64,000 nucleotides of DNA from Thermoanaerobaculia bacterium (GTDB lineage Bacteria; Acidobacteriota; Thermoanaerobaculia; Multivoradales; UBA5704), in assembly GCA_044226625.1 (NCBI GenBank), contig JBGAGQ010000026.1:1-64000 (forward strand), given 5' to 3'. Position 1 is the first letter of the stretch; every line of letters starts with the position of its first letter. Shown one piece after another: positions 1-64,000 of the stretch. Position numbers and translations under genes: made by a program. A model generated the notes under the pieces. That model was not told the DNA's origin. It ran no database searches and saw nothing but the letters and a program-made list of their open reading frames with translations.

Positions 1-519
1 CATCGGCGGAAAGGTACTCGCCAAGGATCATATTCCAGAAACTGCTGGTCAGTTTCTTTCGAGGAACAGTTTAACCCTGTAAAGGAACTCATTGCAAATC
101 GCAGCTTCGAAGTGGACAACACTATTGAGGGTTCGATACTCCGAGGCCTTCGAGAAGAGTTCTTGACATCGTCTTACTCTGATCCAATACAAGTAGCAAT
201 TCACGCCTTTCAACTAGAAGCCTACTGTTTAAACTTTGGCTTCTTGGCGGTCGTTAGTTTGCCGGTTTCATCCTTCGAGGAAGTCCTCGAGCTTTGGCCT
301 GGGGCTCCCGACTCGATGGAACATGATGCCCTCGCGGCTCTTCCCTTTTCAGCCGAGTTAATTGCCGAATGTTTAGCTAGTGAGCGTCTTCCAGGACGAC
401 TATTCGATAGCATGAAAAGAAGCGTAGGCTTTTCCGCGCTCGGAGAGGAAGATCACGGTTGGCACCCAACATCTCCCGTCCGATTGGTGCTGGCTCTATG
501 GCAGGCACAAGAACTCTAA
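1..519 (+). CDS. Hypothetical protein, NUDIX-like C-terminal part (5' partial)
   Basis: Frame 1 is open from base 1 to TAA at 517-519 (HRRKG...CWSVSFEEQF...ILRGLREEF...WHPTS). WSVSFEE and RGLREEF resemble a divergent NUDIX box. Visibly lower GC than flanks. Confidence 0.5.
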   Translation, partial: HRRKGTRQGSYSRNCWSVSFEEQFNPVKELIANRSFEVDNTIEGSILRGLREEFLTSSYSDPIQVAIHAFQLEAYCLNFGFLAVVSLPVSSFEEVLELWPGAPDSMEHDALAALPFSAELIAECLASERLPGRLFDSMKRSVGFSALGEEDHGWHPTSPVRLVLALWQAQEL

Positions 520-559
520 TATCTCTTCAAGTCGCACAAACAGCCTCAAGGGAGAAATT

Positions 560-1075
560 ATGTTACCAGAGAGAGCGCGGCTTCTTGGAGAACTCTTAAG
601 AGAGATGAGGCAGACCTCGCCAGACTACTTTCCGGATGAAGCCTGGTACGAAATTCATAAGTCTTTCGCTATCCCCTACGCTGAGGTGGTAGTCATGAAT
701 TCTCTTCATGGTGCTCCGAGCGTCCTTCTTCTGCAGAGAGAAAACGATGATCCTCATTGGCCGGGCGAACCTTGGCATTTACCCGGCGGCATTTGGAGGG
801 TTTCACAGTCGATAGAAGAGGCCTGTCAATCTATCGGGATGCGTGAAGTCGGATTGCAGGTAACCTTTAGGTCTGAGGTGATGACTCTTAAATGGAAGGA
901 CCATGCGTATGCAAATCCAATCTCGCATGTCTGCGTCTGCGAGGCTCATGGTCACATTCGAGAAGGCAGTCGAGCTAAATTTTTTCCACCCGAGGAACTC
1001 CCAGACAATATGTTAATCCATCACAGGGATTTCGTCGAAGCCAGCTTCAGAGCTATTGGCCCACGACTGAAATAG
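560..1075 (+). CDS. NUDIX hydrolase
   Basis: WHLPGGIWRVSQSIEEACQSIGMREVG is a NUDIX box variant; RBS-like GGAGA upstream; low GC. Confidence 0.8.
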   Translation: MLPERARLLGELLREMRQTSPDYFPDEAWYEIHKSFAIPYAEVVVMNSLHGAPSVLLLQRENDDPHWPGEPWHLPGGIWRVSQSIEEACQSIGMREVGLQVTFRSEVMTLKWKDHAYANPISHVCVCEAHGHIREGSRAKFFPPEELPDNMLIHHRDFVEASFRAIGPRLK

Positions 1076-1106
1076 CGGAGCGCACAAAATCTTCCCCCGC
1101 CCTCCC

Positions 1107-2735
1107 TCACCGCACCGGAATCGACTGCGCGTGATGGAAGAAATCCTCCGGATCCCAGCGCCGTTTGACCTCGACCAAGTTCCTCGGGTTTCGGCGGAAG
1201 TTGTCGAGGAAATAAAGCCAGAGGGCCTGGTCGACGTCGCCGCGCTCGTGGGTTCCCAGCACCGAATCGGGATAGTTGTAGTAGGCGCCGTCGACGGTTC
1301 CGGTCTCATCTTTCGCGGGGTCCGGCGTGCCTCCGGTTTCGGCGTAGACCTCTTGATAGAAGGAGTCGATCCATCGAAGGTGCGCCTTGGCTTGCGAGCG
1401 ATAGGGCTCGCGGTCGCCGTGGCCCGGGGCGGAGGCGTTCAGCCAGTAGGTCTGGTACTGGAGCTTCAGGATCGAGCTGCGCTGCGGCACCGCCGTCGCG
1501 TCCGACTTCCTTCGATTGATCGCGCCGCCGTAGCTGTCCACTTGAAGTAGCGATTGGCTCATGTCGCCGTCGGGAAGGTTGGGGGGCGTCGTGTGTAGCC
1601 ATCGATAGATCGCGTCGACCTGATCCGCGGGGAAAGGTTTTTTCATGTAGGCCGATTTGTACTTTCCGAACTGGTTCGGCCCGGAGCCGTTGAGGGTCTG
1701 GACCGCTTCGAGGTAGGTGACGTGCTGCGCCGCGTCGCTCGCCGGGAGCGCCGACATGTAGCCGGGGTGTCCGGAAAGCGGCCGTTCGAGCGGCGCGCTC
1801 GGGGCGATCTCTTCGAACCGCGCCTTGACCTGCGCGACGTTCCGCTCGGCCCGCTCCCGATGGGCGACGATTGCGACTCCCGGGGGCGAGGCCATCTGCA
1901 CGATCAGGCCGATCTGCTTGGCGGCCACGTGGTTCAGCTTCAAGAGGCTGAAGTCGGACTCGGGCATCTCGGCGACCATCTCGGCATAGCGGGCGAGCAG
2001 CGTGGCGAAACGGGCCGGGTCGAGATCGGACCAGTTCCAGGCCAAGGTCCAGATCGTGGCGTGGTCCGGCGCCTCGGGCAGCGTGGCGAAGTAGTAGCGG
2101 ACGATGACGCCGAAGTTCCCGCACCCCGCGCCGCACAAGGCCCAGAAGAGGTCCCGCTCGTCGCTCGACGGGCTCTCCGCCGACACGTGACGAAGCTCCG
2201 CCCGGCCCGCCTTCGCGTCCCAGGTGACGATGTCGACGGCGCTCAACCAGTCGACGGTCAACCCGTGCAGCCGCGACAGCAGCCCGTAGCCCCCGCCGGT
2301 GATGTGACCGCCGGCCCCCACCGAATAGCAGCTGCCGGCGGGCAAGGTCTTGTTGAAGCCGTTCAACAGCGTGCGATAGACCGTCCAGTTTTCACATCCG
2401 GCATCGACGAAATAGGCGTTGCGTCCAACGTCGAAGCCCACCTGGTTCACGGCCGACATGTCGAGGATCGCCCGAGCGTCCGCGCCGTAGGCGAAGTTCT
2501 CGTAGCAATGCCGGCCCGAGACGACCTTCACGTCCCGCCCGTAGGCCCGGATCGCCGCGGTCAGGCAGTCCGCCACCTGCTCCGGATGCGTCGGTGCGTA
2601 GACCGACTGCAAGTTCCCGGCGAACCAACGGCGGTTGAATCCCTGGCGATCGCTCAGGACCACGAGGCGACGGCCGTCACGCGCGGTGGAATGGCTCACG
2701 ATGGGACGCTCCTTCCCGGAAACCAACTCACCCAT
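1107..2735 (-). CDS. FAD-binding oxidoreductase, berberine-bridge-enzyme (BBE) family
   Basis: SGRHCYE covalent-FAD His motif, GSCYSVGAGGHITGGGYG, C-terminal YYNYPD...LVEVKRRWDPEDFFHHAQSIP BBE domain. Confidence 0.9.
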   Translation of the reverse strand: MGELVSGKERPIVSHSTARDGRRLVVLSDRQGFNRRWFAGNLQSVYAPTHPEQVADCLTAAIRAYGRDVKVVSGRHCYENFAYGADARAILDMSAVNQVGFDVGRNAYFVDAGCENWTVYRTLLNGFNKTLPAGSCYSVGAGGHITGGGYGLLSRLHGLTVDWLSAVDIVTWDAKAGRAELRHVSAESPSSDERDLFWALCGAGCGNFGVIVRYYFATLPEAPDHATIWTLAWNWSDLDPARFATLLARYAEMVAEMPESDFSLLKLNHVAAKQIGLIVQMASPPGVAIVAHRERAERNVAQVKARFEEIAPSAPLERPLSGHPGYMSALPASDAAQHVTYLEAVQTLNGSGPNQFGKYKSAYMKKPFPADQVDAIYRWLHTTPPNLPDGDMSQSLLQVDSYGGAINRRKSDATAVPQRSSILKLQYQTYWLNASAPGHGDREPYRSQAKAHLRWIDSFYQEVYAETGGTPDPAKDETGTVDGAYYNYPDSVLGTHERGDVDQALWLYFLDNFRRNPRNLVEVKRRWDPEDFFHHAQSIPVR

Positions 2736-3173
2736 TTCTCTTGGAATCGTGCTTGCGATCCTACGGTGAAAGACGGGCCCTCAGAAAGCCAGTTCACGGA
2801 TCCCTCGTTCGCTTGGCCGAAGATTTTCCACCACCTTCTTGGTATGCCACCTTTTTCGTCGCATACCACGGACATCCTCCAACATCTTGAGCCGATTCGG
2901 ATGCCGCAAAAGGATTGGGAGAAAAACTCCACTTCTTTGACATAAGGACTTGATTTCTCGGACTCAGCTCTCTATGGTTCTTCCTGCGACGATTTGAGCA
3001 CCTCTAGAGGACAATATGTGGCACCCGTGACGAAGGTCGCGGCCTGAGCCCATCGATTCCAGGGACCGAGCACAGCTCGTGACATAACCACAGACACAAC
3101 ATAGTCCACAAACACGCTTTTGACGTACGACGCCGGACGGCACGCACTTCCGGCAAATCGGGTGAGGTGTACC

Positions 3174-4157
3174 TTGGCTCAAACCATCAAGGTCGGGCTT
3201 GGCGGGCAGTTGCTGGACAAGGTGTTGACGGCGGCGGCTCTCGATGACGTTTCGACGTCCGAGGTCGTTCGGCGAATTCTTTGGGGACACTTCGAGGGGC
3301 GTGGAAGGGCCGAATCCGCTCCTCGGGAGGCGTCCGGGGGATCGCCGGAGCGCGGGGCGGGGCCCGAGGCGGGCCCGAGTTCGGCCCTGGCGGGGCCCGA
3401 ATCCGGTCACCGCTCCTCTTCCCTCCCCACACCCCTCCCTTCCCCTCCACGGAGAGATTTCACCGAAGAGAGAAAAGCAGAAGCCAAAGCTCCTGCTTCG
3501 GAAGACTCTCTTATTGCGAGGTGTTCCGGGCGCGCGCGAGAGGCGACGGCGTACGCGAGGCCGGCGAGCCCAGGGGCCGCGGACGGCCCAGGGGACGACG
3601 CCGGGCCCGGATCGGCCGTGCTCGATCTCGGGCTGGGTTCGGCGCTGCCTCCCGAGCCGGCGCCCGTGCTGCGGCTCCCCTGCCGGGCGACGCGCCGGGG
3701 GGACCCGTCGTCGTGGGGCCTGTCGGCGGAGCAGGTCGAGCGCTGGCGGGTGGCCTTCCCGGGGCTCGACGTGATCGGCGAGGCGCGCAAGGCCGAGGCC
3801 TGGTTGCAGGCCAATCCGGGCCGCTGGAAGACCCCGCGCGGCATCGCTCGCTTCCTGCTCTCCTGGCTCGAACGGGCGAACGACCGCGGCGGATTCGGCC
3901 GGCACGGGGCAATAGCCCCACCCGCGGCGCGCACCGGCGGCGGTTGGCGCCCCATGGGATCGATGGGCCGGAGGGCGGAGGTGCCCGAGATGCCGGCGGC
4001 GCCCAAGGGCTCGATCCGGGAGGCGTACGGCCGCGACTCGTTCGAGGCGTGGGAGGCCGAGCTTCGGGCGGGCATCGACGAGCCCGAGGAGCTGGAAAAG
4101 TGCCTGCGCGACCTGGCGAAGCTCCGCGTGCAGTGGAAAGCGAGCCATGGCGGGTGA
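3174..4157 (+). CDS. Phage-like replication initiator: N-terminal ribbon-helix-helix plus C-terminal phage Rep-type domain
   Basis: TTG start after GAGGT (ORF track starts at 3120). TIKVGL...VSTSEVVRRIL fits RHH; WRVAFPGLDV...AWLQANPGRWKTPRGIARFLLSWLER resembles phage replication-protein C-termini; overlaps a loader ATPase gene. Confidence 0.6.
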   Translation: MAQTIKVGLGGQLLDKVLTAAALDDVSTSEVVRRILWGHFEGRGRAESAPREASGGSPERGAGPEAGPSSALAGPESGHRSSSLPTPLPSPPRRDFTEERKAEAKAPASEDSLIARCSGRAREATAYARPASPGAADGPGDDAGPGSAVLDLGLGSALPPEPAPVLRLPCRATRRGDPSSWGLSAEQVERWRVAFPGLDVIGEARKAEAWLQANPGRWKTPRGIARFLLSWLERANDRGGFGRHGAIAPPAARTGGGWRPMGSMGRRAEVPEMPAAPKGSIREAYGRDSFEAWEAELRAGIDEPEELEKCLRDLAKLRVQWKASHGG

Positions 4158-4941
4158 GCGCCGGGAGCCCGCGAAAGTCGCCGCGGTGCTGGCGCGGTTG
4201 GAGCGGCGCTTCGCCGCGCTGCCGGCCGAGGAGCTCGCCGCCCGCGAGCGCTCGCGGTGCCCGATGCCGCGGGGGCAGCACTGCTCGTCCGGCTGGCACT
4301 GGCGCGAGGACGGCGGGCAGGGCGTCGCGTTCGCGCGGTGCTGGCGGGCGATCGCGGCGCGCGGCGAAGCGGCGGCGGCGGAGATCCCCGGCGAGCAGAC
4401 GTTCGAGAGCTTCGAGCGGATGCGGGAGAACGACGCGTTCAAAGCCGCGAAGCGCTGGGCCGATCGGGACGCCTCCGGGCGGCGGACGCTCGCGTTCCTC
4501 CGGCCGGAGGCGCTCGCCGGGACGTCCGGCTGCGGCAAGACCCACCTCCTGCGCGCGGCGGCCCGTAGCCTCGCCCGCGCCGGCAGGTGGGTCGAATACG
4601 TGACGGCGGGAGACCTCACCCGGACGATGCGCGGCCGGTCGCTCTTCGACGGCACCGAGCGCGGCGTCGCCGAGATCGCGGCGCGCCGGTGGCAGCGCTG
4701 CGACGCCCTGATCTTCGACGACCTCGGCCAGGAGGAGACGGCTCCGCCGCTCACCGCGTCGTTTCTCGCCGGGCTCCTGGACGGCCGCGAAGGGGCGCCC
4801 CTCGCCTTCTCCACCCACGCGAGCGAACGGGAGCTCAAGGGCCGCTACGGCCTGCCGCTGGTTTCGCGCCTGCTCGCCGACGCCGAGGTTCCCACGCTCC
4901 GCGGCATCGACTTTCGACGACCCTTCTTGGAGGCGGTATGA
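4147..4941 (+). CDS. DnaC/IstB-like AAA+ ATPase (helicase loader)
   Basis: Walker A GTSGCGKT, Walker B LIFDDLG, N-terminal Cys cluster, C-terminal VSRL...LRGIDFR typical of DnaC/IstB. Confidence 0.8.
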   Translation: MAGERREPAKVAAVLARLERRFAALPAEELAARERSRCPMPRGQHCSSGWHWREDGGQGVAFARCWRAIAARGEAAAAEIPGEQTFESFERMRENDAFKAAKRWADRDASGRRTLAFLRPEALAGTSGCGKTHLLRAAARSLARAGRWVEYVTAGDLTRTMRGRSLFDGTERGVAEIAARRWQRCDALIFDDLGQEETAPPLTASFLAGLLDGREGAPLAFSTHASERELKGRYGLPLVSRLLADAEVPTLRGIDFRRPFLEAV

Positions 4942-5312
4942 AGCGCACCCTCATGGACCGATGTGCTCAGGCGTACCAGGACGGCCTCGACGCCTACGCG
5001 GAGTTGGAACGGAAGCTCCGGGCGGCCCAATCCGCCACCGCGAACGTGCCCCTGCGGATCCCGAGCGTCCAAGAGGCGCGGGCGCGCCTCGCGGAGGCCC
5101 ATCCGGTCCTCTGCCGCATCGGAGAGGCGTTGGCGTTCCTCCCCGCGCTCGCCGTGCAGTTGACGGAGGAGCGGCGCGTCGCCGGCAACCTGCGGCGCCA
5201 GGCGCTCGAGAGCGGCGTGAAGTTGCGTTACGAGCCGGACGACGAGGAGGCCGATCCGGCGGCCACGGGCTCGGGCCCCCGGCGAGCCGTCCGAGGGCGG
5301 CCGCGGGCATGA
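4938..5312 (+). CDS. Hypothetical coiled-coil protein
   Basis: ATGA overlap with the loader stop, GGAGG RBS; starts MKRTLMDRCAQ. Confidence 0.6.
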   Translation: MKRTLMDRCAQAYQDGLDAYAELERKLRAAQSATANVPLRIPSVQEARARLAEAHPVLCRIGEALAFLPALAVQLTEERRVAGNLRRQALESGVKLRYEPDDEEADPAATGSGPRRAVRGRPRA

Positions 5313-5325
5313 GCTCGCCCTGCCC

Positions 5326-5997
5326 CTAGCCGGCCTGCGATTCCGGGGCCCGCAGCTTCCCGGCCGCCGTTTCGGAAACCCGATAGACCAGCTCCATCTG
5401 CATCGCCGTCTCCAAGCTGTCGTGGAGCGCCTGCAAGCGGCCCTTGGTTCCTTCGAGCCGGCGCGCGATCTCCTCGGCGGGCGCCGATTCGTCGAGGTCG
5501 GCCAGCGGGCCGAGGGCGTCCGCGAGCTGCCGGGCCTCGGCGCGAAGCTCGGAGAACGCTTCGGACCGCGCGGCGCGGCTCACCTCTGCGAGGCGTTCCG
5601 TATTGGACGAGGGCTTGGGCGAAGGCGCCGTCGACGGCCGGCTCTCCCCCACCTCCTGCATGTACCTCGCCTTGCGCAGCGCGCGCCGTAGCGCCAGGAC
5701 CGGCACCTCGTAGAGGGCGGCGACGTGGGCCGCGGAGCGGCAGTGGCTCTCGAGCGCCTGCTTGTTGGCGGGCGTCGGCCGGAGCCCATCGCAGCAGGGC
5801 CGGCGCTCGCTCGGCGAGGGGAACCAGAGCCCGTCGCGCCACTCCCCCTCGGGAGCCAGGGCGCGCGATTCGCGACCGATCAACGCGTCGAGGGCGAGGC
5901 GCAGGCGCCCCTCGGGCACCTGGGAATCCGTCGGAAGGGGCCCTTCCGGCAAGTCGCCTTCGCCGGCGTCAGGGTTCTGGATGTGCTCGGAGCTCAT
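5326..5997 (-). CDS. Hypothetical protein with putative Zn-binding CC...HC..H motif
   Basis: GEWRDGLWFPS...CCDGLRP...HCRSAAHVAALY followed by a coiled-coil; GAGG RBS upstream. Confidence 0.65.
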   Translation of the reverse strand: MSSEHIQNPDAGEGDLPEGPLPTDSQVPEGRLRLALDALIGRESRALAPEGEWRDGLWFPSPSERRPCCDGLRPTPANKQALESHCRSAAHVAALYEVPVLALRRALRKARYMQEVGESRPSTAPSPKPSSNTERLAEVSRAARSEAFSELRAEARQLADALGPLADLDESAPAEEIARRLEGTKGRLQALHDSLETAMQMELVYRVSETAAGKLRAPESQAG

Positions 5998-6333
5998 GAT
6001 CTCGATCCTCTTCGGAGAGGCGCTTACCAGCCTAACAGTGCGTCTCGCGGCTCAAAAGGGGGCATGTTCCACCCCATCGCTCCCGTCGACGTGCTCCCGA
6101 TTTCTCCCGAACAAGGATAGCACGCCCACGCCGACGTGCGTTCCAGGCGCCGAAAAAGTTCCGCATTCCGGAAAAACCGGGGCATTTCACCACCGATTTG
6201 GCGGCAAATTCGAGCCTCTCCAGACAATTTTCGACTTTCGGGCCGATTTGCTCGACTTCTCGGATTTTGGGCTGTACAAGGGGGGATGTACGACGGCATA
6301 TCGCCGTTCGCACCTCGAAAAGGAGACGTACAT

Positions 6334-6687
6334 ATGTTCAAAAAGAAGACCCCGCCCGTCGCGCAGACCGAGCAGCCGCCCACGCAGCTCAAGTCCGAGC
6401 GGATCCAGCTCGCCCTCGCTTCGATGCCTGACTGGAAGCTCGGTCCGCCGCGCCAGCGGATCGAGGCCATCTTCCGCCTGACCGTGGAGGGGGAGACCGA
6501 CCGCTTCGTCCCGTTCGTGCTCGCGACCTGCCGCGAGGAGGGGTCGGTCGCCGAACTGTCCGTGCGGGAGAACCTGGTGATCGTCCGCCTCGGCGGGGCC
6601 GGGGGCGTGACGGCGGCCGATCTTCGGGCGGCGCAAGCGCTCAGCGAGTCCCGCCGGGCGCCCGTGCCCGCGGCGCTCGCGGCGTGA
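6334..6687 (+). CDS. Pterin-4a-carbinolamine dehydratase-like protein (divergent)
   Basis: AGGAG RBS; LKSERIQLALASMPDWKL...GGVTAADLRAAQAL follows the PCD pattern but the HHP motif is absent. Confidence 0.55.
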   Translation: MFKKKTPPVAQTEQPPTQLKSERIQLALASMPDWKLGPPRQRIEAIFRLTVEGETDRFVPFVLATCREEGSVAELSVRENLVIVRLGGAGGVTAADLRAAQALSESRRAPVPAALAA

Positions 6688-6772
6688 GCGCTGACAGAGG
6701 CTTCCCGCGCCGGCTCTTGGCCAGCTGACGCGGGAGGTGAATTGCGGGGCGAATGACGTGAATTTCTTCGGC

Positions 6773-6970
6773 GTAAAGCGGCTATCCGCGACAGATAGCC
6801 ATTTTACGCGGCCAGGAAGTCGCTATCTGCGCCAGATAGCGACTTCCTGCGGCCGATAGCCGATTTCCAGCGCCAGGAAACGGCTTTCCGACGCGGATAG
6901 CGGCTTTCTACGCCAGGAAGCCGCTATCCGCGGCTGTTAAATCGCTATCCGCCGGCGATAGCGATTTCCT
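6773..6970. repeat. Array of ~10 imperfect palindromic units (consensus about GGAWAGCGRCTWTCC) at ~20-21 bp period
   Basis: Units start near 6773, 6794, 6815, 6835, 6855, 6876, 6896, 6916, 6936, 6957. Perfect inverted pairs: 6813-6829/6833-6849 (17 bp), 6892-6906/6918-6932 (15 bp), 6939-6949/6957-6967 (11 bp). Confidence 0.85.
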
Positions 6971-7111
6971 GGGGCCGTTTCGGCGCTCTCCGCGGAAGAT
7001 TTTGGCGAATCTCTCCGCGCGAGCGGACTGCCGAGCCGGCAACCGAGGACCCCGGGCCGACGCGTGGTCGCGCCCGGAATCATGTCACCGAACGTGGAGG
7101 ATTCCATCACC

Positions 7112-7522
7112 ATGAAAGCCAACTCCTACTCCGACAAGATCGACGCGTTCCAGACGACGGTCGACAACCTGGAACCGGACGTCGCGAAGTATCCCGGGCT
7201 CGCCGACATCTTCGAGCAGATGAAGACGCTTCTCGCCGAGCTGCGGCCGGCTCACGGCAGCGTCGAAGCGCAGCGAGGGAACCTGCGCGTCGCCGTCCAG
7301 GCGCGCCGGGAGCTCGCCCTTCGCGGCGTCCAGATCCACCGCCGCCTGTCCGCCGTGGTCGGCGCCCACCTCGGCTTCACCAACCCGGTCCTCGCGACCT
7401 ACGGGATCCTCCCGCAGGACAACTCGCGGCGCGGCCGGCGCCTCCCGAAGAAGAAGGAGGAAGCGACGAAGGCCCAGCCCGCCGCCATCGGCTTCACGCC
7501 TCCCGCGCCTCCCGCCACCTAA
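7112..7522 (+). CDS. Hypothetical alpha-helical protein with basic C-terminal tail
   Basis: GGAGG RBS at 7096-7100; MKANSYSDKID...RRGRRLPKKKEE; host-like codon usage; followed by a hairpin. Confidence 0.75.
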   Translation: MKANSYSDKIDAFQTTVDNLEPDVAKYPGLADIFEQMKTLLAELRPAHGSVEAQRGNLRVAVQARRELALRGVQIHRRLSAVVGAHLGFTNPVLATYGILPQDNSRRGRRLPKKKEEATKAQPAAIGFTPPAPPAT

Positions 7523-7552
7523 CGCCTGACGTCTGACCTCATCTCCCGCCCC

Positions 7553-7583
7553 GGGGCGGCCCGCGCAAGCGGGCCGTCCTTTA
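7553..7583 (+). terminator. Probable intrinsic terminator
   Basis: GGGGCGGCCCGC-GCAA-GCGGGCCGTCC followed by TTTA. Confidence 0.6.
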
Positions 7584-7606
7584 TCGAGCCTTCCCATCTC
7601 AAGGCC

Positions 7607-7687
7607 CTAGGATTCCGGTCGCCTGATCCTGAGGCCGAGCGGGGAGACGATCGTGAGAAGTCCTTCCTCATCCACCTTGAAGTGCAT
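7607..7687 (-). pseudogene. Internally deleted DUF5615 (PIN-like) toxin remnant
   Basis: Translates MHFKVDEEGLLTIVSPLGLRIRRPES*: a DUF5615-like N-terminus (MxFKVDE) joined directly to a DUF5615-like C-terminus; immediately downstream of the DUF433 gene. Confidence 0.6.
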
Positions 7688-7709
7688 CGAGGGGACGTGC
7701 ACCGAGGGA

Positions 7710-7949
7710 TCAGGAGGCGAGAGGCGTAACGAGCTCGGAGCTCAAGACGTCTGCCGCGTAGGCGAGCGCCGCGCGAAGATCCTGCTCGGACAGCTGAAGG
7801 TAGGAGCCCAAGATCTCCGCCGGCTGCATCCCATCGGCGAGGCTTCCAATCAACGTCCGCACAGGGATGCGGGTTCCCCGAATGCAGGGATCCCCGTGGT
7901 GAAGGTCGTCCGAGATGGCGATGTGGTCCTGCCAATGCACCCGGCTCAT
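7710..7949 (-). CDS. DUF433 family antitoxin
   Basis: HGDPCIRGTRIPV...LSEQDLRAALAYAA signature. Confidence 0.9.
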   Translation of the reverse strand: MSRVHWQDHIAISDDLHHGDPCIRGTRIPVRTLIGSLADGMQPAEILGSYLQLSEQDLRAALAYAADVLSSELVTPLAS

Positions 7950-8068
7950 GGAGTTCTCCCGTTCAGCGAAAGAGTACCACCCCTACATCGTAGGGGCCGA
8001 GCTGGTGCTCGGCGGTCCCAGGGAAAAGCGGTTGCCGGACTGGAGCCGAGCCCTTCGCGACCCGCGCG

Positions 8069-8485
8069 TCACCGAGCCGGAGGCGGACCCAGAAGCTCTT
8101 CGGCCCGCGTGAGCCCGCGCTCGAGGTCGCGGAGCAGCTGCGTCGCGGCCTTGAGCCACGGCGGCCGATCGGCCGGGGATTCCTTCTCCGCGACGCTCGA
8201 CACGACCTCGGCGAGGCCTTCTCGCGAGTGGCGAAGATCCGCGACCAATGCGCGGAGATGCGCTTTCGGCCAGGGCTCCGCCGGTTCCCGCGGGTCTCCC
8301 CCCTCCTCCAGCTCCAACAACTGATCGGCCAGCGCTTCGGAGAGGATGGCCAGGTTCGCGCGCAGCGCCGGATTCGCGAAGTGACACAGCACCGCCTCGC
8401 GAAACGGCGCCAGCTCGCGCCAGCGGCTGCCTTGCACCACCTCCAGGTCGAGGACCAGCCGCAGCTTGGCGGCTTCGGCCTTCAT
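8069..8485 (-). CDS. Hypothetical helical protein
   Basis: Starts MKAEAAKLRLVL; ATGA overlap with the upstream ORF. Confidence 0.6.
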   Translation of the reverse strand: MKAEAAKLRLVLDLEVVQGSRWRELAPFREAVLCHFANPALRANLAILSEALADQLLELEEGGDPREPAEPWPKAHLRALVADLRHSREGLAEVVSSVAEKESPADRPPWLKAATQLLRDLERGLTRAEELLGPPPAR

Positions 8486-8880
8486 GGTTCGCCCTCGGGC
8501 GGAACCGCGTCGCCCCCTTTCCACAAAGCGCCGAAGAGCTTCAACCCCGCCGGATCGTTGGGGTCGCTCTCGATCAGCTCGAGAGCGAGCTGGACGATGT
8601 CGATCTGGGCGGGCGAGAGCGAGGAGCGCTTCTTGACGCCCCGCACCCGTCGAACTAACGCCGGCAGGCGGTCGAACCGCCGCTGATGGTGGTAGATCGC
8701 CGCCAGCTCGACCAGAACGAAAACCTCGAGGATCGGCTGGCCGCATCTCCTGTGCTCGGCGGCGGCGCGAGTCAAAGCGGAAGCCGCGACGTCGAAATCT
8801 CCCGCGGCCGCGGCGCGACGGCCGGCCGCGACACGTGCGACGCGAGGAGCGGGGCGCCCGAGATTGCGGGGGGAGTCCAT
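8482..8880 (-). CDS. Hypothetical TPR-like protein
   Basis: Helical-repeat pattern (AAAAGDFDVAASAL...LVELAAIYHHQRRF); divergent from the XRE-TPR gene. Confidence 0.55.
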   Translation of the reverse strand: MDSPRNLGRPAPRVARVAAGRRAAAAGDFDVAASALTRAAAEHRRCGQPILEVFVLVELAAIYHHQRRFDRLPALVRRVRGVKKRSSLSPAQIDIVQLALELIESDPNDPAGLKLFGALWKGGDAVPPEGEP

Positions 8881-9041
8881 GTCGACAGCCTACGCACGGA
8901 TCCTTGAATTCGCGCCGCGGAGTCGGGCAACGCCCTGAAATTGGCCGTGCCGGTGGATATTTCCACTTCGCGAAATCTCGCCGGCTTGTCTCTCTCGCGA
9001 ATGGTGTAACCTCACGATCCAAACGCTTTCGGAGACCACGG

Positions 9042-10514
9042 ATGCCGAAAACGAAGGACCAGCTCTTCCCGCCGATCGGCGTCGCGCTGCACTACCTGCG
9101 CACCAATGCCAAGATCTCGCGAGAGGAGCTCGGGCGCCCTTTGGGCCTGCCTTCGAAGAGCATTTCCGACTTCGAATCGGGGCACCGAACGCTCCGGCGG
9201 GAGCTCGCGGAGCAGCTGCTCGCGGCGCACGGCATCGGCCCGCAGGCGCTCGACGAGGTGCTCGCCGACATCGCGATCCGGCGGGCGGTGACCTTCCCCG
9301 AAGGCACGATCCCGCTGCCCGCCGAGGAGCTGGAACGCCTCGCCCGCGAGGGGCGGGAGATCTCCCGCTGCTTCGTGTCGGAGGTGGCGGTCCTGCGCCG
9401 GCAGGCCCGAGCCCGGGCGGACCACGCCTCGGCGGCCGAGCTGTTCCAGCAGCTCGCGGCCGCGACACCGCACCAGCGACGCCTGTGGGTGACCCGCGTC
9501 GAGAAGTTTTGGCTCTGGGCGCTGTCGGTTCGCTTCGGAGAGGAGAGCGCCAAGGCCGCGTCGGACAGCGCCGCCCGCGCGGTCGAATACGCGAAGCTCT
9601 CCTTGCGCCTCGCGAGGCTCGCCCCGGCGAGCCCGAAGTTTCGCGCGCTGCTCGAAGCGCAAGCCTGGGCGTTCCTCGCGAACAGCCGGCGGGTCTCCGG
9701 GTATCTCCCTCGAGCCGATCTGGGATTCGCCCGCTCGACCCGGCTCTGGCGGGAAGGGGAAGGCGGCGATCCCGACCACCTGCTCGACCCGATGCGGCGG
9801 CTCGATCTGGAGGCTTCGCTCCGGCTAGATCAGGGGCGATTGACCGAGGCGCTCGCGCTGCTCGACCGCGCGCTCGCCGAAGGGCCGAAAGGGGTGGTGG
9901 CCGGGCGGCGGTTGGTTAAGAAGGCGGTCGCTTTGGAACGATGCGGTCAGCCGGAGGCTGCGCTCAGCGCACTGGACGAGGCCGAGCAATGCAGGGCCGC
10001 CGGAACCGACCGATGGCTCGATTGCGGCATTCCTTTCAACCGCGCGGTCAACTTCTGTCATCTCGGTCGCTACGAGGAAGCAATCCGTATTTTGCCCGTC
10101 GTGCGCGCCTTAGCGATCGAGCTAGGCAACGGGATCGACCTCGTGCGAATGGATTGGCTGGAAGCCCGCGCCGTCGCCGGGCTAGGCAGATCTGAAGAAG
10201 CGGCGGGGAAACTCCGTTGGGTCAAGAAAGAGTTCGCCGCCCGGGGCGATCTCTACGAGTCCGCGCTCGCTTCGATCGACCTAGCGGCCCTTCACCTGGA
10301 TCAAGGGAAACCGCGTGCCGCCCGGGAGCTGGCAGAGGACGTAGCAAAGCTTCTGGAGGTGCAGGGGGTACCCCGCGACCTTCTCGCCGCACTGGTCCTA
10401 TTCGTCCAGGCGCTCGAGCAGGAACAAGCAACCGCAGCAGCGGCGCGCGATCTCGTCCGGGCATTCGAGTGCCAACCGCCCCTCCTGGCTACCTCTCTTT
10501 CGGAGGCGCAGTGA
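9042..10514 (+). CDS. XRE-family HTH transcriptional regulator with C-terminal TPR array
   Basis: GGAG RBS; IGVALHYLR...SREELGRPLGLPSKSISDFESGHR HTH, then several TPR-like helices (LDLEASLRLDQGRLTEALALL; FNRAVNFCHLGRYEEA). Confidence 0.85.
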   Translation: MPKTKDQLFPPIGVALHYLRTNAKISREELGRPLGLPSKSISDFESGHRTLRRELAEQLLAAHGIGPQALDEVLADIAIRRAVTFPEGTIPLPAEELERLAREGREISRCFVSEVAVLRRQARARADHASAAELFQQLAAATPHQRRLWVTRVEKFWLWALSVRFGEESAKAASDSAARAVEYAKLSLRLARLAPASPKFRALLEAQAWAFLANSRRVSGYLPRADLGFARSTRLWREGEGGDPDHLLDPMRRLDLEASLRLDQGRLTEALALLDRALAEGPKGVVAGRRLVKKAVALERCGQPEAALSALDEAEQCRAAGTDRWLDCGIPFNRAVNFCHLGRYEEAIRILPVVRALAIELGNGIDLVRMDWLEARAVAGLGRSEEAAGKLRWVKKEFAARGDLYESALASIDLAALHLDQGKPRAARELAEDVAKLLEVQGVPRDLLAALVLFVQALEQEQATAAAARDLVRAFECQPPLLATSLSEAQ

Positions 10515-10596
10515 GTTCCTTCGCTGCCGTTCCAGCTAGGCGGCGGAACTCCCCTCGCCGCTGGGCTCTGCCGGACGGAAGCGAAGGTTCGAGCCC

Positions 10597-10917
10597 TTAT
10601 TGCTTGCAGCTTTCGCTAGTGCCTAGACCGCAGGCTCCTCCTGCCATTACGGATGTCGTGCCACAGCGACCGTTCGAATCGAGATTACAGCCGCTCGGCG
10701 AGGAGGGCCTCTCTACAGGTGGGGGCGCCGCGCCGCAGCGACCGTCCGGATCAAGGGCGCACCCGCTCTCTGCCCAAAGCGACGACACGACGCCACGCAG
10801 CCAGCCACCGAAGTCCCACCGGAGGGGAACCGCGCCGGCCGGCGCGGCGGCCGAGAGCAGGGCGACCAACGCGGCGGCGAGGGGCAGGACGGACGTCCGA
10901 GACCGAAACGTAGACAT
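10597..10917 (-). CDS. Small secreted Cys-rich peptide precursor with two GCxLDxxGRC motifs
   Basis: Strong AAGGAGG RBS; Sec signal ending APAGA; Trp-rich amphipathic segment; GCALDPDGRC and GCNLDSNGRC; 106 aa. Confidence 0.75.
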   Translation of the reverse strand: MSTFRSRTSVLPLAAALVALLSAAAPAGAVPLRWDFGGWLRGVVSSLWAESGCALDPDGRCGAAPPPVERPSSPSGCNLDSNGRCGTTSVMAGGACGLGTSESCKQ

Positions 10918-10986
10918 CGGAAACCTCCTTTTCGAAGGCGCCGTCTTCACCGGCCAGAACGGCAGGCGTTTGCGCCCTCGCGGAGT

Positions 10987-11893
10987 ATGGAGCGGCCGGA
11001 CGTGGAAATCCGGAATAGCAGTCGGCCTACTCCGCTCCCTCCGAGGCTGGAGCCGCGAGCAGTTGGCTCGCGCCGCCGGCCTGCACGCCTCCTCGATCGG
11101 CCGGCTCGAAAACGGCCGCACCCCGCGCCCCGGGACGCCGGAGAAGATCCGCCGCTCGTTCGGCCTATCGCTAGCGACCTGGCGACGGCTCCTCGACCTG
11201 ATCGCCGACTGTCGCCGGGAAATGTCGGCCGGAGCCGCCCCCGACCCGGTGGCCGAGATGGCCGAGATGGCTGAGATGGCTGAGATGACCGAAGCCGATC
11301 CGTTCGAAGACGCCCTCTCGATCCTCGTGCCGCGAGTCCTCACCGCGTTGACCGCGCTCCCCTCGGCCGCGATCCCGGCGCCCCCTCCCCCGCTCCCCAC
11401 CGCTGCCGACCGCACCCGAGGCACCGAGCTCTGGGAGCGGCTCCGCCCCCTAAACACCGCGGATCGCCGAGAGCTGATCGCCATGGGCGAGGAATACTCC
11501 TGCTGGGCCCTCGCCGCAAGGCTCGCCGAAGAGAGCGAGACGATCGCTCCCCTACGCCCACACGAAGCGCTCGCGCTCGCCGGAATGGCCGACCGAATCG
11601 CCGAGACCGCCGCGATGCCCAACCGCTTCCGCGCGCGGCTCCGGGGTCTGACGACGGCGGCTCTGGGTTACGCGAGAATGTTCGCCGGCCACCGGGAAGG
11701 AGCGGAAGCGGCGTTTCGGAGGTCGGACGAGCTGTGGGCCGCGGGGGCGGGTGGGGATCCTGGTGGGCTGGTGGATGGGGGGCGGCGGGTGGAGATGAAG
11801 GCGAAGGGGGTGGCGGGTGCGGGGGTGGGCGGAGGGTGGGGCAAGTGGTGGCGGGGTGAGGGAAAATTTAGCCGAAGGCTTGGATCGTTCTAG
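10987..11893 (+). pseudogene. Second XRE-HTH/TPR regulator paralog, apparently frameshifted near the start and C-terminally truncated
   Basis: GGAG-t-ATG at 10987 gives MERPDVEI, then one extra C before GIAVGLLRSLRGWSREQLA (HTH, other frame). Similarity to 9042-10514 (WALAARLAEES; GGDP..L.D) ends in a G-rich tail. Confidence 0.6.
11252..11287 (+). repeat. 9-bp tandem repeat GCYGAGATG x4 (AEM x4)
   Basis: Read directly in sequence. Confidence 0.9.
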
Positions 11894-12018
11894 GCTATCT
11901 CAGAGACTCGACAAGGGTTTGGTTCGATCTCACGAAAGGAGTTCTCGTCGGTGCATGCGGAGTCCCGGGAGGTCCCGGGCGCCGTCTCTGAGGGTGAGCG
12001 TGCACAGGAAGACGCCTC

Positions 12019-13563
12019 ATGACCGAGCGGATCTTCATCAGTAGCGTGCAAAAGGAACTGGCCGCGGAGCGCCGGGCGTTGCATGACTTCATCCAGGGTG
12101 ACGCCCTGCTGCGGCGCTTCTTCGACGTTTTTCTCTTCGAGGATCTGCCCGCCTCCGACCGGCGCGCCGATGACGTCTACCTTGAGGAAGTGGCCCACTC
12201 AGGTCTCTATCTGGGCCTCTTCGGTGACGAATACGGATCGGTCGATGCTGTGGGGGTTTCGCCCACAGAGCGCGAGTTCGACGAGGCTACCCGGTGCGGC
12301 ATCGCGCGCTTGATCTTCGTACGCGGTGCCGACGACGCGCGGCGCGACCCGCGCATGCTGGCGCTGATCCGCAAGGCGGGCGGCCAACTCATCCGGAAGC
12401 GCATCACCGATGTCGCCGATCTAACCGGCGCGGCCTACGCGAGCCTCGTGGAGCACCTCGAGCGGACCGGACGCTTGCGCACGCGACCCTTCGACGCGGC
12501 GGCCTGCCCGGGCGCGACCGTCGACGACCTCTCGCCCGACCTGCTCGACCTCTTCCTGTCTCGCGCCCAGTCGCAACGCGGATACGCGCTCGGACCCGGC
12601 ACGCCGATGCCCACGGCGCTTGCGCACCTCGACCTCCTCGACGGATCAGAACCCAGCCATGCGGCCGTGCTGCTCTTCGGCACGAAGCCCCAGCGCTTCC
12701 TCCCCAGCTCCGAGGTCAAGTGCATGCACTTCCATGGCAAGGAAGTGCGCAAACCCATCCCGTCCTACCAGATCTTCAAAGGCACCGTGTTCGAGCTCGT
12801 CGACCGGGCCGTCGACTTCGTCCTCTCCAAGCTCGCGGCGAGGGTCGGCACTCGCGCAAAAAGCAATGAGGCGCCGCTGACCTACGAGATTCCACGCGAG
12901 GCGGTCGCCGAAGCGGTCGTCAACGCGGTAGCTCATCGCGACTACGCGAACAACGCGAGCGTGCAGGTCATGCTCTTCGCCGACCGGCTCGAAGTATGGA
13001 ATCCCGGTAGGCTGCCTTCCACCCTCAGCTTCGAGCAGCTCACTCGACCCCACGCCTCCATCCCGCGTAACCCGCTCGTGGCGGATCCGATGTTTCTCGC
13101 TCGGTACGTCGAGAAGGCAGGGAGCGGAATCCTCGACATGATCGCTTTATGCAGCGAGACCGGGCTGCCGGCACCGGAGTTCCGGCAGGAGGGCGGCGAG
13201 TTCGTCCAGACGCTCTGGCGGCCCGAGCCGGCGGAAGCCTCGACCGAGGGGACCGCGCAAGTCACCGCGCAAGTCACCGCGCAAGTCACCGCGCAAGTCG
13301 AAATTGCGGGAGCGGACCTCTCGGCTGAGGTGCAGCGCCTCCTCCACGCGACCATTGGTGAGATGGCGGGCCGTGACATTCAGGAACGTCTAGGCCTCAA
13401 GCACCGGGAGCATTTCCGCAAGTTTTACCTGAAACCTGCGCTCGCAGCCGGTCTGATCGAGAGAACCACCCCGGACAATCCGAAGAGCCGGCTACAGCGC
13501 TATCGCCTCACCGAGATGGGGCGTGCGTGGCTGGCGACCCGCGAGGGGCGAATTGGGCCGTGA
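12019..13563 (+). CDS. DUF4062 + HATPase_c_4 (RecG C-terminal-like) + Fic-type C-terminal wHTH protein
   Basis: RIFISSVQKELAAER (DUF4062); EAVVNAVAHRDY...RNPLVA...EKAGSGI; YLKPALAAGLIERTTPDNPKSRLQRYRLT. Confidence 0.85.
   Translation: MTERIFISSVQKELAAERRALHDFIQGDALLRRFFDVFLFEDLPASDRRADDVYLEEVAHSGLYLGLFGDEYGSVDAVGVSPTEREFDEATRCGIARLIFVRGADDARRDPRMLALIRKAGGQLIRKRITDVADLTGAAYASLVEHLERTGRLRTRPFDAAACPGATVDDLSPDLLDLFLSRAQSQRGYALGPGTPMPTALAHLDLLDGSEPSHAAVLLFGTKPQRFLPSSEVKCMHFHGKEVRKPIPSYQIFKGTVFELVDRAVDFVLSKLAARVGTRAKSNEAPLTYEIPREAVAEAVVNAVAHRDYANNASVQVMLFADRLEVWNPGRLPSTLSFEQLTRPHASIPRNPLVADPMFLARYVEKAGSGILDMIALCSETGLPAPEFRQEGGEFVQTLWRPEPAEASTEGTAQVTAQVTAQVTAQVEIAGADLSAEVQRLLHATIGEMAGRDIQERLGLKHREHFRKFYLKPALAAGLIERTTPDNPKSRLQRYRLTEMGRAWLATREGRIGP
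13252..13299 (+). repeat. 12-bp tandem repeat ACCGCGCAAGTC x4 (TAQV x4)
   Basis: Four perfect copies in the linker of 12019-13563. Confidence 0.95.
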
Positions 13564-13846
13564 ACGGGAAGCACGTCGCCTTGGCGTGGCCGAGACGAGG
13601 AGCCACCTCTCCGAGGTGCTCCGAGAGGTGGCGTCGGGTCCGACCTTCATCCACAAGCGAGGTAAGGACCTTGCGGTCATTCTGAGCATCGAGGAGTACG
13701 AACGGCTTGCCGGAAGCGAGCGGTCCACGAACACAGGCGGCGCCGCGATTCTTCGCCGCATCGAAGCCCTCAAAGAACGATTCGGCGGAGGGTTCGATTT
13801 CGAGCCTCCGCGCCTCGATTTCAAACCCGCCGTGCACAGCTTCTGA
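13523..13846 (+). CDS. Phd/YefM family antitoxin (orphan; start uncertain)
   Basis: GVAETRSHLSEVLREVASGPTFIHKRGKDLAVILSIEEYERL; no toxin ORF follows. Confidence 0.7.
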   Translation: MRGWRPARGELGREREARRLGVAETRSHLSEVLREVASGPTFIHKRGKDLAVILSIEEYERLAGSERSTNTGGAAILRRIEALKERFGGGFDFEPPRLDFKPAVHSF

Positions 13847-13898
13847 ACCTGCTCACCGTTGGGAAGCCCTCGAGCCCAAGAAGTCCGCGCGACCCGGG

Positions 13899-14474
13899 CT
13901 ACGGTCGATCCCCGTCGAGAGCGATCTCGGTTCCGTCGAGAATCGCCTCACGCACGGGCTTCCATTTCGCGTCGTCGAGCTGCTGGTAGGGAATCTCCCA
14001 GGTGCCGCCCTTGCCTTGGCGCGCGCCGAGAATCAGCTCATGACGGCCCGCGACGAAGTTCAAGGCCCCGGGGCCGGGATCGCAGCCTGAAAGGAGCAGG
14101 CGCTCATAGCGCGGAAGGTTTGGCTGGAGGCGATCGAGCGCCAGACCGTCCGTCGTCTCGGCGAGAAGGTAGACGAAGCCGTCTCGGCCGATTGCGATCG
14201 CTCGATAGGTCGCTCGGGGAACGGTTCCCGGCGCCGCCATCGCGCCGCTGAATCCACCCTTCTTCAAGGCTTCGTCGAGGCGTTTCTGTTGCGCCTCGCG
14301 GTCTGCCGGTTTCCGCTCGAGCCACTCGATCTTGCCGGAGCCGAGAACCAGCTCGTTCTTGAGCAGGCCCGAGGGCGAGTAGTGGCGGACCCTCGGCGAA
14401 AACTGGTGCGCCAACCACAGGTCACCTTCCGGGGTGAATGCGATCGACTGAGGCGGTACTTCGACGCAACTCAA
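13899..14474 (-). pseudogene. C-terminal fragment of an NHL/beta-propeller protein
   Basis: IAFTPEGDLWLA and IAIGRDGFVYLL blade motifs; 5' end has no RBS or signal and coincides with the switch to low-GC DNA. Confidence 0.5.
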
Positions 14475-14579
14475 ACTCAGCTATAGTTCCAACATCTAGG
14501 CAAGTAACGGGCCCGCAAAGAGCACCCTAGACTCTTGCCGCAGTTCAGCCTGCTCTAACCGAATAAGAGATGTGTCGAC

Positions 14580-17171
14580 ATGCCGCCTACTGCCGATGTT
14601 TTCTCCGAGATCCTTAACTGGTCAAAAGATCGACCGGGCTGGCAGCGCGATGCCCTCCGACGATTGTTTTCTGAGGGAGAACTCTCCGCAAAAGAAGTAG
14701 AAGAACTCTTACAGCTCTGTAAGTCTGCGCATGGCCTCGCCGAACCGACTTCTCCTAGGGTCCTCATGAAGGAGCATCTCGCCACTAAGGGGGATGGCGT
14801 TGACACGACCTGTTTGATTACGTTGACTCATCATCGCGGCGTGAATGCACTTGCTGCCGAACAAACCATTACTTTCGGCTCACATCTCACGATCATTTAC
14901 GGCCAGAACGCGGCGGGAAAATCCGGATATGCACGCATTCTCAAGCAGGCTTGTCGTTCTCGATCCACCGAACAGATCCTTGGCAATCTCCTTAGTGGCT
15001 CTGTACCCGTAAAGTTGCAGGCTACAATAACATTTCGCCAAGGTCTCCAAGGTCAGGGTGTCAAATGGACAACTGGCTCACCTTCTTCAGACGCGCTCGC
15101 AGCAGTCAGTGTTTTTGATTCAGCATCAGCACCTGTATATCTACGAGACAAGACTGATGTCGCCTTCCGACCTTTTGGGCTTGACATCTTCGACCGTCTA
15201 GTCAGCCTTTGTAGTGAAGTACGAGGTAAGCTGGAGAGTGAAAAGGCTAAGCTGAACTCTCAGGTGCCAAACCTCCCCAAGCTTCCCGCCGGCACTAAGT
15301 CACAAAGATTGGTTGAGAATCTAACGTCGCTTACAAACCCTGCCGTGGCGCAGAATCTGGCGACGCTTTTGGAGAATGAGCAAGCGCGTCTAGAAGAACT
15401 GAGAGCACATCAGAGGGATCTTCTTGCAGCTGATCCTAAGAAGCGAGCGCAGGATCTCACCTCGAAGGCGGAACGCATAGACTTCCTTAGCCGACATGTC
15501 AGCACTCTATTCTCACTCTTTCGCAGAAGTTCCCTCACGGAGCTTGGAAGTAGCGCTGAAGCCCTTCGGGTCGCCCAAGCCTCCCTGGAATTGGTGCGAT
15601 CCGCCGCGCTTACAACCGAATTGCTTCTAGGAACTGGAGAGCAAACCTGGCAAGAAATGTGGAGAGCCACCGCCGAATTCTCGAAAGTAGCCTATCCTGA
15701 GGCAGAGTTTCCCTTCTTGGGAAGCGGAGCCCGCTGTCCCTTCTGTCAGCAAGAGATTAGCGGTGAGACCGAGAGACGACTCCGGAATTTCGCCGAATAC
15801 GTCGCCTCAAGCGCGCAGGCGCAGGCCCAAGAGGCAGAAAAAACTTACTCCACGGCTCTTTCCAAAGTAAGACGAGCAGTTGTAAGACCCTCAGAGATTG
15901 ACTTGATAGTCAACGAGCTTCGGTTGGACAATCCGCCTTTGGCCCAAGAAGTTGAGATCTTTTTCGACTCCACTATACGCACTTTAGAGGGAATCGAGGG
16001 TGCCTTATCCGAGGGCGTTGGTTTCTTGGCAGGGCTCACGAAGACTCCTGAAGCCGAATTGCAGTCGCTAGCTTCACGGCTGCGCGAGAGGGCCGATCAG
16101 CTTCTTGGAGAGAAGCCGGTCATGAGCCCCGAAGCCATAACTGAGCTTAGGGAGCTTGAAGCACGAGCCACTCTCGCTTCGGGTTTGCAGGTTGTTTTGG
16201 ACGAGATCGAGCGCAAGAAGCGTCTAGCCGCTTATGACCAGTGCATTGGAGATACAACGACCAATGCTATTACAAAGAAAAGCACAGAACTCACCTCCCG
16301 CTTGGTCACAGATCAGTTGCGAGCCGGATTCCAAGAGGAACTTGGGAGTCTTGACTTTCGACACTTGGCGGTCGAGATCCAAATGGCCGGCGGTGCAAAA
16401 GGTACGCTGTTCCATAAGCTTGTTTTCAGCAATGCTCCTGGAGTTGCTGTAACTAATGTACTCAGTGAGGGAGAATCGAGGACCCTCTCGCTCGCGGCAT
16501 TCCTCACCGAGCTCAAGACCGCATCAAGCCAAAGTACGATCATCTTTGATGATCCGGTCTCGTCTCTCGACGAGGAGTGGCGAGGACGGATTGCACGTCG
16601 GCTTGTCACCGAGGCGAAAAATCGACAGGTTATCGTCTTCACTCACGACCTCCTATTTCTGAGATTCCTCATGGATGAGGCTAGGCGTCAGGAGGTGCCT
16701 TGTGCTCACCAGTACGTTCGGCGAGAGTATGAAGCCGGTATATGCTCGCCTGATCTTCCTTGGGTTGCAATGAGCAAAACCGATCGCATCGGTGTCCTCC
16801 GTAACCGCTGGCAGGCTGCCGAGAAGACGTTTCGCACTGACCGAACGAACTACGAAGCTATTGCCCGCGACATCTTTGGCCAACTACGCGAAGCATGGGA
16901 ACATGCCACAATGGAAGTCTTGTTGAATGATGTTGTCGAGCGTTATCGTCACAGTATTGAGACCCAGAAGGTTAGGGTTCTTCATGACATTACTCCAGAT
17001 GACTATAAGGCTCTCGAAGAAGGAATGGCGGAATGTTCTCGCTGGATGCGTGGACACGATAGGCCATCCGCGGATGGAACTCCCTTTCCAGATCCGGAGA
17101 CCCTCAAGCTTCAGATTGAGACCTTAGCGACCTGGGTGCAGAGCATTCGAACGCGAAGAAAAAGAAAGTAG
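14580..17171 (+). CDS. Rad50/SMC-like ABC ATPase (AAA_13, RloC-like) with zinc hook
   Basis: Walker A GQNAAGKS, CPFCQQ hook in coiled-coil, LSEGE signature, FDDPVSSLD Walker B/D-loop, VFTHD, C-terminal RWMRGH; markedly lower GC. Confidence 0.85.
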   Translation: MPPTADVFSEILNWSKDRPGWQRDALRRLFSEGELSAKEVEELLQLCKSAHGLAEPTSPRVLMKEHLATKGDGVDTTCLITLTHHRGVNALAAEQTITFGSHLTIIYGQNAAGKSGYARILKQACRSRSTEQILGNLLSGSVPVKLQATITFRQGLQGQGVKWTTGSPSSDALAAVSVFDSASAPVYLRDKTDVAFRPFGLDIFDRLVSLCSEVRGKLESEKAKLNSQVPNLPKLPAGTKSQRLVENLTSLTNPAVAQNLATLLENEQARLEELRAHQRDLLAADPKKRAQDLTSKAERIDFLSRHVSTLFSLFRRSSLTELGSSAEALRVAQASLELVRSAALTTELLLGTGEQTWQEMWRATAEFSKVAYPEAEFPFLGSGARCPFCQQEISGETERRLRNFAEYVASSAQAQAQEAEKTYSTALSKVRRAVVRPSEIDLIVNELRLDNPPLAQEVEIFFDSTIRTLEGIEGALSEGVGFLAGLTKTPEAELQSLASRLRERADQLLGEKPVMSPEAITELRELEARATLASGLQVVLDEIERKKRLAAYDQCIGDTTTNAITKKSTELTSRLVTDQLRAGFQEELGSLDFRHLAVEIQMAGGAKGTLFHKLVFSNAPGVAVTNVLSEGESRTLSLAAFLTELKTASSQSTIIFDDPVSSLDEEWRGRIARRLVTEAKNRQVIVFTHDLLFLRFLMDEARRQEVPCAHQYVRREYEAGICSPDLPWVAMSKTDRIGVLRNRWQAAEKTFRTDRTNYEAIARDIFGQLREAWEHATMEVLLNDVVERYRHSIETQKVRVLHDITPDDYKALEEGMAECSRWMRGHDRPSADGTPFPDPETLKLQIETLATWVQSIRTRRKRK

Positions 17172-17299
17172 TCGTCACCGAGACTCTCTCTACAAGGCAC
17201 CAGTTCCGCTGTTCAACCTTCGACTTTGCCTAAAGAGCTTTGGTAAGCTTAAATAGCAGGACATCCCGCGTTCGAGTAGGCCCCTCCCCAACGTTGGTC

Positions 17300-17412
17300 C
17301 ACCTGCCGAAGCTTCAAGAGGGCGGTATTCGGATCGTCCGCGACGTAGCGCTCCACCAGCATTCCCTGGCGCACGAGCTACTCGTCGTGGACCTTCAGTG
17401 GGGAAAATTGGT
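17300..17412 (-). pseudogene. hsdR: N-terminal remnant of type I restriction subunit HsdR
   Basis: Minus strand reads TNFPH/(L)KVHDE*LVRQGMLVERYVADDPNTALLKLRQ, matching the EcoKI-type HsdR N-terminus; one frameshift and a TAG at 17378-17380. Confidence 0.7.
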
Positions 17413-17678
17413 CCGGACGACGGCCAAGCTCAGATCCTCTACGCGTTGGGCACGCTTCGAAAGCGGCCCGCAGAATCATCCCGGGGTGCCGTGAGCAAGG
17501 CGTAGCTTAGTACGGCTGAATCCCCTATGCTCCGGAATTCGTGCTGGCAGGAAGCGACCGGTTGCTCGACGGCGCCCGGCGGGTTGCCCTGAAGACGAAA
17601 GGCTTCCCGGAGACCGGCTCTCCGAACGATCTCGCCAGCACGCCTCGATCGATCGGATTCGAGGTGTAGGATCACCCC

Positions 17679-17894
17679 ATGCAACTCGCGACCGGTACTG
17701 TCGTTGGCGGAAGGGTCGTCATCGAGGGAGATCTCCTCCCCGAGGGCTCTGTCGTCACCATTCTCGCCCGCGAAACCGATGGGACGTTCGAAGTGCCGGC
17801 CGATCTCGAACCGGAGTTGTTGGCATCGATCGCAGAGGCTGACCGAGGCGAGACCCTCTCCGCCGACGAGATCATCGAGCGCCTTCGCCGATAG
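17679..17894 (+). CDS. Small putative antitoxin
   Basis: ELLASIAEADRGETLSADEIIERL resembles addiction-module antitoxins; sits upstream of a RelE/ParE remnant. Confidence 0.7.
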   Translation: MQLATGTVVGGRVVIEGDLLPEGSVVTILARETDGTFEVPADLEPELLASIAEADRGETLSADEIIERLRR

Positions 17895-17906
17895 AGTCCG
17901 GTCGCG

Positions 17907-18008
17907 GTGCTCGAGGTAAAGGTCACCCGCCGAGCCTCGGCGCAGATCGAACGCGCTGCCGATTGATGGGCCGACAACAGGCCCGGCGGCCCCGACGCTA
18001 TCCGTTAT
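17907..18008 (+). pseudogene. RelE/ParE toxin remnant with nonsense codon
   Basis: VLEVKVTRRASAQIERAAD*WADNRPGGPDAIR; TGA at 17964-17966 where the family usually has W; 3' part not recognisable. Confidence 0.7.
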
Positions 18009-18204
18009 TCGAGAGGCGGACGTTTGTTGAGGATCGCCCCTGGGCTCGCCAGGCTCTAGCTAGCCTGGCGCCTTTGGCTTCTATTCTCCGAGGCACTCTC
18101 GCTGCGAAAAGCGCCAGGCTGGAGCCTGGCGAGCCCAGGAAAGACGCTTGCAAAGTAGACTTCCGCCGCGGCTCGGGAGAGCCAGGGGGCGCGACCGGAA
18201 GCCC

Positions 18205-18624
18205 TCAGCCCAACCGGGCCGCCCGGTACGCCAACGCGATCAGAGGCGCCACCACGGCGAACTGCAGAATCGTGAAGCCGGTTTCGAGGAGCAGAAAATC
18301 GGGCACGGAGCTCATCTGGTATTTTGCCGCGACCGGCAACGTCGTGAACGACCAGGCGAGAATTCCGAAGACGGTGCCGAATTGGAGCGCGCTCTTCTTC
18401 CACGCTTCCCGGCGCGTGTCGAAGATGCGGGGATAGAGCCAGGCGAACAGCAGCGCCTGGATCGCCATCGAAGCCAGGCCGAGCGGGATGATCACCTCGC
18501 TGCGGTACATGTGGAGCTGCTCGTACTCGGCCTTGAACGTGGTGAGGTGCCACGAATAGCCGAGCGGAAAGGTCGGCAGAAGGTATGCCGCCACAGCCAG
18601 CCAGGAAAAACGCGTCCGCGTCAT
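18205..18624 (-). CDS. Small 4-TM membrane protein (DUF1761-like)
   Basis: Four hydrophobic segments; GGAGG RBS; divergent from the HxlR gene. Confidence 0.75.
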   Translation of the reverse strand: MTRTRFSWLAVAAYLLPTFPLGYSWHLTTFKAEYEQLHMYRSEVIIPLGLASMAIQALLFAWLYPRIFDTRREAWKKSALQFGTVFGILAWSFTTLPVAAKYQMSSVPDFLLLETGFTILQFAVVAPLIALAYRAARLG

Positions 18625-18704
18625 GATTCCCCTCCCATTAACTTGCTCTTTGCAAGCAGTCTAGGAAAATCGCTTGCGGGATGCAAGTGGTAGGCTCCCT
18701 GGCG

Positions 18705-19133
18705 ATGGACCGACGCGCCCCGAGATCCCGCCGCTCCGATTGCCCCATCAGCGTCGCGCTGGAGCTGATCGGCGACGAGTGGTCGCTCCTGATCGTTCGC
18801 GACCTGATGTTCAAGGGTCTGAAGTCGTTCCAGGAGTTTTCCGACGCGGGCGAGCGGATCGCGACCAACGTTCTCACCGATCGCCTCGCCCGGCTCGAAA
18901 CGGCGGGCATCCTCGCCCGCCGCCGCGATCCGGAAGACGGCCGCCGCTTCATCTACACCCTGACGGAAAAAGGCATCGACCTCGCGCCGGTCCTCGTCGA
19001 AATCGTCCTGTGGTCCGCGCAGTACGAGGAAACGGCGGCCCCCGCCGAGGTCGTCGAAGCGATGCGAAAGCGGCGGCCGCAGTTCCTGCGCGAGGTCCGG
19101 GAGCGCTGGCTCGCGACCGCCGTACCTGGCTAG
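18705..19133 (+). CDS. HxlR-family winged-HTH regulator
   Basis: RRSDCPISVALELIGDEWSLLIVRDL...YTLTEKGIDL. Confidence 0.9.
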   Translation: MDRRAPRSRRSDCPISVALELIGDEWSLLIVRDLMFKGLKSFQEFSDAGERIATNVLTDRLARLETAGILARRRDPEDGRRFIYTLTEKGIDLAPVLVEIVLWSAQYEETAAPAEVVEAMRKRRPQFLREVRERWLATAVPG

Positions 19134-19636
19134 CCGCGCCCGGCCTGCCTCGCCATCGCCAATTCCGCCGGCCCAGGCAGCCCCAGAGCCTTGCGAAGAG
19201 CGCCGATGGCGCCCAGGTGATACCCCTCGTGAAAGGCGAGAAACGCGAGCTTGTCCCTCACGGTCTTCCCGTCGTGCGGACCGGCCGCTGGCGCGTCGAG
19301 CGCCGCCTCGGTAACGTTCCCTAGGGCGGCGGCAAGGGCGGCAGAGACGCGACCCCAATCGCTCCGCAGCGTCCCGAGGGAAGGATACCCCTCTCCGTCG
19401 GTCGCGGCGGTCGAGGCGAAGCGCTCACCATAGGCGTCCTCCTCCGGCGCGCCGAGGAGCGCGAGCGCGCCGCTCCGAAAGTGCAGCAGGTGGCCGAGCG
19501 ACCAGGCGATCGAAGGGCCTTCCGGCTCGCGCGAGCGGGCGCGGGCCTGCTCTTCGGTGAGGTCGTCGAGGACCAGGGGAACGAGAAAATCGATGGTGCC
19601 GAACAGGGCGGCGAGCGTCTGGGCGCTTCCGGTCAT
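19130..19636 (-). CDS. DinB family protein
   Basis: SIAWSLGHL and FHEGYHLGAI motifs. Confidence 0.85.
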   Translation of the reverse strand: MTGSAQTLAALFGTIDFLVPLVLDDLTEEQARARSREPEGPSIAWSLGHLLHFRSGALALLGAPEEDAYGERFASTAATDGEGYPSLGTLRSDWGRVSAALAAALGNVTEAALDAPAAGPHDGKTVRDKLAFLAFHEGYHLGAIGALRKALGLPGPAELAMARQAGRG

Positions 19637-19794
19637 GGCATTCTCCTCAGCGGGTAGGAAGGGGTACGACGGAAAGCCGTACCTCCCGAAGACGAACGGG
19701 CCGCGCGAAACGATCCGGGCGGATCCCCGGATCCTTCGGCCTCGCTCGATCGTCGTAGCGAAGTGGGCGTACCGGATGCCCGCAGGAGATACCC

Positions 19795-20745
19795 ATGGAT
19801 TTCGAGACGTTGGCCCGGGCGCGTGCCCAATTCGACGAGATGGTCGCCGAGACGCGGCCCCAACTCCTGCGCTATTGCTCGCGGATGCTCGGCTCGGCGG
19901 TGGACGGCGAAGACGTCGTGCAAGAGGCGTTGGCCCGCGTCTACTATCGGCTGCCGCGGCTCGGCCAGGTCGATAACCTGCGCGCCTGGCTTTTCCGGGT
20001 CGCGCACAACAAGGCGCTCGATCATCTGCGGCGTTACGACGTGCGCTTCGGCGAGCCCTTGGACGGAGAGCTTCCCGTGCCGCTCGACGAATCCCCGGTC
20101 GAGGCCGCGGAGCTCGCCGAGTGGGGGCTCTCCTACTTCACCCGGCTCACTCCCCTCCAGCGCAGCGCGGTGATTCTGAAGGACGTCCTCTCCTATAGCC
20201 TGGAGGAGATCTCGGAGATCTTGGACGCGAGCGTGCCGTCGATCAAAGGGGCGCTCCACCGCGGCCGAGCGGCCCTGCGATCGGCGGGAGCGGAGGCGCC
20301 TCGCGTTTCTCTCGAAGGGGAGGACGCCGCGCTCCTGCGGCGCTACGTTACGCTATGGAACGCGCGCGATTTCGACGCTCTGCGCGCGATGCTCGCAGAG
20401 GACGTGCGCCTCGACCTGGTCGAGAAGGCCGAAAAGAGCGGCGCCGCGTCGGTCGCCAACTACTTCGAAAACTACTCGCGGCTCCCCGCCACCTGGGCCG
20501 AGCTGGGAACCGTCGACGGCCGCATCGCGATCCTGGTCCGCGACAGCCCCCTCGAGCCGCCGAGCTACTGCCTGTTCCTCCGCTTTCGGAACCAAAGGAT
20601 CTTGGCCATCCGGGACTATCGCTACGCCCGCCACGTGTTCGCCGAGGCCGAGTGGAAGGCGGGCGAATCCCACCAGGCGCCGGGGCCGAAAGCCTGCGCC
20701 GCGCACGGAGGCGCGGCGCAGGGCTTCGAGCCGGAGTTCTCTTAG
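19795..20745 (+). CDS. ECF sigma-70 factor with C-terminal SnoaL-like domain
   Basis: RMLGSAVDGEDVVQE, AWLFRVAHN, SIKGALHRGRAAL, WNARDFDALRAMLAEDV. Confidence 0.9.
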   Translation: MDFETLARARAQFDEMVAETRPQLLRYCSRMLGSAVDGEDVVQEALARVYYRLPRLGQVDNLRAWLFRVAHNKALDHLRRYDVRFGEPLDGELPVPLDESPVEAAELAEWGLSYFTRLTPLQRSAVILKDVLSYSLEEISEILDASVPSIKGALHRGRAALRSAGAEAPRVSLEGEDAALLRRYVTLWNARDFDALRAMLAEDVRLDLVEKAEKSGAASVANYFENYSRLPATWAELGTVDGRIAILVRDSPLEPPSYCLFLRFRNQRILAIRDYRYARHVFAEAEWKAGESHQAPGPKACAAHGGAAQGFEPEFS

Positions 20746-20802
20746 ACGCCGGAGGCGAAGAAGAGAGCCCTTGAAGGCTTTCGTCGCCTCTGGCGACTCT
20801 TC

Positions 20803-21723
20803 TTAGCGGATTTCGCCGTTCAAACGATCCGGGAAGAAGCCGAAATTGGCGCTCGCTCCGCCGAGGTAGACGATCTTGAGCACCTGGTTGGTGGTGCGGC
20901 TGTAGGCGATGCCGTTGGCGTCGGCCGGCACCAGGTTCGCCCTACCGCCCAGGAGGATCGGCTGGTCGCGGTCGCCCGGTCCGTCGGCCCGGTCGCGCAG
21001 GTCGGAAATGGCCTTGGCCGCTTTCGACTGCCGGATCGAATAGAGGATGTGTCGGATGATGCCGGCGTGGTAGGCCTCGACGGCCAGGATGCCCGCGGCC
21101 GCCTCGAGGACCGTCTTGTTGCGCAGGAGCGGCGCGGCCCCCTTGTAGGCGGTGACCCCCACGTCCTCGAAGATGAAGGCGCCGAGCAGGAAGCTCGTCT
21201 CGTCGGCGAACGGGTCGAAAGTCTGTCCCTGCTGGATCAGGCCCGCGGCGATCGCGGCGTTGGTGAAGCTCTGTTCGAGATCGATCGTCGGCCGGGCGAC
21301 CTGGTTCCCGACCAAAGCGGCGCGCAGGAACTTGACGTGCGCCTCCTCGTCGCGGGCGATCTCCTCGGCGAACTGGCGAAAGGCCTCGGTCTGGAACGGC
21401 ACGGCCGAGCCGCCGATGACCTCCCCCGGGTCGCCGCTGCCCGTCACGTCGGAGTCGTCCAGGCCGCGGCCGAACGCGGCGCGCAGGTAGTACTCGGCTT
21501 CCAGGTATTCCAGGTTGAGGGCGAAGTTCAAAACCGCGTTGTCCACCGCCTTGAGCCGGCCGACGGGGACGTCCGCCGCGAAGGCGGCGTCGAGCGGGCC
21601 TCCCAGCGCGGACAGCTTCGAGGCTCCGAGAACTCCCAAGGTCGTCATGCCCGCAGTAGCGATGAATCGTCGGCGGCTCGAAGTGGCAACTTCTTCTTCG
21701 AGGTTTTCCGGGGCGTCTGACAT
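20803..21723 (-). CDS. Ferritin-like (Ferritin_2, desiccation-related) protein with Tat signal
   Basis: SRRRFI Tat motif; LNFALNLEYLEAEYY, DEEAHV, EDVGVTAYKGAA, VEAYHA. Confidence 0.9.
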   Translation of the reverse strand: MSDAPENLEEEVATSSRRRFIATAGMTTLGVLGASKLSALGGPLDAAFAADVPVGRLKAVDNAVLNFALNLEYLEAEYYLRAAFGRGLDDSDVTGSGDPGEVIGGSAVPFQTEAFRQFAEEIARDEEAHVKFLRAALVGNQVARPTIDLEQSFTNAAIAAGLIQQGQTFDPFADETSFLLGAFIFEDVGVTAYKGAAPLLRNKTVLEAAAGILAVEAYHAGIIRHILYSIRQSKAAKAISDLRDRADGPGDRDQPILLGGRANLVPADANGIAYSRTTNQVLKIVYLGGASANFGFFPDRLNGEIR

Positions 21724-22078
21724 TCGGCACTCCTTTCTGATCGGTTGGCGGCATCCGGGGGCAGAGCCGCCACGGATTTCCGATCAAAGCAAGGGAAGTG
21801 CCACGAAATGCAAGATTTTTTCTATACCTTGAGGTTCGCCCCACCCGCCAAAAAGACGTCGCTTTGCTCCCTACGCAGATTTCACGCTTTAGGATGACCG
21901 CGGTCCAAAATAAAAATTTTTTTGCCATTTTCTCCGGGAACTGATAACCGCGAGACTCCCCTCTCAAACCCTCGAGCGACGCGTGGGATCGCGCTCCCAT
22001 TCGGCGAAGCGGTGTGGGACCCTCCCGCCGCGCCGAGCCCCGGCGCGGCAGGAGGGTCAGCTCAGAAGTTGTCAGGCG

Positions 22079-22807
22079 CTACGGCCCACCCACCAGCGTG
22101 CACTCGAGCGCGAGGCCGTCGATGTACTTGCGGCCGCCGGAGCCGGCGACCGTGCTCAGCTGGAGGCCCGTCGCGATGCGACCTGACGGGCAATTGACCT
22201 CTTTCTCCCAGTCCGCGTCGGGGCCCTGTTTCGTGCCAGGGCAGTTGTCCCGCTCGTGTTGATCGTCCACCTCGGCCACCTCCTCGCTGCAATCGATGAC
22301 GTGGAGTCCCCCTTCGCCGCACAGCCGATACTCGACGCCCAAGATGAGACCGAAGCGGATCGGCACCGTGCAGCCATCGGGGGCGACGAAGATGTTGTCT
22401 TCGCCCATGATGCAGCCGCCGTAACGGCCGATGATCTGGATTCCTTTCATCTTGTCGCCGTTCAGGCAGATCCGGAGCCCCGTGGCGAAGGCCCCAAGAG
22501 GAAGGGTGACCTCTTGCCAGCTCCCCGCTCCCAACGCGCCGTTGCACTCGTCGAAAGTCGCGCTCACGGCGGCCGAGTTGTCGGCGAGATCCCGATATTT
22601 CGCCTGGAGGTAACAGGGGTCATCGGACTTCTCGGCATAGACGATCGCGGTGATCGACTCGTTCGCGGCCGACGTGCGAGTGAGCCGATGGGTAAATCCC
22701 GAGTTGCCCGAGAAAGCGGTCGGCGTTTGGCTCCCCGTGAGCTGGGCGACCGCCGGCGTCGAGGCCAACAGGGCCAACCAAAGGACCTGGGAAATTCTGG
22801 TCTTCAC
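22079..22807 (-). CDS. Secreted Cys-rich protein (paralog A)
   Basis: GTG start after AAGGAGG; signal peptide; many Cys; CPSGRIATGL...GLALEC. Confidence 0.8.
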   Translation of the reverse strand: MKTRISQVLWLALLASTPAVAQLTGSQTPTAFSGNSGFTHRLTRTSAANESITAIVYAEKSDDPCYLQAKYRDLADNSAAVSATFDECNGALGAGSWQEVTLPLGAFATGLRICLNGDKMKGIQIIGRYGGCIMGEDNIFVAPDGCTVPIRFGLILGVEYRLCGEGGLHVIDCSEEVAEVDDQHERDNCPGTKQGPDADWEKEVNCPSGRIATGLQLSTVAGSGGRKYIDGLALECTLVGGP

Positions 22808-22940
22808 AGAACAACCTCCTTATCGTGCACACGACGCGTGACCGATCGGCCCGAAGGCTCGACGGCGGAATCCGCGCCTGTCTCTTTGGGATGAATCTTC
22901 AGACGAAGGACGAGGGCCGAGGACGAGGATCGGAAAGGCG

Positions 22941-23693
22941 CTAGGGCACGCCGATTTGCGTGCATTCCAACGCGAGACCGTCGATCATCTTCTGCGTGCC
23001 GGTCCCCGGGGTCGTGCTGATCTCGATTCCCGTCGCGATCTTGCCCGTGGGGCAATTGATCTCGGTCTCCCAGTCGCTGTCGGGACCGTTGTCGGTCCCC
23101 GGGCAGTTCTTTCGCTCGTTATAGAGGAGAGGCGTTTCGGCGGCGACCGCCGTGCATTCGATCTCGAGCGGTCCGCTCGCCGCGCACAGGAGATAGTCGA
23201 CATTGAAGATTTCGGCCGAGCGAATCGGGGCCGTGCAGCCCGTCGAGGCCGCGAAGACGTTGTCGCTTCCCAGCAGGCAGCCGTCGTAGCGACCGATCAA
23301 CTGGATGCCCTTCAGCTTGTCGCCGTTCTTGCAGATGCGAAGCCCGGTCAGGACCGATCCCGCGGGCAAATTCAGCGTGATATGGCTGCTTTCCCTCCCG
23401 TCGCCGTCGGCATCGTCGCATTCGGTGAGCGAGCTGCTAGGACTCGAAAGTCCCGTGATCACGTTCTTGAATTTCGCCTCCAGAAAGCAAGGGTCGTCAT
23501 TGTTCTCCCCGAAGACGACGCCGGAGATGCCAAGGTTAAACGAGGCGGCTCGAGAGAGCGTGTGAGACGCCCCGGAGCTTCCCGAAAAACCCGTCGGCGT
23601 AAAGGCCCCCGTAAGCTGCCCCCACGTCGGCGTCGAAACCCAGCAAAGAACCAGTACCAAGACCAACACCCGCCACTGCCAGCCACTCTTCAT
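22941..23693 (-). CDS. Secreted Cys-rich protein (paralog B)
   Basis: Signal peptide; collinear with 22079-22807 (QLTG..TPT.FSG.SG, DDPC, ICxNGDK.KGIQ.IGRY.GC, NCPGT..GPD.DWE.E.NCP.G.IATG). Confidence 0.8.
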   Translation of the reverse strand: MKSGWQWRVLVLVLVLCWVSTPTWGQLTGAFTPTGFSGSSGASHTLSRAASFNLGISGVVFGENNDDPCFLEAKFKNVITGLSSPSSSLTECDDADGDGRESSHITLNLPAGSVLTGLRICKNGDKLKGIQLIGRYDGCLLGSDNVFAASTGCTAPIRSAEIFNVDYLLCAASGPLEIECTAVAAETPLLYNERKNCPGTDNGPDSDWETEINCPTGKIATGIEISTTPGTGTQKMIDGLALECTQIGVP

Positions 23694-24077
23694 CTCCCGC
23701 TCTCCTTTCGTAACACACCCATCCCTGGGCTAGCTGGGGCAAAGCTCCGCCCCCGGAAAACCTCGCCTTTCTTGGTGAGGTACTCGAAATGACACGAATT
23801 GGGTGAAATCGATTCGACTCTACTTTCGATGGTGCACGGCGATGGAAATTTCGAGACTCTTTCGCGCACCAAGAGTTGAAGATTCTCGGAGGCCTACATC
23901 GCGAGATTGGATCGTGAAGCGCGGCGGTGCAACGAGCCCGTTCCGCAGGGCGGGACACACGCCTACCCGCAAGGGTAGGAAAAGATTTATGTTTCGAGCC
24001 GGCTCAACAGAAGGGTTTCTCGCCGACTCGCGTTCGATTGCGGGTGGCGACTGAATTCCCGGAGCCGTGAGTTTGGA

Positions 24078-24107
24078 AAAGCGCCCGGCGCGAACGCCGG
24101 GCGCTTT
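24078..24107 (-). terminator. Intrinsic terminator
   Basis: Minus strand AAAGCGCCCGGCG-TTCG-CGCCGGGCGCTTTT after the 24128-24760 gene. Confidence 0.8.
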
Positions 24108-24127
24108 CGATCCGCGACCCCGATCCG

Positions 24128-24760
24128 CTACTGCGTGCAGCTATACGGATCGACGTTGCTGCAGAAGCGGATCGACGAGGTGACGTTGTTCATGTTGTTC
24201 GGGTTGGCCGTGAGGTCGGAGATCGAAACCCCCGGGGCGACCCACTTGATCTGGCCGAGGCAGTTGCTGGTCGGGTACGGGCTGAAGTCGTAGCACTTGT
24301 AGAGGACGGTGTAGTAGCCGACGTCGTTGCCCGTCTGGACGCAGGAGATCACGTCGTTCCAAGAATCCGGCAGGTGGGCGTACTGATCGAGCGGGCACAT
24401 CACGAGCCAGTCGATCCCGCCGCAGCCGATGTTCTTGTTGAAGCCCGAACAGTTCGAGCCGAAGCTGTTGCCGGTCCTACCGCCCGGAGGCGGAAGCGGG
24501 CGCGGCTGGAGCGGACCTTTCGCGCGGCCGAACGCCTGAAGCTTCTCCGGGGAGGTGAAGTTGTAGACGGCGTCCTTCTCGACGACGGTGAATCGGACCT
24601 GGCCGGTGAACAGGTCGATCTGCCAAGCGGGGTAACGCACCCCGTCGACGAACTGGGGTTTCTCGGCGGTGCCGGGACGGACGGCCTCGGCGGCGTAGGA
24701 GGAAAGCGGGACGATGCAGAAAAGGAAGGAGAACAGGGCGTAACGGAGTCCGGTCTTCAT
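24128..24760 (-). CDS. Secreted protein with beta/gamma-crystallin / peptidase-inhibitor I36-like domain
   Basis: Signal peptide; WNDVISCVQ and MNNVTSSIR Greek-key motifs; AAGGAG RBS. Confidence 0.7.
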   Translation of the reverse strand: MKTGLRYALFSFLFCIVPLSSYAAEAVRPGTAEKPQFVDGVRYPAWQIDLFTGQVRFTVVEKDAVYNFTSPEKLQAFGRAKGPLQPRPLPPPGGRTGNSFGSNCSGFNKNIGCGGIDWLVMCPLDQYAHLPDSWNDVISCVQTGNDVGYYTVLYKCYDFSPYPTSNCLGQIKWVAPGVSISDLTANPNNMNNVTSSIRFCSNVDPYSCTQ

Positions 24761-24877
24761 TCAGCGTCTCCTTGGGTTGACCTGCGACCTTGCGTGCCGC
24801 GCGGAATGTCGTCTCGATCCCGGGTCCGGATTTCATCCGCGCGACGGCGGAGCTCCTGCAAGCAGTGAGACCTTAGA

Positions 24878-25204
24878 CTACGAAACCGTTGAAATGGTTC
24901 CCGAAGGGACGAATGGGGGTTTTGGGGGACCGGGAAAGGCCGACCCGCTCGCGGTTAGACCAGCCCGTATTTGCCCTTCGGCCGCTCCATAGAGAATCCG
25001 ACGAGCTTGGACCCTAGGCCGCGGCAACTGATGGTCGAACCGGGCGCCGGTGGGACCAAACGATCGCAGATGGTTCCAGAAGGTGGGATGGCGCCCACCG
25101 CGGAAATAGAGGCGCCAGAGCGTTTCGCCTGCCGCGACCTCGCGAAACAGGGGGCCGACCTGGGCCAGGGCCGTCGCCGAAGGAGCCTCGGGGAATTTCG
25201 CCAA
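24878..25204 (-). pseudogene. Truncated RES-domain toxin
   Basis: MAKFP...LWRLYFRGGRHP..WNHLRSFGP..ARFDH...ILYGA is the RES N-terminal half; after ~24975 the translation looks unrelated. Confidence 0.7.
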
Positions 25205-25213
25205 AGGGAACGA

Positions 25214-25963
25214 TCAGACTTCGGCAGCTAGCGCTTTCACTGGGTCGACCGGAAGCCCCAGCTGGAGCCAGTCTCGTGGGCTTAGAGTCTTCGATTCCTC
25301 GGCGTCTGTCTCGAGCACGAGATCGGGATTGGGTAGGTGAAACCATCGGAAGACGGCCACCGGATGAAGCGCCGGATCGAGGAGGGCCACCACGTCCGAG
25401 ATCCCGTGGAGGAGTCCTCCCCCATCGAGTTGAAACGTGGGAACCATCCACCCAGAATCGACGGGAATACCCAACAGGCTGCGCGGAACGGACATGAGCC
25501 GGAGGCGGGTTCGGCTCGGATCCATGCCCAACCGTTCGGCCACCGCCTCGACCGGCAAGCTCTCCCTCAGGATCGCCGCCAGCTCAGCCGAAGTCTCTTT
25601 GAAGGGATCGTTGGGACCGAATTCCGCAGGGCCAAGATCGAAACCACCCCGCTTCAGAACAGCCGCCTCCGCAGCTGAGATGCCAGCTTGCTTCGGCAGC
25701 CTGGCTAAACTGCGGGCCTTTTCCCTACGCCAATAGGCGACACAACGATTCCTGAATGCCAGAAGGATCCAGGACTCAGGATCGGAAATAGTTTCCCCGC
25801 TGCTGATCAGGCGGAGGATCGTCTCCTCGAGAAAATCGTCAACATTCTTGGAAGGAATCCGATAGCGACTCCCAAGAATGAACAAGCGGGGCCGAATCCG
25901 ATCGACGAGTTCCTTTATTGCTTCCCCCTTGGGGGAGCCCATTTCGAGCGGGGAAGAGCCCAT
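25214..25963 (-). CDS. RES-associated antitoxin-like protein with N-terminal sigma-70 region-2-like segment
   Basis: N-term RYRIPSKNVDDFLEET...PESWILLAFRNRCVAYWR; C-term VAERLGMDPSR...VPTFQL...HPVAVFRWF..PNPDL...SPRDWL; start uncertain (ORF open to 26014). Confidence 0.6.
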   Translation of the reverse strand: MGSSPLEMGSPKGEAIKELVDRIRPRLFILGSRYRIPSKNVDDFLEETILRLISSGETISDPESWILLAFRNRCVAYWRREKARSLARLPKQAGISAAEAAVLKRGGFDLGPAEFGPNDPFKETSAELAAILRESLPVEAVAERLGMDPSRTRLRLMSVPRSLLGIPVDSGWMVPTFQLDGGGLLHGISDVVALLDPALHPVAVFRWFHLPNPDLVLETDAEESKTLSPRDWLQLGLPVDPVKALAAEV

Positions 25964-26159
25964 GACTACCTCAGCGTGAGCAGCCGTGATAGGTCCGGAG
26001 AGAACGCCTACCACCCGGCCGAGCCTTCGTCACCATAACACCTGCAACAACCGATGGCGCACGACCGCGCTCGCTGCAATTCGTGGAGCGAAGCCAGGAG
26101 ATCGTGTGGGGCGAGGGAAGCAGCGTTCGGACCCCATACCCATTGATCTGGCCCCTCCC

Positions 26160-27707
26160 CTACCCCCCCAAAGCCTGCCGGCAACGCCGGAGCGCCCGCT
26201 CGCGATCGGGCAGCGCGAGCGCTTCGGGCAGGGCGAGCTCCTTTCCCTTCCCCGCCAGGAGCGTCGAGAGGACTTCGCGGAACTGGTGCTCGGCGAAGCG
26301 GGGCTGGCCGAGGTGGAGGAGGCGGTCGGCGAGGAGGAGGCGCGGCTGGTAGAGGTCGGGATCGAGGTAGAGCGCCGCGCGGTAGGCGGCGACGGCGGGC
26401 TCGGCGCGGCCGGAGAGGTCGTCGAGGTAGCCCTGAAGGGCGTGGGCCGTGGCGCTTTCGGGCTCTCGGGCGAGGGCCGAGGCGAGGCGGCGGGCGGCTT
26501 CTTCGAGGCGGTCCTCGGCGAGGGCGAGCGCGGCGGCTTCTAGATCGCCGGGGCCGGAAGCAACCGCTTTTTCGAGCGCGGGCGCGGCCGGACGGGCGGC
26601 GGGCGGCGGGGCCGGGCGCGGCGCGGTCTGCGTCGGTTTCGCGAGGATCTGCGAGCTCTTCGCCGGGGGGTCGACACGGGGAGCGAGGGCGGGTGTCGGG
26701 CGCGCGGTCGGGAGACGCCGTTCGAACGAGGACGGAGCGACGCCGGCCCCCTTCTCTTTCGTCGGATCCGGTCGCTTCGCCTCGGGCCTCGCGGTCCCCT
26801 GGATGTATCCGAAGCAGGGGCCGAGATCGACCGGCTCGAGATCCGCGTGGATCTGCCAGAGCGTCTCGGAGGCGCCGAGGAATAGGAACGCCCCGGGCGC
26901 GAGGCGGCGGGCGACCTGGTTCGCGACTTTCCGCTGGAGGGTGCGGCGGAAGTAGATCAGGACGTTGCGCAAGAGGATCAGGTCGAAGCCCGATCGCTCC
27001 TCCGGCAGGTCGTAGGGCGGATGCGCGAGGTTGATCTGTCGGTATTCGATCCGCCGCCGGATCTCGGGCGAAATCTCCCAGAGCTTGCCGCGGCGGGTGA
27101 ACCAGCGGTCGAGCAGCGCGGGCGGCACCTGGGCGATCGCGCGGTCGCCGTAGAGGCCGCGCTCGGCGCCGGCGAGCGCCTCGGGGTCGAGATCGGTCGC
27201 GAGGATCGACCAGTCCCAGCCGGCGAGCGCCGGGTGCTCGGCGAGGAGCAGAGCCATCGTCGCCGGCTCTTCGCCGCGGGCGCAGGCGGCCGACCAGATG
27301 CGCAGGCGCCGCTCGGCCGCGCGCGCTTCGAGCCGGGCGGGGAGGGCGCGCGCGAGGATCGCGTCGAGCTGCTGCGGCGCGCGGAAGAAATACGACTCCT
27401 TGATCGTCACCAGGCCGATCAGAACGGCCCACTCGTCCGGCAACGCCCCCGAGGAGAGCGCGAAGAGGTAGCCCTCGACGTTCGGCTGGCGGGTGGCCTG
27501 CGCGCGGCGGGTGGCAATCTCTTCGAGCTGCGGCAGCCGCTCGGGCGGGATGACGTTGCCGGTCGCCTCGCGGATCAGGGCGGCGAGGCGCTCGGCGTGC
27601 GAGGGGGGCTTCTCCGCCTTCTCGGCCAGACGGGGACGCGGGAACGACCCGGTCTCCGTCCGTGAGGCGCCGCTTTTCCTCGGGGGTGGGCTCGGGGGTG
27701 GGCTCAC
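26160..27707 (-). CDS. cheR: CheR-type methyltransferase with C-terminal TPR (WspC-like)
   Basis: TIKESYFFR, RIWSAACARGEE, ILATDLD, FDLILLRNVLIYF, LFLGASE; TPR YRAALYLDPD. Confidence 0.92.
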   Translation of the reverse strand: MSPPPSPPPRKSGASRTETGSFPRPRLAEKAEKPPSHAERLAALIREATGNVIPPERLPQLEEIATRRAQATRQPNVEGYLFALSSGALPDEWAVLIGLVTIKESYFFRAPQQLDAILARALPARLEARAAERRLRIWSAACARGEEPATMALLLAEHPALAGWDWSILATDLDPEALAGAERGLYGDRAIAQVPPALLDRWFTRRGKLWEISPEIRRRIEYRQINLAHPPYDLPEERSGFDLILLRNVLIYFRRTLQRKVANQVARRLAPGAFLFLGASETLWQIHADLEPVDLGPCFGYIQGTARPEAKRPDPTKEKGAGVAPSSFERRLPTARPTPALAPRVDPPAKSSQILAKPTQTAPRPAPPPAARPAAPALEKAVASGPGDLEAAALALAEDRLEEAARRLASALAREPESATAHALQGYLDDLSGRAEPAVAAYRAALYLDPDLYQPRLLLADRLLHLGQPRFAEHQFREVLSTLLAGKGKELALPEALALPDRERALRRCRQALGG

Positions 27708-29137
27708 GGGCGCACTCGGTCTCGGCCGGCGGCTTTCGCTTCGTAGAGGCGGCGGTCGGCGATCGCGACCAGCTCGTCGGCCGCCGTCCGCCCGGCGAGC
27801 TCGGAGAGCGCTGCGACTCCGAACGACGCGGTGATCCGCTGGAGGGGATCCGCGGCGATCGACAGCGTGTGCGAGGCGACGTCGCGGCGAAGGCGCTCGG
27901 CCGCCTGGCGGGCGGCCTCCAGGTCGACCTGCGGCAGGACGGCGAGGAACTCCTCGCCGCCGTAGCGGCCGAGCAGGTCGGTCGTGCGCAGCGACTTCCG
28001 GAGCACCGCCGAGCCTTCGCGCAGCACGGCGTCACCCACGAGATGGCCGAAGCGGTCGTTGATCCGCTTGAAGTTGTCGAAGTCGCAGAGCACCAGCGAG
28101 AGCGGCTGGCGGTAGCGGCGCGCGCGCTCGATCTCCTCGCCCAAGCGCTCGAAGATGGCGCGCCGGTTGAGCAGCCGGGTGAGCCCGTCGAGCACCGACA
28201 GCTCGCGCAGGCGCTCGGCGAGCAGGGCGTTTTCGAGCACCACGCCGAGCGGCCGGACCAGGCCGTCGACCAGCGACGAGGCCGAGGTGGCGAACTGCAC
28301 CCCGTCGCGCGGCAGGAGCACGAGGCTCCCCTTGCCGCGCGACAGCGGCAGCTCGAGCCAGATCGCGAGATCGAGGTCGACCGGCTCGCCGCCGCGCTCG
28401 CCCGAGACGCCCAGATTGCGCGCCACGTCCGAGGGCAGCCCCAGGCTCGCGAGCAGGCGCGTGCCCAGCTCGGCGAGCAGGTCGGGCGGCAGCGGCTCGG
28501 GCAGCAGGACGTGCGCCGCCACCAGCTCGACGTCGCCCACCGCCGCGCCCAGGAACCGGGCGTCGACCACCGCGCCGAGGACCTCCAGCACCGAGCGGCA
28601 GGCCTCGTGGAAATCGCCCGTGCCCATGCCGGCTTCGAGCAGCTCGGCGGCGAGCGTCGCCTGGAGCAGGGCGCCGTCGAGACGCGCGGCGACGCCGGCG
28701 ACACGCCCGAGCAGGTGGCTGTCCCGATGGTCGGGCGAGATCGAGCGGCGGGAGCCCTGCGGCTCGGTCGGGCGGAGCTTCGCGAGCCGCGCGACCTCGG
28801 CGGCGAGCTCGGTCGCCGGCGCTTCGAGGTCGAGCCGGGCGGCGGCGCCGCTCTTCTCGCTCCAGAAGCGGGAGGCCGCCTCCCCTTCGCCCGAGAGGAT
28901 CAGGACCGGGATGCGCGCCTGGACCGGGTCGGCCTTGAGCAGGCGGAGCAGCGGAAAGCCCTCCATCGTCGGCACCGCGACGGCGGCCACCACGACGTGC
29001 GGCTGGCGCTCCAGGGCGGACATCGCCGACTCGAAGTCGCGCGCCTCCTCCACCTCGAACCCGGCGCCGCGCAGGCCGCGGGCGTGGACCGCCCGGCCGA
29101 CCTCGCTGTTTTCGACCAACAGAACGCGCGCGCTCAT
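27704..29137 (-). CDS. Receiver-like + GGDEF diguanylate cyclase
   Basis: DGLTRLLNRR, DFDNFKRINDRFGH, RTTD I-site, GRYGGEEF. Confidence 0.92.
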   Translation of the reverse strand: MSARVLLVENSEVGRAVHARGLRGAGFEVEEARDFESAMSALERQPHVVVAAVAVPTMEGFPLLRLLKADPVQARIPVLILSGEGEAASRFWSEKSGAAARLDLEAPATELAAEVARLAKLRPTEPQGSRRSISPDHRDSHLLGRVAGVAARLDGALLQATLAAELLEAGMGTGDFHEACRSVLEVLGAVVDARFLGAAVGDVELVAAHVLLPEPLPPDLLAELGTRLLASLGLPSDVARNLGVSGERGGEPVDLDLAIWLELPLSRGKGSLVLLPRDGVQFATSASSLVDGLVRPLGVVLENALLAERLRELSVLDGLTRLLNRRAIFERLGEEIERARRYRQPLSLVLCDFDNFKRINDRFGHLVGDAVLREGSAVLRKSLRTTDLLGRYGGEEFLAVLPQVDLEAARQAAERLRRDVASHTLSIAADPLQRITASFGVAALSELAGRTAADELVAIADRRLYEAKAAGRDRVRP

Positions 29138-30231
29138 GCTCCCCCTCCCCCTCCTCCCCCGTCCGGCCGATCGGAGCGGTCGCCCCCGCGGCAGATCTTC
29201 GCGAGCCAGCGCGCGATCTCGCGCGGCGGCATCGCGAGCTCGGCGGCGCCGCGCTCGAGCGCCACCCGCGGCATGCCGAAGACGACCGAGCTCGCCTCGT
29301 CCTGCACCACCGTGAGCCCGCCCGCGGTCTTGAGCGCGAGCAGCCCTTCGACGCCGTCCGCGCCCATCCCCGTGAGCAGCACCCCCACCGCGTCGCGCGG
29401 CGCCGCGGCGGCGACGGAGAGGAACGTCTCGTCGACCGAGGGGCGGTGGCCGCGCCGCGGCGGCGTGTCGGCGTCGAGGGCCAAGCGGCCGTGCTCGAGG
29501 AGCCGCAGGTGGGCGCCCGCCGGCGCCAGGCGCACCGCTCCTGGGCCGGGCGTCTCGCCGTCCTTCGCGAGCCGCACGTCGTGCGGGAATTCCTTGTTGA
29601 GCCAGTCGGCGAGACCCGCCTCGAAGCCGGCGGCGATGTGCTGCACCACCAGGATCGACACCGGCAGGTCGGCGGGCAGCTCGAAGAACAGCTCGCGCAG
29701 CGCGGCAGGTCCGCCCGTCGAGGCGCCGATCGCCACCCAGCGCAGCGGACGGTCGAGCCGGCGCGCGACCGTCGGCCGCGGCGTCGGAGTCTCGTCTGCG
29801 CGCTTCGCGGGGGCGGGCCGGCCGGCCGGAGTCCGGCGCGCCGAGAGCGCCGCCGCGCGGACCATCTCCGGCAGCGCTTCGGTGAGCAGCTTCCAGCTCT
29901 CGGGATCCTCCGGCTTCGGCAGCACCTCGATCGCGCCGCGCTTCATCGCCTCGAACGCCGTCTGCATCTGGTTTCGATTGGCGCGCGAGGAGAGCACCAG
30001 GATCGGCGTCGGGCGCGCCGCCATGATCTTCTCGATCGCGACGTAGCCGTCCATCACCGGCATCTGGAGGTCCATCACGATGACGTCGGGGAGCAGCTCC
30101 GCGGCGGCGGCGACCGCGCGCTCGCCGTCCTCGGCGTCGCCCACGATCTCCAGGTCCTCGGCGCGGGAGAGGAACCGGCGCAGCACCGCCCGCACCGACG
30201 TCGAATCGTCGACCACCAGGACGCGGATCAT
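29134..30231 (-). CDS. cheB: Chemotaxis response regulator methylesterase CheB
   Basis: REC VVDDS...MDLQMP; IGASTGG, VQHI, LTGMGADG. Confidence 0.95.
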   Translation of the reverse strand: MIRVLVVDDSTSVRAVLRRFLSRAEDLEIVGDAEDGERAVAAAAELLPDVIVMDLQMPVMDGYVAIEKIMAARPTPILVLSSRANRNQMQTAFEAMKRGAIEVLPKPEDPESWKLLTEALPEMVRAAALSARRTPAGRPAPAKRADETPTPRPTVARRLDRPLRWVAIGASTGGPAALRELFFELPADLPVSILVVQHIAAGFEAGLADWLNKEFPHDVRLAKDGETPGPGAVRLAPAGAHLRLLEHGRLALDADTPPRRGHRPSVDETFLSVAAAAPRDAVGVLLTGMGADGVEGLLALKTAGGLTVVQDEASSVVFGMPRVALERGAAELAMPPREIARWLAKICRGGDRSDRPDGGGGGGGA

Positions 30232-32429
30232 GGCGCGAAGCGCCCTCCGAGCCGGCGCACCAGCTCGACCAGCTCCCCGGCGTCGAGGCTCTGCTTGGCG
30301 AGATAGGCGTCGGCGCCCGCCTGGAGGCCGCGCAGGCGGTCCTCCGAGCGGTCGCGGGTGGAGACCACGACGACCGGCAGGTGGGCGAAATGCTCGAGCG
30401 AGCGGATCTTCGCCGTCAGCTCGAGGCCGCTCATCCCCGGCATCTCGATGTCGGTGACCACGCAGTCGAACGGCTCCTCGCCCAGGCGGGTGAGCGCCTC
30501 GAACGCGTCGGCCACCGCGCGCACGGCGAAGCCCGCGTCCTCGAGCAGGCGGCGCTCCATCTCGCGCGTGACCAGCGAGTCGTCGACCAGCAGCACGCGC
30601 ACCCGCCGCAGCGACGGCGCGGGGCGCGACACCACGGGTTGATGCGCGAGGCTCCGCTCGGCCAGGGCACCCGGGGCGAGCACGCCGATCGGCTCGCCGG
30701 AGGCGAGGAGCGCGACCCCCTCGATCGCCGGGTCGGCCGCGGCGGCGCGCGCGAGCGGGCGGACCAGGACCTCCTCCTCCCCCAGCACGTCGTCGACCGA
30801 AACCGCGAACGGCTGGCCGGAGGCCATCCCCTCGACCAGCAGGCGCCCCTCCGAATCGGCCCGCCCGCAGAGCCGCCCGAGCGGCACGAAATGCACCAGC
30901 CGCTCGGCGGCGCCCTTGGCTGCGACCCGCGCGATCAGCCGGCCGTCCCGGTCGATCGCCTGCGCGGGATCGATGCGCGAGGTGCGGCGCGCGGAGCTTG
31001 CGGGGAGCCCCAGCTTCAGGCCGCCGACCCGGAGGATCAGGATCGCCTCGCCGCGGCGCGCGACGGGGACCACGATCTCCACGCGGGTCCCCTGGCCGGG
31101 GGCGGAATGGAAGAAGACCTCGCCCCCCGCGCGGCCGGCCGCGGTCGAGACGACGTCGAGGCCGACGCCGCGGCCGGAGACGTCGGAGACCGCGTCGCGG
31201 GTGGAGAACCCGGGGACGAACAGAAAGCGCCAGGTCGCCTCGGGCGAGAGGGTCCGCGCCTCCGCTTCGGCGATCAGGCCCGCGGCGACGGCGCGCTCGC
31301 GCACGGCGCGCGGATCGGCGCCCGCTCCGTCGTCCTCGATCGCGAGCCGCACCTTCGCCGCTTCGGCGCGCGCGGCGATGCGCAGCCGGCCGATCGGCGG
31401 CTTGCCGGCGGCGGCGCGCCCCTCCGGCCGCTCGATTCCGTGGTCGACCGCGTTCCGCACAAGGTGGATCAGCGCGTCGTCGAGCTCGCGGACGATCCGG
31501 CGGTCGAGCCGCACCTCCTCGCCCGTCACCTCGACGTCGATCTCCCGCCCGAGCGAGCGGCCGAGCTCACGCGCCGAGCGGGCGAGCGACTGGAGCTTGT
31601 CGCGCAGCGGCTGGAGCTGCAGGGCGAGGACGCGGTCGATCTGCTCGTCCGCCGTCCGCACCAGCCGCCGCTCGCGCCCCTCGACCTCGATCGCGAGGCG
31701 CCGGAGCATCGTGGCGAGCCCCGCGAGCACCTGCGTCGGCTGCGGCTCGCGGAGGCCCCCTTCGGCGAGCTGCGCGAGCTCGTAGAGGCGGTCGATCACC
31801 GGCCGGACGCCGAGCGCGAGGAGCCGGACCTGCGTGGCGCGCTCGGCGAGCGCGTCGAGCGAGCCGGCCTCGAGCCGGAGCTCCGCGCCGCGCCGCTCGG
31901 CCGCGGGGGCCGGGGCGGAAAGCGCGGCCGCCGGAGCGGGCCGAGTGGGCTCGGGGCTCGCGCGATCGGCGCCGTTGCGATCCGAGGGAGCGGGCTCCGG
32001 CTCGGCGTCCGAAGGCGTCGCCGGTGCCGGCGGGGAGACGGCCGCGGCCGGCTCGTGCGCCAGCGTCGACCCGGACTCCGGCGCCTCGTGGGCTTCGAGC
32101 AGGGCGAGCAGCTCTTCGTCGCGCGCGGGGTCGAAGCCGTCGGCCACCTGCTCGACCATCGCGGAGAGCCGGTCGGCCACGCGCACCATCCGCCGGCCGA
32201 GGCCCGTCCGCGGCTCGGCGATCAGCTCCTCGGCGGCGTGGCAAAGCTCGGAGAGCGGGCCGATCTGCAGCATCCGCCCGGCGCCTTTGAGCGTGTGCAG
32301 CTCTCGCCGGGCCTCGACGAGCGCCGCGGGATCGTCGTCCAGGCGCCCCAGGACGGCCGAGAGGCGGGCGAGCCGGTCGCGCGCCTCCTCGGCGAACAGG
32401 GGAACGAGGTCGGCAAACTCCGGATCCAA
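30228..32429 (-). CDS. cheA: Hybrid CheA histidine kinase with C-terminal receiver
   Basis: HPt HTLKGAG, HLVRNAVDHGIE, EDDGAG, GFST...SGRGVGLDVV, CheW-like domain, REC VDDS...TDIEMP. Confidence 0.93.
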   Translation of the reverse strand: MDPEFADLVPLFAEEARDRLARLSAVLGRLDDDPAALVEARRELHTLKGAGRMLQIGPLSELCHAAEELIAEPRTGLGRRMVRVADRLSAMVEQVADGFDPARDEELLALLEAHEAPESGSTLAHEPAAAVSPPAPATPSDAEPEPAPSDRNGADRASPEPTRPAPAAALSAPAPAAERRGAELRLEAGSLDALAERATQVRLLALGVRPVIDRLYELAQLAEGGLREPQPTQVLAGLATMLRRLAIEVEGRERRLVRTADEQIDRVLALQLQPLRDKLQSLARSARELGRSLGREIDVEVTGEEVRLDRRIVRELDDALIHLVRNAVDHGIERPEGRAAAGKPPIGRLRIAARAEAAKVRLAIEDDGAGADPRAVRERAVAAGLIAEAEARTLSPEATWRFLFVPGFSTRDAVSDVSGRGVGLDVVSTAAGRAGGEVFFHSAPGQGTRVEIVVPVARRGEAILILRVGGLKLGLPASSARRTSRIDPAQAIDRDGRLIARVAAKGAAERLVHFVPLGRLCGRADSEGRLLVEGMASGQPFAVSVDDVLGEEEVLVRPLARAAAADPAIEGVALLASGEPIGVLAPGALAERSLAHQPVVSRPAPSLRRVRVLLVDDSLVTREMERRLLEDAGFAVRAVADAFEALTRLGEEPFDCVVTDIEMPGMSGLELTAKIRSLEHFAHLPVVVVSTRDRSEDRLRGLQAGADAYLAKQSLDAGELVELVRRLGGRFAP

Positions 32430-32445
32430 AAGACCCCCCCGGGGC

Positions 32446-34098
32446 TTAGATCTTGGTCCAGCTGTTGATGTTGATGTCGAAGGCGAGGATGCCGACGAGG
32501 CGGCCCTCCTCGTACACCGGCGCGGCGACGGTGAAGATCGGCTCGCCCGAGATCAACGACGGATAGACGGCGGTGATCACCGCCCGCCCGGCTTTGACCG
32601 CCGCCTTGAACCAGGGGCGATCCGCGAAGCCCGTTCCCTTCCAGACCGACTCCGGCACCTCGCGGCTGCCCAGGAGGTCGTAGTTCGCCGCCGACGAGAG
32701 CTGGCCGGCCACGTCGTCGGTGAAGTAGAGGAACTCGATGTAGCCGCGCTCCTTGAGCAGCTCGGGGAGCAGGCGGTCGATCGCCTCCCAGTTGCCGGAG
32801 CGGCGCGCGACTTCGAGCGCCCACTCCTCCGCGGCGTGCTTGAGCGAATGGGGCGTTTCGAGGTGGAACGACTGGGCGAGCATCTGGATCTGGAGGCCGA
32901 GGTGATTCAGGCGGTCGGCGGTCGAGGTGAACTGCTTCAAACCGTCGGCCATGCGCTGGACCACCTGGCTCACCTCTTTGAGCGTCAGCACCACCTGGTC
33001 CGAGGCGGCGTTCTGCTGTTGGGTGGCGAGCGAGATCTCGCGCGCCACGCGCGCCGTGTCGCCGGAGGCGCGGCGCAGCTCGTCGATCGCCGAGGCCGCC
33101 GAGCGCGCCCGCTCGAGCACGCGGCTCGCCTCCTTGCTCCCCTCCTCGGTCGCCACCACGGTCGCGCGGATCGAGCCCGCGAACTCGTCCAACAGGGCGC
33201 GCACCGACTCGACCGACTCCTGCGACCGCTGGGCGAGCCGGCGCACCTCTTCGGCCACCACCGAGAAGCGGCGCCCGTGCTCCCCCGCCGCCGCCGCCTC
33301 GATCGCCGCGTTGAGCGAGAGGATGTGGGTCTCCTGGGAGATCTCGGTGATCAGGTCGAGCACGCGGTAGATCTCTTTCGAGCGCGCGCCGAGCGAGTCG
33401 GCGCGATCGGCGATGCCGCTGATGCGCTTCTTGACCTCTTCCACCCCGGCGACCGCCTCTTCGACCGCCGCCGCGCCGACGTCGCCGCTCTCCTCGGCGC
33501 GCTGGGCGAGGTCCGCCTGGCTCGCGGCGTTCTCGGCGATCTGGAACGCGGTGCGCGCGAGCTCCTCCATCGCGGCGGTGATCTCGACCACCGAGGCCGC
33601 CTGCTCGGAGGAGCCGGACGCCAGCTCGGAAGCGATCTGGTTCACGCCGCTCGCGGCGCCCGCCACCTCGATCGAGCTCGACTGGATCTGCTGGGCGAGC
33701 ACGCCGAGCGCCGCCGTCGCGCGCTCGAACGCGGGGGCGAGGTCGCCGGGCAGGTTGTGGCCGCGGGCGGTGCAGCGCACGAGATCGCCCGCGCTCAGGT
33801 GCTCGAGCGCTTCGACCAGAACCGTCTCGGCCTCGGCGCGCGAGCGCCGCTCGGCCTGCGCGTAGGCGGCGAGCCGGCGCTCCGCCGGGACGACCACCCC
33901 GATCTGCACCGCGACCGTCACCAGCGCGACGAGCAGGAACGCCTCGAACAGCCATCCGGGCGCGCCGTGCGCCTCGGCGTAGAGCAGGAGGACGAAGCCG
34001 GCGAGGAGGATCGCGCCCAAGAGGACGAGGCCGAGGCGGGAGCCGCTCAAGCCCCGCGCGGTCGAACCGTTCGGCGAATCGAAGCTCGGATCAGGCAT
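32446..34098 (-). CDS. Methyl-accepting chemotaxis protein with C-terminal Cache-like domain
   Basis: Two N-terminal TMs; ETHILSLNAAIEAAAAGEHGRRFSVVAEEVRRLA hairpin; C-term DRPWFKAA...ITAVYPSLISGEPIFTVAAPV...VGILAFDI. Confidence 0.9.
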   Translation of the reverse strand: MPDPSFDSPNGSTARGLSGSRLGLVLLGAILLAGFVLLLYAEAHGAPGWLFEAFLLVALVTVAVQIGVVVPAERRLAAYAQAERRSRAEAETVLVEALEHLSAGDLVRCTARGHNLPGDLAPAFERATAALGVLAQQIQSSSIEVAGAASGVNQIASELASGSSEQAASVVEITAAMEELARTAFQIAENAASQADLAQRAEESGDVGAAAVEEAVAGVEEVKKRISGIADRADSLGARSKEIYRVLDLITEISQETHILSLNAAIEAAAAGEHGRRFSVVAEEVRRLAQRSQESVESVRALLDEFAGSIRATVVATEEGSKEASRVLERARSAASAIDELRRASGDTARVAREISLATQQQNAASDQVVLTLKEVSQVVQRMADGLKQFTSTADRLNHLGLQIQMLAQSFHLETPHSLKHAAEEWALEVARRSGNWEAIDRLLPELLKERGYIEFLYFTDDVAGQLSSAANYDLLGSREVPESVWKGTGFADRPWFKAAVKAGRAVITAVYPSLISGEPIFTVAAPVYEEGRLVGILAFDININSWTKI

Positions 34099-34438
34099 CG
34101 GACCCTCCAGAGACGACCAGGGGATGGGGCGGACGGACGGGGTCGAGCAGGACGACCGGGCGCCCCGAGTAGAGCGCCCAGCCGAGACAGGCCTCGGGCC
34201 AGAAGCGGTGGACGGCCGGCGAGAGCGGGCGGACGGCGAGGTTTTCGACGACCCCTTCCACCCGGTCCGCGGCGAGCGCGCGCGGGCCTTCGGCGTGCGA
34301 GAGCTCGATGCGCAGTTTCTCCTCCGGATCGGCGCCCTCGTCGCTCGAGCGGCCGGGGCCGATCCGCAGCACGCGGCCGCTCTCGATCCCCCAGAGGCCG
34401 CCGCCGCGATGGAACAGGAGATAGGAGGCGGCGGCCAT
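34091..34438 (-). CDS. Divergent CheW-like protein
   Basis: YLLFHRGG.LWGI...ALAADRVEGV...GRPVVLLDP; operon position. Confidence 0.7.
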   Translation of the reverse strand: MAAASYLLFHRGGGLWGIESGRVLRIGPGRSSDEGADPEEKLRIELSHAEGPRALAADRVEGVVENLAVRPLSPAVHRFWPEACLGWALYSGRPVVLLDPVRPPHPLVVSGGSDA

Positions 34439-34881
34439 CAGCCGTCTCCCAACCGGTCGGGATCGAGCACGCGCACCAGTTGATCGGCGACCAACGCCTC
34501 GCCGACCAGGAAGCCGGCGGTCGGCAGGAGCGACGCGCCGGAGAGGTCGACCACCTCGAGCGCCTCGTCCGCGGCGAGGCCGATCGCCTCGCGTCCGTCG
34601 GCGGTGCGCGACCAGACGACGACGGTGACCGGGAACAGCGGATGCGGGCCGATCGGCGCGTTGATCAACCGGGCGAGGTCGAGCACCGGCAACGGCTCGC
34701 CGGCGAACTCGGCGAGGCCGGCGAGCTCCGGACGCGCGCCCGGCAGCGGATGGACCGAGAGCGCGCGCACGACGCGCCGCACCGCGCCGACCGGCAGGGC
34801 GCAGATCTGCTCCCCCACCCGGACGAGCAGATGTCCGGTGCGCCGCTCCGCCGGGCTCGCTGTCTCTTTCGCTCCGTCCAT
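34438..34881 (-). CDS. cheW: CheW coupling protein
   Basis: ALPVGAVRRVV...PLPGARPELAGLAEFAGEPLPVLDL...IGLAADE. Confidence 0.85.
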   Translation of the reverse strand: MDGAKETASPAERRTGHLLVRVGEQICALPVGAVRRVVRALSVHPLPGARPELAGLAEFAGEPLPVLDLARLINAPIGPHPLFPVTVVVWSRTADGREAIGLAADEALEVVDLSGASLLPTAGFLVGEALVADQLVRVLDPDRLGDG

Positions 34882-34927
34882 CGCTTTGCGCTTCGCGCCT
34901 CTCCCAGCAACCGCCCCTCGGCCCGCC

Positions 34928-36637
34928 TCAGCCCGCGTCGCCGATCCTCGTCCACTGATGGACGTCCACGTCGACGCCGAGCACCGATGCGAGCGAGCCT
35001 TCCGCGTCGAAGGAAGGGACGGCCACGGTAAAACAGGTCCTGCCGTTGACCGAGACGTAGGGCGCGGTGAGGACCGTCCGCCCGTGCGCGAGAACGGCGC
35101 GGAACCAGGGGCGGGCGGACAGGTCGCGCTGCGCCGACTCCGCTCCCCTCGCGCTTCGATCTCCTTCTGCCGCGGCGCCGTCACCGGCCGCTCTTCGTCT
35201 CGAGCCGAGGGCGAGAGCATATCCCTTCGCGTCGACGAGATACGCATCGTCGAGGTAGCCCGCGGAGGTCAGCAATCCATCGAGCGCTCCCTGGATCTCG
35301 GCCGCCTCGCCGGCGCCTCCCTCGCGGGCCGGCTCCCGCGTCGATGAGCGCGCCGGAAGACCGAGCCGCGCGACCCCTTCCGCCCAACCTTCCGCCAAAT
35401 GGATCAGCGAGGTCGGCGAATCGCGCCGCACGCCCTGGGCGAGCAGCTCGACGCCGAGCACGAGGCGCTCGAGCCGCCGCTGCGTCCGCTCGAGCGCCGC
35501 GAGCGCCGAGGAGGTCCGATCGACCACGCTGCCCACGTCGCGCAGGGTCGCGACGACCTCGTCCGACGCGCTGTCCTGCTCGCGCGTCGCGGCCCGGATC
35601 GCCTCGGCCCGCACGGACGTCTCGCTCCCCACCGCGCGCAGCTCGGCGACCGCCACGGCCGCGCGCTCCGCCGAGCCGAGCACCCGCCGGGTCTCTTTCG
35701 CCCCTTCTTCCGTCGCCACCACGGTGCCGCGGATCGAGGCGGAGAACTCGTCGAGCAGGGCGCGCACCGAGGTGACCGAATCGCGCGAGCGGCTGGCGAG
35801 CCGGCGCACCTCCTCGGCGACCACGGCGATCCGCCGCCCTTCCGATCCCGCCGCCGCCGCTTCGATCGCCGCGTTGAGCGACAGCACGTGGGTCTCCTGG
35901 GCGATCTCGGCGATCAGGTCGAGGACGCGGTAGATCTCTTTCGACCGCGCGCCGAGCGCGTCGGTCCGCTCGGCGATCGCGGCGATGCGCACCTCGACCT
36001 CGATCACCCCGCCCACCGCCTCGACCAGCGCGTCCTCGCCGATCGCGCCGCGCCGCTCGACGTGCGCCGCGAGGTCGGCCTGGGCGATCGCCCGCTCCGA
36101 GATGCCGGACGCCGTGCGCGCCAGCTCCTCCATCGCGGCGGTGATCTCGGCGACCGAGGCCGAGAGCTCGGTGGACGACGAGGCGAGCTCGGCGGTCATC
36201 CGCGCCATCCCGTCGGCCGCCGACGCCATCTCGCCGTTGGCGCCGCGCAACTGCTCGGCGAGCGCCGAGAGCCCCACGGTCGCGGTCGCCACGGCGCCGC
36301 GCACCGCCGCGGACAGCTCTGGCCGCTCGCGCGCGGCGGCGACCATGTCGCCGGCGCGCAGGTCGGCGAGCACCCGCCGCTCGGCGGCCTGAACCGCGCC
36401 GGACGAGGCGCCGTCGGCGGCCGCCCGGCGGGCCGCGAGCATCGCGCGCGAGGAGGCCAGCGCGAGCGCCGCGGCGGACGCGAGGGCGAACAGCGCGAGG
36501 GGGCCGAAGGGGGCGCCCGAGCGCACGCCGAGCGCGAGCAGCAGCACCCCCGCGGCCGACGCCGCGGCGAGCGGCGCGACGAAGCCCACGGCGCCGAGCG
36601 GGGGGCGCGCCGAGTGCCGGACGGCGGGCGCGCTCAA
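34928..36637 (-). CDS. Second methyl-accepting chemotaxis protein with C-terminal Cache-like domain
   Basis: ETHVLSLNAAIEAAAAGSEGRRIAVVAEEVRRLA; DLSARPWFRAV...TAPYVS...FTVAVP...GVDV; start uncertain (TTG 36637, ORF open to 36796). Confidence 0.85.
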   Translation of the reverse strand: MSAPAVRHSARPPLGAVGFVAPLAAASAAGVLLLALGVRSGAPFGPLALFALASAAALALASSRAMLAARRAAADGASSGAVQAAERRVLADLRAGDMVAAARERPELSAAVRGAVATATVGLSALAEQLRGANGEMASAADGMARMTAELASSSTELSASVAEITAAMEELARTASGISERAIAQADLAAHVERRGAIGEDALVEAVGGVIEVEVRIAAIAERTDALGARSKEIYRVLDLIAEIAQETHVLSLNAAIEAAAAGSEGRRIAVVAEEVRRLASRSRDSVTSVRALLDEFSASIRGTVVATEEGAKETRRVLGSAERAAVAVAELRAVGSETSVRAEAIRAATREQDSASDEVVATLRDVGSVVDRTSSALAALERTQRRLERLVLGVELLAQGVRRDSPTSLIHLAEGWAEGVARLGLPARSSTREPAREGGAGEAAEIQGALDGLLTSAGYLDDAYLVDAKGYALALGSRRRAAGDGAAAEGDRSARGAESAQRDLSARPWFRAVLAHGRTVLTAPYVSVNGRTCFTVAVPSFDAEGSLASVLGVDVDVHQWTRIGDAG

Positions 36638-36985
36638 GTGGGGCTCGATCGATGGCAGATCCGTCTCCCTATGCGACGGCCCCTCGCGGGGCCGAATCAA
36701 ACTCGCCGCGCGCTCGCCACGCGCTGGCGCGGCGGACGCTCGAGAAGAAAGGCGCGCAAATTCGTGCGGGGCGCACCCTCTATGGTGTCTCCACACGCCG
36801 ATTCGGAGCCGCGCCGCGCGAAAGCGTCGTCGTCTTGACCCAAAAGATGCGACGTTATACTTTCGCGCGCCCCCTACGAACGCAAGTGGGAAGGAAGTGA
36901 ATTGCTCGACCCCTGGAGAGGCGCCGGATCGGCGGCGCGTCCCCGTTTTCGCTCGACGAACTATTTCGTTTCTTGCGGAGGAGAA

Positions 36986-38335
36986 ATGCCCGAACGTAGC
37001 CTCGGTGCCGCTCGTCGTCCCGCCACGCCGTCACGACCTCTCCACGTCTTCGCCTGGATCGCGACCGCCTCGATCCTCGCGGCGCTGCCCGCCGCGGCGG
37101 GCAACGGCCACTTCCTGCATGGCGTGGGCGCCGTCAACAGCGCTCTCGGCGGCGCGGGCGTGGCGTTCCCCAACGACGCGCTGGGCGCGCTCAGCTTGAA
37201 CCCGTCGCTGCTCGGCCGCCTCGACGGCTACCAGTTCCAGTTCAGCCTCGAGAACGTCGATCAGCAGAACGCGGTCGAAAGCCGGGTGGGACCGTTCGCC
37301 GGACGCACCGAAGACGAAGGGGACGACGCCGCGGTGCCGGCGTTCGGCTGGACCCATCACAAGCAGGACAGCCGCTTCGCGTTCGGCATGGGCTTCCTCG
37401 GGCTCGCCGGCTTCAGCGTCGACTACCCGCAGGATTCGACGAACCCGATCCTCGCGCCGCAGCCGCAGGGCTTCGGCCGCCTCTATTCGAGCTATCAGTA
37501 CCTGAAGATCCCGTTCGCCGTCGCGTACCGCGCGACCGATCGGCTGTCGCTCGGCGCCTCGTTGAACCTCGCCCGCGCGACGCTCGCCGGCGACCCGGTG
37601 GGCTTCGCGGCGCCCGATTGCTCGCCGAGCCCGCGCGGCCTGATCTGCTATTTCCCGCGCGTCGACTCCGACAGCGCGATGGGCCACGGGCTGCAAGTCG
37701 GCCTGCACTACCAGGCGACCTCGACGTTCGCGGTCGGCGCCTCCTACTCGACCGAGACGAAGTTCGAAGACTTCGAGTGGAACTCCGCGCACGCCAACCC
37801 GAACCTGCCGAACTTCGGCACCGCGCGCAAGATCAAGTTCGAGCTCGGCGGACCGGCGATCGCCGCGGCCGGCATCTCCTGGACTCCCACACCGAAGCTC
37901 GGCGTGGCTCTCGATGCGAAGCGGATCTTCTACTCCTCGACGCCGGGCTTCGGCGACTCGGGGATCAATCCGACGACGGGCGCGATCCGCGGTCCGGGCT
38001 GGGAGGACATCGACGTCTTCGCGCTCGGCCTCCAGTATCAGGCGACGCCGAAGCTCACGCTGCGCGGCGGCTACAACAAGGCCGACAACCCGATCCCGGA
38101 TGCGCAGACGTTCTTCAGCCTGTTCGCCCCGGGGCTGTTCCAGGATCACGCGACCGCCGGCCTCGGCTATCAGGTCGGCGAGCGCCTGCGCCTCGATCTC
38201 GCCTACTACAAGGCGTTCAACAACGACGCCACGGGCCCGCTGTTCACGCTGTCCGGCCCGGTGCCGGGCGCCTCGGTCAGCCAAGAGATCGCGCTCGAAT
38301 CCCTCCTGCTCACCCTCTCGTTTCACCTCGATTGA
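36986..38335 (+). CDS. FadL/OmpP1-family outer-membrane transport protein
   Basis: GGAGG RBS; NGHFLHGVGAVNSALGGAGVA...NP hatch motif; beta-barrel pattern. Confidence 0.85.
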   Translation: MPERSLGAARRPATPSRPLHVFAWIATASILAALPAAAGNGHFLHGVGAVNSALGGAGVAFPNDALGALSLNPSLLGRLDGYQFQFSLENVDQQNAVESRVGPFAGRTEDEGDDAAVPAFGWTHHKQDSRFAFGMGFLGLAGFSVDYPQDSTNPILAPQPQGFGRLYSSYQYLKIPFAVAYRATDRLSLGASLNLARATLAGDPVGFAAPDCSPSPRGLICYFPRVDSDSAMGHGLQVGLHYQATSTFAVGASYSTETKFEDFEWNSAHANPNLPNFGTARKIKFELGGPAIAAAGISWTPTPKLGVALDAKRIFYSSTPGFGDSGINPTTGAIRGPGWEDIDVFALGLQYQATPKLTLRGGYNKADNPIPDAQTFFSLFAPGLFQDHATAGLGYQVGERLRLDLAYYKAFNNDATGPLFTLSGPVPGASVSQEIALESLLLTLSFHLD

Positions 38336-38404
38336 CGCACCGAGTAGTATGAGTGGACATCCGGAAGGCCCCTCGCGGCCTTCCGGCTCCGCTTCTTCGA
38401 GCCG

Positions 38405-38809
38405 ATGCCGCAAATTCTAGAGAAGTCCTTCGGGTACGAGTTGGTCTTCGAGAGCAACGTCGACCGCGACCTCGCGCGGAAGATGCTCGAGAACCTGCGC
38501 CGGACGCTGCGGCCGCGCGCCGGCGGGTTCGGAGTGCTCGTCGACCTGCGCGCCACCCGTTCGTTCACCGCCGAGGCGCAGGAGCTGGTCAAGCAGACGA
38601 TCCTGATCTGCCGCGAGGCCGGTATGGGAAGGAACGCGGTCGTCACCCACAGCGCGATCGCGGGCCTGCAGGCGCGACGCATGGTGAAGGAAACCGGGAT
38701 CGCGCCCGACCTGCGGTACATAGACGCCGCGAGCCGAGCCGACTGGCGCGACGTCGCCGTCGCTTGGCTGGTCGACGGCACCGAGCCCGACTCGATCGCC
38801 ATGGATTGA
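38405..38809 (+). CDS. Hypothetical STAS/SpoIIAA-like protein
   Basis: FGVLVDLR...RNAVV alpha/beta pattern. Confidence 0.55.
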   Translation: MPQILEKSFGYELVFESNVDRDLARKMLENLRRTLRPRAGGFGVLVDLRATRSFTAEAQELVKQTILICREAGMGRNAVVTHSAIAGLQARRMVKETGIAPDLRYIDAASRADWRDVAVAWLVDGTEPDSIAMD

Positions 38810-39034
38810 TCGAACCGCGGGCTCCCGCCCGCGGTTCGTCGGCAGTCTCGATCCCCGAGCACGATCCGTCCCTCGGAACGGCGCGCCGCTCGCCCCCGAG
38901 ATCGCGCATCTCGCCCCACTCTCCACCCCCTCCCAAAATTCCTCAAGGATTTTTGCCACGCTGGGAAGCCCAGCCGTACCTCTCCTTTATAGATACGAGC
39001 GTATTTCGCTCACTCTCAATCTTGGGAGGTTCTC

Positions 39035-41083
39035 ATGTTTTCCATTGACCCCCCGCAGCAGAGTCTCGTCGTGCGCCGCCGCCGTCCCGCTCGGGTCGGC
39101 CTCGCCCTGTCCGCTCTCTTCGTCCTCGCCGCCGGAGCGGTCGCCCAAGGGGTGACGTTCCGCGACATCGCGAACGCGGACCATGGCGTCACCTACCGGC
39201 GCACTCCGTCGGCCGACAACGCGGTCGCCGAGGCGATCCGGCAGAAAGGTACGACGAGCAAGTTCGAGGTCCTGCTCGGACCGATCAAGGAACGCGGCGC
39301 GCCGGGCGTGGCGCTGCTCGACTTCGACCGTGACGGCGACCTCGACATCTACGTGACCAACGGTCCCGGCCACGCCAACAGTCTCTATTCGAACCAGCTC
39401 AAGGAAACCGGCGCGATCCGCTTCCGCGACGTGGCGCGCCAGGTGGGCGCGGGCCTCGCGGATCAGGACTCGACCGGCGTCTGCTTCGGCGACATCGACA
39501 ACGACGGCGACGAGGACCTCTACGTCCTCGGCGCGCACATGCCGAACCACCTGCTCGAGAACCGCGGCGGGCGCTTCGTCGACATCACCGCGCACGCCGG
39601 CTTGGGCGCCGGCAGCTTCAACCATTCGTCGTGCGCGATGAGCGATCTCAATGGCGACGGCCGCCTCGACCTCTTCATCGGCAACACGTTCGACTGGCAC
39701 ACCAAGATGGCGATCATGGTCGAGCCGTTCGCGCTCAACCAGCCGAACCAGCTGTTCCTGAACCGGGGCGGCCGGCGATTCCGCGACGTCTCGGCGACCG
39801 CGGGCATCCAGGGCGCGGTGAACGACATCTCTTGGGCCGTGGCGCTGTTCGACTACGACGCCGACGGCGACGACGACATCTTCGTCGCGAACGACCAGGG
39901 GGCGATCCCGCCCGCCCGTTACGGCGGCGTCGACCGCGGCTTCGTCCGCACCTATAAGAACGACGGCCACGCCCGCTTCACCGAGGTGACCGAGCAGACC
40001 GGCCTGGGCAAGCCCGAGAGCCACATGGGCTTCGCGGTCGCCGACTTCGACGGCGACGGCACGCTCGACCTCGCGATCTCGAACATCGGCGACTACATCG
40101 AGCCGTTCTTCGGCATCCCCTACACGCTCGGCGACCAGACGCAGCGCTGGTTCCTGAACAACGGCGACGGCACGTTCCGCGATCCGGGCGTGGGCGACGC
40201 GCTCGTCTCCTCCGGCTGGAGCTGGGGCATCTCGCCGCTCGACTACGACAACGACGGCGACTTCGATTACGTCGGGCTCGGCGGCTTCGACATGTCGCTG
40301 ATCGTCGACGAATCGAACCCCGGTCCGATCCTGGTCAACGACGGCCAGGCGCACTTCACCGCCGATCTCGCGCTCGACGCCGACCACGGCAGCCGCAACG
40401 ATCACGGCGTCGCGGTGGGCGACCTCGACGGCAACGGCTTCGAGGACGTCGTCTCGGTGTCGATCGTCAACCGGCCGACGGCGCTGCCGCAGGCGCTCTA
40501 TCCGTTCGAATACGGCGGCTATTTGGACGGCATCGCCGGCTTCGCTCCTGTCTGGTCGCTCACCGGCAACGGCGACGAGGCGCGCTGGAGCGGACAGGTG
40601 ATGGACAACGGCACGCTCGCGATCGAGCTCAACCTGGGCGGCAACGGCAAGCGCGGCGTCGACGTCGACGTGCTGGGCGCCGTCGGCCTCACCGACCACG
40701 GCAAGGTGAACCGCGACGGCATCGGCGCGATCGTCTCGTTCACGCCCGACGGCGGATCGAAAGCGACCCAGCCCGTCCTCGGCGGATCGAGCCTCGCGTC
40801 CGAAGACTCGCTCACCGCCCACTTCGGCCTCGGCGACGCGGCCGCGGGAACCGTCGAGGTCGTCTGGCCCGGCCGGGTGAAGAACCGCCTCTACGGCGTC
40901 ACCGCCGGATCGAAAGTCCGCTTCCCCGAGATCCCGTGCAGCTTCGACACCGACCAGCCGCGCGGCGCCTATCGCGCCTGCGTCCTGAACGCGGTCAAGG
41001 ACCTCCACCGCGCCAAGGCGATCGACCGCGCCGAGCGCGACCGCCTGTTCGCGAGCGCGCTGCGGGCATACGACGAGCGCTGA
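39035..41083 (+). CDS. CRTAC1-family protein (FG-GAP repeats + ASPIC/UnbV)
   Basis: Repeated DFDRDGDLD, DIDNDGDED, DLNGDGRLD motifs; DGIGA...HFGLG...VVWP. Confidence 0.9.
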   Translation: MFSIDPPQQSLVVRRRRPARVGLALSALFVLAAGAVAQGVTFRDIANADHGVTYRRTPSADNAVAEAIRQKGTTSKFEVLLGPIKERGAPGVALLDFDRDGDLDIYVTNGPGHANSLYSNQLKETGAIRFRDVARQVGAGLADQDSTGVCFGDIDNDGDEDLYVLGAHMPNHLLENRGGRFVDITAHAGLGAGSFNHSSCAMSDLNGDGRLDLFIGNTFDWHTKMAIMVEPFALNQPNQLFLNRGGRRFRDVSATAGIQGAVNDISWAVALFDYDADGDDDIFVANDQGAIPPARYGGVDRGFVRTYKNDGHARFTEVTEQTGLGKPESHMGFAVADFDGDGTLDLAISNIGDYIEPFFGIPYTLGDQTQRWFLNNGDGTFRDPGVGDALVSSGWSWGISPLDYDNDGDFDYVGLGGFDMSLIVDESNPGPILVNDGQAHFTADLALDADHGSRNDHGVAVGDLDGNGFEDVVSVSIVNRPTALPQALYPFEYGGYLDGIAGFAPVWSLTGNGDEARWSGQVMDNGTLAIELNLGGNGKRGVDVDVLGAVGLTDHGKVNRDGIGAIVSFTPDGGSKATQPVLGGSSLASEDSLTAHFGLGDAAAGTVEVVWPGRVKNRLYGVTAGSKVRFPEIPCSFDTDQPRGAYRACVLNAVKDLHRAKAIDRAERDRLFASALRAYDER

Positions 41084-41104
41084 CGCTTCTCGATAGGAAT
41101 CAAC

Positions 41105-41149
41105 GAGAAGGCCCGAGTCCGGCGTGCTAGCCGGGCTCGGGCCTTTTTC
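41105..41149 (+). terminator. Intrinsic terminator
   Basis: AAGGCCCGAGTCCGGC-loop-GCCGGGCTCGGGCCTTTTT. Confidence 0.8.
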
Positions 41150-41987
41150 GTTCCTCGGGGTGCGATACGATCGCCGCGCATCGGTCGATCCCCGTGGCCT
41201 CCCACTCCCCTCTCGAGTTCCCTTGCTGATCCTCGGCGCGCTCGCGGTCGGCCTGTCGCTCGGTTTGCTCGGTTCGGGAGGCTCGATCCTCACCGTGCCG
41301 ATCCTCGTCTACGCGCTCGGCCAGGGAGATAAAGAAGCGATCGCCAGCTCGCTCGCGATCGTCGCGGGGATCAGCGCGCTCGCCGCGATCCCCTACGCCC
41401 TGCGTCGACAAGTCGCTTGGCGCAGCGTCCTGCTGTTCGGCGTTCCCGGAATGGTCGGCGCCTGGCTGGGCTCCCGCTTCGCGGCGGGCGTCCCGGGGGC
41501 GGTCCAGCTCACGATCTTCGCGGTCGTCATGCTCGCGGCGGCGCTCTTCATGCTGCGCGGGCCGAAGATGGCCGAAGCCGAAGAATCCCCCAGACCACGA
41601 GCGGGATGGAAAGTCGCGCTCGACGGCGCGGCGGTCGGCGCGCTCACCGGCCTCGTCGGCGTCGGCGGCGGCTTCCTGATCGTCCCCGCGCTCGTGCTGC
41701 TCGGCGGTTTGCCGATGTCGCTCGCGGTGGGGACCAGCCTGGTGATCATCGCGGGCAACGCCGCCACCGGATTCGTCGAGCACCTCGCCACCGTCCGCGC
41801 GCTCGGCATCGCGCTCGACGCGCGCGCGATCCTCACCTTCATCGCCCTCGGCGGCCTCGGTGCCCTCGCCGGCCACACCGCCGGCCGGCGCTTGCCGCAG
41901 GCGACGCTGCGGCGAATCTTCGCGTGCGGCTTGCTCGCGCTCGGGGCTTACGTGCTCTGGCGGAATTTGCCGCTACGGGTCGGGTGA
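41124..41987 (+). CDS. TauE/SafE family sulfite exporter (true start probably ~41200-41225)
   Basis: GLLGSGGSILTVP and GLVGVGGGFLIVP duplicated motifs. Confidence 0.9.
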   Translation: MLAGLGPFSFLGVRYDRRASVDPRGLPLPSRVPLLILGALAVGLSLGLLGSGGSILTVPILVYALGQGDKEAIASSLAIVAGISALAAIPYALRRQVAWRSVLLFGVPGMVGAWLGSRFAAGVPGAVQLTIFAVVMLAAALFMLRGPKMAEAEESPRPRAGWKVALDGAAVGALTGLVGVGGGFLIVPALVLLGGLPMSLAVGTSLVIIAGNAATGFVEHLATVRALGIALDARAILTFIALGGLGALAGHTAGRRLPQATLRRIFACGLLALGAYVLWRNLPLRVG

Positions 41988-42869
41988 GGAAACCGCTACC
42001 GGCCGCTTCAAAAGCTCGTCGAGGAATCGAAGCACGTGCGCCTCGTAGCCTTTCGAATCGAACCCCAGGAAGTCCTGATGCCGCGCCCCGCGCACGATCC
42101 AGAGCCGTTTCGGTGGTGCGGCGGCCGCGAAAAGCTGCTCTGACTCCGCGAGCGTCGTATGCCGATCGTCGCTCCCCGCGACGACGAGGACCGGCGCGCC
42201 CAACCGCGGAATGAACCGGATCGGCTCGAGATCCCGCGCGGCCACGTGAAGCCGGAGCGGCAGCTGCGCCGTCAGCAGCGGGGCGAGCACGGGAGCCAAC
42301 GGGCCGAAGCGGATGCGAAGGCGGTTCTCGACGGCGCCCGCGATCCGCGGATAGACGGCTTCGAGCACCACGGCGTCGAAGCCGGAGGGCTGAGGTCCCA
42401 AGAGGATCGAGGCCCCGCCGAGCGAGCAGCCGATCACGCCGAGGCGTCGCCGCGGCTCTAACGCGCGAAGCCATCGATAGGCCGAGCGCACGTCCGCCGC
42501 CTCGCGCAACCCGAACGTGATCGCCGAGCCGGGCGTCTCGCCGTGTCCCTGGAGATCGATCAGCAGGACCGAATAGCCGTGCGCCGCAAGGAGCCGCGCG
42601 CGCGACGCCATGGAAGCGCGGTCGGCGCGAACGCCATGAAGGAGGAGAACAACGGGGCTCCCAGGTCCCGCGTCGTGCCAGCTCGCCGCGATCGCGTGAC
42701 CGGAAGCGGCGATCGACAGGGGCAGGACCGCCAAATCGTTCGGCAACACGACCGGATGGTTGTTGGGACGCGAGAGCTGGCCACCCATCCACCAGGAAAC
42801 GGCGAGACCCAGGGTCGCGAGCGTGGCGACGGTCGCGAGGGCGCGCTTGGATCGGTTCGAAAGCCTCAC
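41973..42869 (-). CDS. Alpha/beta hydrolase
   Basis: LLHG, IDLQGHGE, GCSLGG nucleophile elbow, GSDD, GARH. Confidence 0.9.
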   Translation of the reverse strand: MRLSNRSKRALATVATLATLGLAVSWWMGGQLSRPNNHPVVLPNDLAVLPLSIAASGHAIAASWHDAGPGSPVVLLLHGVRADRASMASRARLLAAHGYSVLLIDLQGHGETPGSAITFGLREAADVRSAYRWLRALEPRRRLGVIGCSLGGASILLGPQPSGFDAVVLEAVYPRIAGAVENRLRIRFGPLAPVLAPLLTAQLPLRLHVAARDLEPIRFIPRLGAPVLVVAGSDDRHTTLAESEQLFAAAAPPKRLWIVRGARHQDFLGFDSKGYEAHVLRFLDELLKRPVAVSSPDP

Positions 42870-42899
42870 GGGAGCGATAGGGCTTCGACCGTTGAGATC

Positions 42900-44021
42900 T
42901 CACGCCGCCGCGCTGCGGATCGCCGCATCGAGATCGCGCCAAAGATCTTCGGCGTCTTCGATGCCGACGCTCAAGCGAAGGAGCGACGGCGGCAGGTGCT
43001 CCTGCCCCGGAACCGCGGCCCTGCGCTCCATCGTCGATTCGACCGCCCCGAGGCTCGTCGCGTGGCGGATGAGGCGAACGTTCGCGCAGACGGCGTCCGC
43101 CGTTTCGCTTCCCCCCTTGAGATCGAACGAGATCACGGTGCCGAATCCGCGGAGGGCGCGTCGAGCGATCGCGTGGGTCGGGTGCGAAGGCAGCCCCGGG
43201 TAGCGGACGCGCGCGACGAACGGATGCGCTTCGAGCCGTTCGGCGAGGAGCATCGCCGTCTTTTGGGCGCGCTCCAGCCGGAGGGCGAGCGTGCGCGCGC
43301 CGCGCAGGGCGAGGAAGGATTCGAAGACCCCCGGCGTCGCCCCGGCGAGCTCGCGCGACCTGCGCAGGGCGTGCCAAAGCGATTCGTCGGTCGTCGTCGC
43401 GAGGCCCGAAAGCAGATCCGAATGGCCGCCGATGAACTTGGTCGCCGATTGGATCGACACCGTGGCCCCGAGGCGAAGCGGCTGCTGGTTGAGCGGCGTG
43501 GCGAAGGTGTTGTCGACCGCGACGATCGCCCCCGGTTTCCTCGGCGCGGCGCAGATCGCCTCGAGGTCGGCGACCGCGAGCAACGGGTTCGACGGCGATT
43601 CGAGCCAGATCAGGTCGGCTTCGCCGCACGCGCGCTGGAAGCCGGTGGTGTCATCGACGGCCAAGCGCCGCACCGACCATTGCCCCTTCTCCGCGCCCTG
43701 CCGCGCGAGCCCCGCAACCCCTTGATAGCAGTCGTCCGGAAGGACCACGACGGCACTGCCAGGTAGCTGGTCGAACACCGCGGCGATCGCCGCCATGCCC
43801 GAAGCGAAGGCGACCGCGCGCCCCCCTTCGAGCCCGCCGACCAGCTCTTCGAGGGCGTCCCAGGTCGGCGTTCCGTCGTCCCGAGAGTAGGCCCGCTCGC
43901 CGCCGAGAATGAAGTTCGAAGCCGGAATCGGCGGCACGTTGAGAGGCGCGCCGGGCGTCGCGTCGCGCCCGGCGGCGACGAGCCAGGATTCCGGTTGGAG
44001 GTCGGTGGGAGCGTGATCCAT
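42900..44021 (-). CDS. PLP-dependent trans-sulfuration enzyme (cystathionine gamma-synthase/lyase family)
   Basis: FASGMAAI, LESPSNP, VDNTFATP, SATKFIGGHSD, ATSLG, RLSVGIE. Confidence 0.92.
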   Translation of the reverse strand: MDHAPTDLQPESWLVAAGRDATPGAPLNVPPIPASNFILGGERAYSRDDGTPTWDALEELVGGLEGGRAVAFASGMAAIAAVFDQLPGSAVVVLPDDCYQGVAGLARQGAEKGQWSVRRLAVDDTTGFQRACGEADLIWLESPSNPLLAVADLEAICAAPRKPGAIVAVDNTFATPLNQQPLRLGATVSIQSATKFIGGHSDLLSGLATTTDESLWHALRRSRELAGATPGVFESFLALRGARTLALRLERAQKTAMLLAERLEAHPFVARVRYPGLPSHPTHAIARRALRGFGTVISFDLKGGSETADAVCANVRLIRHATSLGAVESTMERRAAVPGQEHLPPSLLRLSVGIEDAEDLWRDLDAAIRSAAA

Positions 44022-44083
44022 GGCAGTCCGCCTTCGAGGAGGAGTTGGCCCGAAACGAGCGCCGGGCGGCGCGGCCCGGCCTG

Positions 44084-45121
44084 TCAGTCGATGATCTCGA
44101 TCGTCGCCGTCCCGCGCACGGTGCCGCCCTGGGCGGTGACGACGATCGTCGCGGGGCCGCGATAGGTCGTGGTCCCGGCGAGGAAGGTCGCCGACGCGCT
44201 GCCGCTCGCGTTCACCGTCGAGATGTCGCGGAAGATCCCGATCTCGCGCCCCGAGGAATCGAAGGCTGTGAAGATCGCCCCGGTGCCCGGGGTGACGTTG
44301 CCGAGGTCGCGCTGGAAGCTCGCCGTCACCGTCACCGGGTCGTCGAGACCGGTCTTCGCGGTGACCTTGCCGGCGGTCGAGACGAGGATCCGATCGGGCA
44401 GCGCGCGGACGAACGTGATGCTCGCCTGGCGGGTCACCTGGTTCGCGGTCGCCATGACGAGGCCGGTGCCGATCGCACCCGGGCTCACCAGCTCGACCGA
44501 AGCGCGGAACGAGCCGTCGATCGAGCGCGTCGCGGTGCTCGCGTTCTCCGGCGCGAACAGGCCCCCCGAGGTGGTGAACGTCACCTGCGTGCCGAGCGGC
44601 AGCGAGGGCGAGACCTCGACCGTGAATAGCGACTTGCTCGCGCCGTCGGCCGGCGCGTTCGGCGGGCTCGCGACGAAGCGGATGACGCCGTTGACGTCCG
44701 CCGTGGTGAACGCCACCGCGACCGAACGCGAGAGGCCGGGGACCTCTTTGACCCGCGCCGCCACCACCGCGGGGCCGACCTGCTGCGCGCTCACCAGCTC
44801 GATCGTGGCGACGCCGGTGCCGTCGGCCGCGACTTCCCGTTCCCCCGGCAGCGTCGAAGGGTTGCCGCCCGAGAGCGTTCCGCCCGTGGTCGAGAAGATC
44901 ACCGTCCGCTTGTTGAGATCGGCGCGCGGATCGAGCTGCGCCACCAGCCGGAGCCGCGACACGCCGTCGGCCGGAATCGCCGTCACACCGCCTACCACCC
45001 CGAGCGAAAACGACTCTTCGATGACCGCGGGGGGCTCGAAGTCGCTCTGCTTGTAGCAGCCCTGGGCGATCAGGGCGAGGAGTCCGAAGAGACCGAGGGC
45101 GAGCGGGACGATACGGCGCAT
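44084..45121 (-). CDS. Lipoprotein with tandem Ig-like (invasin Big_1-like) domains
   Basis: Lipobox-like AQGC; repeated IPADGVS/APADGAS...V.F.T.GG motifs. Confidence 0.75.
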   Translation of the reverse strand: MRRIVPLALGLFGLLALIAQGCYKQSDFEPPAVIEESFSLGVVGGVTAIPADGVSRLRLVAQLDPRADLNKRTVIFSTTGGTLSGGNPSTLPGEREVAADGTGVATIELVSAQQVGPAVVAARVKEVPGLSRSVAVAFTTADVNGVIRFVASPPNAPADGASKSLFTVEVSPSLPLGTQVTFTTSGGLFAPENASTATRSIDGSFRASVELVSPGAIGTGLVMATANQVTRQASITFVRALPDRILVSTAGKVTAKTGLDDPVTVTASFQRDLGNVTPGTGAIFTAFDSSGREIGIFRDISTVNASGSASATFLAGTTTYRGPATIVVTAQGGTVRGTATIEIID

Positions 45122-45146
45122 GGTTCGCGTCCTCAGGAGAAAAGCC

Positions 45147-45503
45147 TCAATCGCTCTCGATCTGGACCAGGACGAGATCCGGCTGCGAGATGCCGAGCGA
45201 ATCGGTGATCGTCTGATCGATTTGGACCAGCTCGATCGGCCCCTTGCCGGTGCCGATCACGAGCTCGATCCGGTCCCGGCAGATCTGGTCGGTGTTGCCG
45301 ACCGTCTCGGTGCGGTCGAAGGTCTTCGACGGTGGATCGTCGCCGTCCTGGAACCAGATCTGATGATCGGCCGCGAGCTGGTAACGAATCGTGATCGGCT
45401 CCGAGGCGAGCGTGCTCTTGAGCGTCTGGACGAGCTCGATACGTTTCGGAATGGAGGTCGGATTCGGGGAGGCCGAGAGGTTCTTTCGAATCAAGATCGC
45501 CAT
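45147..45503 (-). CDS. Hypothetical protein
   Basis: GAGGAG RBS; operonic between 45541 and 44084 genes. Confidence 0.65.
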   Translation of the reverse strand: MAILIRKNLSASPNPTSIPKRIELVQTLKSTLASEPITIRYQLAADHQIWFQDGDDPPSKTFDRTETVGNTDQICRDRIELVIGTGKGPIELVQIDQTITDSLGISQPDLVLVQIESD

Positions 45504-45540
45504 GGGCTTGCCGTTTCTCCTCGAAGCGCGGGCCCGCGCG

Positions 45541-47286
45541 CTACTGGCCCGGGAACAGACCGCCCAGTCCGCCTTTGAAGGCGCGGGCGACGTTGAGATC
45601 GAAAGACACCGTGAAGTAATAGGAAACGGCGGTCTCGAACTTCGTGATCAGAGGGCTCGGATCGTCTTTCTTGAACACGAGCGCTCCGGCGCCGAACCGG
45701 ATCATGTCGGTGATCCGAAGCCCCGCGCCGATCAGCATCGACTGGCTGCCGAACAGGTCCTCCCGCGTCTGCTGCTCCCCGTCGCCGCCGTCGGCGAGAC
45801 TCTGGACCGTGAGACCGAGCGTGAAGGCGAACCGCCGCCCGAGCGTCTGGCGGAAGCTCCCGAGCTGGCGCAGCGGCGCGTTCTTGTTCACCGGCCGCAG
45901 GTAGAGGTTGACGCCGATGTAGGAGACCACGGCGTCGAGCTCCGGCGCGCCGACCAGGCCGGCGTCGGCGCTCACGTAATAGTTCTGGAAGGTCTCGAAC
46001 GTTCCGGTGCTCGACGCGTCGACCACCTGGGCGCCGACCGCCCGAAGCGCCACCTCGGCGGCAAGCAGGTCGAGCGAGTTGGCGCGCGCGGCGAGGCTCG
46101 CCTGGATCGACGTGGCGATCGACGAGAGCGTCGCGGCCTGCGCGCTCGCCCGCGCCGCGGCGCCCTGCGGCGTCGAGAGGGCCGCGAGCGCGGTGCGCTC
46201 CTCGTCCGTCATCTCGACCCCTCCCGGGCTCGCGGCCCGCGAGGTGAGATCGGCGAATCCCGAAAGCGCCTGGGCGAGCGCCTCGTAGCGGCCGGCGATC
46301 GCCCCCGCGGTCGCGGGATCGAGGGTCGCGTCGAGCGTCTCGCCTTCGGCCGACGCGGGGTCGAGCCCCTGGGCGACGCGGGCGAGCGCGTCGGGCGACA
46401 GCGCGAGCGCGTCGAGCAACGGCCGGAACGAGTTCGACAGGGCGGCGAGGTTCGGGTCGGAAGGGGCGGCGAGCGCCGCGGTGAGGCGACCGACGGCCGG
46501 ATCGGCCGCGAGCGCCCGGAGCCCTTGGGCGAGGTCGAACTGGAGCGTGCCGTAGGTGACGAGCGAGGCGTTACGCCGCAGCTGCGGCTCGAGCACCTGG
46601 CGGATCCTGCCGTTGAAACGGTCGGCGAGGTCGTTGTGCGGCGTGCGCGAATCGAACAGGGTCCCGGGCGCGAGCGCCTGGTCCGAGCGCAGCTGGGTGA
46701 GCAGGGCCGCGAGCAGCTTCTTCCGCAGGTCTTCGCTCTCCTCGGCGGTGAGGTCGCCCCGCGTCACCCGGGCGAGCGCGGAGTCGAGCGCGTCGCGCGC
46801 GATCGGCCGAAAGGCGGCAGCCACCTCGGGCGAGACCTCCGATTCGCTCTTGAAACAGAACGCGTAGTAGCGCTGCGCCTCGAGCCGCGGGATCACCGCG
46901 CGGAACGTCGTGCCGTCGATCCGGCCGTCGATCGGCTCGGCGGGGAGCCAGCCGCCGCAGTCCCGGGCCTTACGCGACGAGGGCGCGTTGGCGACGCGGC
47001 AGTCGTTGTCGACGACGGGGGGATTCTTCGGATCGCAGACGTACTGGAGGGTCACCCGCTTCGCGCCCGGTCCGAGCGCGCCGCAGAACCGAATCGGCAC
47101 GTCGAACGGCAGCACGCGCGTGACGGTGCCGGCCTGGAGGTTTACGCCGACGTCGGCGAAGCCGGTGTCGTTCGGCGACGGAGCACAAGGGTCGTCGTTT
47201 TGCGCCGAGAGCGCGGCGGCCGCGCCGAGCCCGATCGCCAGCCCCACCACGACTCGCACGAGGCCGCTCCTCGAAACTGCCGCCAT
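45541..47286 (-). CDS. Secreted/outer-membrane hypothetical protein
   Basis: Signal peptide, Cys-containing N-domain, helical middle, C-terminal amphipathic beta strands. Confidence 0.7.
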   Translation of the reverse strand: MAAVSRSGLVRVVVGLAIGLGAAAALSAQNDDPCAPSPNDTGFADVGVNLQAGTVTRVLPFDVPIRFCGALGPGAKRVTLQYVCDPKNPPVVDNDCRVANAPSSRKARDCGGWLPAEPIDGRIDGTTFRAVIPRLEAQRYYAFCFKSESEVSPEVAAAFRPIARDALDSALARVTRGDLTAEESEDLRKKLLAALLTQLRSDQALAPGTLFDSRTPHNDLADRFNGRIRQVLEPQLRRNASLVTYGTLQFDLAQGLRALAADPAVGRLTAALAAPSDPNLAALSNSFRPLLDALALSPDALARVAQGLDPASAEGETLDATLDPATAGAIAGRYEALAQALSGFADLTSRAASPGGVEMTDEERTALAALSTPQGAAARASAQAATLSSIATSIQASLAARANSLDLLAAEVALRAVGAQVVDASSTGTFETFQNYYVSADAGLVGAPELDAVVSYIGVNLYLRPVNKNAPLRQLGSFRQTLGRRFAFTLGLTVQSLADGGDGEQQTREDLFGSQSMLIGAGLRITDMIRFGAGALVFKKDDPSPLITKFETAVSYYFTVSFDLNVARAFKGGLGGLFPGQ

Positions 47287-47326
47287 CGCCTCTCCTCCCG
47301 GCCGGAACGTCGAACTTTTGACGATG

Positions 47327-47719
47327 CTACCAGCTTCGCGCGGCGAGCGCGAAAAGGAGGAACCCGGCGATCAGGCCGAGGCCGCCGAGCGGCGTCACCG
47401 CGCCGAGGATCCGCGGGGCGCCCAGAGCAAGCGCGAAGACGGTGCCCGAAAAGACCGCAGTGCCGAGGGCGAGCGCCAGGCCCGCGGGGCGCGACAACCG
47501 GTGCGGTCTGGCGCCCGCCGCGAGGCCGAGAAGGATCAGCCCGAGCGAGCCGTACATCAGATAGCGCGCCGCCGTCTCCCAGAGCGAGAGCGCGTGGGCA
47601 TCGAGCCGGTCGGCGAGGGCGTGGGCGCCGAACGCCCCCGCCATCACCGCCAGCGCCGCGCCGAACGCGCCCACCGAGACCCACGGGTTCGGCGAGCCCC
47701 GTTCGGGCGAGGCGCTCAA
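47327..47719 (-). CDS. DUF423 (YgdD/TMEM256) membrane protein
   Basis: GAFGAHAL, WETAARY, FSGT, LGAVTPLGG. Confidence 0.9.
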   Translation of the reverse strand: MSASPERGSPNPWVSVGAFGAALAVMAGAFGAHALADRLDAHALSLWETAARYLMYGSLGLILLGLAAGARPHRLSRPAGLALALGTAVFSGTVFALALGAPRILGAVTPLGGLGLIAGFLLFALAARSW

Positions 47720-47988
47720 GCGAGCTCGCCCAGCGGCCGGATCGCGGTCACGCTCTCGTTCGGGATCAGGATCCGGTCGAACTTCTTCCAGATGCCGAAC
47801 TTCGCCGCGCTCGCGAGGTACTGGTCCCGCGGCGTCGCGTCCCCGTCGCGGTGGACGTCGGCGTCGTGGAGGATGACGCCGCGGTCGGTCACGTCATCGC
47901 AGCGGCCGACGAACAGGTCGGGGCCGCTGGTTTCGACCACCACCGTGATGCCGTGGAGAGGGCTCTTGCCCTGATGAAAAGTCCCCAT
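47716..47988 (-). CDS. Small hypothetical protein, Sm-like pattern
   Basis: VVVET...FVGR...GVILHDADVH; operonic. Confidence 0.6.
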   Translation of the reverse strand: MGTFHQGKSPLHGITVVVETSGPDLFVGRCDDVTDRGVILHDADVHRDGDATPRDQYLASAAKFGIWKKFDRILIPNESVTAIRPLGELA

Positions 47989-48003
47989 GCGGAGGGCGTA
48001 TCG

Positions 48004-48432
48004 TCAGGCCGGGACCGCGCGATGCTCGGCGAACGCGTTCGTCAGGTCGGCCGCGACCTGATCGGCCGAGCGCCCTTCGATCCGATGCCGCGGGAGGAAA
48101 TAGACCAACTCGCCGTCCTTGAAGTAGGCGATCGACGGGCTGCTCGGCGGAATCTGCCCGAAATACGAGCGGGCGCGAGCGGTCGCCTCGAGGTCCTGGC
48201 CGGCGAAGACGGTCGCCACGCGGTCGGGGCGCTCCTCGCCCGCGATCGCCTGGCGCACGCCCGGGCGCGCCATGCCGGCGGCGCAGCCGCACACCGAGTT
48301 GATGACCAGCAGCTTCGTGCCGGTCTTGTCGTTCATCCACTGGTCCACCTGGTCGGCGGTGAGCAACTCTTCCACTCCGATCGAGGTCAGCTCCTCGCGC
48401 ATCGGCCGGACGAGAAGGGGGCTGTAAGGCAT
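48004..48432 (-). CDS. BrxA/BrxB family bacilliredoxin
   Basis: NSVCGCAAG.ARP, TVFAGQD, PPSSPS, RHRIEG. Confidence 0.92.
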   Translation of the reverse strand: MPYSPLLVRPMREELTSIGVEELLTADQVDQWMNDKTGTKLLVINSVCGCAAGMARPGVRQAIAGEERPDRVATVFAGQDLEATARARSYFGQIPPSSPSIAYFKDGELVYFLPRHRIEGRSADQVAADLTNAFAEHRAVPA

Positions 48433-48550
48433 CGCGATGTCCTCCTGCGGGTCGCGGGCGCGCAACAGCGCGCCCGGTATGGGTCGTGATGATTCTAACG
48501 TCGAGCGGGCCGGTTGGATTCCGGGCTCTCGATCCGGGGGAAAACCTCGG

Positions 48551-49456
48551 TCAGCCGGGAGGGATCGCGGCGAGACGTTTGCCGATCTCGGCGAGCGCCG
48601 CCGATCGGTCTGCCAGCTCGACGCCGATGCCGGCGAGGAGGTTCGGCCCCCCCAGCCCTTCCCCACCCTGGGCGTCGATCCGGTGGACCACCCGCGCCCG
48701 CAGCGGCACCATCCCCTCGAGCGGCGCGGGAAGATGCAGCTCGATCTCGACCAGATCGCCGATCTTCGCCGGCAGGAACGTCGCGACGAACAATCCCCCG
48801 TGGGCTAGGTCGCGTTCGTAGACGGACCGGAACTGCTCGAGCGACGAGAAGCGCACCGCGATCGGCACCGTCACGCCGGCCGAGGCCTTCCCCGGCGGGG
48901 CCGGCGCCGACGGCGCGCCCAGGCGGACGATCGGAACGCGCTTGGACGACATCGAAGGGGAACGAGCGGGAGCGGGCGGCGCCGGCGGCGTACCGGGGCG
49001 CGCGGGTTGCGGAGCCGGCGCGGGCACGGGCTTCACCGCCGGGCGGGATCCGGTGTGCGCGGACCACGGGTCGACGGGGGGCTCCGCGGGATTCTCGGTC
49101 GGCCGGCCGCTCCGATCGGTCGGAAAGGCCTGAGGGAACAGCTCGCGAACGAGCGTCTCGATCGGCAGGAATCGGAGCCCCATGCCCGACGTACCGAGCG
49201 CCGAAAGCTCCAGGCTCACCTTGTGCGCGTGGGCGACCTCCGCCTCGACCATGAATCCGCTGCGGGGATCGAGCACCTCCACCCGCAGCCGCGCCCCTTT
49301 CGGAAACGGCTGGTGCGTCACGACGAACATGCCCGTGGTTGAGATGTTCGTCGTATAGCCGTTGACCGTGCGCTCCTCGCCCACGCGCCAGAAGCGCACC
49401 GGCAGGCGTCGGACGACGCGGTCGTTTTCGCGGCGGTTGGAGATCATTGACTGCAA
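48551..49456 (-). CDS. Double PilZ-domain protein (TIGR02266-like)
   Basis: RENDR + NISTTGMF; second domain DLAHGGLFV...GIGVEL. Confidence 0.85.
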   Translation of the reverse strand: MQSMISNRRENDRVVRRLPVRFWRVGEERTVNGYTTNISTTGMFVVTHQPFPKGARLRVEVLDPRSGFMVEAEVAHAHKVSLELSALGTSGMGLRFLPIETLVRELFPQAFPTDRSGRPTENPAEPPVDPWSAHTGSRPAVKPVPAPAPQPARPGTPPAPPAPARSPSMSSKRVPIVRLGAPSAPAPPGKASAGVTVPIAVRFSSLEQFRSVYERDLAHGGLFVATFLPAKIGDLVEIELHLPAPLEGMVPLRARVVHRIDAQGGEGLGGPNLLAGIGVELADRSAALAEIGKRLAAIPPG

Positions 49457-49507
49457 TTCTAACGGTTTTACCGAAACGGACCTATTCGCTCGATCGAGCG
49501 GTCCGAC

Positions 49508-50617
49508 TCATCGCACCCCCGGCATCGGCTCCCAGGTTCCCGCGGGCGCCCACGGTTTCGCGGCGGCGCGGACGATCAGGCGCTCGTCGTCTTTCCAGTG
49601 GCGGTCGAGCATGTAGACCCGAGGATCGACCGGGGCGAGGACGCCGCGTGGATCGCGGCGATGGACTTCGTAATGAAGCTCGGGAGCGAGCGCCCAGCCG
49701 CTCTTGCCGACGGTGCCGAGACGGGTGCCGCGCGCGATCCGGGCACCCGGGCGGACCGCGACTTCGTCGAGGTGGCCGTAGGCGGTCGCGAAACGGTCGC
49801 CGTGGCGCACCACCACCACCTTGCCGAGCCGGAACCAGGAGGGGCTCGATCCGAGCGAAGCTTGGCCCGCGAACGCGACCACGCCGGCCGCGGCGGCGAC
49901 CACCGGCGTGCCGGCGGTGGCGGCGAGGTCCACCCCCGGGTTCGACTCGAGCTCTTTGGTGAACGGATTGCGGTGGTTGCCGAACGGCGTGATCAGGACC
50001 ATGTCCTCGCCCGCGAGCGGACAGCGGGAGGGGATCTCCGCCACCTCGGCCGGCCGGCTCGCCTCGTAGCGGCGCACCTCGGCGAGCCCCTTGTCGAGCG
50101 CGGTGAGGTTGCGCGCGATCACCGAGCGGATGTGCTCCCCCTCGCTGATCGCCCCGGCGTAGATCGATTCGTCCTCGTCGCGTGGCGACGGCCCGGCCAA
50201 CTCAAGGTGGCGCGCGGGCAGGCCGTAGGCGAGACGCAGCTTCGCGTGCTGCAAGCGTAGGTTTTTGGTCTGCCCGTCGAGCTCCGAAAGCTCGGAGACC
50301 AGCCCTTCGAGGCGCGCCCCCTGGTGCGACCGCTCGATCTCGAGCGTCTTGATCTCGGCGCCGCCGAGCGCGGCGGAGAGGACGTCCTTGGCGAGCGCCA
50401 GGCCGAGCGAGACGAGGAAGAGATAGCCAAGGATGAGCGTGCAGACGACGGTCAACGCGAGCCGGCCGAGCACGAGATAGCGGACCTTCCGCCGCACGTC
50501 GGCGGGGTGGATCTGTACCTCGACGTACCAGGGGCCGGCGGGGGGCCCCGCCGAGGTCCCCAACGTCTGCGGCCGGCCCGGGCGCTCCGCATCGCGCCGG
50601 AGCGGGTTAGGGCTCAA
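49508..50617 (-). CDS. M23 family metallopeptidase
   Basis: PFGNHRNPFT...NPGVDLAA, AYGHL, PELHYEV; TTG start overlapping the suhB stop (uncertain). Confidence 0.85.
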   Translation of the reverse strand: MSPNPLRRDAERPGRPQTLGTSAGPPAGPWYVEVQIHPADVRRKVRYLVLGRLALTVVCTLILGYLFLVSLGLALAKDVLSAALGGAEIKTLEIERSHQGARLEGLVSELSELDGQTKNLRLQHAKLRLAYGLPARHLELAGPSPRDEDESIYAGAISEGEHIRSVIARNLTALDKGLAEVRRYEASRPAEVAEIPSRCPLAGEDMVLITPFGNHRNPFTKELESNPGVDLAATAGTPVVAAAAGVVAFAGQASLGSSPSWFRLGKVVVVRHGDRFATAYGHLDEVAVRPGARIARGTRLGTVGKSGWALAPELHYEVHRRDPRGVLAPVDPRVYMLDRHWKDDERLIVRAAAKPWAPAGTWEPMPGVR

Positions 50618-51453
50618 GGGCGAGCCTCCCGGTCGGCCGCCAACAGCTCGGAGATCCGCGCTTCGGAGGCGTAGCGGGCGATCTTCGCTCGCAGCTCCGG
50701 TTGGACGAGGGCGCCGCCCGCGATCACGTTGCCGGAGAGGAAGGAGCCTGGGCCGCCGTCGACGTCGGTCGCCCGCCCGCCCGCCTCCTCGATCAAGAGA
50801 ATACCGGCCGCGATGTCCCACGGCGAAAGGCGGAACTCGAAGAAGCCGTCGTACACCCCCGCCGCCGTGTACGCGAGGTCGAGCGCCGCCGCGCCGCAGC
50901 GGCGGATCGCGCGGACCTCGAGGAACACGTCGCGGAACGCCTCGAGATAGAGATCGAGGGTCGGATGCGCGCGCCACGGATATCCGGTCGCGAGGAACGA
51001 GCCGCGCAATCCCGGGCGGTCGGAGGCGCGCATCGGCCGCTCGTTCCAGGTCGCGCCCTCTCCTCGGGCGGCGGCGAATCGATTGCCGCATTCCGGGTCG
51101 ACCACGACGCCCGCGAGCAGCTCGCCCGAGCGCCGCCGGCAGGCGATCGAGAGGCAATAGACAGGCAGCCCCTGAAGAAAGTTCGTCGTGCCGTCGAGCG
51201 GGTCGATCACCCACTCGAGATCGCTCGTCCCGCCCGCGTCGACGCCCCGCTCTTCGGCGAGCACGTGATGATCCGGAAAGCGCTCGCGCAGGACGCCGAC
51301 GATCGCCGCTTCGCTCTCGCGGTCGGCGCGCGTGACGAAGTCGTTTTCGGCTTTCTTCCGGACCTCGAGATCGCCGCTCCGAAAGTAACGGCGGAGGACG
51401 GCCGATCCCGCGTCGGCCGCGGCCAGCGCGGCGGCGAGGAGCTCGTGGGTCAT
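50614..51453 (-). CDS. suhB: Inositol monophosphatase family protein
   Basis: DFVTRAD, WVIDPLDGTTNF, GAAALDL, WDIAAG. Confidence 0.92.
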   Translation of the reverse strand: MTHELLAAALAAADAGSAVLRRYFRSGDLEVRKKAENDFVTRADRESEAAIVGVLRERFPDHHVLAEERGVDAGGTSDLEWVIDPLDGTTNFLQGLPVYCLSIACRRRSGELLAGVVVDPECGNRFAAARGEGATWNERPMRASDRPGLRGSFLATGYPWRAHPTLDLYLEAFRDVFLEVRAIRRCGAAALDLAYTAAGVYDGFFEFRLSPWDIAAGILLIEEAGGRATDVDGGPGSFLSGNVIAGGALVQPELRAKIARYASEARISELLAADREARP

Positions 51454-53327
51454 GAGGTCCCTTTCTTCCCGGCTTTTTTCTTTCCGGCTTCGGCGGGCGG
51501 ATCGACGACCGGAGCCGCGCGCGGGGCCGCCGCCGCGCGGAAGTAGTCGCGCACCGCTTTTTCCGCGGGCCGGCCGAGGAATCGGAAGTCGGGGCGCCGG
51601 GAGCGTTCCGCCGCGCGCGCCTCGTCGCTGAACGATTTCCAGACGAACATCCCGGCGAGCCAGGGGCGATGCTCGAGCGCGGCGAACAGCGCCCGATAGG
51701 CGCGGAGCTGCGCCTCCTCGTCGAGGGCGCCCCCTTCCTGGTTCGGCTCGCGCCAGGCGGCGCGGCGCGCGGGGAATCCGACCTCGGTGAGCAGCAGCGG
51801 GCGGCGCGCCCGGCGCGCGAGGAGCGCGAGCCGGCCGGCGACCTCGTCCGCGCCGCGGGCGAGCTCCGCGTCGCTCGCCTCCTCCGCCGTCGACAGCGGG
51901 TGGTAGGAGTCCACGCCGACGAAGTCGACCGCGTCCCAGAACGGCACGTTCGCCGCCCGGTCCCAATTCGCGGCGTAAGTGATCCGGCCGGGATAGATCG
52001 CCCGCACCGAGGCGATCAGCTCGCGCCAGGCGCGCTCGCGCAGGGGCCCGACGGTCGTGCGGTCGAGCTCGACGCCCACCGAGAAGAGCTCGGCCTTCGC
52101 CCAGGCCGCGAGCATCGCGTGATGGAGGACGAACCGCCGGTACGACGACCACCAGGCCGACCAGCCGGCCTCGTCGGACATCTCCACCTCGCCGGGCCAG
52201 CTATCCCTCCCCACCCAGATGTGCGGCTTCCAGAGCACGGCGAATCCGCGCTCGTGCGCCCGGCGCGCCGCGTGGAGCAATCCGACGTCGGTCTCCGAAG
52301 CCGGATGGTCGTCGAGGAAGATCAGGCCCGGAGCGCGGGGGTCGCGCTGGTAGGCGAACGGCATCAGCGACACCGCGTCGACCGAAAGGTCCGCGAGCCG
52401 CGCGTACTCCCGGTCGACGCTCGGCGCGTGGTAGCCGCCGTCGATCGAGTTGAGCATGGCGAAGGACACGCCGCGGAGAAACCCGCTCTCGTCCCGCGCG
52501 CCGAGCGGGACGGGCACCGGAGGAGTCGGAGACGATCGAGAAGCGGAGGCCGCGAGCGCCGCGAGCTGGGCGTCGAGCTCCGCCGCCGAGGGGAGATCGC
52601 CGGCGAGCTTCTCGCGCAGCGTCCGCCCCGGGCGGCGGCCGATCCAGCAGGCCGCGACCGGGGCCGCGAGCAATCGGGAGCCGTCACGGCTCCGCTCGGG
52701 CTCGAGCAGCTCCGCCGCGGTGGGAAACGCTCCGGCGCGGGCGAGCGGCGCCAGCCAGTCTTCGGCGCTCCGGCCGTACCAGCCTTGGGACAACCAGAGC
52801 GCCGCGCCGTCGGCGAGAGCCGGCGGGAGGCTCGCGGCGAGCCCCGCGCGTACGAGGAGCCGGCGCGCCAGGGCGAAGCGGTAGGCGTGGCCGTCGTCCG
52901 GGTCGTAGACGAGCGCGAGCTCCGCGCCCTTGCCGTCGACCGCCTCGCCGATCGCTCCGTGGGCGATCGCCTCCGCCACGTAGTCGCGCTCGACCGCGAT
53001 CGACATCGCGAGATCGCCGGTGTAGGGCACCCGCGCCGCCATGTCATGAAGCGCGCCGTCCAGGCTCGCCGCGAAGGCGGGCAGCTCGGCGCGGTATGAA
53101 ATCCCGGCCGCCACAGTGAGGCCGATCGAGCCGCTGCGGATCGCCTCGGCCGCGGGAGGTGTCGGCGGGCCGGCATCGTCCGACGCCGTGGTTCCGATCG
53201 CCGGACCGGAAGGCTCGGCAAGACGTGCCGCCGCGGCGCTCTCGGCCGGCTGGCACCCGGCGAGCGGCGCGAGCAGCAGCAGAAAGCCAGGACGGAACCT
53301 CCTCCGGGAGGCCGGTGACCGCTTCAT
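51450..53327 (-). CDS. Lipoprotein with C-terminal GH113-like TIM barrel
   Basis: LAGC lipobox; WKPHIW, VGVEL, ITYAANWD, VGVDSYHPL, TEVG. Confidence 0.8.
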   Translation of the reverse strand: MKRSPASRRRFRPGFLLLLAPLAGCQPAESAAAARLAEPSGPAIGTTASDDAGPPTPPAAEAIRSGSIGLTVAAGISYRAELPAFAASLDGALHDMAARVPYTGDLAMSIAVERDYVAEAIAHGAIGEAVDGKGAELALVYDPDDGHAYRFALARRLLVRAGLAASLPPALADGAALWLSQGWYGRSAEDWLAPLARAGAFPTAAELLEPERSRDGSRLLAAPVAACWIGRRPGRTLREKLAGDLPSAAELDAQLAALAASASRSSPTPPVPVPLGARDESGFLRGVSFAMLNSIDGGYHAPSVDREYARLADLSVDAVSLMPFAYQRDPRAPGLIFLDDHPASETDVGLLHAARRAHERGFAVLWKPHIWVGRDSWPGEVEMSDEAGWSAWWSSYRRFVLHHAMLAAWAKAELFSVGVELDRTTVGPLRERAWRELIASVRAIYPGRITYAANWDRAANVPFWDAVDFVGVDSYHPLSTAEEASDAELARGADEVAGRLALLARRARRPLLLTEVGFPARRAAWREPNQEGGALDEEAQLRAYRALFAALEHRPWLAGMFVWKSFSDEARAAERSRRPDFRFLGRPAEKAVRDYFRAAAAPRAAPVVDPPAEAGKKKAGKKGTS

Positions 53328-53603
53328 CCCGCGAACGATACCGCGAGTCCTCGCCCTCGCCGTCGAGGCGCCTCGGCACGATTCGTGCTCTCTGTCGGAA
53401 ACCGCGGGACGCAGAAAAATCGAGGATTCGGCAATTTCGTTGTCCCTCGAAGCGGGTCGAGCGGAAACAGATAGGACGAGGCCGGAAACATTCTCGACCG
53501 CGAGCTTCCAGGAAAGCAGAGCGTGGGGGGAGACCGGGGCCTCGAGCAAGCAGAGCGTCGAAGGACCGAAGCGGCACGGACCGAGGGGAAGGGAGATTCC
53601 AAG

Positions 53604-53963
53604 GTGAAACAGGGAACGTCCGAGAAAGAGAACGATTCGCGCTGGCAGCCCGAGGCGATCCAGGACTTTCTCCGCGCGCGGACCAGCCGGCAGGAGACGC
53701 GCGAGATCGTCCGCGACCTTCTGCGGGGCGTCGGTACGGGCCCGGTCGCCAAAGCGGCGGCGAGCGGCGGAGTGGCCGCGGCGCTCTCCGGTTTCAACGA
53801 CAGCCCGGAGCGTTTCGATCCCGACCCCGGTCGCTACGCCGACGCCTTCTCCCGTCTGCTCGGCGCCGCGGCCGAACGAGCCAGCCGCTCGATCCCGACG
53901 CTCGAATGGCAGGCGGCCGAAGCGGAATCGGTCGCGCGAGCCGGCGTCGGCAGAGAGGTCTAG
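53604..53963 (+). CDS. Hypothetical protein resembling the N-terminus of TPR-regulator proteins
   Basis: GTG after GGGAG; QDFLRARTSRQETREIVRDLLRG...YADAF. Confidence 0.5.
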   Translation: MKQGTSEKENDSRWQPEAIQDFLRARTSRQETREIVRDLLRGVGTGPVAKAAASGGVAAALSGFNDSPERFDPDPGRYADAFSRLLGAAAERASRSIPTLEWQAAEAESVARAGVGREV

Positions 53964-54296
53964 ACGTCCTCGAGAACGCCGCCGGTTCCCCGCCGGCGGT
54001 TAGGAAACCTTCGCGGCGCTTCCCCCCTCGCGCCGTAAGTCGTTGAGCTTCTTCGGCGGGAATGCCTTCCCGCGCTGGAAGAACTGCGTAAATTCACCCC
54101 CCGTTTGACCTTGAAGTTCGATCCGCCTAGAGTCGAGCATTACTCGTTCGAGCTTCCGGCCAGCTTCTTCCCAGGAGCTCGTCGTCCAACGACCTTTCGA
54201 ACGCTCCGGTGGCTTCTCTCCGCGGTCGTTCTCGCGGGAGGTCTCTCCTCCGGCCCTGGAGATCGTGATCTGGAGGGGAATTAAGGAGAAACGAGG

Positions 54297-56000
54297 GTGA
54301 AAAATCTGCACGCCAAGAGTCTCGTAGCGGCCCTCCTGCTGGTCCTCGGATCGGCGCTCGTCCCGGCGTACGCGGAAGACTTCGCTTCCAGCAGCCTCGC
54401 GGCGAATCGGGTGACCTGGGATCTCCAGGGCACCTACGATCGAGCCGTCCTCACCGTCTCCCGTCCCGATGGCACCGTGTTCCGTAAGGAGTTCAAGGCG
54501 GGCGTGTCCCCCGCTTTCGATCTCGTCGACGCCGCGGGCAACCTCGCCGCCGACGGCGCCTACACCTGGCAGATCGTCCTGTCGCCCCGGCTCGACCCGT
54601 CGCAGAAAGCCGCCCTCGCCGCCGCCCGCCGCACCAACGACCCGGCGGCCGAAGCGCGCATCCTCGCCTCCGCGGGGCTCTCGAAGCCCCGCATCCAGTC
54701 CGGCAGCTTCGCGGTCGCCGGCGGCTCGACCGTGCCGTCCGACCTCACCGAGCCCGCCGCCACCCGGCCGGCCGCCGCGCCCCGCGCCACGGAAGGCGGA
54801 GGCCGCGTGCCGAACGACGTCGTGACCGCGGACGACATCATCGTCCAGGGCAGCGCCTGCATCGGTCTCGACTGCGTGAACAACGAGAGCTTCGGCTTCG
54901 ACACGATTCGTCTCAAAGAGAACAACACCCGGATCAAGTTCGACGACACCTCGGCCTCGGCCGGCTTCCCGGCGAACGACTGGCAGCTGACCGCGAACGA
55001 CTCCGCCTCGGGCGGCTCGAACAAGTTCTCGATCGAGGACATCACCGGCTCGAAGGTTCCGTTCACCGTCACCGGCGGCGCTTCCACCAACTCGATCTTC
55101 GTCGACTCGACGGGCCGCGTCGGCTTCCGCACCGCGACCCCGGTCCTCGACCTCCACGTCAACACCAGCAACACCCCGGCGCTCCGTCTCGAGCAGAACA
55201 ATTCGGGCGGCTTCACGGCGCAGACCTGGGACATCGCGGGTAACGAGGCGAACTTCTTCGTCCGCGACGTGACCGGCGGCTCGCGCCTGCCGTTCCGCAT
55301 CCGTCCCGGCGCGCCGACCAGCTCGATCGACATCTCGGCGAGCGGCTTCGTCGGCATCGGCACCGCGTCGCCTTCGGTCAATCTGAACGTCGCGAGCTCC
55401 GGCTCCGGCGTCGCCGACGGCAAGGTGCTGGTCCAGAACTCGAGCGGTACCACCTCTCCGCGCGAATTGATGGAGATCAACAACAACGGCGGCGCGATCC
55501 TGATCTTGAAGGACACGAGCCAAACGCCGCGCTGGAGCTTCGGCACCTCGGGCACCAGCTTCGTGGTCGACAACCAGGCGAACGGCGGCGTCGAGATGTC
55601 GCTCACCAACACCGGCAACTTGGTCGTCCTCGGCACGGTCACCCCGGGCTCGAGCCGCGAGATCAAGCAGGACTTCGAGGCGGTCGACACCAAGGCGGCG
55701 CTCGCCAAGGTGCTCGCCCTGCCGATCACCTCCTGGGCTTACAAGACCGACGCGGGCGTCCGCCACATCGGCCCGATGGCCGAGGACTTCTACGACGCGT
55801 TCTCGGTCGGCGGCACCAACAAGGGAATCTCGGTCACCGACAGCGCCGGGGTCACCCTGGCCGCGATCCAGGGGCTCAACCAGGTCGTCCAGGAGAAGGA
55901 TCGGCAGCTCGCCGAGCTCCGGGCGGCGAACGACGAGCTCGCGGCGCGCCTCGCGAACCTGGAAAAGATGATGGAGAGCTTGGCCGCCAAGCAAAAGTAA
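54297..56000 (+). CDS. Secreted tail-fibre-like protein with peptidase S74 intramolecular chaperone (paralog A)
   Basis: AAGGAG RBS; signal peptide; VGIGTASP-type repeats; GSSREIK cleavage motif, W.YK..., HIGPMAEDF, C-terminal coiled-coil. Confidence 0.88.
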   Translation: MKNLHAKSLVAALLLVLGSALVPAYAEDFASSSLAANRVTWDLQGTYDRAVLTVSRPDGTVFRKEFKAGVSPAFDLVDAAGNLAADGAYTWQIVLSPRLDPSQKAALAAARRTNDPAAEARILASAGLSKPRIQSGSFAVAGGSTVPSDLTEPAATRPAAAPRATEGGGRVPNDVVTADDIIVQGSACIGLDCVNNESFGFDTIRLKENNTRIKFDDTSASAGFPANDWQLTANDSASGGSNKFSIEDITGSKVPFTVTGGASTNSIFVDSTGRVGFRTATPVLDLHVNTSNTPALRLEQNNSGGFTAQTWDIAGNEANFFVRDVTGGSRLPFRIRPGAPTSSIDISASGFVGIGTASPSVNLNVASSGSGVADGKVLVQNSSGTTSPRELMEINNNGGAILILKDTSQTPRWSFGTSGTSFVVDNQANGGVEMSLTNTGNLVVLGTVTPGSSREIKQDFEAVDTKAALAKVLALPITSWAYKTDAGVRHIGPMAEDFYDAFSVGGTNKGISVTDSAGVTLAAIQGLNQVVQEKDRQLAELRAANDELAARLANLEKMMESLAAKQK

Positions 56001-56033
56001 GCTGGGCGGCATCACCCCGTTGTCTTGAAAACC

Positions 56034-56065
56034 GACCGGCGGTTGGCGGGTGCCCACCGCCGGTC
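56034..56065 (+). terminator. Hairpin, probable terminator
   Basis: GACCGGCGGT...ACCGCCGGTC downstream of paralog A. Confidence 0.5.
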
Positions 56066-56293
56066 TTGCGTCTCGGCAGGTCCCTTCGGGGGGAGCGAGA
56101 TGGAACGAGTCGGAATCGGACGTCGATGTCGCGAGTCCCGACGTAACGAGGCTCCGAGCTCGAGCGCCCATCCTTTGAAGTCGTCGACGAGGCGATCTCT
56201 CGGCGCCGGACTCCCCGGACGCCTCGGGGGAATCCGCCTCGTGTCTGACCCGTGGGAAGGTCCCATTGGAATTGGATTAAGGAGAAATCGAGG

Positions 56294-57994
56294 ATGAAGA
56301 AACTGCATGCTCAGAGGCTGGCCGTTGCCCTTCTGCTGATCCTCGGATCGGCGCTCGCTCCCGCTCACGCGGAGGATTTCGCGACCAGCAACCTCGGCGC
56401 GAATCGGGTCGCCTGGGATCTGGAGGGGGCGTACGAACGAGCCGTGCTCACGGTCTCGCGTCCCGACGGTACCGTCTTCCGCAAGGAATGGAAGGCGGGC
56501 GTCCCGCCGGTCTTCGATCTCGTCGACGCCGCCGGCAACGTCGCGGCCGACGGCGCCTACACCTGGCAGATCGTCCTGGCGCCCCGTCTCGACGCCGCGC
56601 AGAAGGACGCCCTCATCGCCGCGCGCCGAACGAACGACCCGGCGGCCGAAGCGCGAATCCTGGCCTCGGCCGGCATCGCGAAACCCCGCATCCAGTCCGG
56701 CACGTTCTCGGTCGTCGGCGGCAGCACCGTGCCGTCCGATCTCACCGAGCGCGCCTCGCGCCAGGCGGCTCCCGCCCCTGCGGCCGGCGGCGGCCGGGTG
56801 CCTAACGACGTGGTGAATGCCGACGACTTCATCATTCAGGGGAGCGCGTGCGTCGGTCTCGACTGCGTAGTCAACGAGAGCTTCGGCTTCGACACCATCC
56901 GGTTGAAAGAGAACAACACCCGGATCAAGTTCGACGATACGTCGACCGGCGCGGGATTCCCGGCCAACGACTGGCAGCTAACCGCGAACGACTCCGCCGG
57001 AGGCGGCGCGAACAAGTTCTCGATCGAGGACATCACCGGCTCGAAGGTTCCGTTCACCCTTACCGGCGGCGCCGCGACCAACTCGATCTTCGTCGACTCG
57101 ACCGGGCGCGTCGGCTTCCGTACCGCGACGCCGGTGCTCGACCTCCACGTCAGCACCAGCAACACGCCGGCCCTGCGGATGGAGCAGAACAACTCGGGCG
57201 GCTTTACGGCGCAGACTTGGGACATCGCGGGCAACGAGGCGAACTTCTTCGTCCGCGACGTGACCGGCGGCTCGCGCCTGCCGTTCCGCATCCGGCCGGG
57301 CGCGCCGACCAGCTCGATCGACATCTCGGCCGACGGCGACATCGGCATCGGCACCGCCTCGCCGGCGAACAAGCTGCACGTCTTGAGCTCGGGCGCGGCG
57401 GTCGACGACGGCAAGGTCCTGGTCCAGAACTCGAGCGGCACGGCGCTCGCCCGCGAGATGCTCGAGATCCGCAACAACGGCAGCACGCTCCTGATCCTCG
57501 ACGACACGGGCAACGCCTCGCGTTGGAGCTTCGGCTCGGTCGGCGGCAACTTCGTGGTCGACGACCAGCAGGACGCCGCGGTCGAGATGTCGCTCACCGG
57601 CGCCGGCAACATGACGATCGGCGGCACGCTCACCCAAGGGTCGAGCCGTGAGATCAAGGACGGCTTCGTCGCCGTCGATCCGAAAGCGGTGCTCGCGAAG
57701 GTGACCGCCCTGCCGATCACCCAGTGGAGCTACAAGGCCGACGGCTCGGCCATCCGCCACCTCGGTCCCATGGCGGAAGACTTCGCCGCCGCCTTCGGTC
57801 TGGGCACCGACGACAAGCACATCGCCCCGAGCGATCAGGCGAGCGTCGCGTTGGCCGCCGTTCAGGGTCTCAACCAGGTGGTCGCCGAGAAGGACCGCCA
57901 GCTCGCTCAACTCCAGTCGAAGAACGAAGAGCTCGAAGCGCGCCTCGCCTCGCTCGAGAAGTTGGTGCAGGACCTGAGCGCGCGACAGAAGTAA
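56294..57994 (+). CDS. Secreted tail-fibre-like S74 protein (paralog B)
   Basis: Collinear with 54297-56000; GSSREIK, HLGPMAEDF. Confidence 0.88.
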   Translation: MKKLHAQRLAVALLLILGSALAPAHAEDFATSNLGANRVAWDLEGAYERAVLTVSRPDGTVFRKEWKAGVPPVFDLVDAAGNVAADGAYTWQIVLAPRLDAAQKDALIAARRTNDPAAEARILASAGIAKPRIQSGTFSVVGGSTVPSDLTERASRQAAPAPAAGGGRVPNDVVNADDFIIQGSACVGLDCVVNESFGFDTIRLKENNTRIKFDDTSTGAGFPANDWQLTANDSAGGGANKFSIEDITGSKVPFTLTGGAATNSIFVDSTGRVGFRTATPVLDLHVSTSNTPALRMEQNNSGGFTAQTWDIAGNEANFFVRDVTGGSRLPFRIRPGAPTSSIDISADGDIGIGTASPANKLHVLSSGAAVDDGKVLVQNSSGTALAREMLEIRNNGSTLLILDDTGNASRWSFGSVGGNFVVDDQQDAAVEMSLTGAGNMTIGGTLTQGSSREIKDGFVAVDPKAVLAKVTALPITQWSYKADGSAIRHLGPMAEDFAAAFGLGTDDKHIAPSDQASVALAAVQGLNQVVAEKDRQLAQLQSKNEELEARLASLEKLVQDLSARQK

Positions 57995-58019
57995 TCGGGA
58001 AAAGACGTCGGACGCTTTC

Positions 58020-58050
58020 AACCGGCGGCGGGGCAACCCGCCGCCGGTTT
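58020..58050. terminator. Probable bidirectional terminator
   Basis: AACCGGCGGCGGG-GCAA-CCCGCCGCCGGTTT between convergent genes. Confidence 0.75.
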
Positions 58051-58078
58051 CGTTGCGCGGTCGTTTCGGATCCGTCGT

Positions 58079-58534
58079 CTAATCCCGATCGACCGGTGAT
58101 CCCTCGGCGCGTCGGCCGCTCTCCCCCGTACCGGTGGGGCGGTCCCGCCGGCCGTCCTCCGCATCGTCCCTGCGATGGCGGCACCGGGGATCGCCATGCC
58201 GGGGACCCCACGGACCGCGCCAACTCTCCCAGCTCTCCCGAACGCGGTCCCGCTCGTCCGGGCTCATCCGCTCCCATCGCTCGGCCATCCGCTCGCGGAA
58301 CTTCGAGCGTGAGCGCCATGCGCCGCCTCGGCCGCCCATGCCGCCGAACAGGATGCGGCTGAGCGCGAGGATCCCGAACGCCTGCCAGAACGTCACCTGC
58401 GGCAAGCCGACCAACGGCGGCAGGAGCCAGTTCCACAGCAGCATCACGATCGTTCCGCCCAAGAAGGCGAAGAGCACCATTCCGAGGATCGCAAACGGCG
58501 CGATCCAGATCATCTTGCGAAATTTCGCCCGCAT
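58079..58534 (-). CDS. Small membrane protein co-transcribed with ECF sigma
   Basis: VMLLWNWLLP.L.GLP..TFWQA.GIL.LSRILFGG conserved-looking motif. Confidence 0.8.
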   Translation of the reverse strand: MRAKFRKMIWIAPFAILGMVLFAFLGGTIVMLLWNWLLPPLVGLPQVTFWQAFGILALSRILFGGMGGRGGAWRSRSKFRERMAERWERMSPDERDRVRESWESWRGPWGPRHGDPRCRHRRDDAEDGRRDRPTGTGESGRRAEGSPVDRD

Positions 58535-58545
58535 CTCGTATCCCC

Positions 58546-59133
58546 TCATGACTTCGTAAAGTCGTCGTAGATCGACCGCAGCCGTTCGCGCAGAGCGAGC
58601 ACCGCGTAGCGCTTCCTGGACAGCAGGGTGTTGATGCTCACGCCGGTCTCCTCGGCCATCTCCCGAAAGCTTCGCCCTTCGATCTCGTGGGCCACGAAGA
58701 CGTCGCGTTGCGCCTCCGGCAGCTCGTCGATCGCCATCTCGATCTCTTCGAGCAGGGCGTTTCGAAAGGTGATCGCCTCCGGTCCGTCGTCGGGAGAGGG
58801 CAGGAGCTCCGCGAGATCGAGCCTCTCTCCGTCCTCGGCGTCCGGCGCGAACACGTCGTCGAGCCGTTCGGGCTTCTTCTTGCGAAAGCCGTCGACGATG
58901 CGATTGCGCGCAACGCGGAACAGCCAACCCGTCACGTGCTCGATCGGCATCAACAGGCGGTTCGCCTCGACCAGCTCGGAGAACACCTCCTGCAGAACGT
59001 CCTCGGCATCGAGCGGGTCGGCGACCCGCCGGTCGATGAAGCGGCGCAACCGGGAGCCTTCCCGTTCCACGACCTGCGCGATCCGCTGGTTCTGGGTCCT
59101 TGGCATCGGGTCGAGGTCGGCCAGGGTCGTCAT
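58546..59133 (-). CDS. ECF sigma-70 factor
   Basis: DAEDVLQEVF, GWLFRVARNRIVD, LPEAQRDVF, NTLLSRKRYAV. Confidence 0.9.
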   Translation of the reverse strand: MTTLADLDPMPRTQNQRIAQVVEREGSRLRRFIDRRVADPLDAEDVLQEVFSELVEANRLLMPIEHVTGWLFRVARNRIVDGFRKKKPERLDDVFAPDAEDGERLDLAELLPSPDDGPEAITFRNALLEEIEMAIDELPEAQRDVFVAHEIEGRSFREMAEETGVSINTLLSRKRYAVLALRERLRSIYDDFTKS

Positions 59134-59217
59134 CCATCCAACTAGACGGACGAGGGGGCGGCGATATTGTAGGCACGGGCCGTGGGCCGGTTGGGACCGG
59201 TCTAAGATCCGTCGTCT

Positions 59218-59820
59218 ATGGTTGGCCGCCGATACCGACTCGTCCAGCTCGCGCCGCGGATCCTTCCGCTGTTTCTCCCGCTCTTTCCCGCCCCGTCCCC
59301 CACCCGCGCGGCCACGATCGAGGTGCCGCACACAACCCTCGCCCGGTTGCTCACCGACGAAAGCTTTCCCGACCGCAGGCGCTACATCGCGGGCAAGCCC
59401 GGCGACCCCTGCAACTGGGGCTACGTGATCGATCCGCAGATCGCGACCGTCCCCGCGGGGCTCGAATTCCGCGGCCGGGTGCGCGGCGCCTTCAAGCTGC
59501 TCGGCTTCTGCACGACGCTCAAGAACGACCTGCCGATCCGCGCGGTGGCGACCCCCGTCTTTGCGCACGGCGTGTTGTCGTTCCGCTCGACCGATCTCGA
59601 GATCGAGGGGCAGTCGGGAGGGCGCGTGACCCGCTTCCTCCTCGAGCGGATCCTCGACCGCCTGCGGCTCGATCTCCGCGGCAAGCTCGAGATGCTCGCG
59701 AGCGGCGCCCGCGGCCCGAACGGGATCGCGTTCGAGCTCAAGGACTTCGAGGTCCGGAGCGTCGAGCTGCTCACCGACCGGACCCGCCTGGACGTCGATT
59801 TCGGCCTGGAGGTGCGGTGA
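59218..59820 (+). CDS. Hypothetical exported protein
   Basis: Hydrophobic N-terminus; host-like codon usage; overlaps the next gene (GTGA). Confidence 0.6.
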   Translation: MVGRRYRLVQLAPRILPLFLPLFPAPSPTRAATIEVPHTTLARLLTDESFPDRRRYIAGKPGDPCNWGYVIDPQIATVPAGLEFRGRVRGAFKLLGFCTTLKNDLPIRAVATPVFAHGVLSFRSTDLEIEGQSGGRVTRFLLERILDRLRLDLRGKLEMLASGARGPNGIAFELKDFEVRSVELLTDRTRLDVDFGLEVR

Positions 59821-60629
59821 GAATCCGCGGGGCGAGGAGAGCGTTCGTACTCCTCGCCCTGCTCGCAGAGGTCTTCGCGTCCTCGTCGGTGCGAGCGGCC
59901 GTGTCGATCCCTCTCGAGATCGACGCGGACCCGATCGTCGAAAACGTCGGGGGCGTTCCGGTCACGCTCGTCCTCTCCGGCTCGCTCGCGCTCACCGAGG
60001 CGCCGAACGGCGCCGAAGGGACGCTCCAAGTGACGGTCGACCTCGCCGATCTCCAGGCGAAGATCCTCAAGGTCGTGCGGGCGCAGGGAAACCGGACCGA
60101 GCTGTGCGGCGACCGGCTCGACCTGCGCGCCGCGGCGCTGTCGCCTCCCGCTCCGGCCAAGGCGCCGGCCCCGGGGAAGACCTCCGCCCAGCTCTACGTG
60201 GCGGGACGATACGAGTGGTATTTCTGCCGGCCGCCGGTCGGCGACCTGTTCAACCCCGGACCGCCCCGCCTCCTGTTTCGCCAGGACGGCGCGGCGCGGT
60301 TCGATCTGGCGCCGCGGATCGACGGCCAGGGGATCGCGCTCGATCTGAACGTCGCGGGGGTCGCGGCCGAGGGCGCCCTGGGACGGGTGCTCGACGTGCG
60401 CGCGGTCGGCGAGTTTCTGCGCGCGCGGCTCGCCGGAATGCTCGGCCGCGCGCTCGGGCCCGAGAGCCTGCGCGTCGCCCTGCCCCCGGAGCTCGCCGAG
60501 CTGCGGCCGCGGTTCGAGCGGGTTCGGTTCGTCGATCGCGGAGCGGGGCGCCTCGCGCTCGTCGCGGACGGGCGCCTACGGATTCCGCTCGAGGCGTTCG
60601 AAGGGCTCGCGGGGCGCAAGGCCCCGTGA
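59817..60629 (+). CDS. Hypothetical exported protein
   Basis: GTG after GGAGG; signal-like N-terminus. Confidence 0.6.
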   Translation: MRIRGARRAFVLLALLAEVFASSSVRAAVSIPLEIDADPIVENVGGVPVTLVLSGSLALTEAPNGAEGTLQVTVDLADLQAKILKVVRAQGNRTELCGDRLDLRAAALSPPAPAKAPAPGKTSAQLYVAGRYEWYFCRPPVGDLFNPGPPRLLFRQDGAARFDLAPRIDGQGIALDLNVAGVAAEGALGRVLDVRAVGEFLRARLAGMLGRALGPESLRVALPPELAELRPRFERVRFVDRGAGRLALVADGRLRIPLEAFEGLAGRKAP

Positions 60630-60691
60630 CGACGAGAAGCTAGACCCGAGAGCTGACGAGCGAGACGGGGCGGGAGTCGAGCGGCGAGACG

Positions 60692-61393
60692 TTAGCGGCC
60701 GGGATTCAGGACCGATTGCGCGGAGGTCCGTGCCGCTTCCAGGAAGTGGGAGGAGCCCAGCCAGTTGCGATCCGGGAAATACGCGAAGACCAGCGATCCC
60801 CCTTGGATCTCGTCGATCAGGTCGTGCGCGACCGCGAGGGACAAGGCCGGGCATCCCCAGCTGCGGCCCAGCCGGCCGTGCTGCCGGACGAAATCGGCGC
60901 TCACGTACGGGGCGCCGTGGATCACGATCGCGCGCTCTTGGGCGTGGTCGTTGACGCCGCGCTCGAGCCCGCGCAAGCGGAGCGAATAGCCGTTCGATCC
61001 CTGGTAGGTCTCCTGGGTGAGGAAGAGCCCGAGGCTCGACTTCAGGCTTCCCTCCTGATTCGAGAACGCGGTCGCGAAATTCTCGCCGCTCCCCTTGCCG
61101 TGCGCCACGAGCTCGTGCCAGACGACCTGCCCGGTGGCGCGATCGATCACCCAAAGGCGCGGCTCGGAGGACGGCCGGGAGTAGTCGATCACCGTGAGGA
61201 GCTTGGGCTTCGCGACGTGGACCTCGGTGAGCGCGCGATCCGCGGCTGCCGTCGCCAAGGTCAGGAGGGCGGGAGAGAGGCCCGTGCGGACCGCCGCGAC
61301 GCTCAGCGGCGAGGCCGCCGCGGGGAGGCCCAGAAGGAGGAACGCGAGGAGCAACAGGGTCGAGATCGACTGCATCGACCGAATCGACGTCAT
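60692..61393 (-). CDS. Murein L,D-transpeptidase catalytic-domain protein (YkuD_2)
   Basis: IDYSRPS, VAHGKGS, KSSLG, IVIHGA, GRSWGCPA. Confidence 0.92.
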   Translation of the reverse strand: MTSIRSMQSISTLLLLAFLLLGLPAAASPLSVAAVRTGLSPALLTLATAAADRALTEVHVAKPKLLTVIDYSRPSSEPRLWVIDRATGQVVWHELVAHGKGSGENFATAFSNQEGSLKSSLGLFLTQETYQGSNGYSLRLRGLERGVNDHAQERAIVIHGAPYVSADFVRQHGRLGRSWGCPALSLAVAHDLIDEIQGGSLVFAYFPDRNWLGSSHFLEAARTSAQSVLNPGR

Positions 61394-61492
61394 CGGCTAC
61401 CCTTTCGAGTGGAAGTCAGAGATTTCGGGGCGTCCCGGCGCCGTACCGCCGCCTCGATCGCCCCGCCCGTTCCTGTAACGCCGGATTGCCGC

Positions 61493-61534
61493 TTCAGATT
61501 CCCCGTTTCAGATTTCCCCGATTCAGATTCCCTC
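61493..61534. repeat. Three imperfect tandem copies of TTCAGATT(T)CCC
   Basis: 61493-61506, 61507-61521, 61522-61534; the last copy includes the SCP2 gene stop. Confidence 0.75.
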
Positions 61535-61936
61535 AGGGAATCGGGTTTCCACTCGGAGCGCGGCGGCGACCAGCTCTTTCGCCGCCGAGGCATAGGGCAG
61601 CAGCGAGCCCACACTGCCGCGAACCAGCTTGAGATGGCCCTTCATGATGCCGACCAGGGGCTCGAGGGCGCTGTCCATCAAACGCTTCCAGATCTTGAGC
61701 TCCGCCGACAGGATGTAGGGGACTCGCTCCATGTCCTCCGCGGTCGCGACCCTCGCCTCCCGGCATTCGCCGTCGAACAGGTCGAGGAAGACCGCCCGCT
61801 CCTCGATCCGGCCGACGCCGCGAGCGACCAGAACCAGCGGCCAGCGCCAACCGTTCTGCCTGCGCAGCTCTTCGCTCGCTTGAATCGCCTGCCGCCAGGC
61901 ACCCACCCAATCGGGCGAGAACAGATCGTGAGCCAT
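61523..61936 (-). CDS. SCP2 sterol-binding-domain protein
   Basis: FSPDWV.AW...LDLFDGECR...IMKGHLKLVRG. Confidence 0.8.
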   Translation of the reverse strand: MAHDLFSPDWVGAWRQAIQASEELRRQNGWRWPLVLVARGVGRIEERAVFLDLFDGECREARVATAEDMERVPYILSAELKIWKRLMDSALEPLVGIMKGHLKLVRGSVGSLLPYASAAKELVAAALRVETRFPEGI

Positions 61937-62038
61937 CGAGAGGTCTCCTTGCCCGGTGGATTGTAGCAGGACCCTCCGCCTCCGTCGGCGGCGAGATCTC
62001 GGGACGGCCCCGCGCGGCGGCGGCTCGGCGCTCTCCCG

Positions 62039-63487
62039 CTATACCCCGACCGCCTCCGGCTCCCAGGCCATGAACTCGCGCGAATCGTCCCCCGGGATCG
62101 GCTCGAGCCGCGCCGTGAAGTGGCGCAGGCTGTCGGCCTGCTCGACGATCCGCAGGCCGGAAAGCTCGAACCGGCGTTCCGCGACGTTGCGCGCGACGTC
62201 GCACACATAATCGAGGTGGCTCTGGGTGTAGACCCGGCGCGGCAGGGCGAGGCGGACCAGCTCGAGCGGCGCGAAACGCTCGCGGCCCGTGACCGGATCG
62301 ATGCCGCCGAACATCAGGGTGCCGATCTCGACCGACCGCACGCCCCCTTCGAGGTAGAGGGCGCAGGCGAGCGCCTGCCCCGGAAGGTCGCGCGGCGCGA
62401 TGTGCGGCAGGAGGGACCCGGCGTCGATGTAGATCGCGTGTCCTCCCGGAGGCTCGATGATCGGCAGCCCCGCGGCGGCGAGCTTGCGGCCGAAACGGTA
62501 GGTGCTCTCGATCCGATAGCGCAGGTAGTTCTCGTCCACCACCTCGGTCAGTCCGACGGCGATCGCCTCGAGGTCGCGCCCGGCCAGCCCGCCGTAGGTC
62601 GGAAATCCCTCGGTGAGCAGCAGCAGCTCTTTGGCGCGCTGCGCGAGTCGCGGATCCGACAGACCCAAGAATCCGCCGATGTTGGCGAGCCCGTCCTTTT
62701 TGGCGGAGAACGTGGCCCCGACGGCCAGCGAGAACATCTCCTGCGCGATCGACTCGACGGTCCGGTGCCCCTGCCCCTCTTCGCGCACCTTGATAAAGTA
62801 GGCGTTCTCCGCGAAGCGGCAGGCGTCGAGATAGAACGGCACGCCGAAACGGCGACAGATCTCGGACGTCGCCCGCAGGTTCGCGAGCGACGCCGGCTGG
62901 CCGCCGCCCGAGTTGTTGGTGACCGTCATCATCACCGCGGCGACCTGCGGCAGCGCGCGATCGCGCTCGGCCTCCCCCAGCAGGCGCTCGAGCCGCCCGA
63001 GGTCCATGTTCCCTTTGAACGGGAAGTCGAGACCCGGCTGGCGCGCCTCGGGGACCGCGAGGTCGACCGCGATGCCGCCGAGCGCCTCGATGTTGGCGCG
63101 CGTCGTGTCGAAGTGGATGTTGTTGACCACCACCCGGCCGGCGACGCCGAGGCAGGTGAACAGAATGCGCTCCGCGGCCCGCCCCTGATGAGTCGGCAGG
63201 ATGAAGGGAAACGCCGTGAGCTCCTGGACCCGCGACTCGAACCGGAACCACGAGCGGCTGCCGGCGTAGGCCTCGTCGCCGCGCTGGAGCACGGCCCACT
63301 GCGCGTCCGACATCGCGCCCGTCCCGGAGTCGGTGAACAGGTCTATCAGGACGTCCTCGGAACGTACTTTGAAAAGATTCCAAGAGGCGCGAGCCAAGAT
63401 GTCCATTCGCTCCTCGCGGCTGGTGATCCGGATCGGCTCGACACTCTTGATGCGGAACGGCTCAAAACAAGTCAGCGCACTCGCCAT
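62039..63487 (-). CDS. tnaA: Tryptophanase (beta-eliminating lyase family)
   Basis: EPFRIKSVEPI, TDSGT, GDEAYAGS, THQGRAAE, DACRFAEN, SAKKD (PLP Lys), EGFPTYGG, PRRVYTQSH. SAKKD favours TnaA over tyrosine phenol-lyase. Confidence 0.85.
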   Translation of the reverse strand: MASALTCFEPFRIKSVEPIRITSREERMDILARASWNLFKVRSEDVLIDLFTDSGTGAMSDAQWAVLQRGDEAYAGSRSWFRFESRVQELTAFPFILPTHQGRAAERILFTCLGVAGRVVVNNIHFDTTRANIEALGGIAVDLAVPEARQPGLDFPFKGNMDLGRLERLLGEAERDRALPQVAAVMMTVTNNSGGGQPASLANLRATSEICRRFGVPFYLDACRFAENAYFIKVREEGQGHRTVESIAQEMFSLAVGATFSAKKDGLANIGGFLGLSDPRLAQRAKELLLLTEGFPTYGGLAGRDLEAIAVGLTEVVDENYLRYRIESTYRFGRKLAAAGLPIIEPPGGHAIYIDAGSLLPHIAPRDLPGQALACALYLEGGVRSVEIGTLMFGGIDPVTGRERFAPLELVRLALPRRVYTQSHLDYVCDVARNVAERRFELSGLRIVEQADSLRHFTARLEPIPGDDSREFMAWEPEAVGV

Positions 63488-63731
63488 AATGCCCTCCCCC
63501 CAAGATGCCCTTTCCTTTTCCGGTGAGCGCCGGCCCTTCGAGCGGGCCACGATGTGGCAGATCGACGGAATTTGCCCTTGAAAGACGCGATTCCGGGGTA
63601 GTCTCATCGGTCGTATTCGTGTGAAGACTCCGAACCGCTCGCGGCCGTTTAGCTGGCCCTCGGCTTGCAGAGGCAGCGCAAAGACTTTTCGCATCGATGC
63701 TTCATTCCCAGCGTCACCAAAGGAGAGCTTC

Positions 63732-64000
63732 ATGTCCTCGATTTTTGAACAGCTCAGCTCGCAGCTCGGCGGCCATACCGACCAGATCGCCGACCTCCTC
63801 GGCGCCGATCCGGGGGCGACCGGCAAGGCGATCCAGGCCGCGATCCCCATGCTCGTCTCGGGCCTCGCGAAGAACTCGCAGAAACCGGGCGGAGCGGACG
63901 CCCTCCATCGCGCCCTCGATCAGCACGACGGCAGCATCCTCGATTCGGCGTTGAGCGTCTTTTCGGAGCTCCAGGCGGGCCAGGGCGCCGGCGGCGGTGG
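63732..64000 (+). CDS. DUF937 family protein (3' partial)
   Basis: AGGAG RBS; MSSIFEQL...AAIPMLVSGLAKN...ALDQHDGSILD; runs off the window. Confidence 0.8.
   Translation, partial: MSSIFEQLSSQLGGHTDQIADLLGADPGATGKAIQAAIPMLVSGLAKNSQKPGGADALHRALDQHDGSILDSALSVFSELQAGQGAGGG

Follow-up and report, generated by a model that had tools for sequence, protein, structure and literature searches.

The locus at 9042–11893 of the window (the whole 64,000-nucleotide stretch of Thermoanaerobaculia DNA analysed here) raises the question of whether a diderm bacterium carries peptide signalling of the RRNPP type, in which a cytoplasmic TPR receptor is encoded beside a small exported propeptide. A preliminary description had proposed that two XRE-TPR regulator genes flank the gene for a secreted peptide with Cys-bounded motifs.

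The propeptide gene and its repeated cores

The candidate propeptide gene is a 106-aa ORF on the minus strand (10597–10917), which occupies, as had been claimed, the 3′-terminal part of a longer open reading frame (10597–11622). Its ATG (10915–10917) is preceded at a distance of 6 nt by a strong Shine-Dalgarno sequence, AAGGAGG (10924–10930), and both elements were invariant in the six orthologous loci that were aligned. A database search found ten homologues, and comparison with three orthologues placed 24, 12 and 50 substitutions at codon positions 1, 2 and 3, respectively (i.e. an excess at third positions). The GC content per codon position did not discriminate the peptide reading frame. 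Judged by its conservation, the 106-aa ORF is a real, conserved gene. A search of sequencing runs found one DNA run (a bioreactor metagenome) containing 0.89 of the sequence words and listed no RNA run.

The encoded precursor has the parts attributed to it in the preliminary description. By inspection, residues 1–29 (10831–10917) form a Sec-type signal peptide, with A-G-A ahead of V30, and residues 30–51 (10765–10830) form an amphipathic Trp-rich segment, the putative pro-helix. The two motifs follow: GCALDPDGRC (core 1, 10735–10764) and GCNLDSNGRC (core 2, 10663–10692). We also found a third, degenerate copy at 10606–10638, where relatives have an intact core. Across the family, precursors are 80–136 aa long and share a layout of a Sec-type signal peptide, an amphipathic Trp-rich pro-segment and one to four C-terminal cores of the form G-(C)-x-Φ-D-P-x-G-(x-C), where Φ is a hydrophobic residue.

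In the Cys-type peptides the repeated core reads G-C-x-Φ-D-P-x-G-x-C. When the 6.6-Mb genome was translated in all six frames, the strict pattern C..DP.G.C, uninterrupted by a stop, occurred nine times. Because all nine occurrences lay inside five such ORFs, the core motif is not a product of chance. The disulfide loop, which had been taken as the defining feature, did not keep that status: Cys is absent from roughly one in four of the family's peptides, and what stays constant across the family is ΦDPxG. Cys is also missing from the cores of the sister families, so that ΦDPxG, and not the loop, is the invariant element. The non-Cys relatives terminate exactly at the G of DPxG; one of them is simply a signal peptide followed by four exact RSAMIDPNG units.

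The cores of relatives reach the stop codon, at the extreme C-terminus of the precursor, and can be present as up to four or more near-identical units that are sometimes exact tandem DNA repeats. Similarity between cores was 0.52 within a precursor compared with 0.31 between precursors, and none of 2000 shuffles reached the observed value. None of nine peptides matched a RiPP family in Pfam or NCBIfam; a match to the NCBIfam model 'GCG_CRPN prefix-to-repeats' was rejected, as it scored 12.3 bits, below the cut-off of 24.

The regulator family and its pairing with peptide genes

The propeptide gene converges, as previously described, on a plus-strand XRE-HTH and TPR gene at 9042–10514, with a gap of 82 bp. 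The product, a candidate peptide receptor of 490 aa, matched HTH_31 in Pfam, with TPR_5 above the cut-off and TPR_MalT below it; TPR_MalT was the best TPR model for some members of the family. By inspection, it has neither a signal peptide nor a transmembrane segment. The AF2 model (pLDDT 94.2) has about 16 helices beyond residue 143, and its best structural matches included NprR-NprX (Z 20.5 over 291 aligned residues), the phi105 Rap-peptide structure (8rte, Z 20.3), three other Rap proteins, PlcR and AimR. Domain III of MalT gave Z 18.6. Generic eukaryotic TPR proteins (APPBP2, LGN and APC subunits) fitted equally well, and the likeness of the predicted TPR superhelix to peptide-bound NprR or Rap is thus no greater than its likeness to TPR proteins in general.

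At the sequence level, none of the 11 receptors scanned matched an RRNPP-specific Pfam model, and no RRNPP chain was present among the regulator's PDB sequence matches at E ≤ 1. An Atlas look-up returned only Acidobacteriota clusters, with scores under 0.9. Complex prediction for the TPR part (residues 86–490) with the pro-peptide (residues 30–106) gave 0.18 against a mark of 0.32, a result that counts neither way.

Peptide ORFs had been expected to be enriched beside regulator genes, and strong enrichment was seen whether the search started from the peptide or from the regulator. In the source genome, all ten location-blind peptide-HMM matches fell within 1.5 kb of one of the 27 regulator matches; a peptide ORF was found at 18 of the 22 full-length regulators, and a regulator at 18 of the 19 peptide ORFs. 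Of 29 peptide-anchored loci in other genomes, 28 had a regulator. Among 30 regulator-anchored loci of genus g6, a peptide was present at 27 (A1 model) or 28 (A3 model), compared with 3 (A1) and 8 (A3) matches in 600 random 4.2-kb windows, and at least seven of those eight A3 matches were cassettes themselves. The pairing of peptide and regulator genes is far beyond chance. In cassettes of the Cys type the two genes converge, and a further XRE gene is present.

The family is present in 22 of 24 genomes of one acidobacterial family, with up to 35 peptide genes in each, and sister families carry it as well; there are 20–60 cassettes per genome. The hosts are MAGs labelled Thermoanaerobaculia or Holophagales. 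In a phylum-wide sample of 301 genomes, peptide-HMM matches were confined to the source genus. This is a weak negative: scoring was limited to 15 candidates in each genome, and the Cys-less forms discovered afterwards escape the HMM. The related-locus search with P0003 alone gave only four close loci. No relatives of the regulator were found in GenBank phages, nor of the Cys-type peptides in viral contigs.

Core types track receptor clades across genera, with only about four independent switches of core type among 42 receptors, although such co-clustering would also be expected from co-duplication of neighbouring genes alone. Between paralogous regulators, pairwise identity was 43–46% in the TPR part versus 31% in the HTH.

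The second XRE gene and the surrounding sequence

The gene on the other side of the propeptide gene (10970–11893, plus strand) had been described as a second, divergent XRE-TPR gene. It is divergent and does encode an HTH, but it is not of the TPR type: it aligns only to residues ∼12–260 of the first regulator (i.e. the HTH and the N-terminal helical half) and has no TPR match. It is a conserved, TPR-less short paralogue of the regulator. Complete short ORFs of 229–334 aa occupy this position at 20 related loci (14 in L009–L056 and four in L057–L060, the latter being the same genomes again), and the orthologues are 258–308 aa long.

In the source genome, the short XRE gene has lost its native ATG and 5′ leader to a deletion of 72 bp, as seen against five orthologous loci (alignment A5, junction at 11009–11010). 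Because the sole remaining in-frame upstream start is a TTG at 10970, its expression here is uncertain. With this lost start, a degenerate core 3 and a core 2 that reads DS rather than DP, the window's copy of the cassette is partly decayed.

Between the propeptide and short XRE genes lies a degenerate copy (10947–10969) of a palindrome with the consensus ACGCCGGCCG-N3-CGGCCGGCGT in orthologues, a candidate operator; in one orthologue (L010) both arms are changed symmetrically. Upstream of the regulator gene, a block of conserved non-coding sequence (8958–9015; alignment A6, five loci) is a candidate promoter or operator and contains TTCGCGAA (8967–8974) and TCGCGAA (8995–9001). Neither a 10-mer of this block nor the TTCGCGAAAT motif was enriched in the window, and a sigma-70 promoter scan found nothing in 8700–12100. 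Between the convergent genes, an imperfect inverted repeat (10505–10559) with 20-nt arms that are 75% complementary may be a bidirectional terminator; a consensus terminator scan made no call there, and terminator-like sites were at the chance level.

Two further minus-strand genes lie on the regulator's other side. A small TPR-like protein of 132 aa (8482–8880), divergent from the regulator and with a coding-type GC pattern, keeps its position in one orthologous locus at least, and a weak paralogue adjoins the C57 cassette. Downstream of it, a conserved hypothetical protein of 138 aa (8069–8485) has no Pfam or PADLOC match; it is syntenic in four of four orthologous loci and a paralogue adjoins the C46 cassette, and it may be a further member of the cassette. 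The orthologous loci have only cassette genes in common, and flanking genes differ between paralogous cassettes. The window copy sits in a variable region, where its neighbours include a PDC-S06 candidate defence gene and a DUF433 gene.

A proposed signalling cassette, its alternatives and known systems

Because genomes of one lineage repeat the pairing of an exported peptide with a TPR regulator dozens of times each, the locus looks like Gram-positive peptide signalling, and it is from this analogy that we infer a signalling role. The best reading, in our judgement an even call, is that the cassette is one copy of a large, lineage-specific RRNPP-like propeptide/receptor family in a diderm.

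The precursor would be exported to the periplasm and cut into peptides of 8–10 residues; in the Cys subfamily each core would close a 9-residue disulfide loop. The released core peptides would then be re-imported. Their binding site would be the concave groove of the TPR superhelix in the neighbouring cytoplasmic regulator, and the bound peptide would change the regulator's DNA binding at the conserved candidate operators. The second XRE protein, encoded divergently from the peptide and either short or full-length depending on the cassette, is the likely determinant of the shared promoter's basal state. The genome has one SBP_bac_5 (OppA/DppA-type) binding-protein gene (G000:C90:8724–9827), and it has Omp85 genes, consistent with a diderm envelope. 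No transporter genes were found adjacent to the cassette.

Several observations run against the RRNPP-like reading. A diderm's peptide must cross the outer membrane twice, and no route was identified. Cores within one precursor can differ, as do the four of L012. Nor does this reading account for the second XRE gene. Finally, a DPxG core shared by 20–60 cassettes per genome, together with TPR parts more conserved than the HTH, predicts either cross-talk or specificity that resides elsewhere.

It is unlikely, but worth serious consideration, that the peptide is instead the regulated output, i.e. a secreted effector (such as a small disulfide-looped antimicrobial, or a bacteriocin-like, metal-binding or matrix peptide), with the XRE-TPR protein sensing another cytoplasmic ligand. 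A regulator with a single target gene equally predicts adjacency and co-duplication, and faster divergence of the HTH than of the TPR part is expected if the specificity of paralogues lies in operator recognition. There was also a weak, sub-threshold defensin-like Pfam match (15.5 bits, cut-off 25). However, genes for immunity, export or processing are not adjacent, roughly a quarter of the family does without Cys, and it would be unusual for a genome to hold 20–60 dedicated regulons of one gene each. Multiple short C-terminal cores running up to the stop codon are, moreover, a typical feature of precursors that release short peptides and not of folded effectors.

We regard as improbable the proposal that the small proteins are RiPP-type multi-core precursors whose modifying enzymes are encoded elsewhere, the TPR regulators controlling expression or binding the precursor. 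The layout of repeated cores behind a conserved, 'leader-like' helical segment does resemble that of multi-core RiPP precursors. Against this, a Sec signal precedes the 'leader', so that modification would have to be periplasmic, and the nine peptides compared with Pfam and NCBIfam match no RiPP family. The examined flanks also contain no modifying enzyme, in line with the preliminary description, and the ORFs of 7064–17171 match no modifying-enzyme family.

A toxin-antitoxin-like, defence or envelope-stress module, in which an exported amphipathic mini-protein perturbs or reports on the membrane and the XRE proteins are repressors, is very improbable: multi-copy two-gene modules with an XRE-type HTH are typical of toxin-antitoxin systems, the window copy has a candidate defence gene and a DUF433 gene beside it and there are weak HipB-type and antitoxin-type HTH matches, but PADLOC families match no cassette protein beyond weak HTH hits, the small protein matches no toxin family in PADLOC, Pfam or NCBIfam, the flanking genes vary between paralogous cassettes, and the repeated C-terminal DPxG cores and the TPR superhelix are left unexplained.

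Returning to the RRNPP-like reading, its fullest form is that the lineage runs tens of parallel peptide-pheromone channels per cell, with multi-copy DPxG peptides (often disulfide-cyclised), cytoplasmic XRE-TPR receptors and a TPR-less paralogue acting as a switch at the peptide promoter. We would place this claim, which would make the system the first RRNPP-like quorum sensing in diderms, just short of an even call. Cytoplasmic TPR receptors that read genetically encoded peptides are a hallmark of Bacillota in the literature found. If the reading is right, the acidobacterial family extends this peptide-TPR-receptor logic to diderms, raises the question of how peptides pass the outer membrane in both directions, and offers new orthogonal peptide/receptor pairs, 20–60 per genome, with compact signals of 8–10 residues.

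Among known systems, type II toxin-antitoxin modules with XRE antitoxins have a small cytoplasmic toxin co-transcribed with the HTH antitoxin, whereas the small protein here has a signal peptide and its gene converges on that of the regulator, and RiPP clusters differ in that no modifying-enzyme gene lies beside the precursor here. PatS/HetR of cyanobacteria is a diderm case in which a cytoplasmic DNA-binding protein is the target of a short peptide made by ribosomes; PatS, however, is not known to have a Sec signal or a TPR receptor or to be organised in multi-copy cassettes, and its motif is unrelated. MalT-type TPR sensors resemble the regulators in the TPR_MalT matches and in the fold of domain III, but the proteins here have no NTPase domain, have an XRE rather than a LuxR-type DNA-binding domain, and are encoded beside a secreted peptide gene.

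The closest parallel is with the RRNPP(A) systems (Rap-Phr, NprR-NprX, PlcR-PapR, PrgX, Rgg-SHP and AimR-AimP). The operational definition, in the part of PMC10075063 covered, is a TPR receptor of 250–500 aa adjoining a small Sec-exported propeptide, and the cassette falls within the gene-pair definition of RRNPP_detector given there. We found no published description of the acidobacterial cassette, and RRNPP systems were described from Bacillota only in the literature found, the supplementary tables of PMC10075063 lying outside its coverage. In both groups a cytoplasmic TPR receptor gene lies beside a small Sec-exported propeptide gene (the export signal here judged by inspection), the candidate signal is a short C-terminal part of the propeptide and there are many paralogous cassettes in each genome. 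The predicted receptor fold matches NprR, Rap, PlcR and AimR; like PlcR, NprR and AimR, the receptor has an N-terminal HTH. In contrast to RRNPP(A), which belongs to Bacillota and their phages and plasmids, the host is a diderm of the Acidobacteriota, and the receptors have no sequence homology to the described subfamilies. The precursors, at 80–136 aa, also have a conserved Trp-rich pro-helix and an invariant DPxG core that is often Cys-flanked, and in the Cys-type cassettes the peptide and receptor genes converge and another XRE gene is present.

Rap-Phr systems are known to include pheromones duplicated in tandem, and the precursors of Rap3T/Phr3T and Rap105/Phr105 likewise hold several copies of a putative mature peptide, according to the part of PMC11343458 covered; the phi105 Rap structure was itself among the best matches to the regulator model. 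Compared with these phage systems, the acidobacterial precursors contain near-identical units that number up to four or more and are in some cases exact tandem repeats of DNA, the receptors include an HTH domain and disulfide cyclisation of the peptides is possible.

The propeptide gene and its neighbours

The propeptide gene (10597–10917, minus strand) encodes 106 residues and has a Shine-Dalgarno sequence, AAGGAGG (10924–10930, minus strand), six bases before its ATG. Longer frames that overlap it, on either strand, result from the high G+C content; the preliminary description had rightly called one of them spurious. Among 5.8 billion clustered proteins, 10 homologues of 82–125 aa were found, one of which has no name beyond Acidobacteriota MAG hypothetical protein. 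No Pfam or NCBIfam family was found for the window peptide or eight diverse relatives. The ATG and Shine-Dalgarno sequence are invariant in six orthologous loci, and comparison of codons 1–52 with three orthologues gave 24, 12 and 50 differences at codon positions 1, 2 and 3, respectively. The homologues, the invariant start signals and the excess at position 3 show that the peptide gene is real.

By inspection, the N-terminus is a Sec-type signal (positive charge, hydrophobic core, A-G-A before V30), followed by a Trp-rich amphipathic stretch (residues 30–51). Both had been noticed previously, as had the two motifs, here termed core 1 (GCALDPDGRC, 10735–10764) and core 2 (GCNLDSNGRC, 10663–10692), which we recovered at the same coordinates. 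A third core (10606–10638) has decayed, and relatives have an intact core at the same place. All three lie on the minus strand.

The peptide gene converges, as first described, on the gene of a 490-aa regulator (9042–10514, plus strand) matching HTH_31 and TPR models. The divergent neighbour (10970–11893, plus strand, frame open) had also been taken for an XRE-TPR gene. Its XRE HTH stands, but it is not of full-length TPR type, being alignable only to residues ∼12–260 of the regulator; the original observation is sound except on this point. The shortness is not a local truncation: 20 related loci have complete short XRE ORFs of 229–334 aa at this place (L009–L012, L015, L016, L020, L025, L027, L029, L034, L038, L041 and L054, plus L057–L060, a repeat retrieval of the orthologous loci). 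In orthologues the protein has 258–308 aa and a common end point.

Compared with the orthologous loci, the window has a 72-bp deletion (junction 11009/11010) that removed the leader and ATG of the short XRE gene, leaving TTG at 10970 as the sole in-frame start. The gene also contains a 9-bp repeat (4.8 copies, 11250–11292), translated as an AEM repeat, and ends in an unusual G-rich 3′ tail (11700–11893) encoding Gly/Trp-rich residues; orthologues have neither, and end ∼30 residues sooner. Judged by the deletion, the repeat and tail, and the decayed third core, the window's copy of the cassette is partly eroded.

Upstream of the regulator, a conserved non-coding block (8958–9015) contains TTCGCGAA and TCGCGAA, 27 bp apart and kept among orthologues. 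Between the peptide and short XRE genes lies a palindrome (10+10 with a 3-nt spacer) that is conserved among orthologues, with a symmetric change in both arms in one of them, and degenerate in the window (10947–10969). We regard both elements as candidate operators only. Two small genes, for a 138-aa protein without family (8069–8485) and a TPR-like protein of 132 aa (8482–8880), share synteny with orthologous loci, and paralogues of them stand next to other cassettes.

The region around the cassette is variable, with neighbouring genes of the DUF433, DUF4062/Fic-like-C and PDC-S06 (candidate defence) types; the cassette's own proteins gave no PADLOC family. The DUF433 (antitoxin-like) gene is upstream (7710–7949, minus strand). 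The 514-aa protein encoded at 12019–13563 (plus strand) has DUF4062, HATPase_c_4 and Fic-like C-terminal domains, is likened in PADLOC to PNTD domains of Argonaute-associated proteins, and contains a VTAQ repeat encoded by a perfect 12-bp repeat (four copies, 13252–13299). The 863-aa product of 14580–17171 (plus strand) is an AAA-type ATPase that aligns with PDC-S06 over its full length (E 1.6e-211); it lies in a stretch with a G+C of 0.55–0.57, compared to 0.65–0.76 in the surroundings, suggestive of an acquired island. Further downstream is an ECF sigma factor fused to a SnoaL-like domain (19795–20745, plus strand). Searches of the regulator against GenBank phages and of the Cys-type peptide against viral contigs found no phage-carried relative of the cassette subfamily.

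Association of peptide and regulator genes

Co-localisation of peptide ORFs with XRE-TPR genes, the check proposed initially, was examined using a peptide HMM (A1) whose sole input was the window peptide with its homologues from the database search. In the window's own genome, A1 gave 10 matches at E ≤ 10, in 9 ORFs; tblastn with the regulator gave 27, and each of the 10 peptide matches had one of these no more than 1.5 kb away. Among the 22 full-length regulators found there with a family profile, 18 had an adjoining peptide ORF; conversely, 18 of 19 peptide ORFs lay no more than 1.5 kb from a regulator. The remaining one (contig C60, 15866–16168, plus strand) may represent an orphan precursor, or its partner may be more divergent.

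The peptide HMM matched 26 of 41 genomes, one of them the window's own. Within its family 22 of the 24 other genomes had matches, as many as 35 in a single genome, and in other families of the order 3 of 16 genomes did. A regulator homologue was present in 28 of the 29 peptide-anchored loci fetched from other genomes. For the reverse test we used a 9.9-Mb genome from another genus (G022; 86 regulator matches), where a peptide ORF was found in 27 (A1) or 28 (A3, a broader model) of the best 30 regulator-anchored loci, some of which overlap one another. Of 600 random 4.2-kb windows taken from the own genome, 3 (A1) or 8 (A3) contained a peptide ORF, and no fewer than 7 of these 8 A3 matches were cassettes themselves. 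Cassettes in G022 are often clustered, with two full-length regulators flanking one peptide gene or two cassettes in tandem (L062/L066, L063/L070, L064/L065, L069/L072).

The closest named records are MAGs labelled Acidobacteriota, Holophagales or Thermoanaerobaculia. Six Omp85-family matches in the own genome agree with a diderm, and a single gene there encodes an OppA/DppA-type binding protein.

Cores of the precursors

We collected 80 distinct peptide ORFs and aligned 32 full precursors of 80–136 aa. Position 5 was Asp in 131 of the 155 cores fitting the search pattern G-x-x-x-x-P-x-G, which itself fixes G1, P6 and G8; in one clade x-P-D-G replaces the usual core. Cysteines flank the cores in 56 of the 80 ORFs; 52 of these converge with a full TPR regulator, and on the opposite side 47 have a divergent XRE-family gene (mostly short, sometimes full-length). 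Flanking cysteines are absent from 20 ORFs, 12 of which lie directly upstream of the regulator in the same direction, and many Cys-less precursors stop immediately after the G of DPxG. The putative disulfide loop, originally proposed for the peptide, is thus a feature of a subfamily, the core itself being ΦDPxG (Φ, hydrophobic). An 80-aa precursor from a sister family (genome G025, L097 2646–2888, minus strand) has a signal peptide and then four exact RSAMIDPNG units up to the stop codon, encoded by a 27-bp DNA repeat (4.1 copies); it converges with a TPR_MalT-type protein whose N-terminus has no HTH match.

With regard to specificity, identity between cores at the variable positions was 0.52 within precursors and 0.31 between them, and 0/2000 shuffles attained the observed value; recent tandem duplication would also produce this likeness. 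The four own-genome regulators paired with double-Cys peptides group together in a single clade (support 100/99). When 42 convergent regulators were placed in a tree, core types such as DPLG, DPHG, DPVG and xPDG fell in well-supported clades spanning genera.

Regulator fold and comparison with RRNPP systems

The regulator family is large: of 1.84 billion cluster representatives, 3756 matched at E ≤ 1e-3, and 539 did so at E ≤ 1e-30. Some database relatives (P0016, P0018, P0032, P0036) are twice as long (1090–1159 aa) with two matching stretches; two XRE-TPR units may have fused in them, or two neighbouring genes may have been called as a single one. Across 106 members, identity was higher in the TPR part (43–46%) than in the HTH (31%) or linker (20–23%). 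The TPR part has many nearly invariant polar residues (e.g. N214, R217, R252, R369, W372, D406). This conservation fits recognition of an invariant peptide core and poses the question of how paralogues escape cross-talk.

The AF2 model of the regulator is confident (pLDDT 94.2, pTM 0.86) and has an HTH at 11–61, a long helix at 94–139 and then a helical-repeat superhelix. Foldseek ranked generic TPR proteins top by E-value, and peptide-bound Rap structures had the highest query TM-scores (0.49). In an independent structure search the Z scores were 23.9 for APPBP2, 21.2 for LGN, 20.5 for NprR-NprX (rmsd 4.2, 291 aligned), 20.3 for phi105 Rap with peptide, 18.6 for MalT domain III, 17.4–18.4 for three other Rap proteins, 16.2 for PlcR and 15.0–15.6 for AimR. 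These results place the predicted fold with peptide-binding TPR receptors, though not specifically with RRNPP. The 11 regulators scanned matched no RRNPP-specific Pfam model, and a PDB sequence search gave no RRNPP match.

The reading we consider most likely, at about an even chance, is a propeptide/receptor signalling cassette. Gene pairing, precursor anatomy, receptor fold and family expansion are its observed steps; the precursor would then be exported and processed, its cores closed by disulfides, and the peptide re-imported to bind the regulator, with a transcriptional response following. The main rival, a dedicated regulator whose single target is a secreted effector, seems to us rather unlikely.

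RRNPP(A) systems are treated as a Bacillota trait throughout the literature found, including PMC12700828; a term search of PMC9765709 gave no mention of other phyla. A search of openly available main texts found nothing relevant on RRNPP in Acidobacteria(ota) or other diderm phyla, nor on the core motif or XRE/TPR/peptide quorum sensing in Acidobacteria. Phage Rap-Phr systems are known to include pheromones in tandem duplicate (PMC11343458). RRNPP_detector was applied to Firmicutes and viruses only, and the window gene pair falls within its operational definition (PMC10075063). On the signalling reading, the cassette would work like RRNPP systems, yet not belong to that family by descent.
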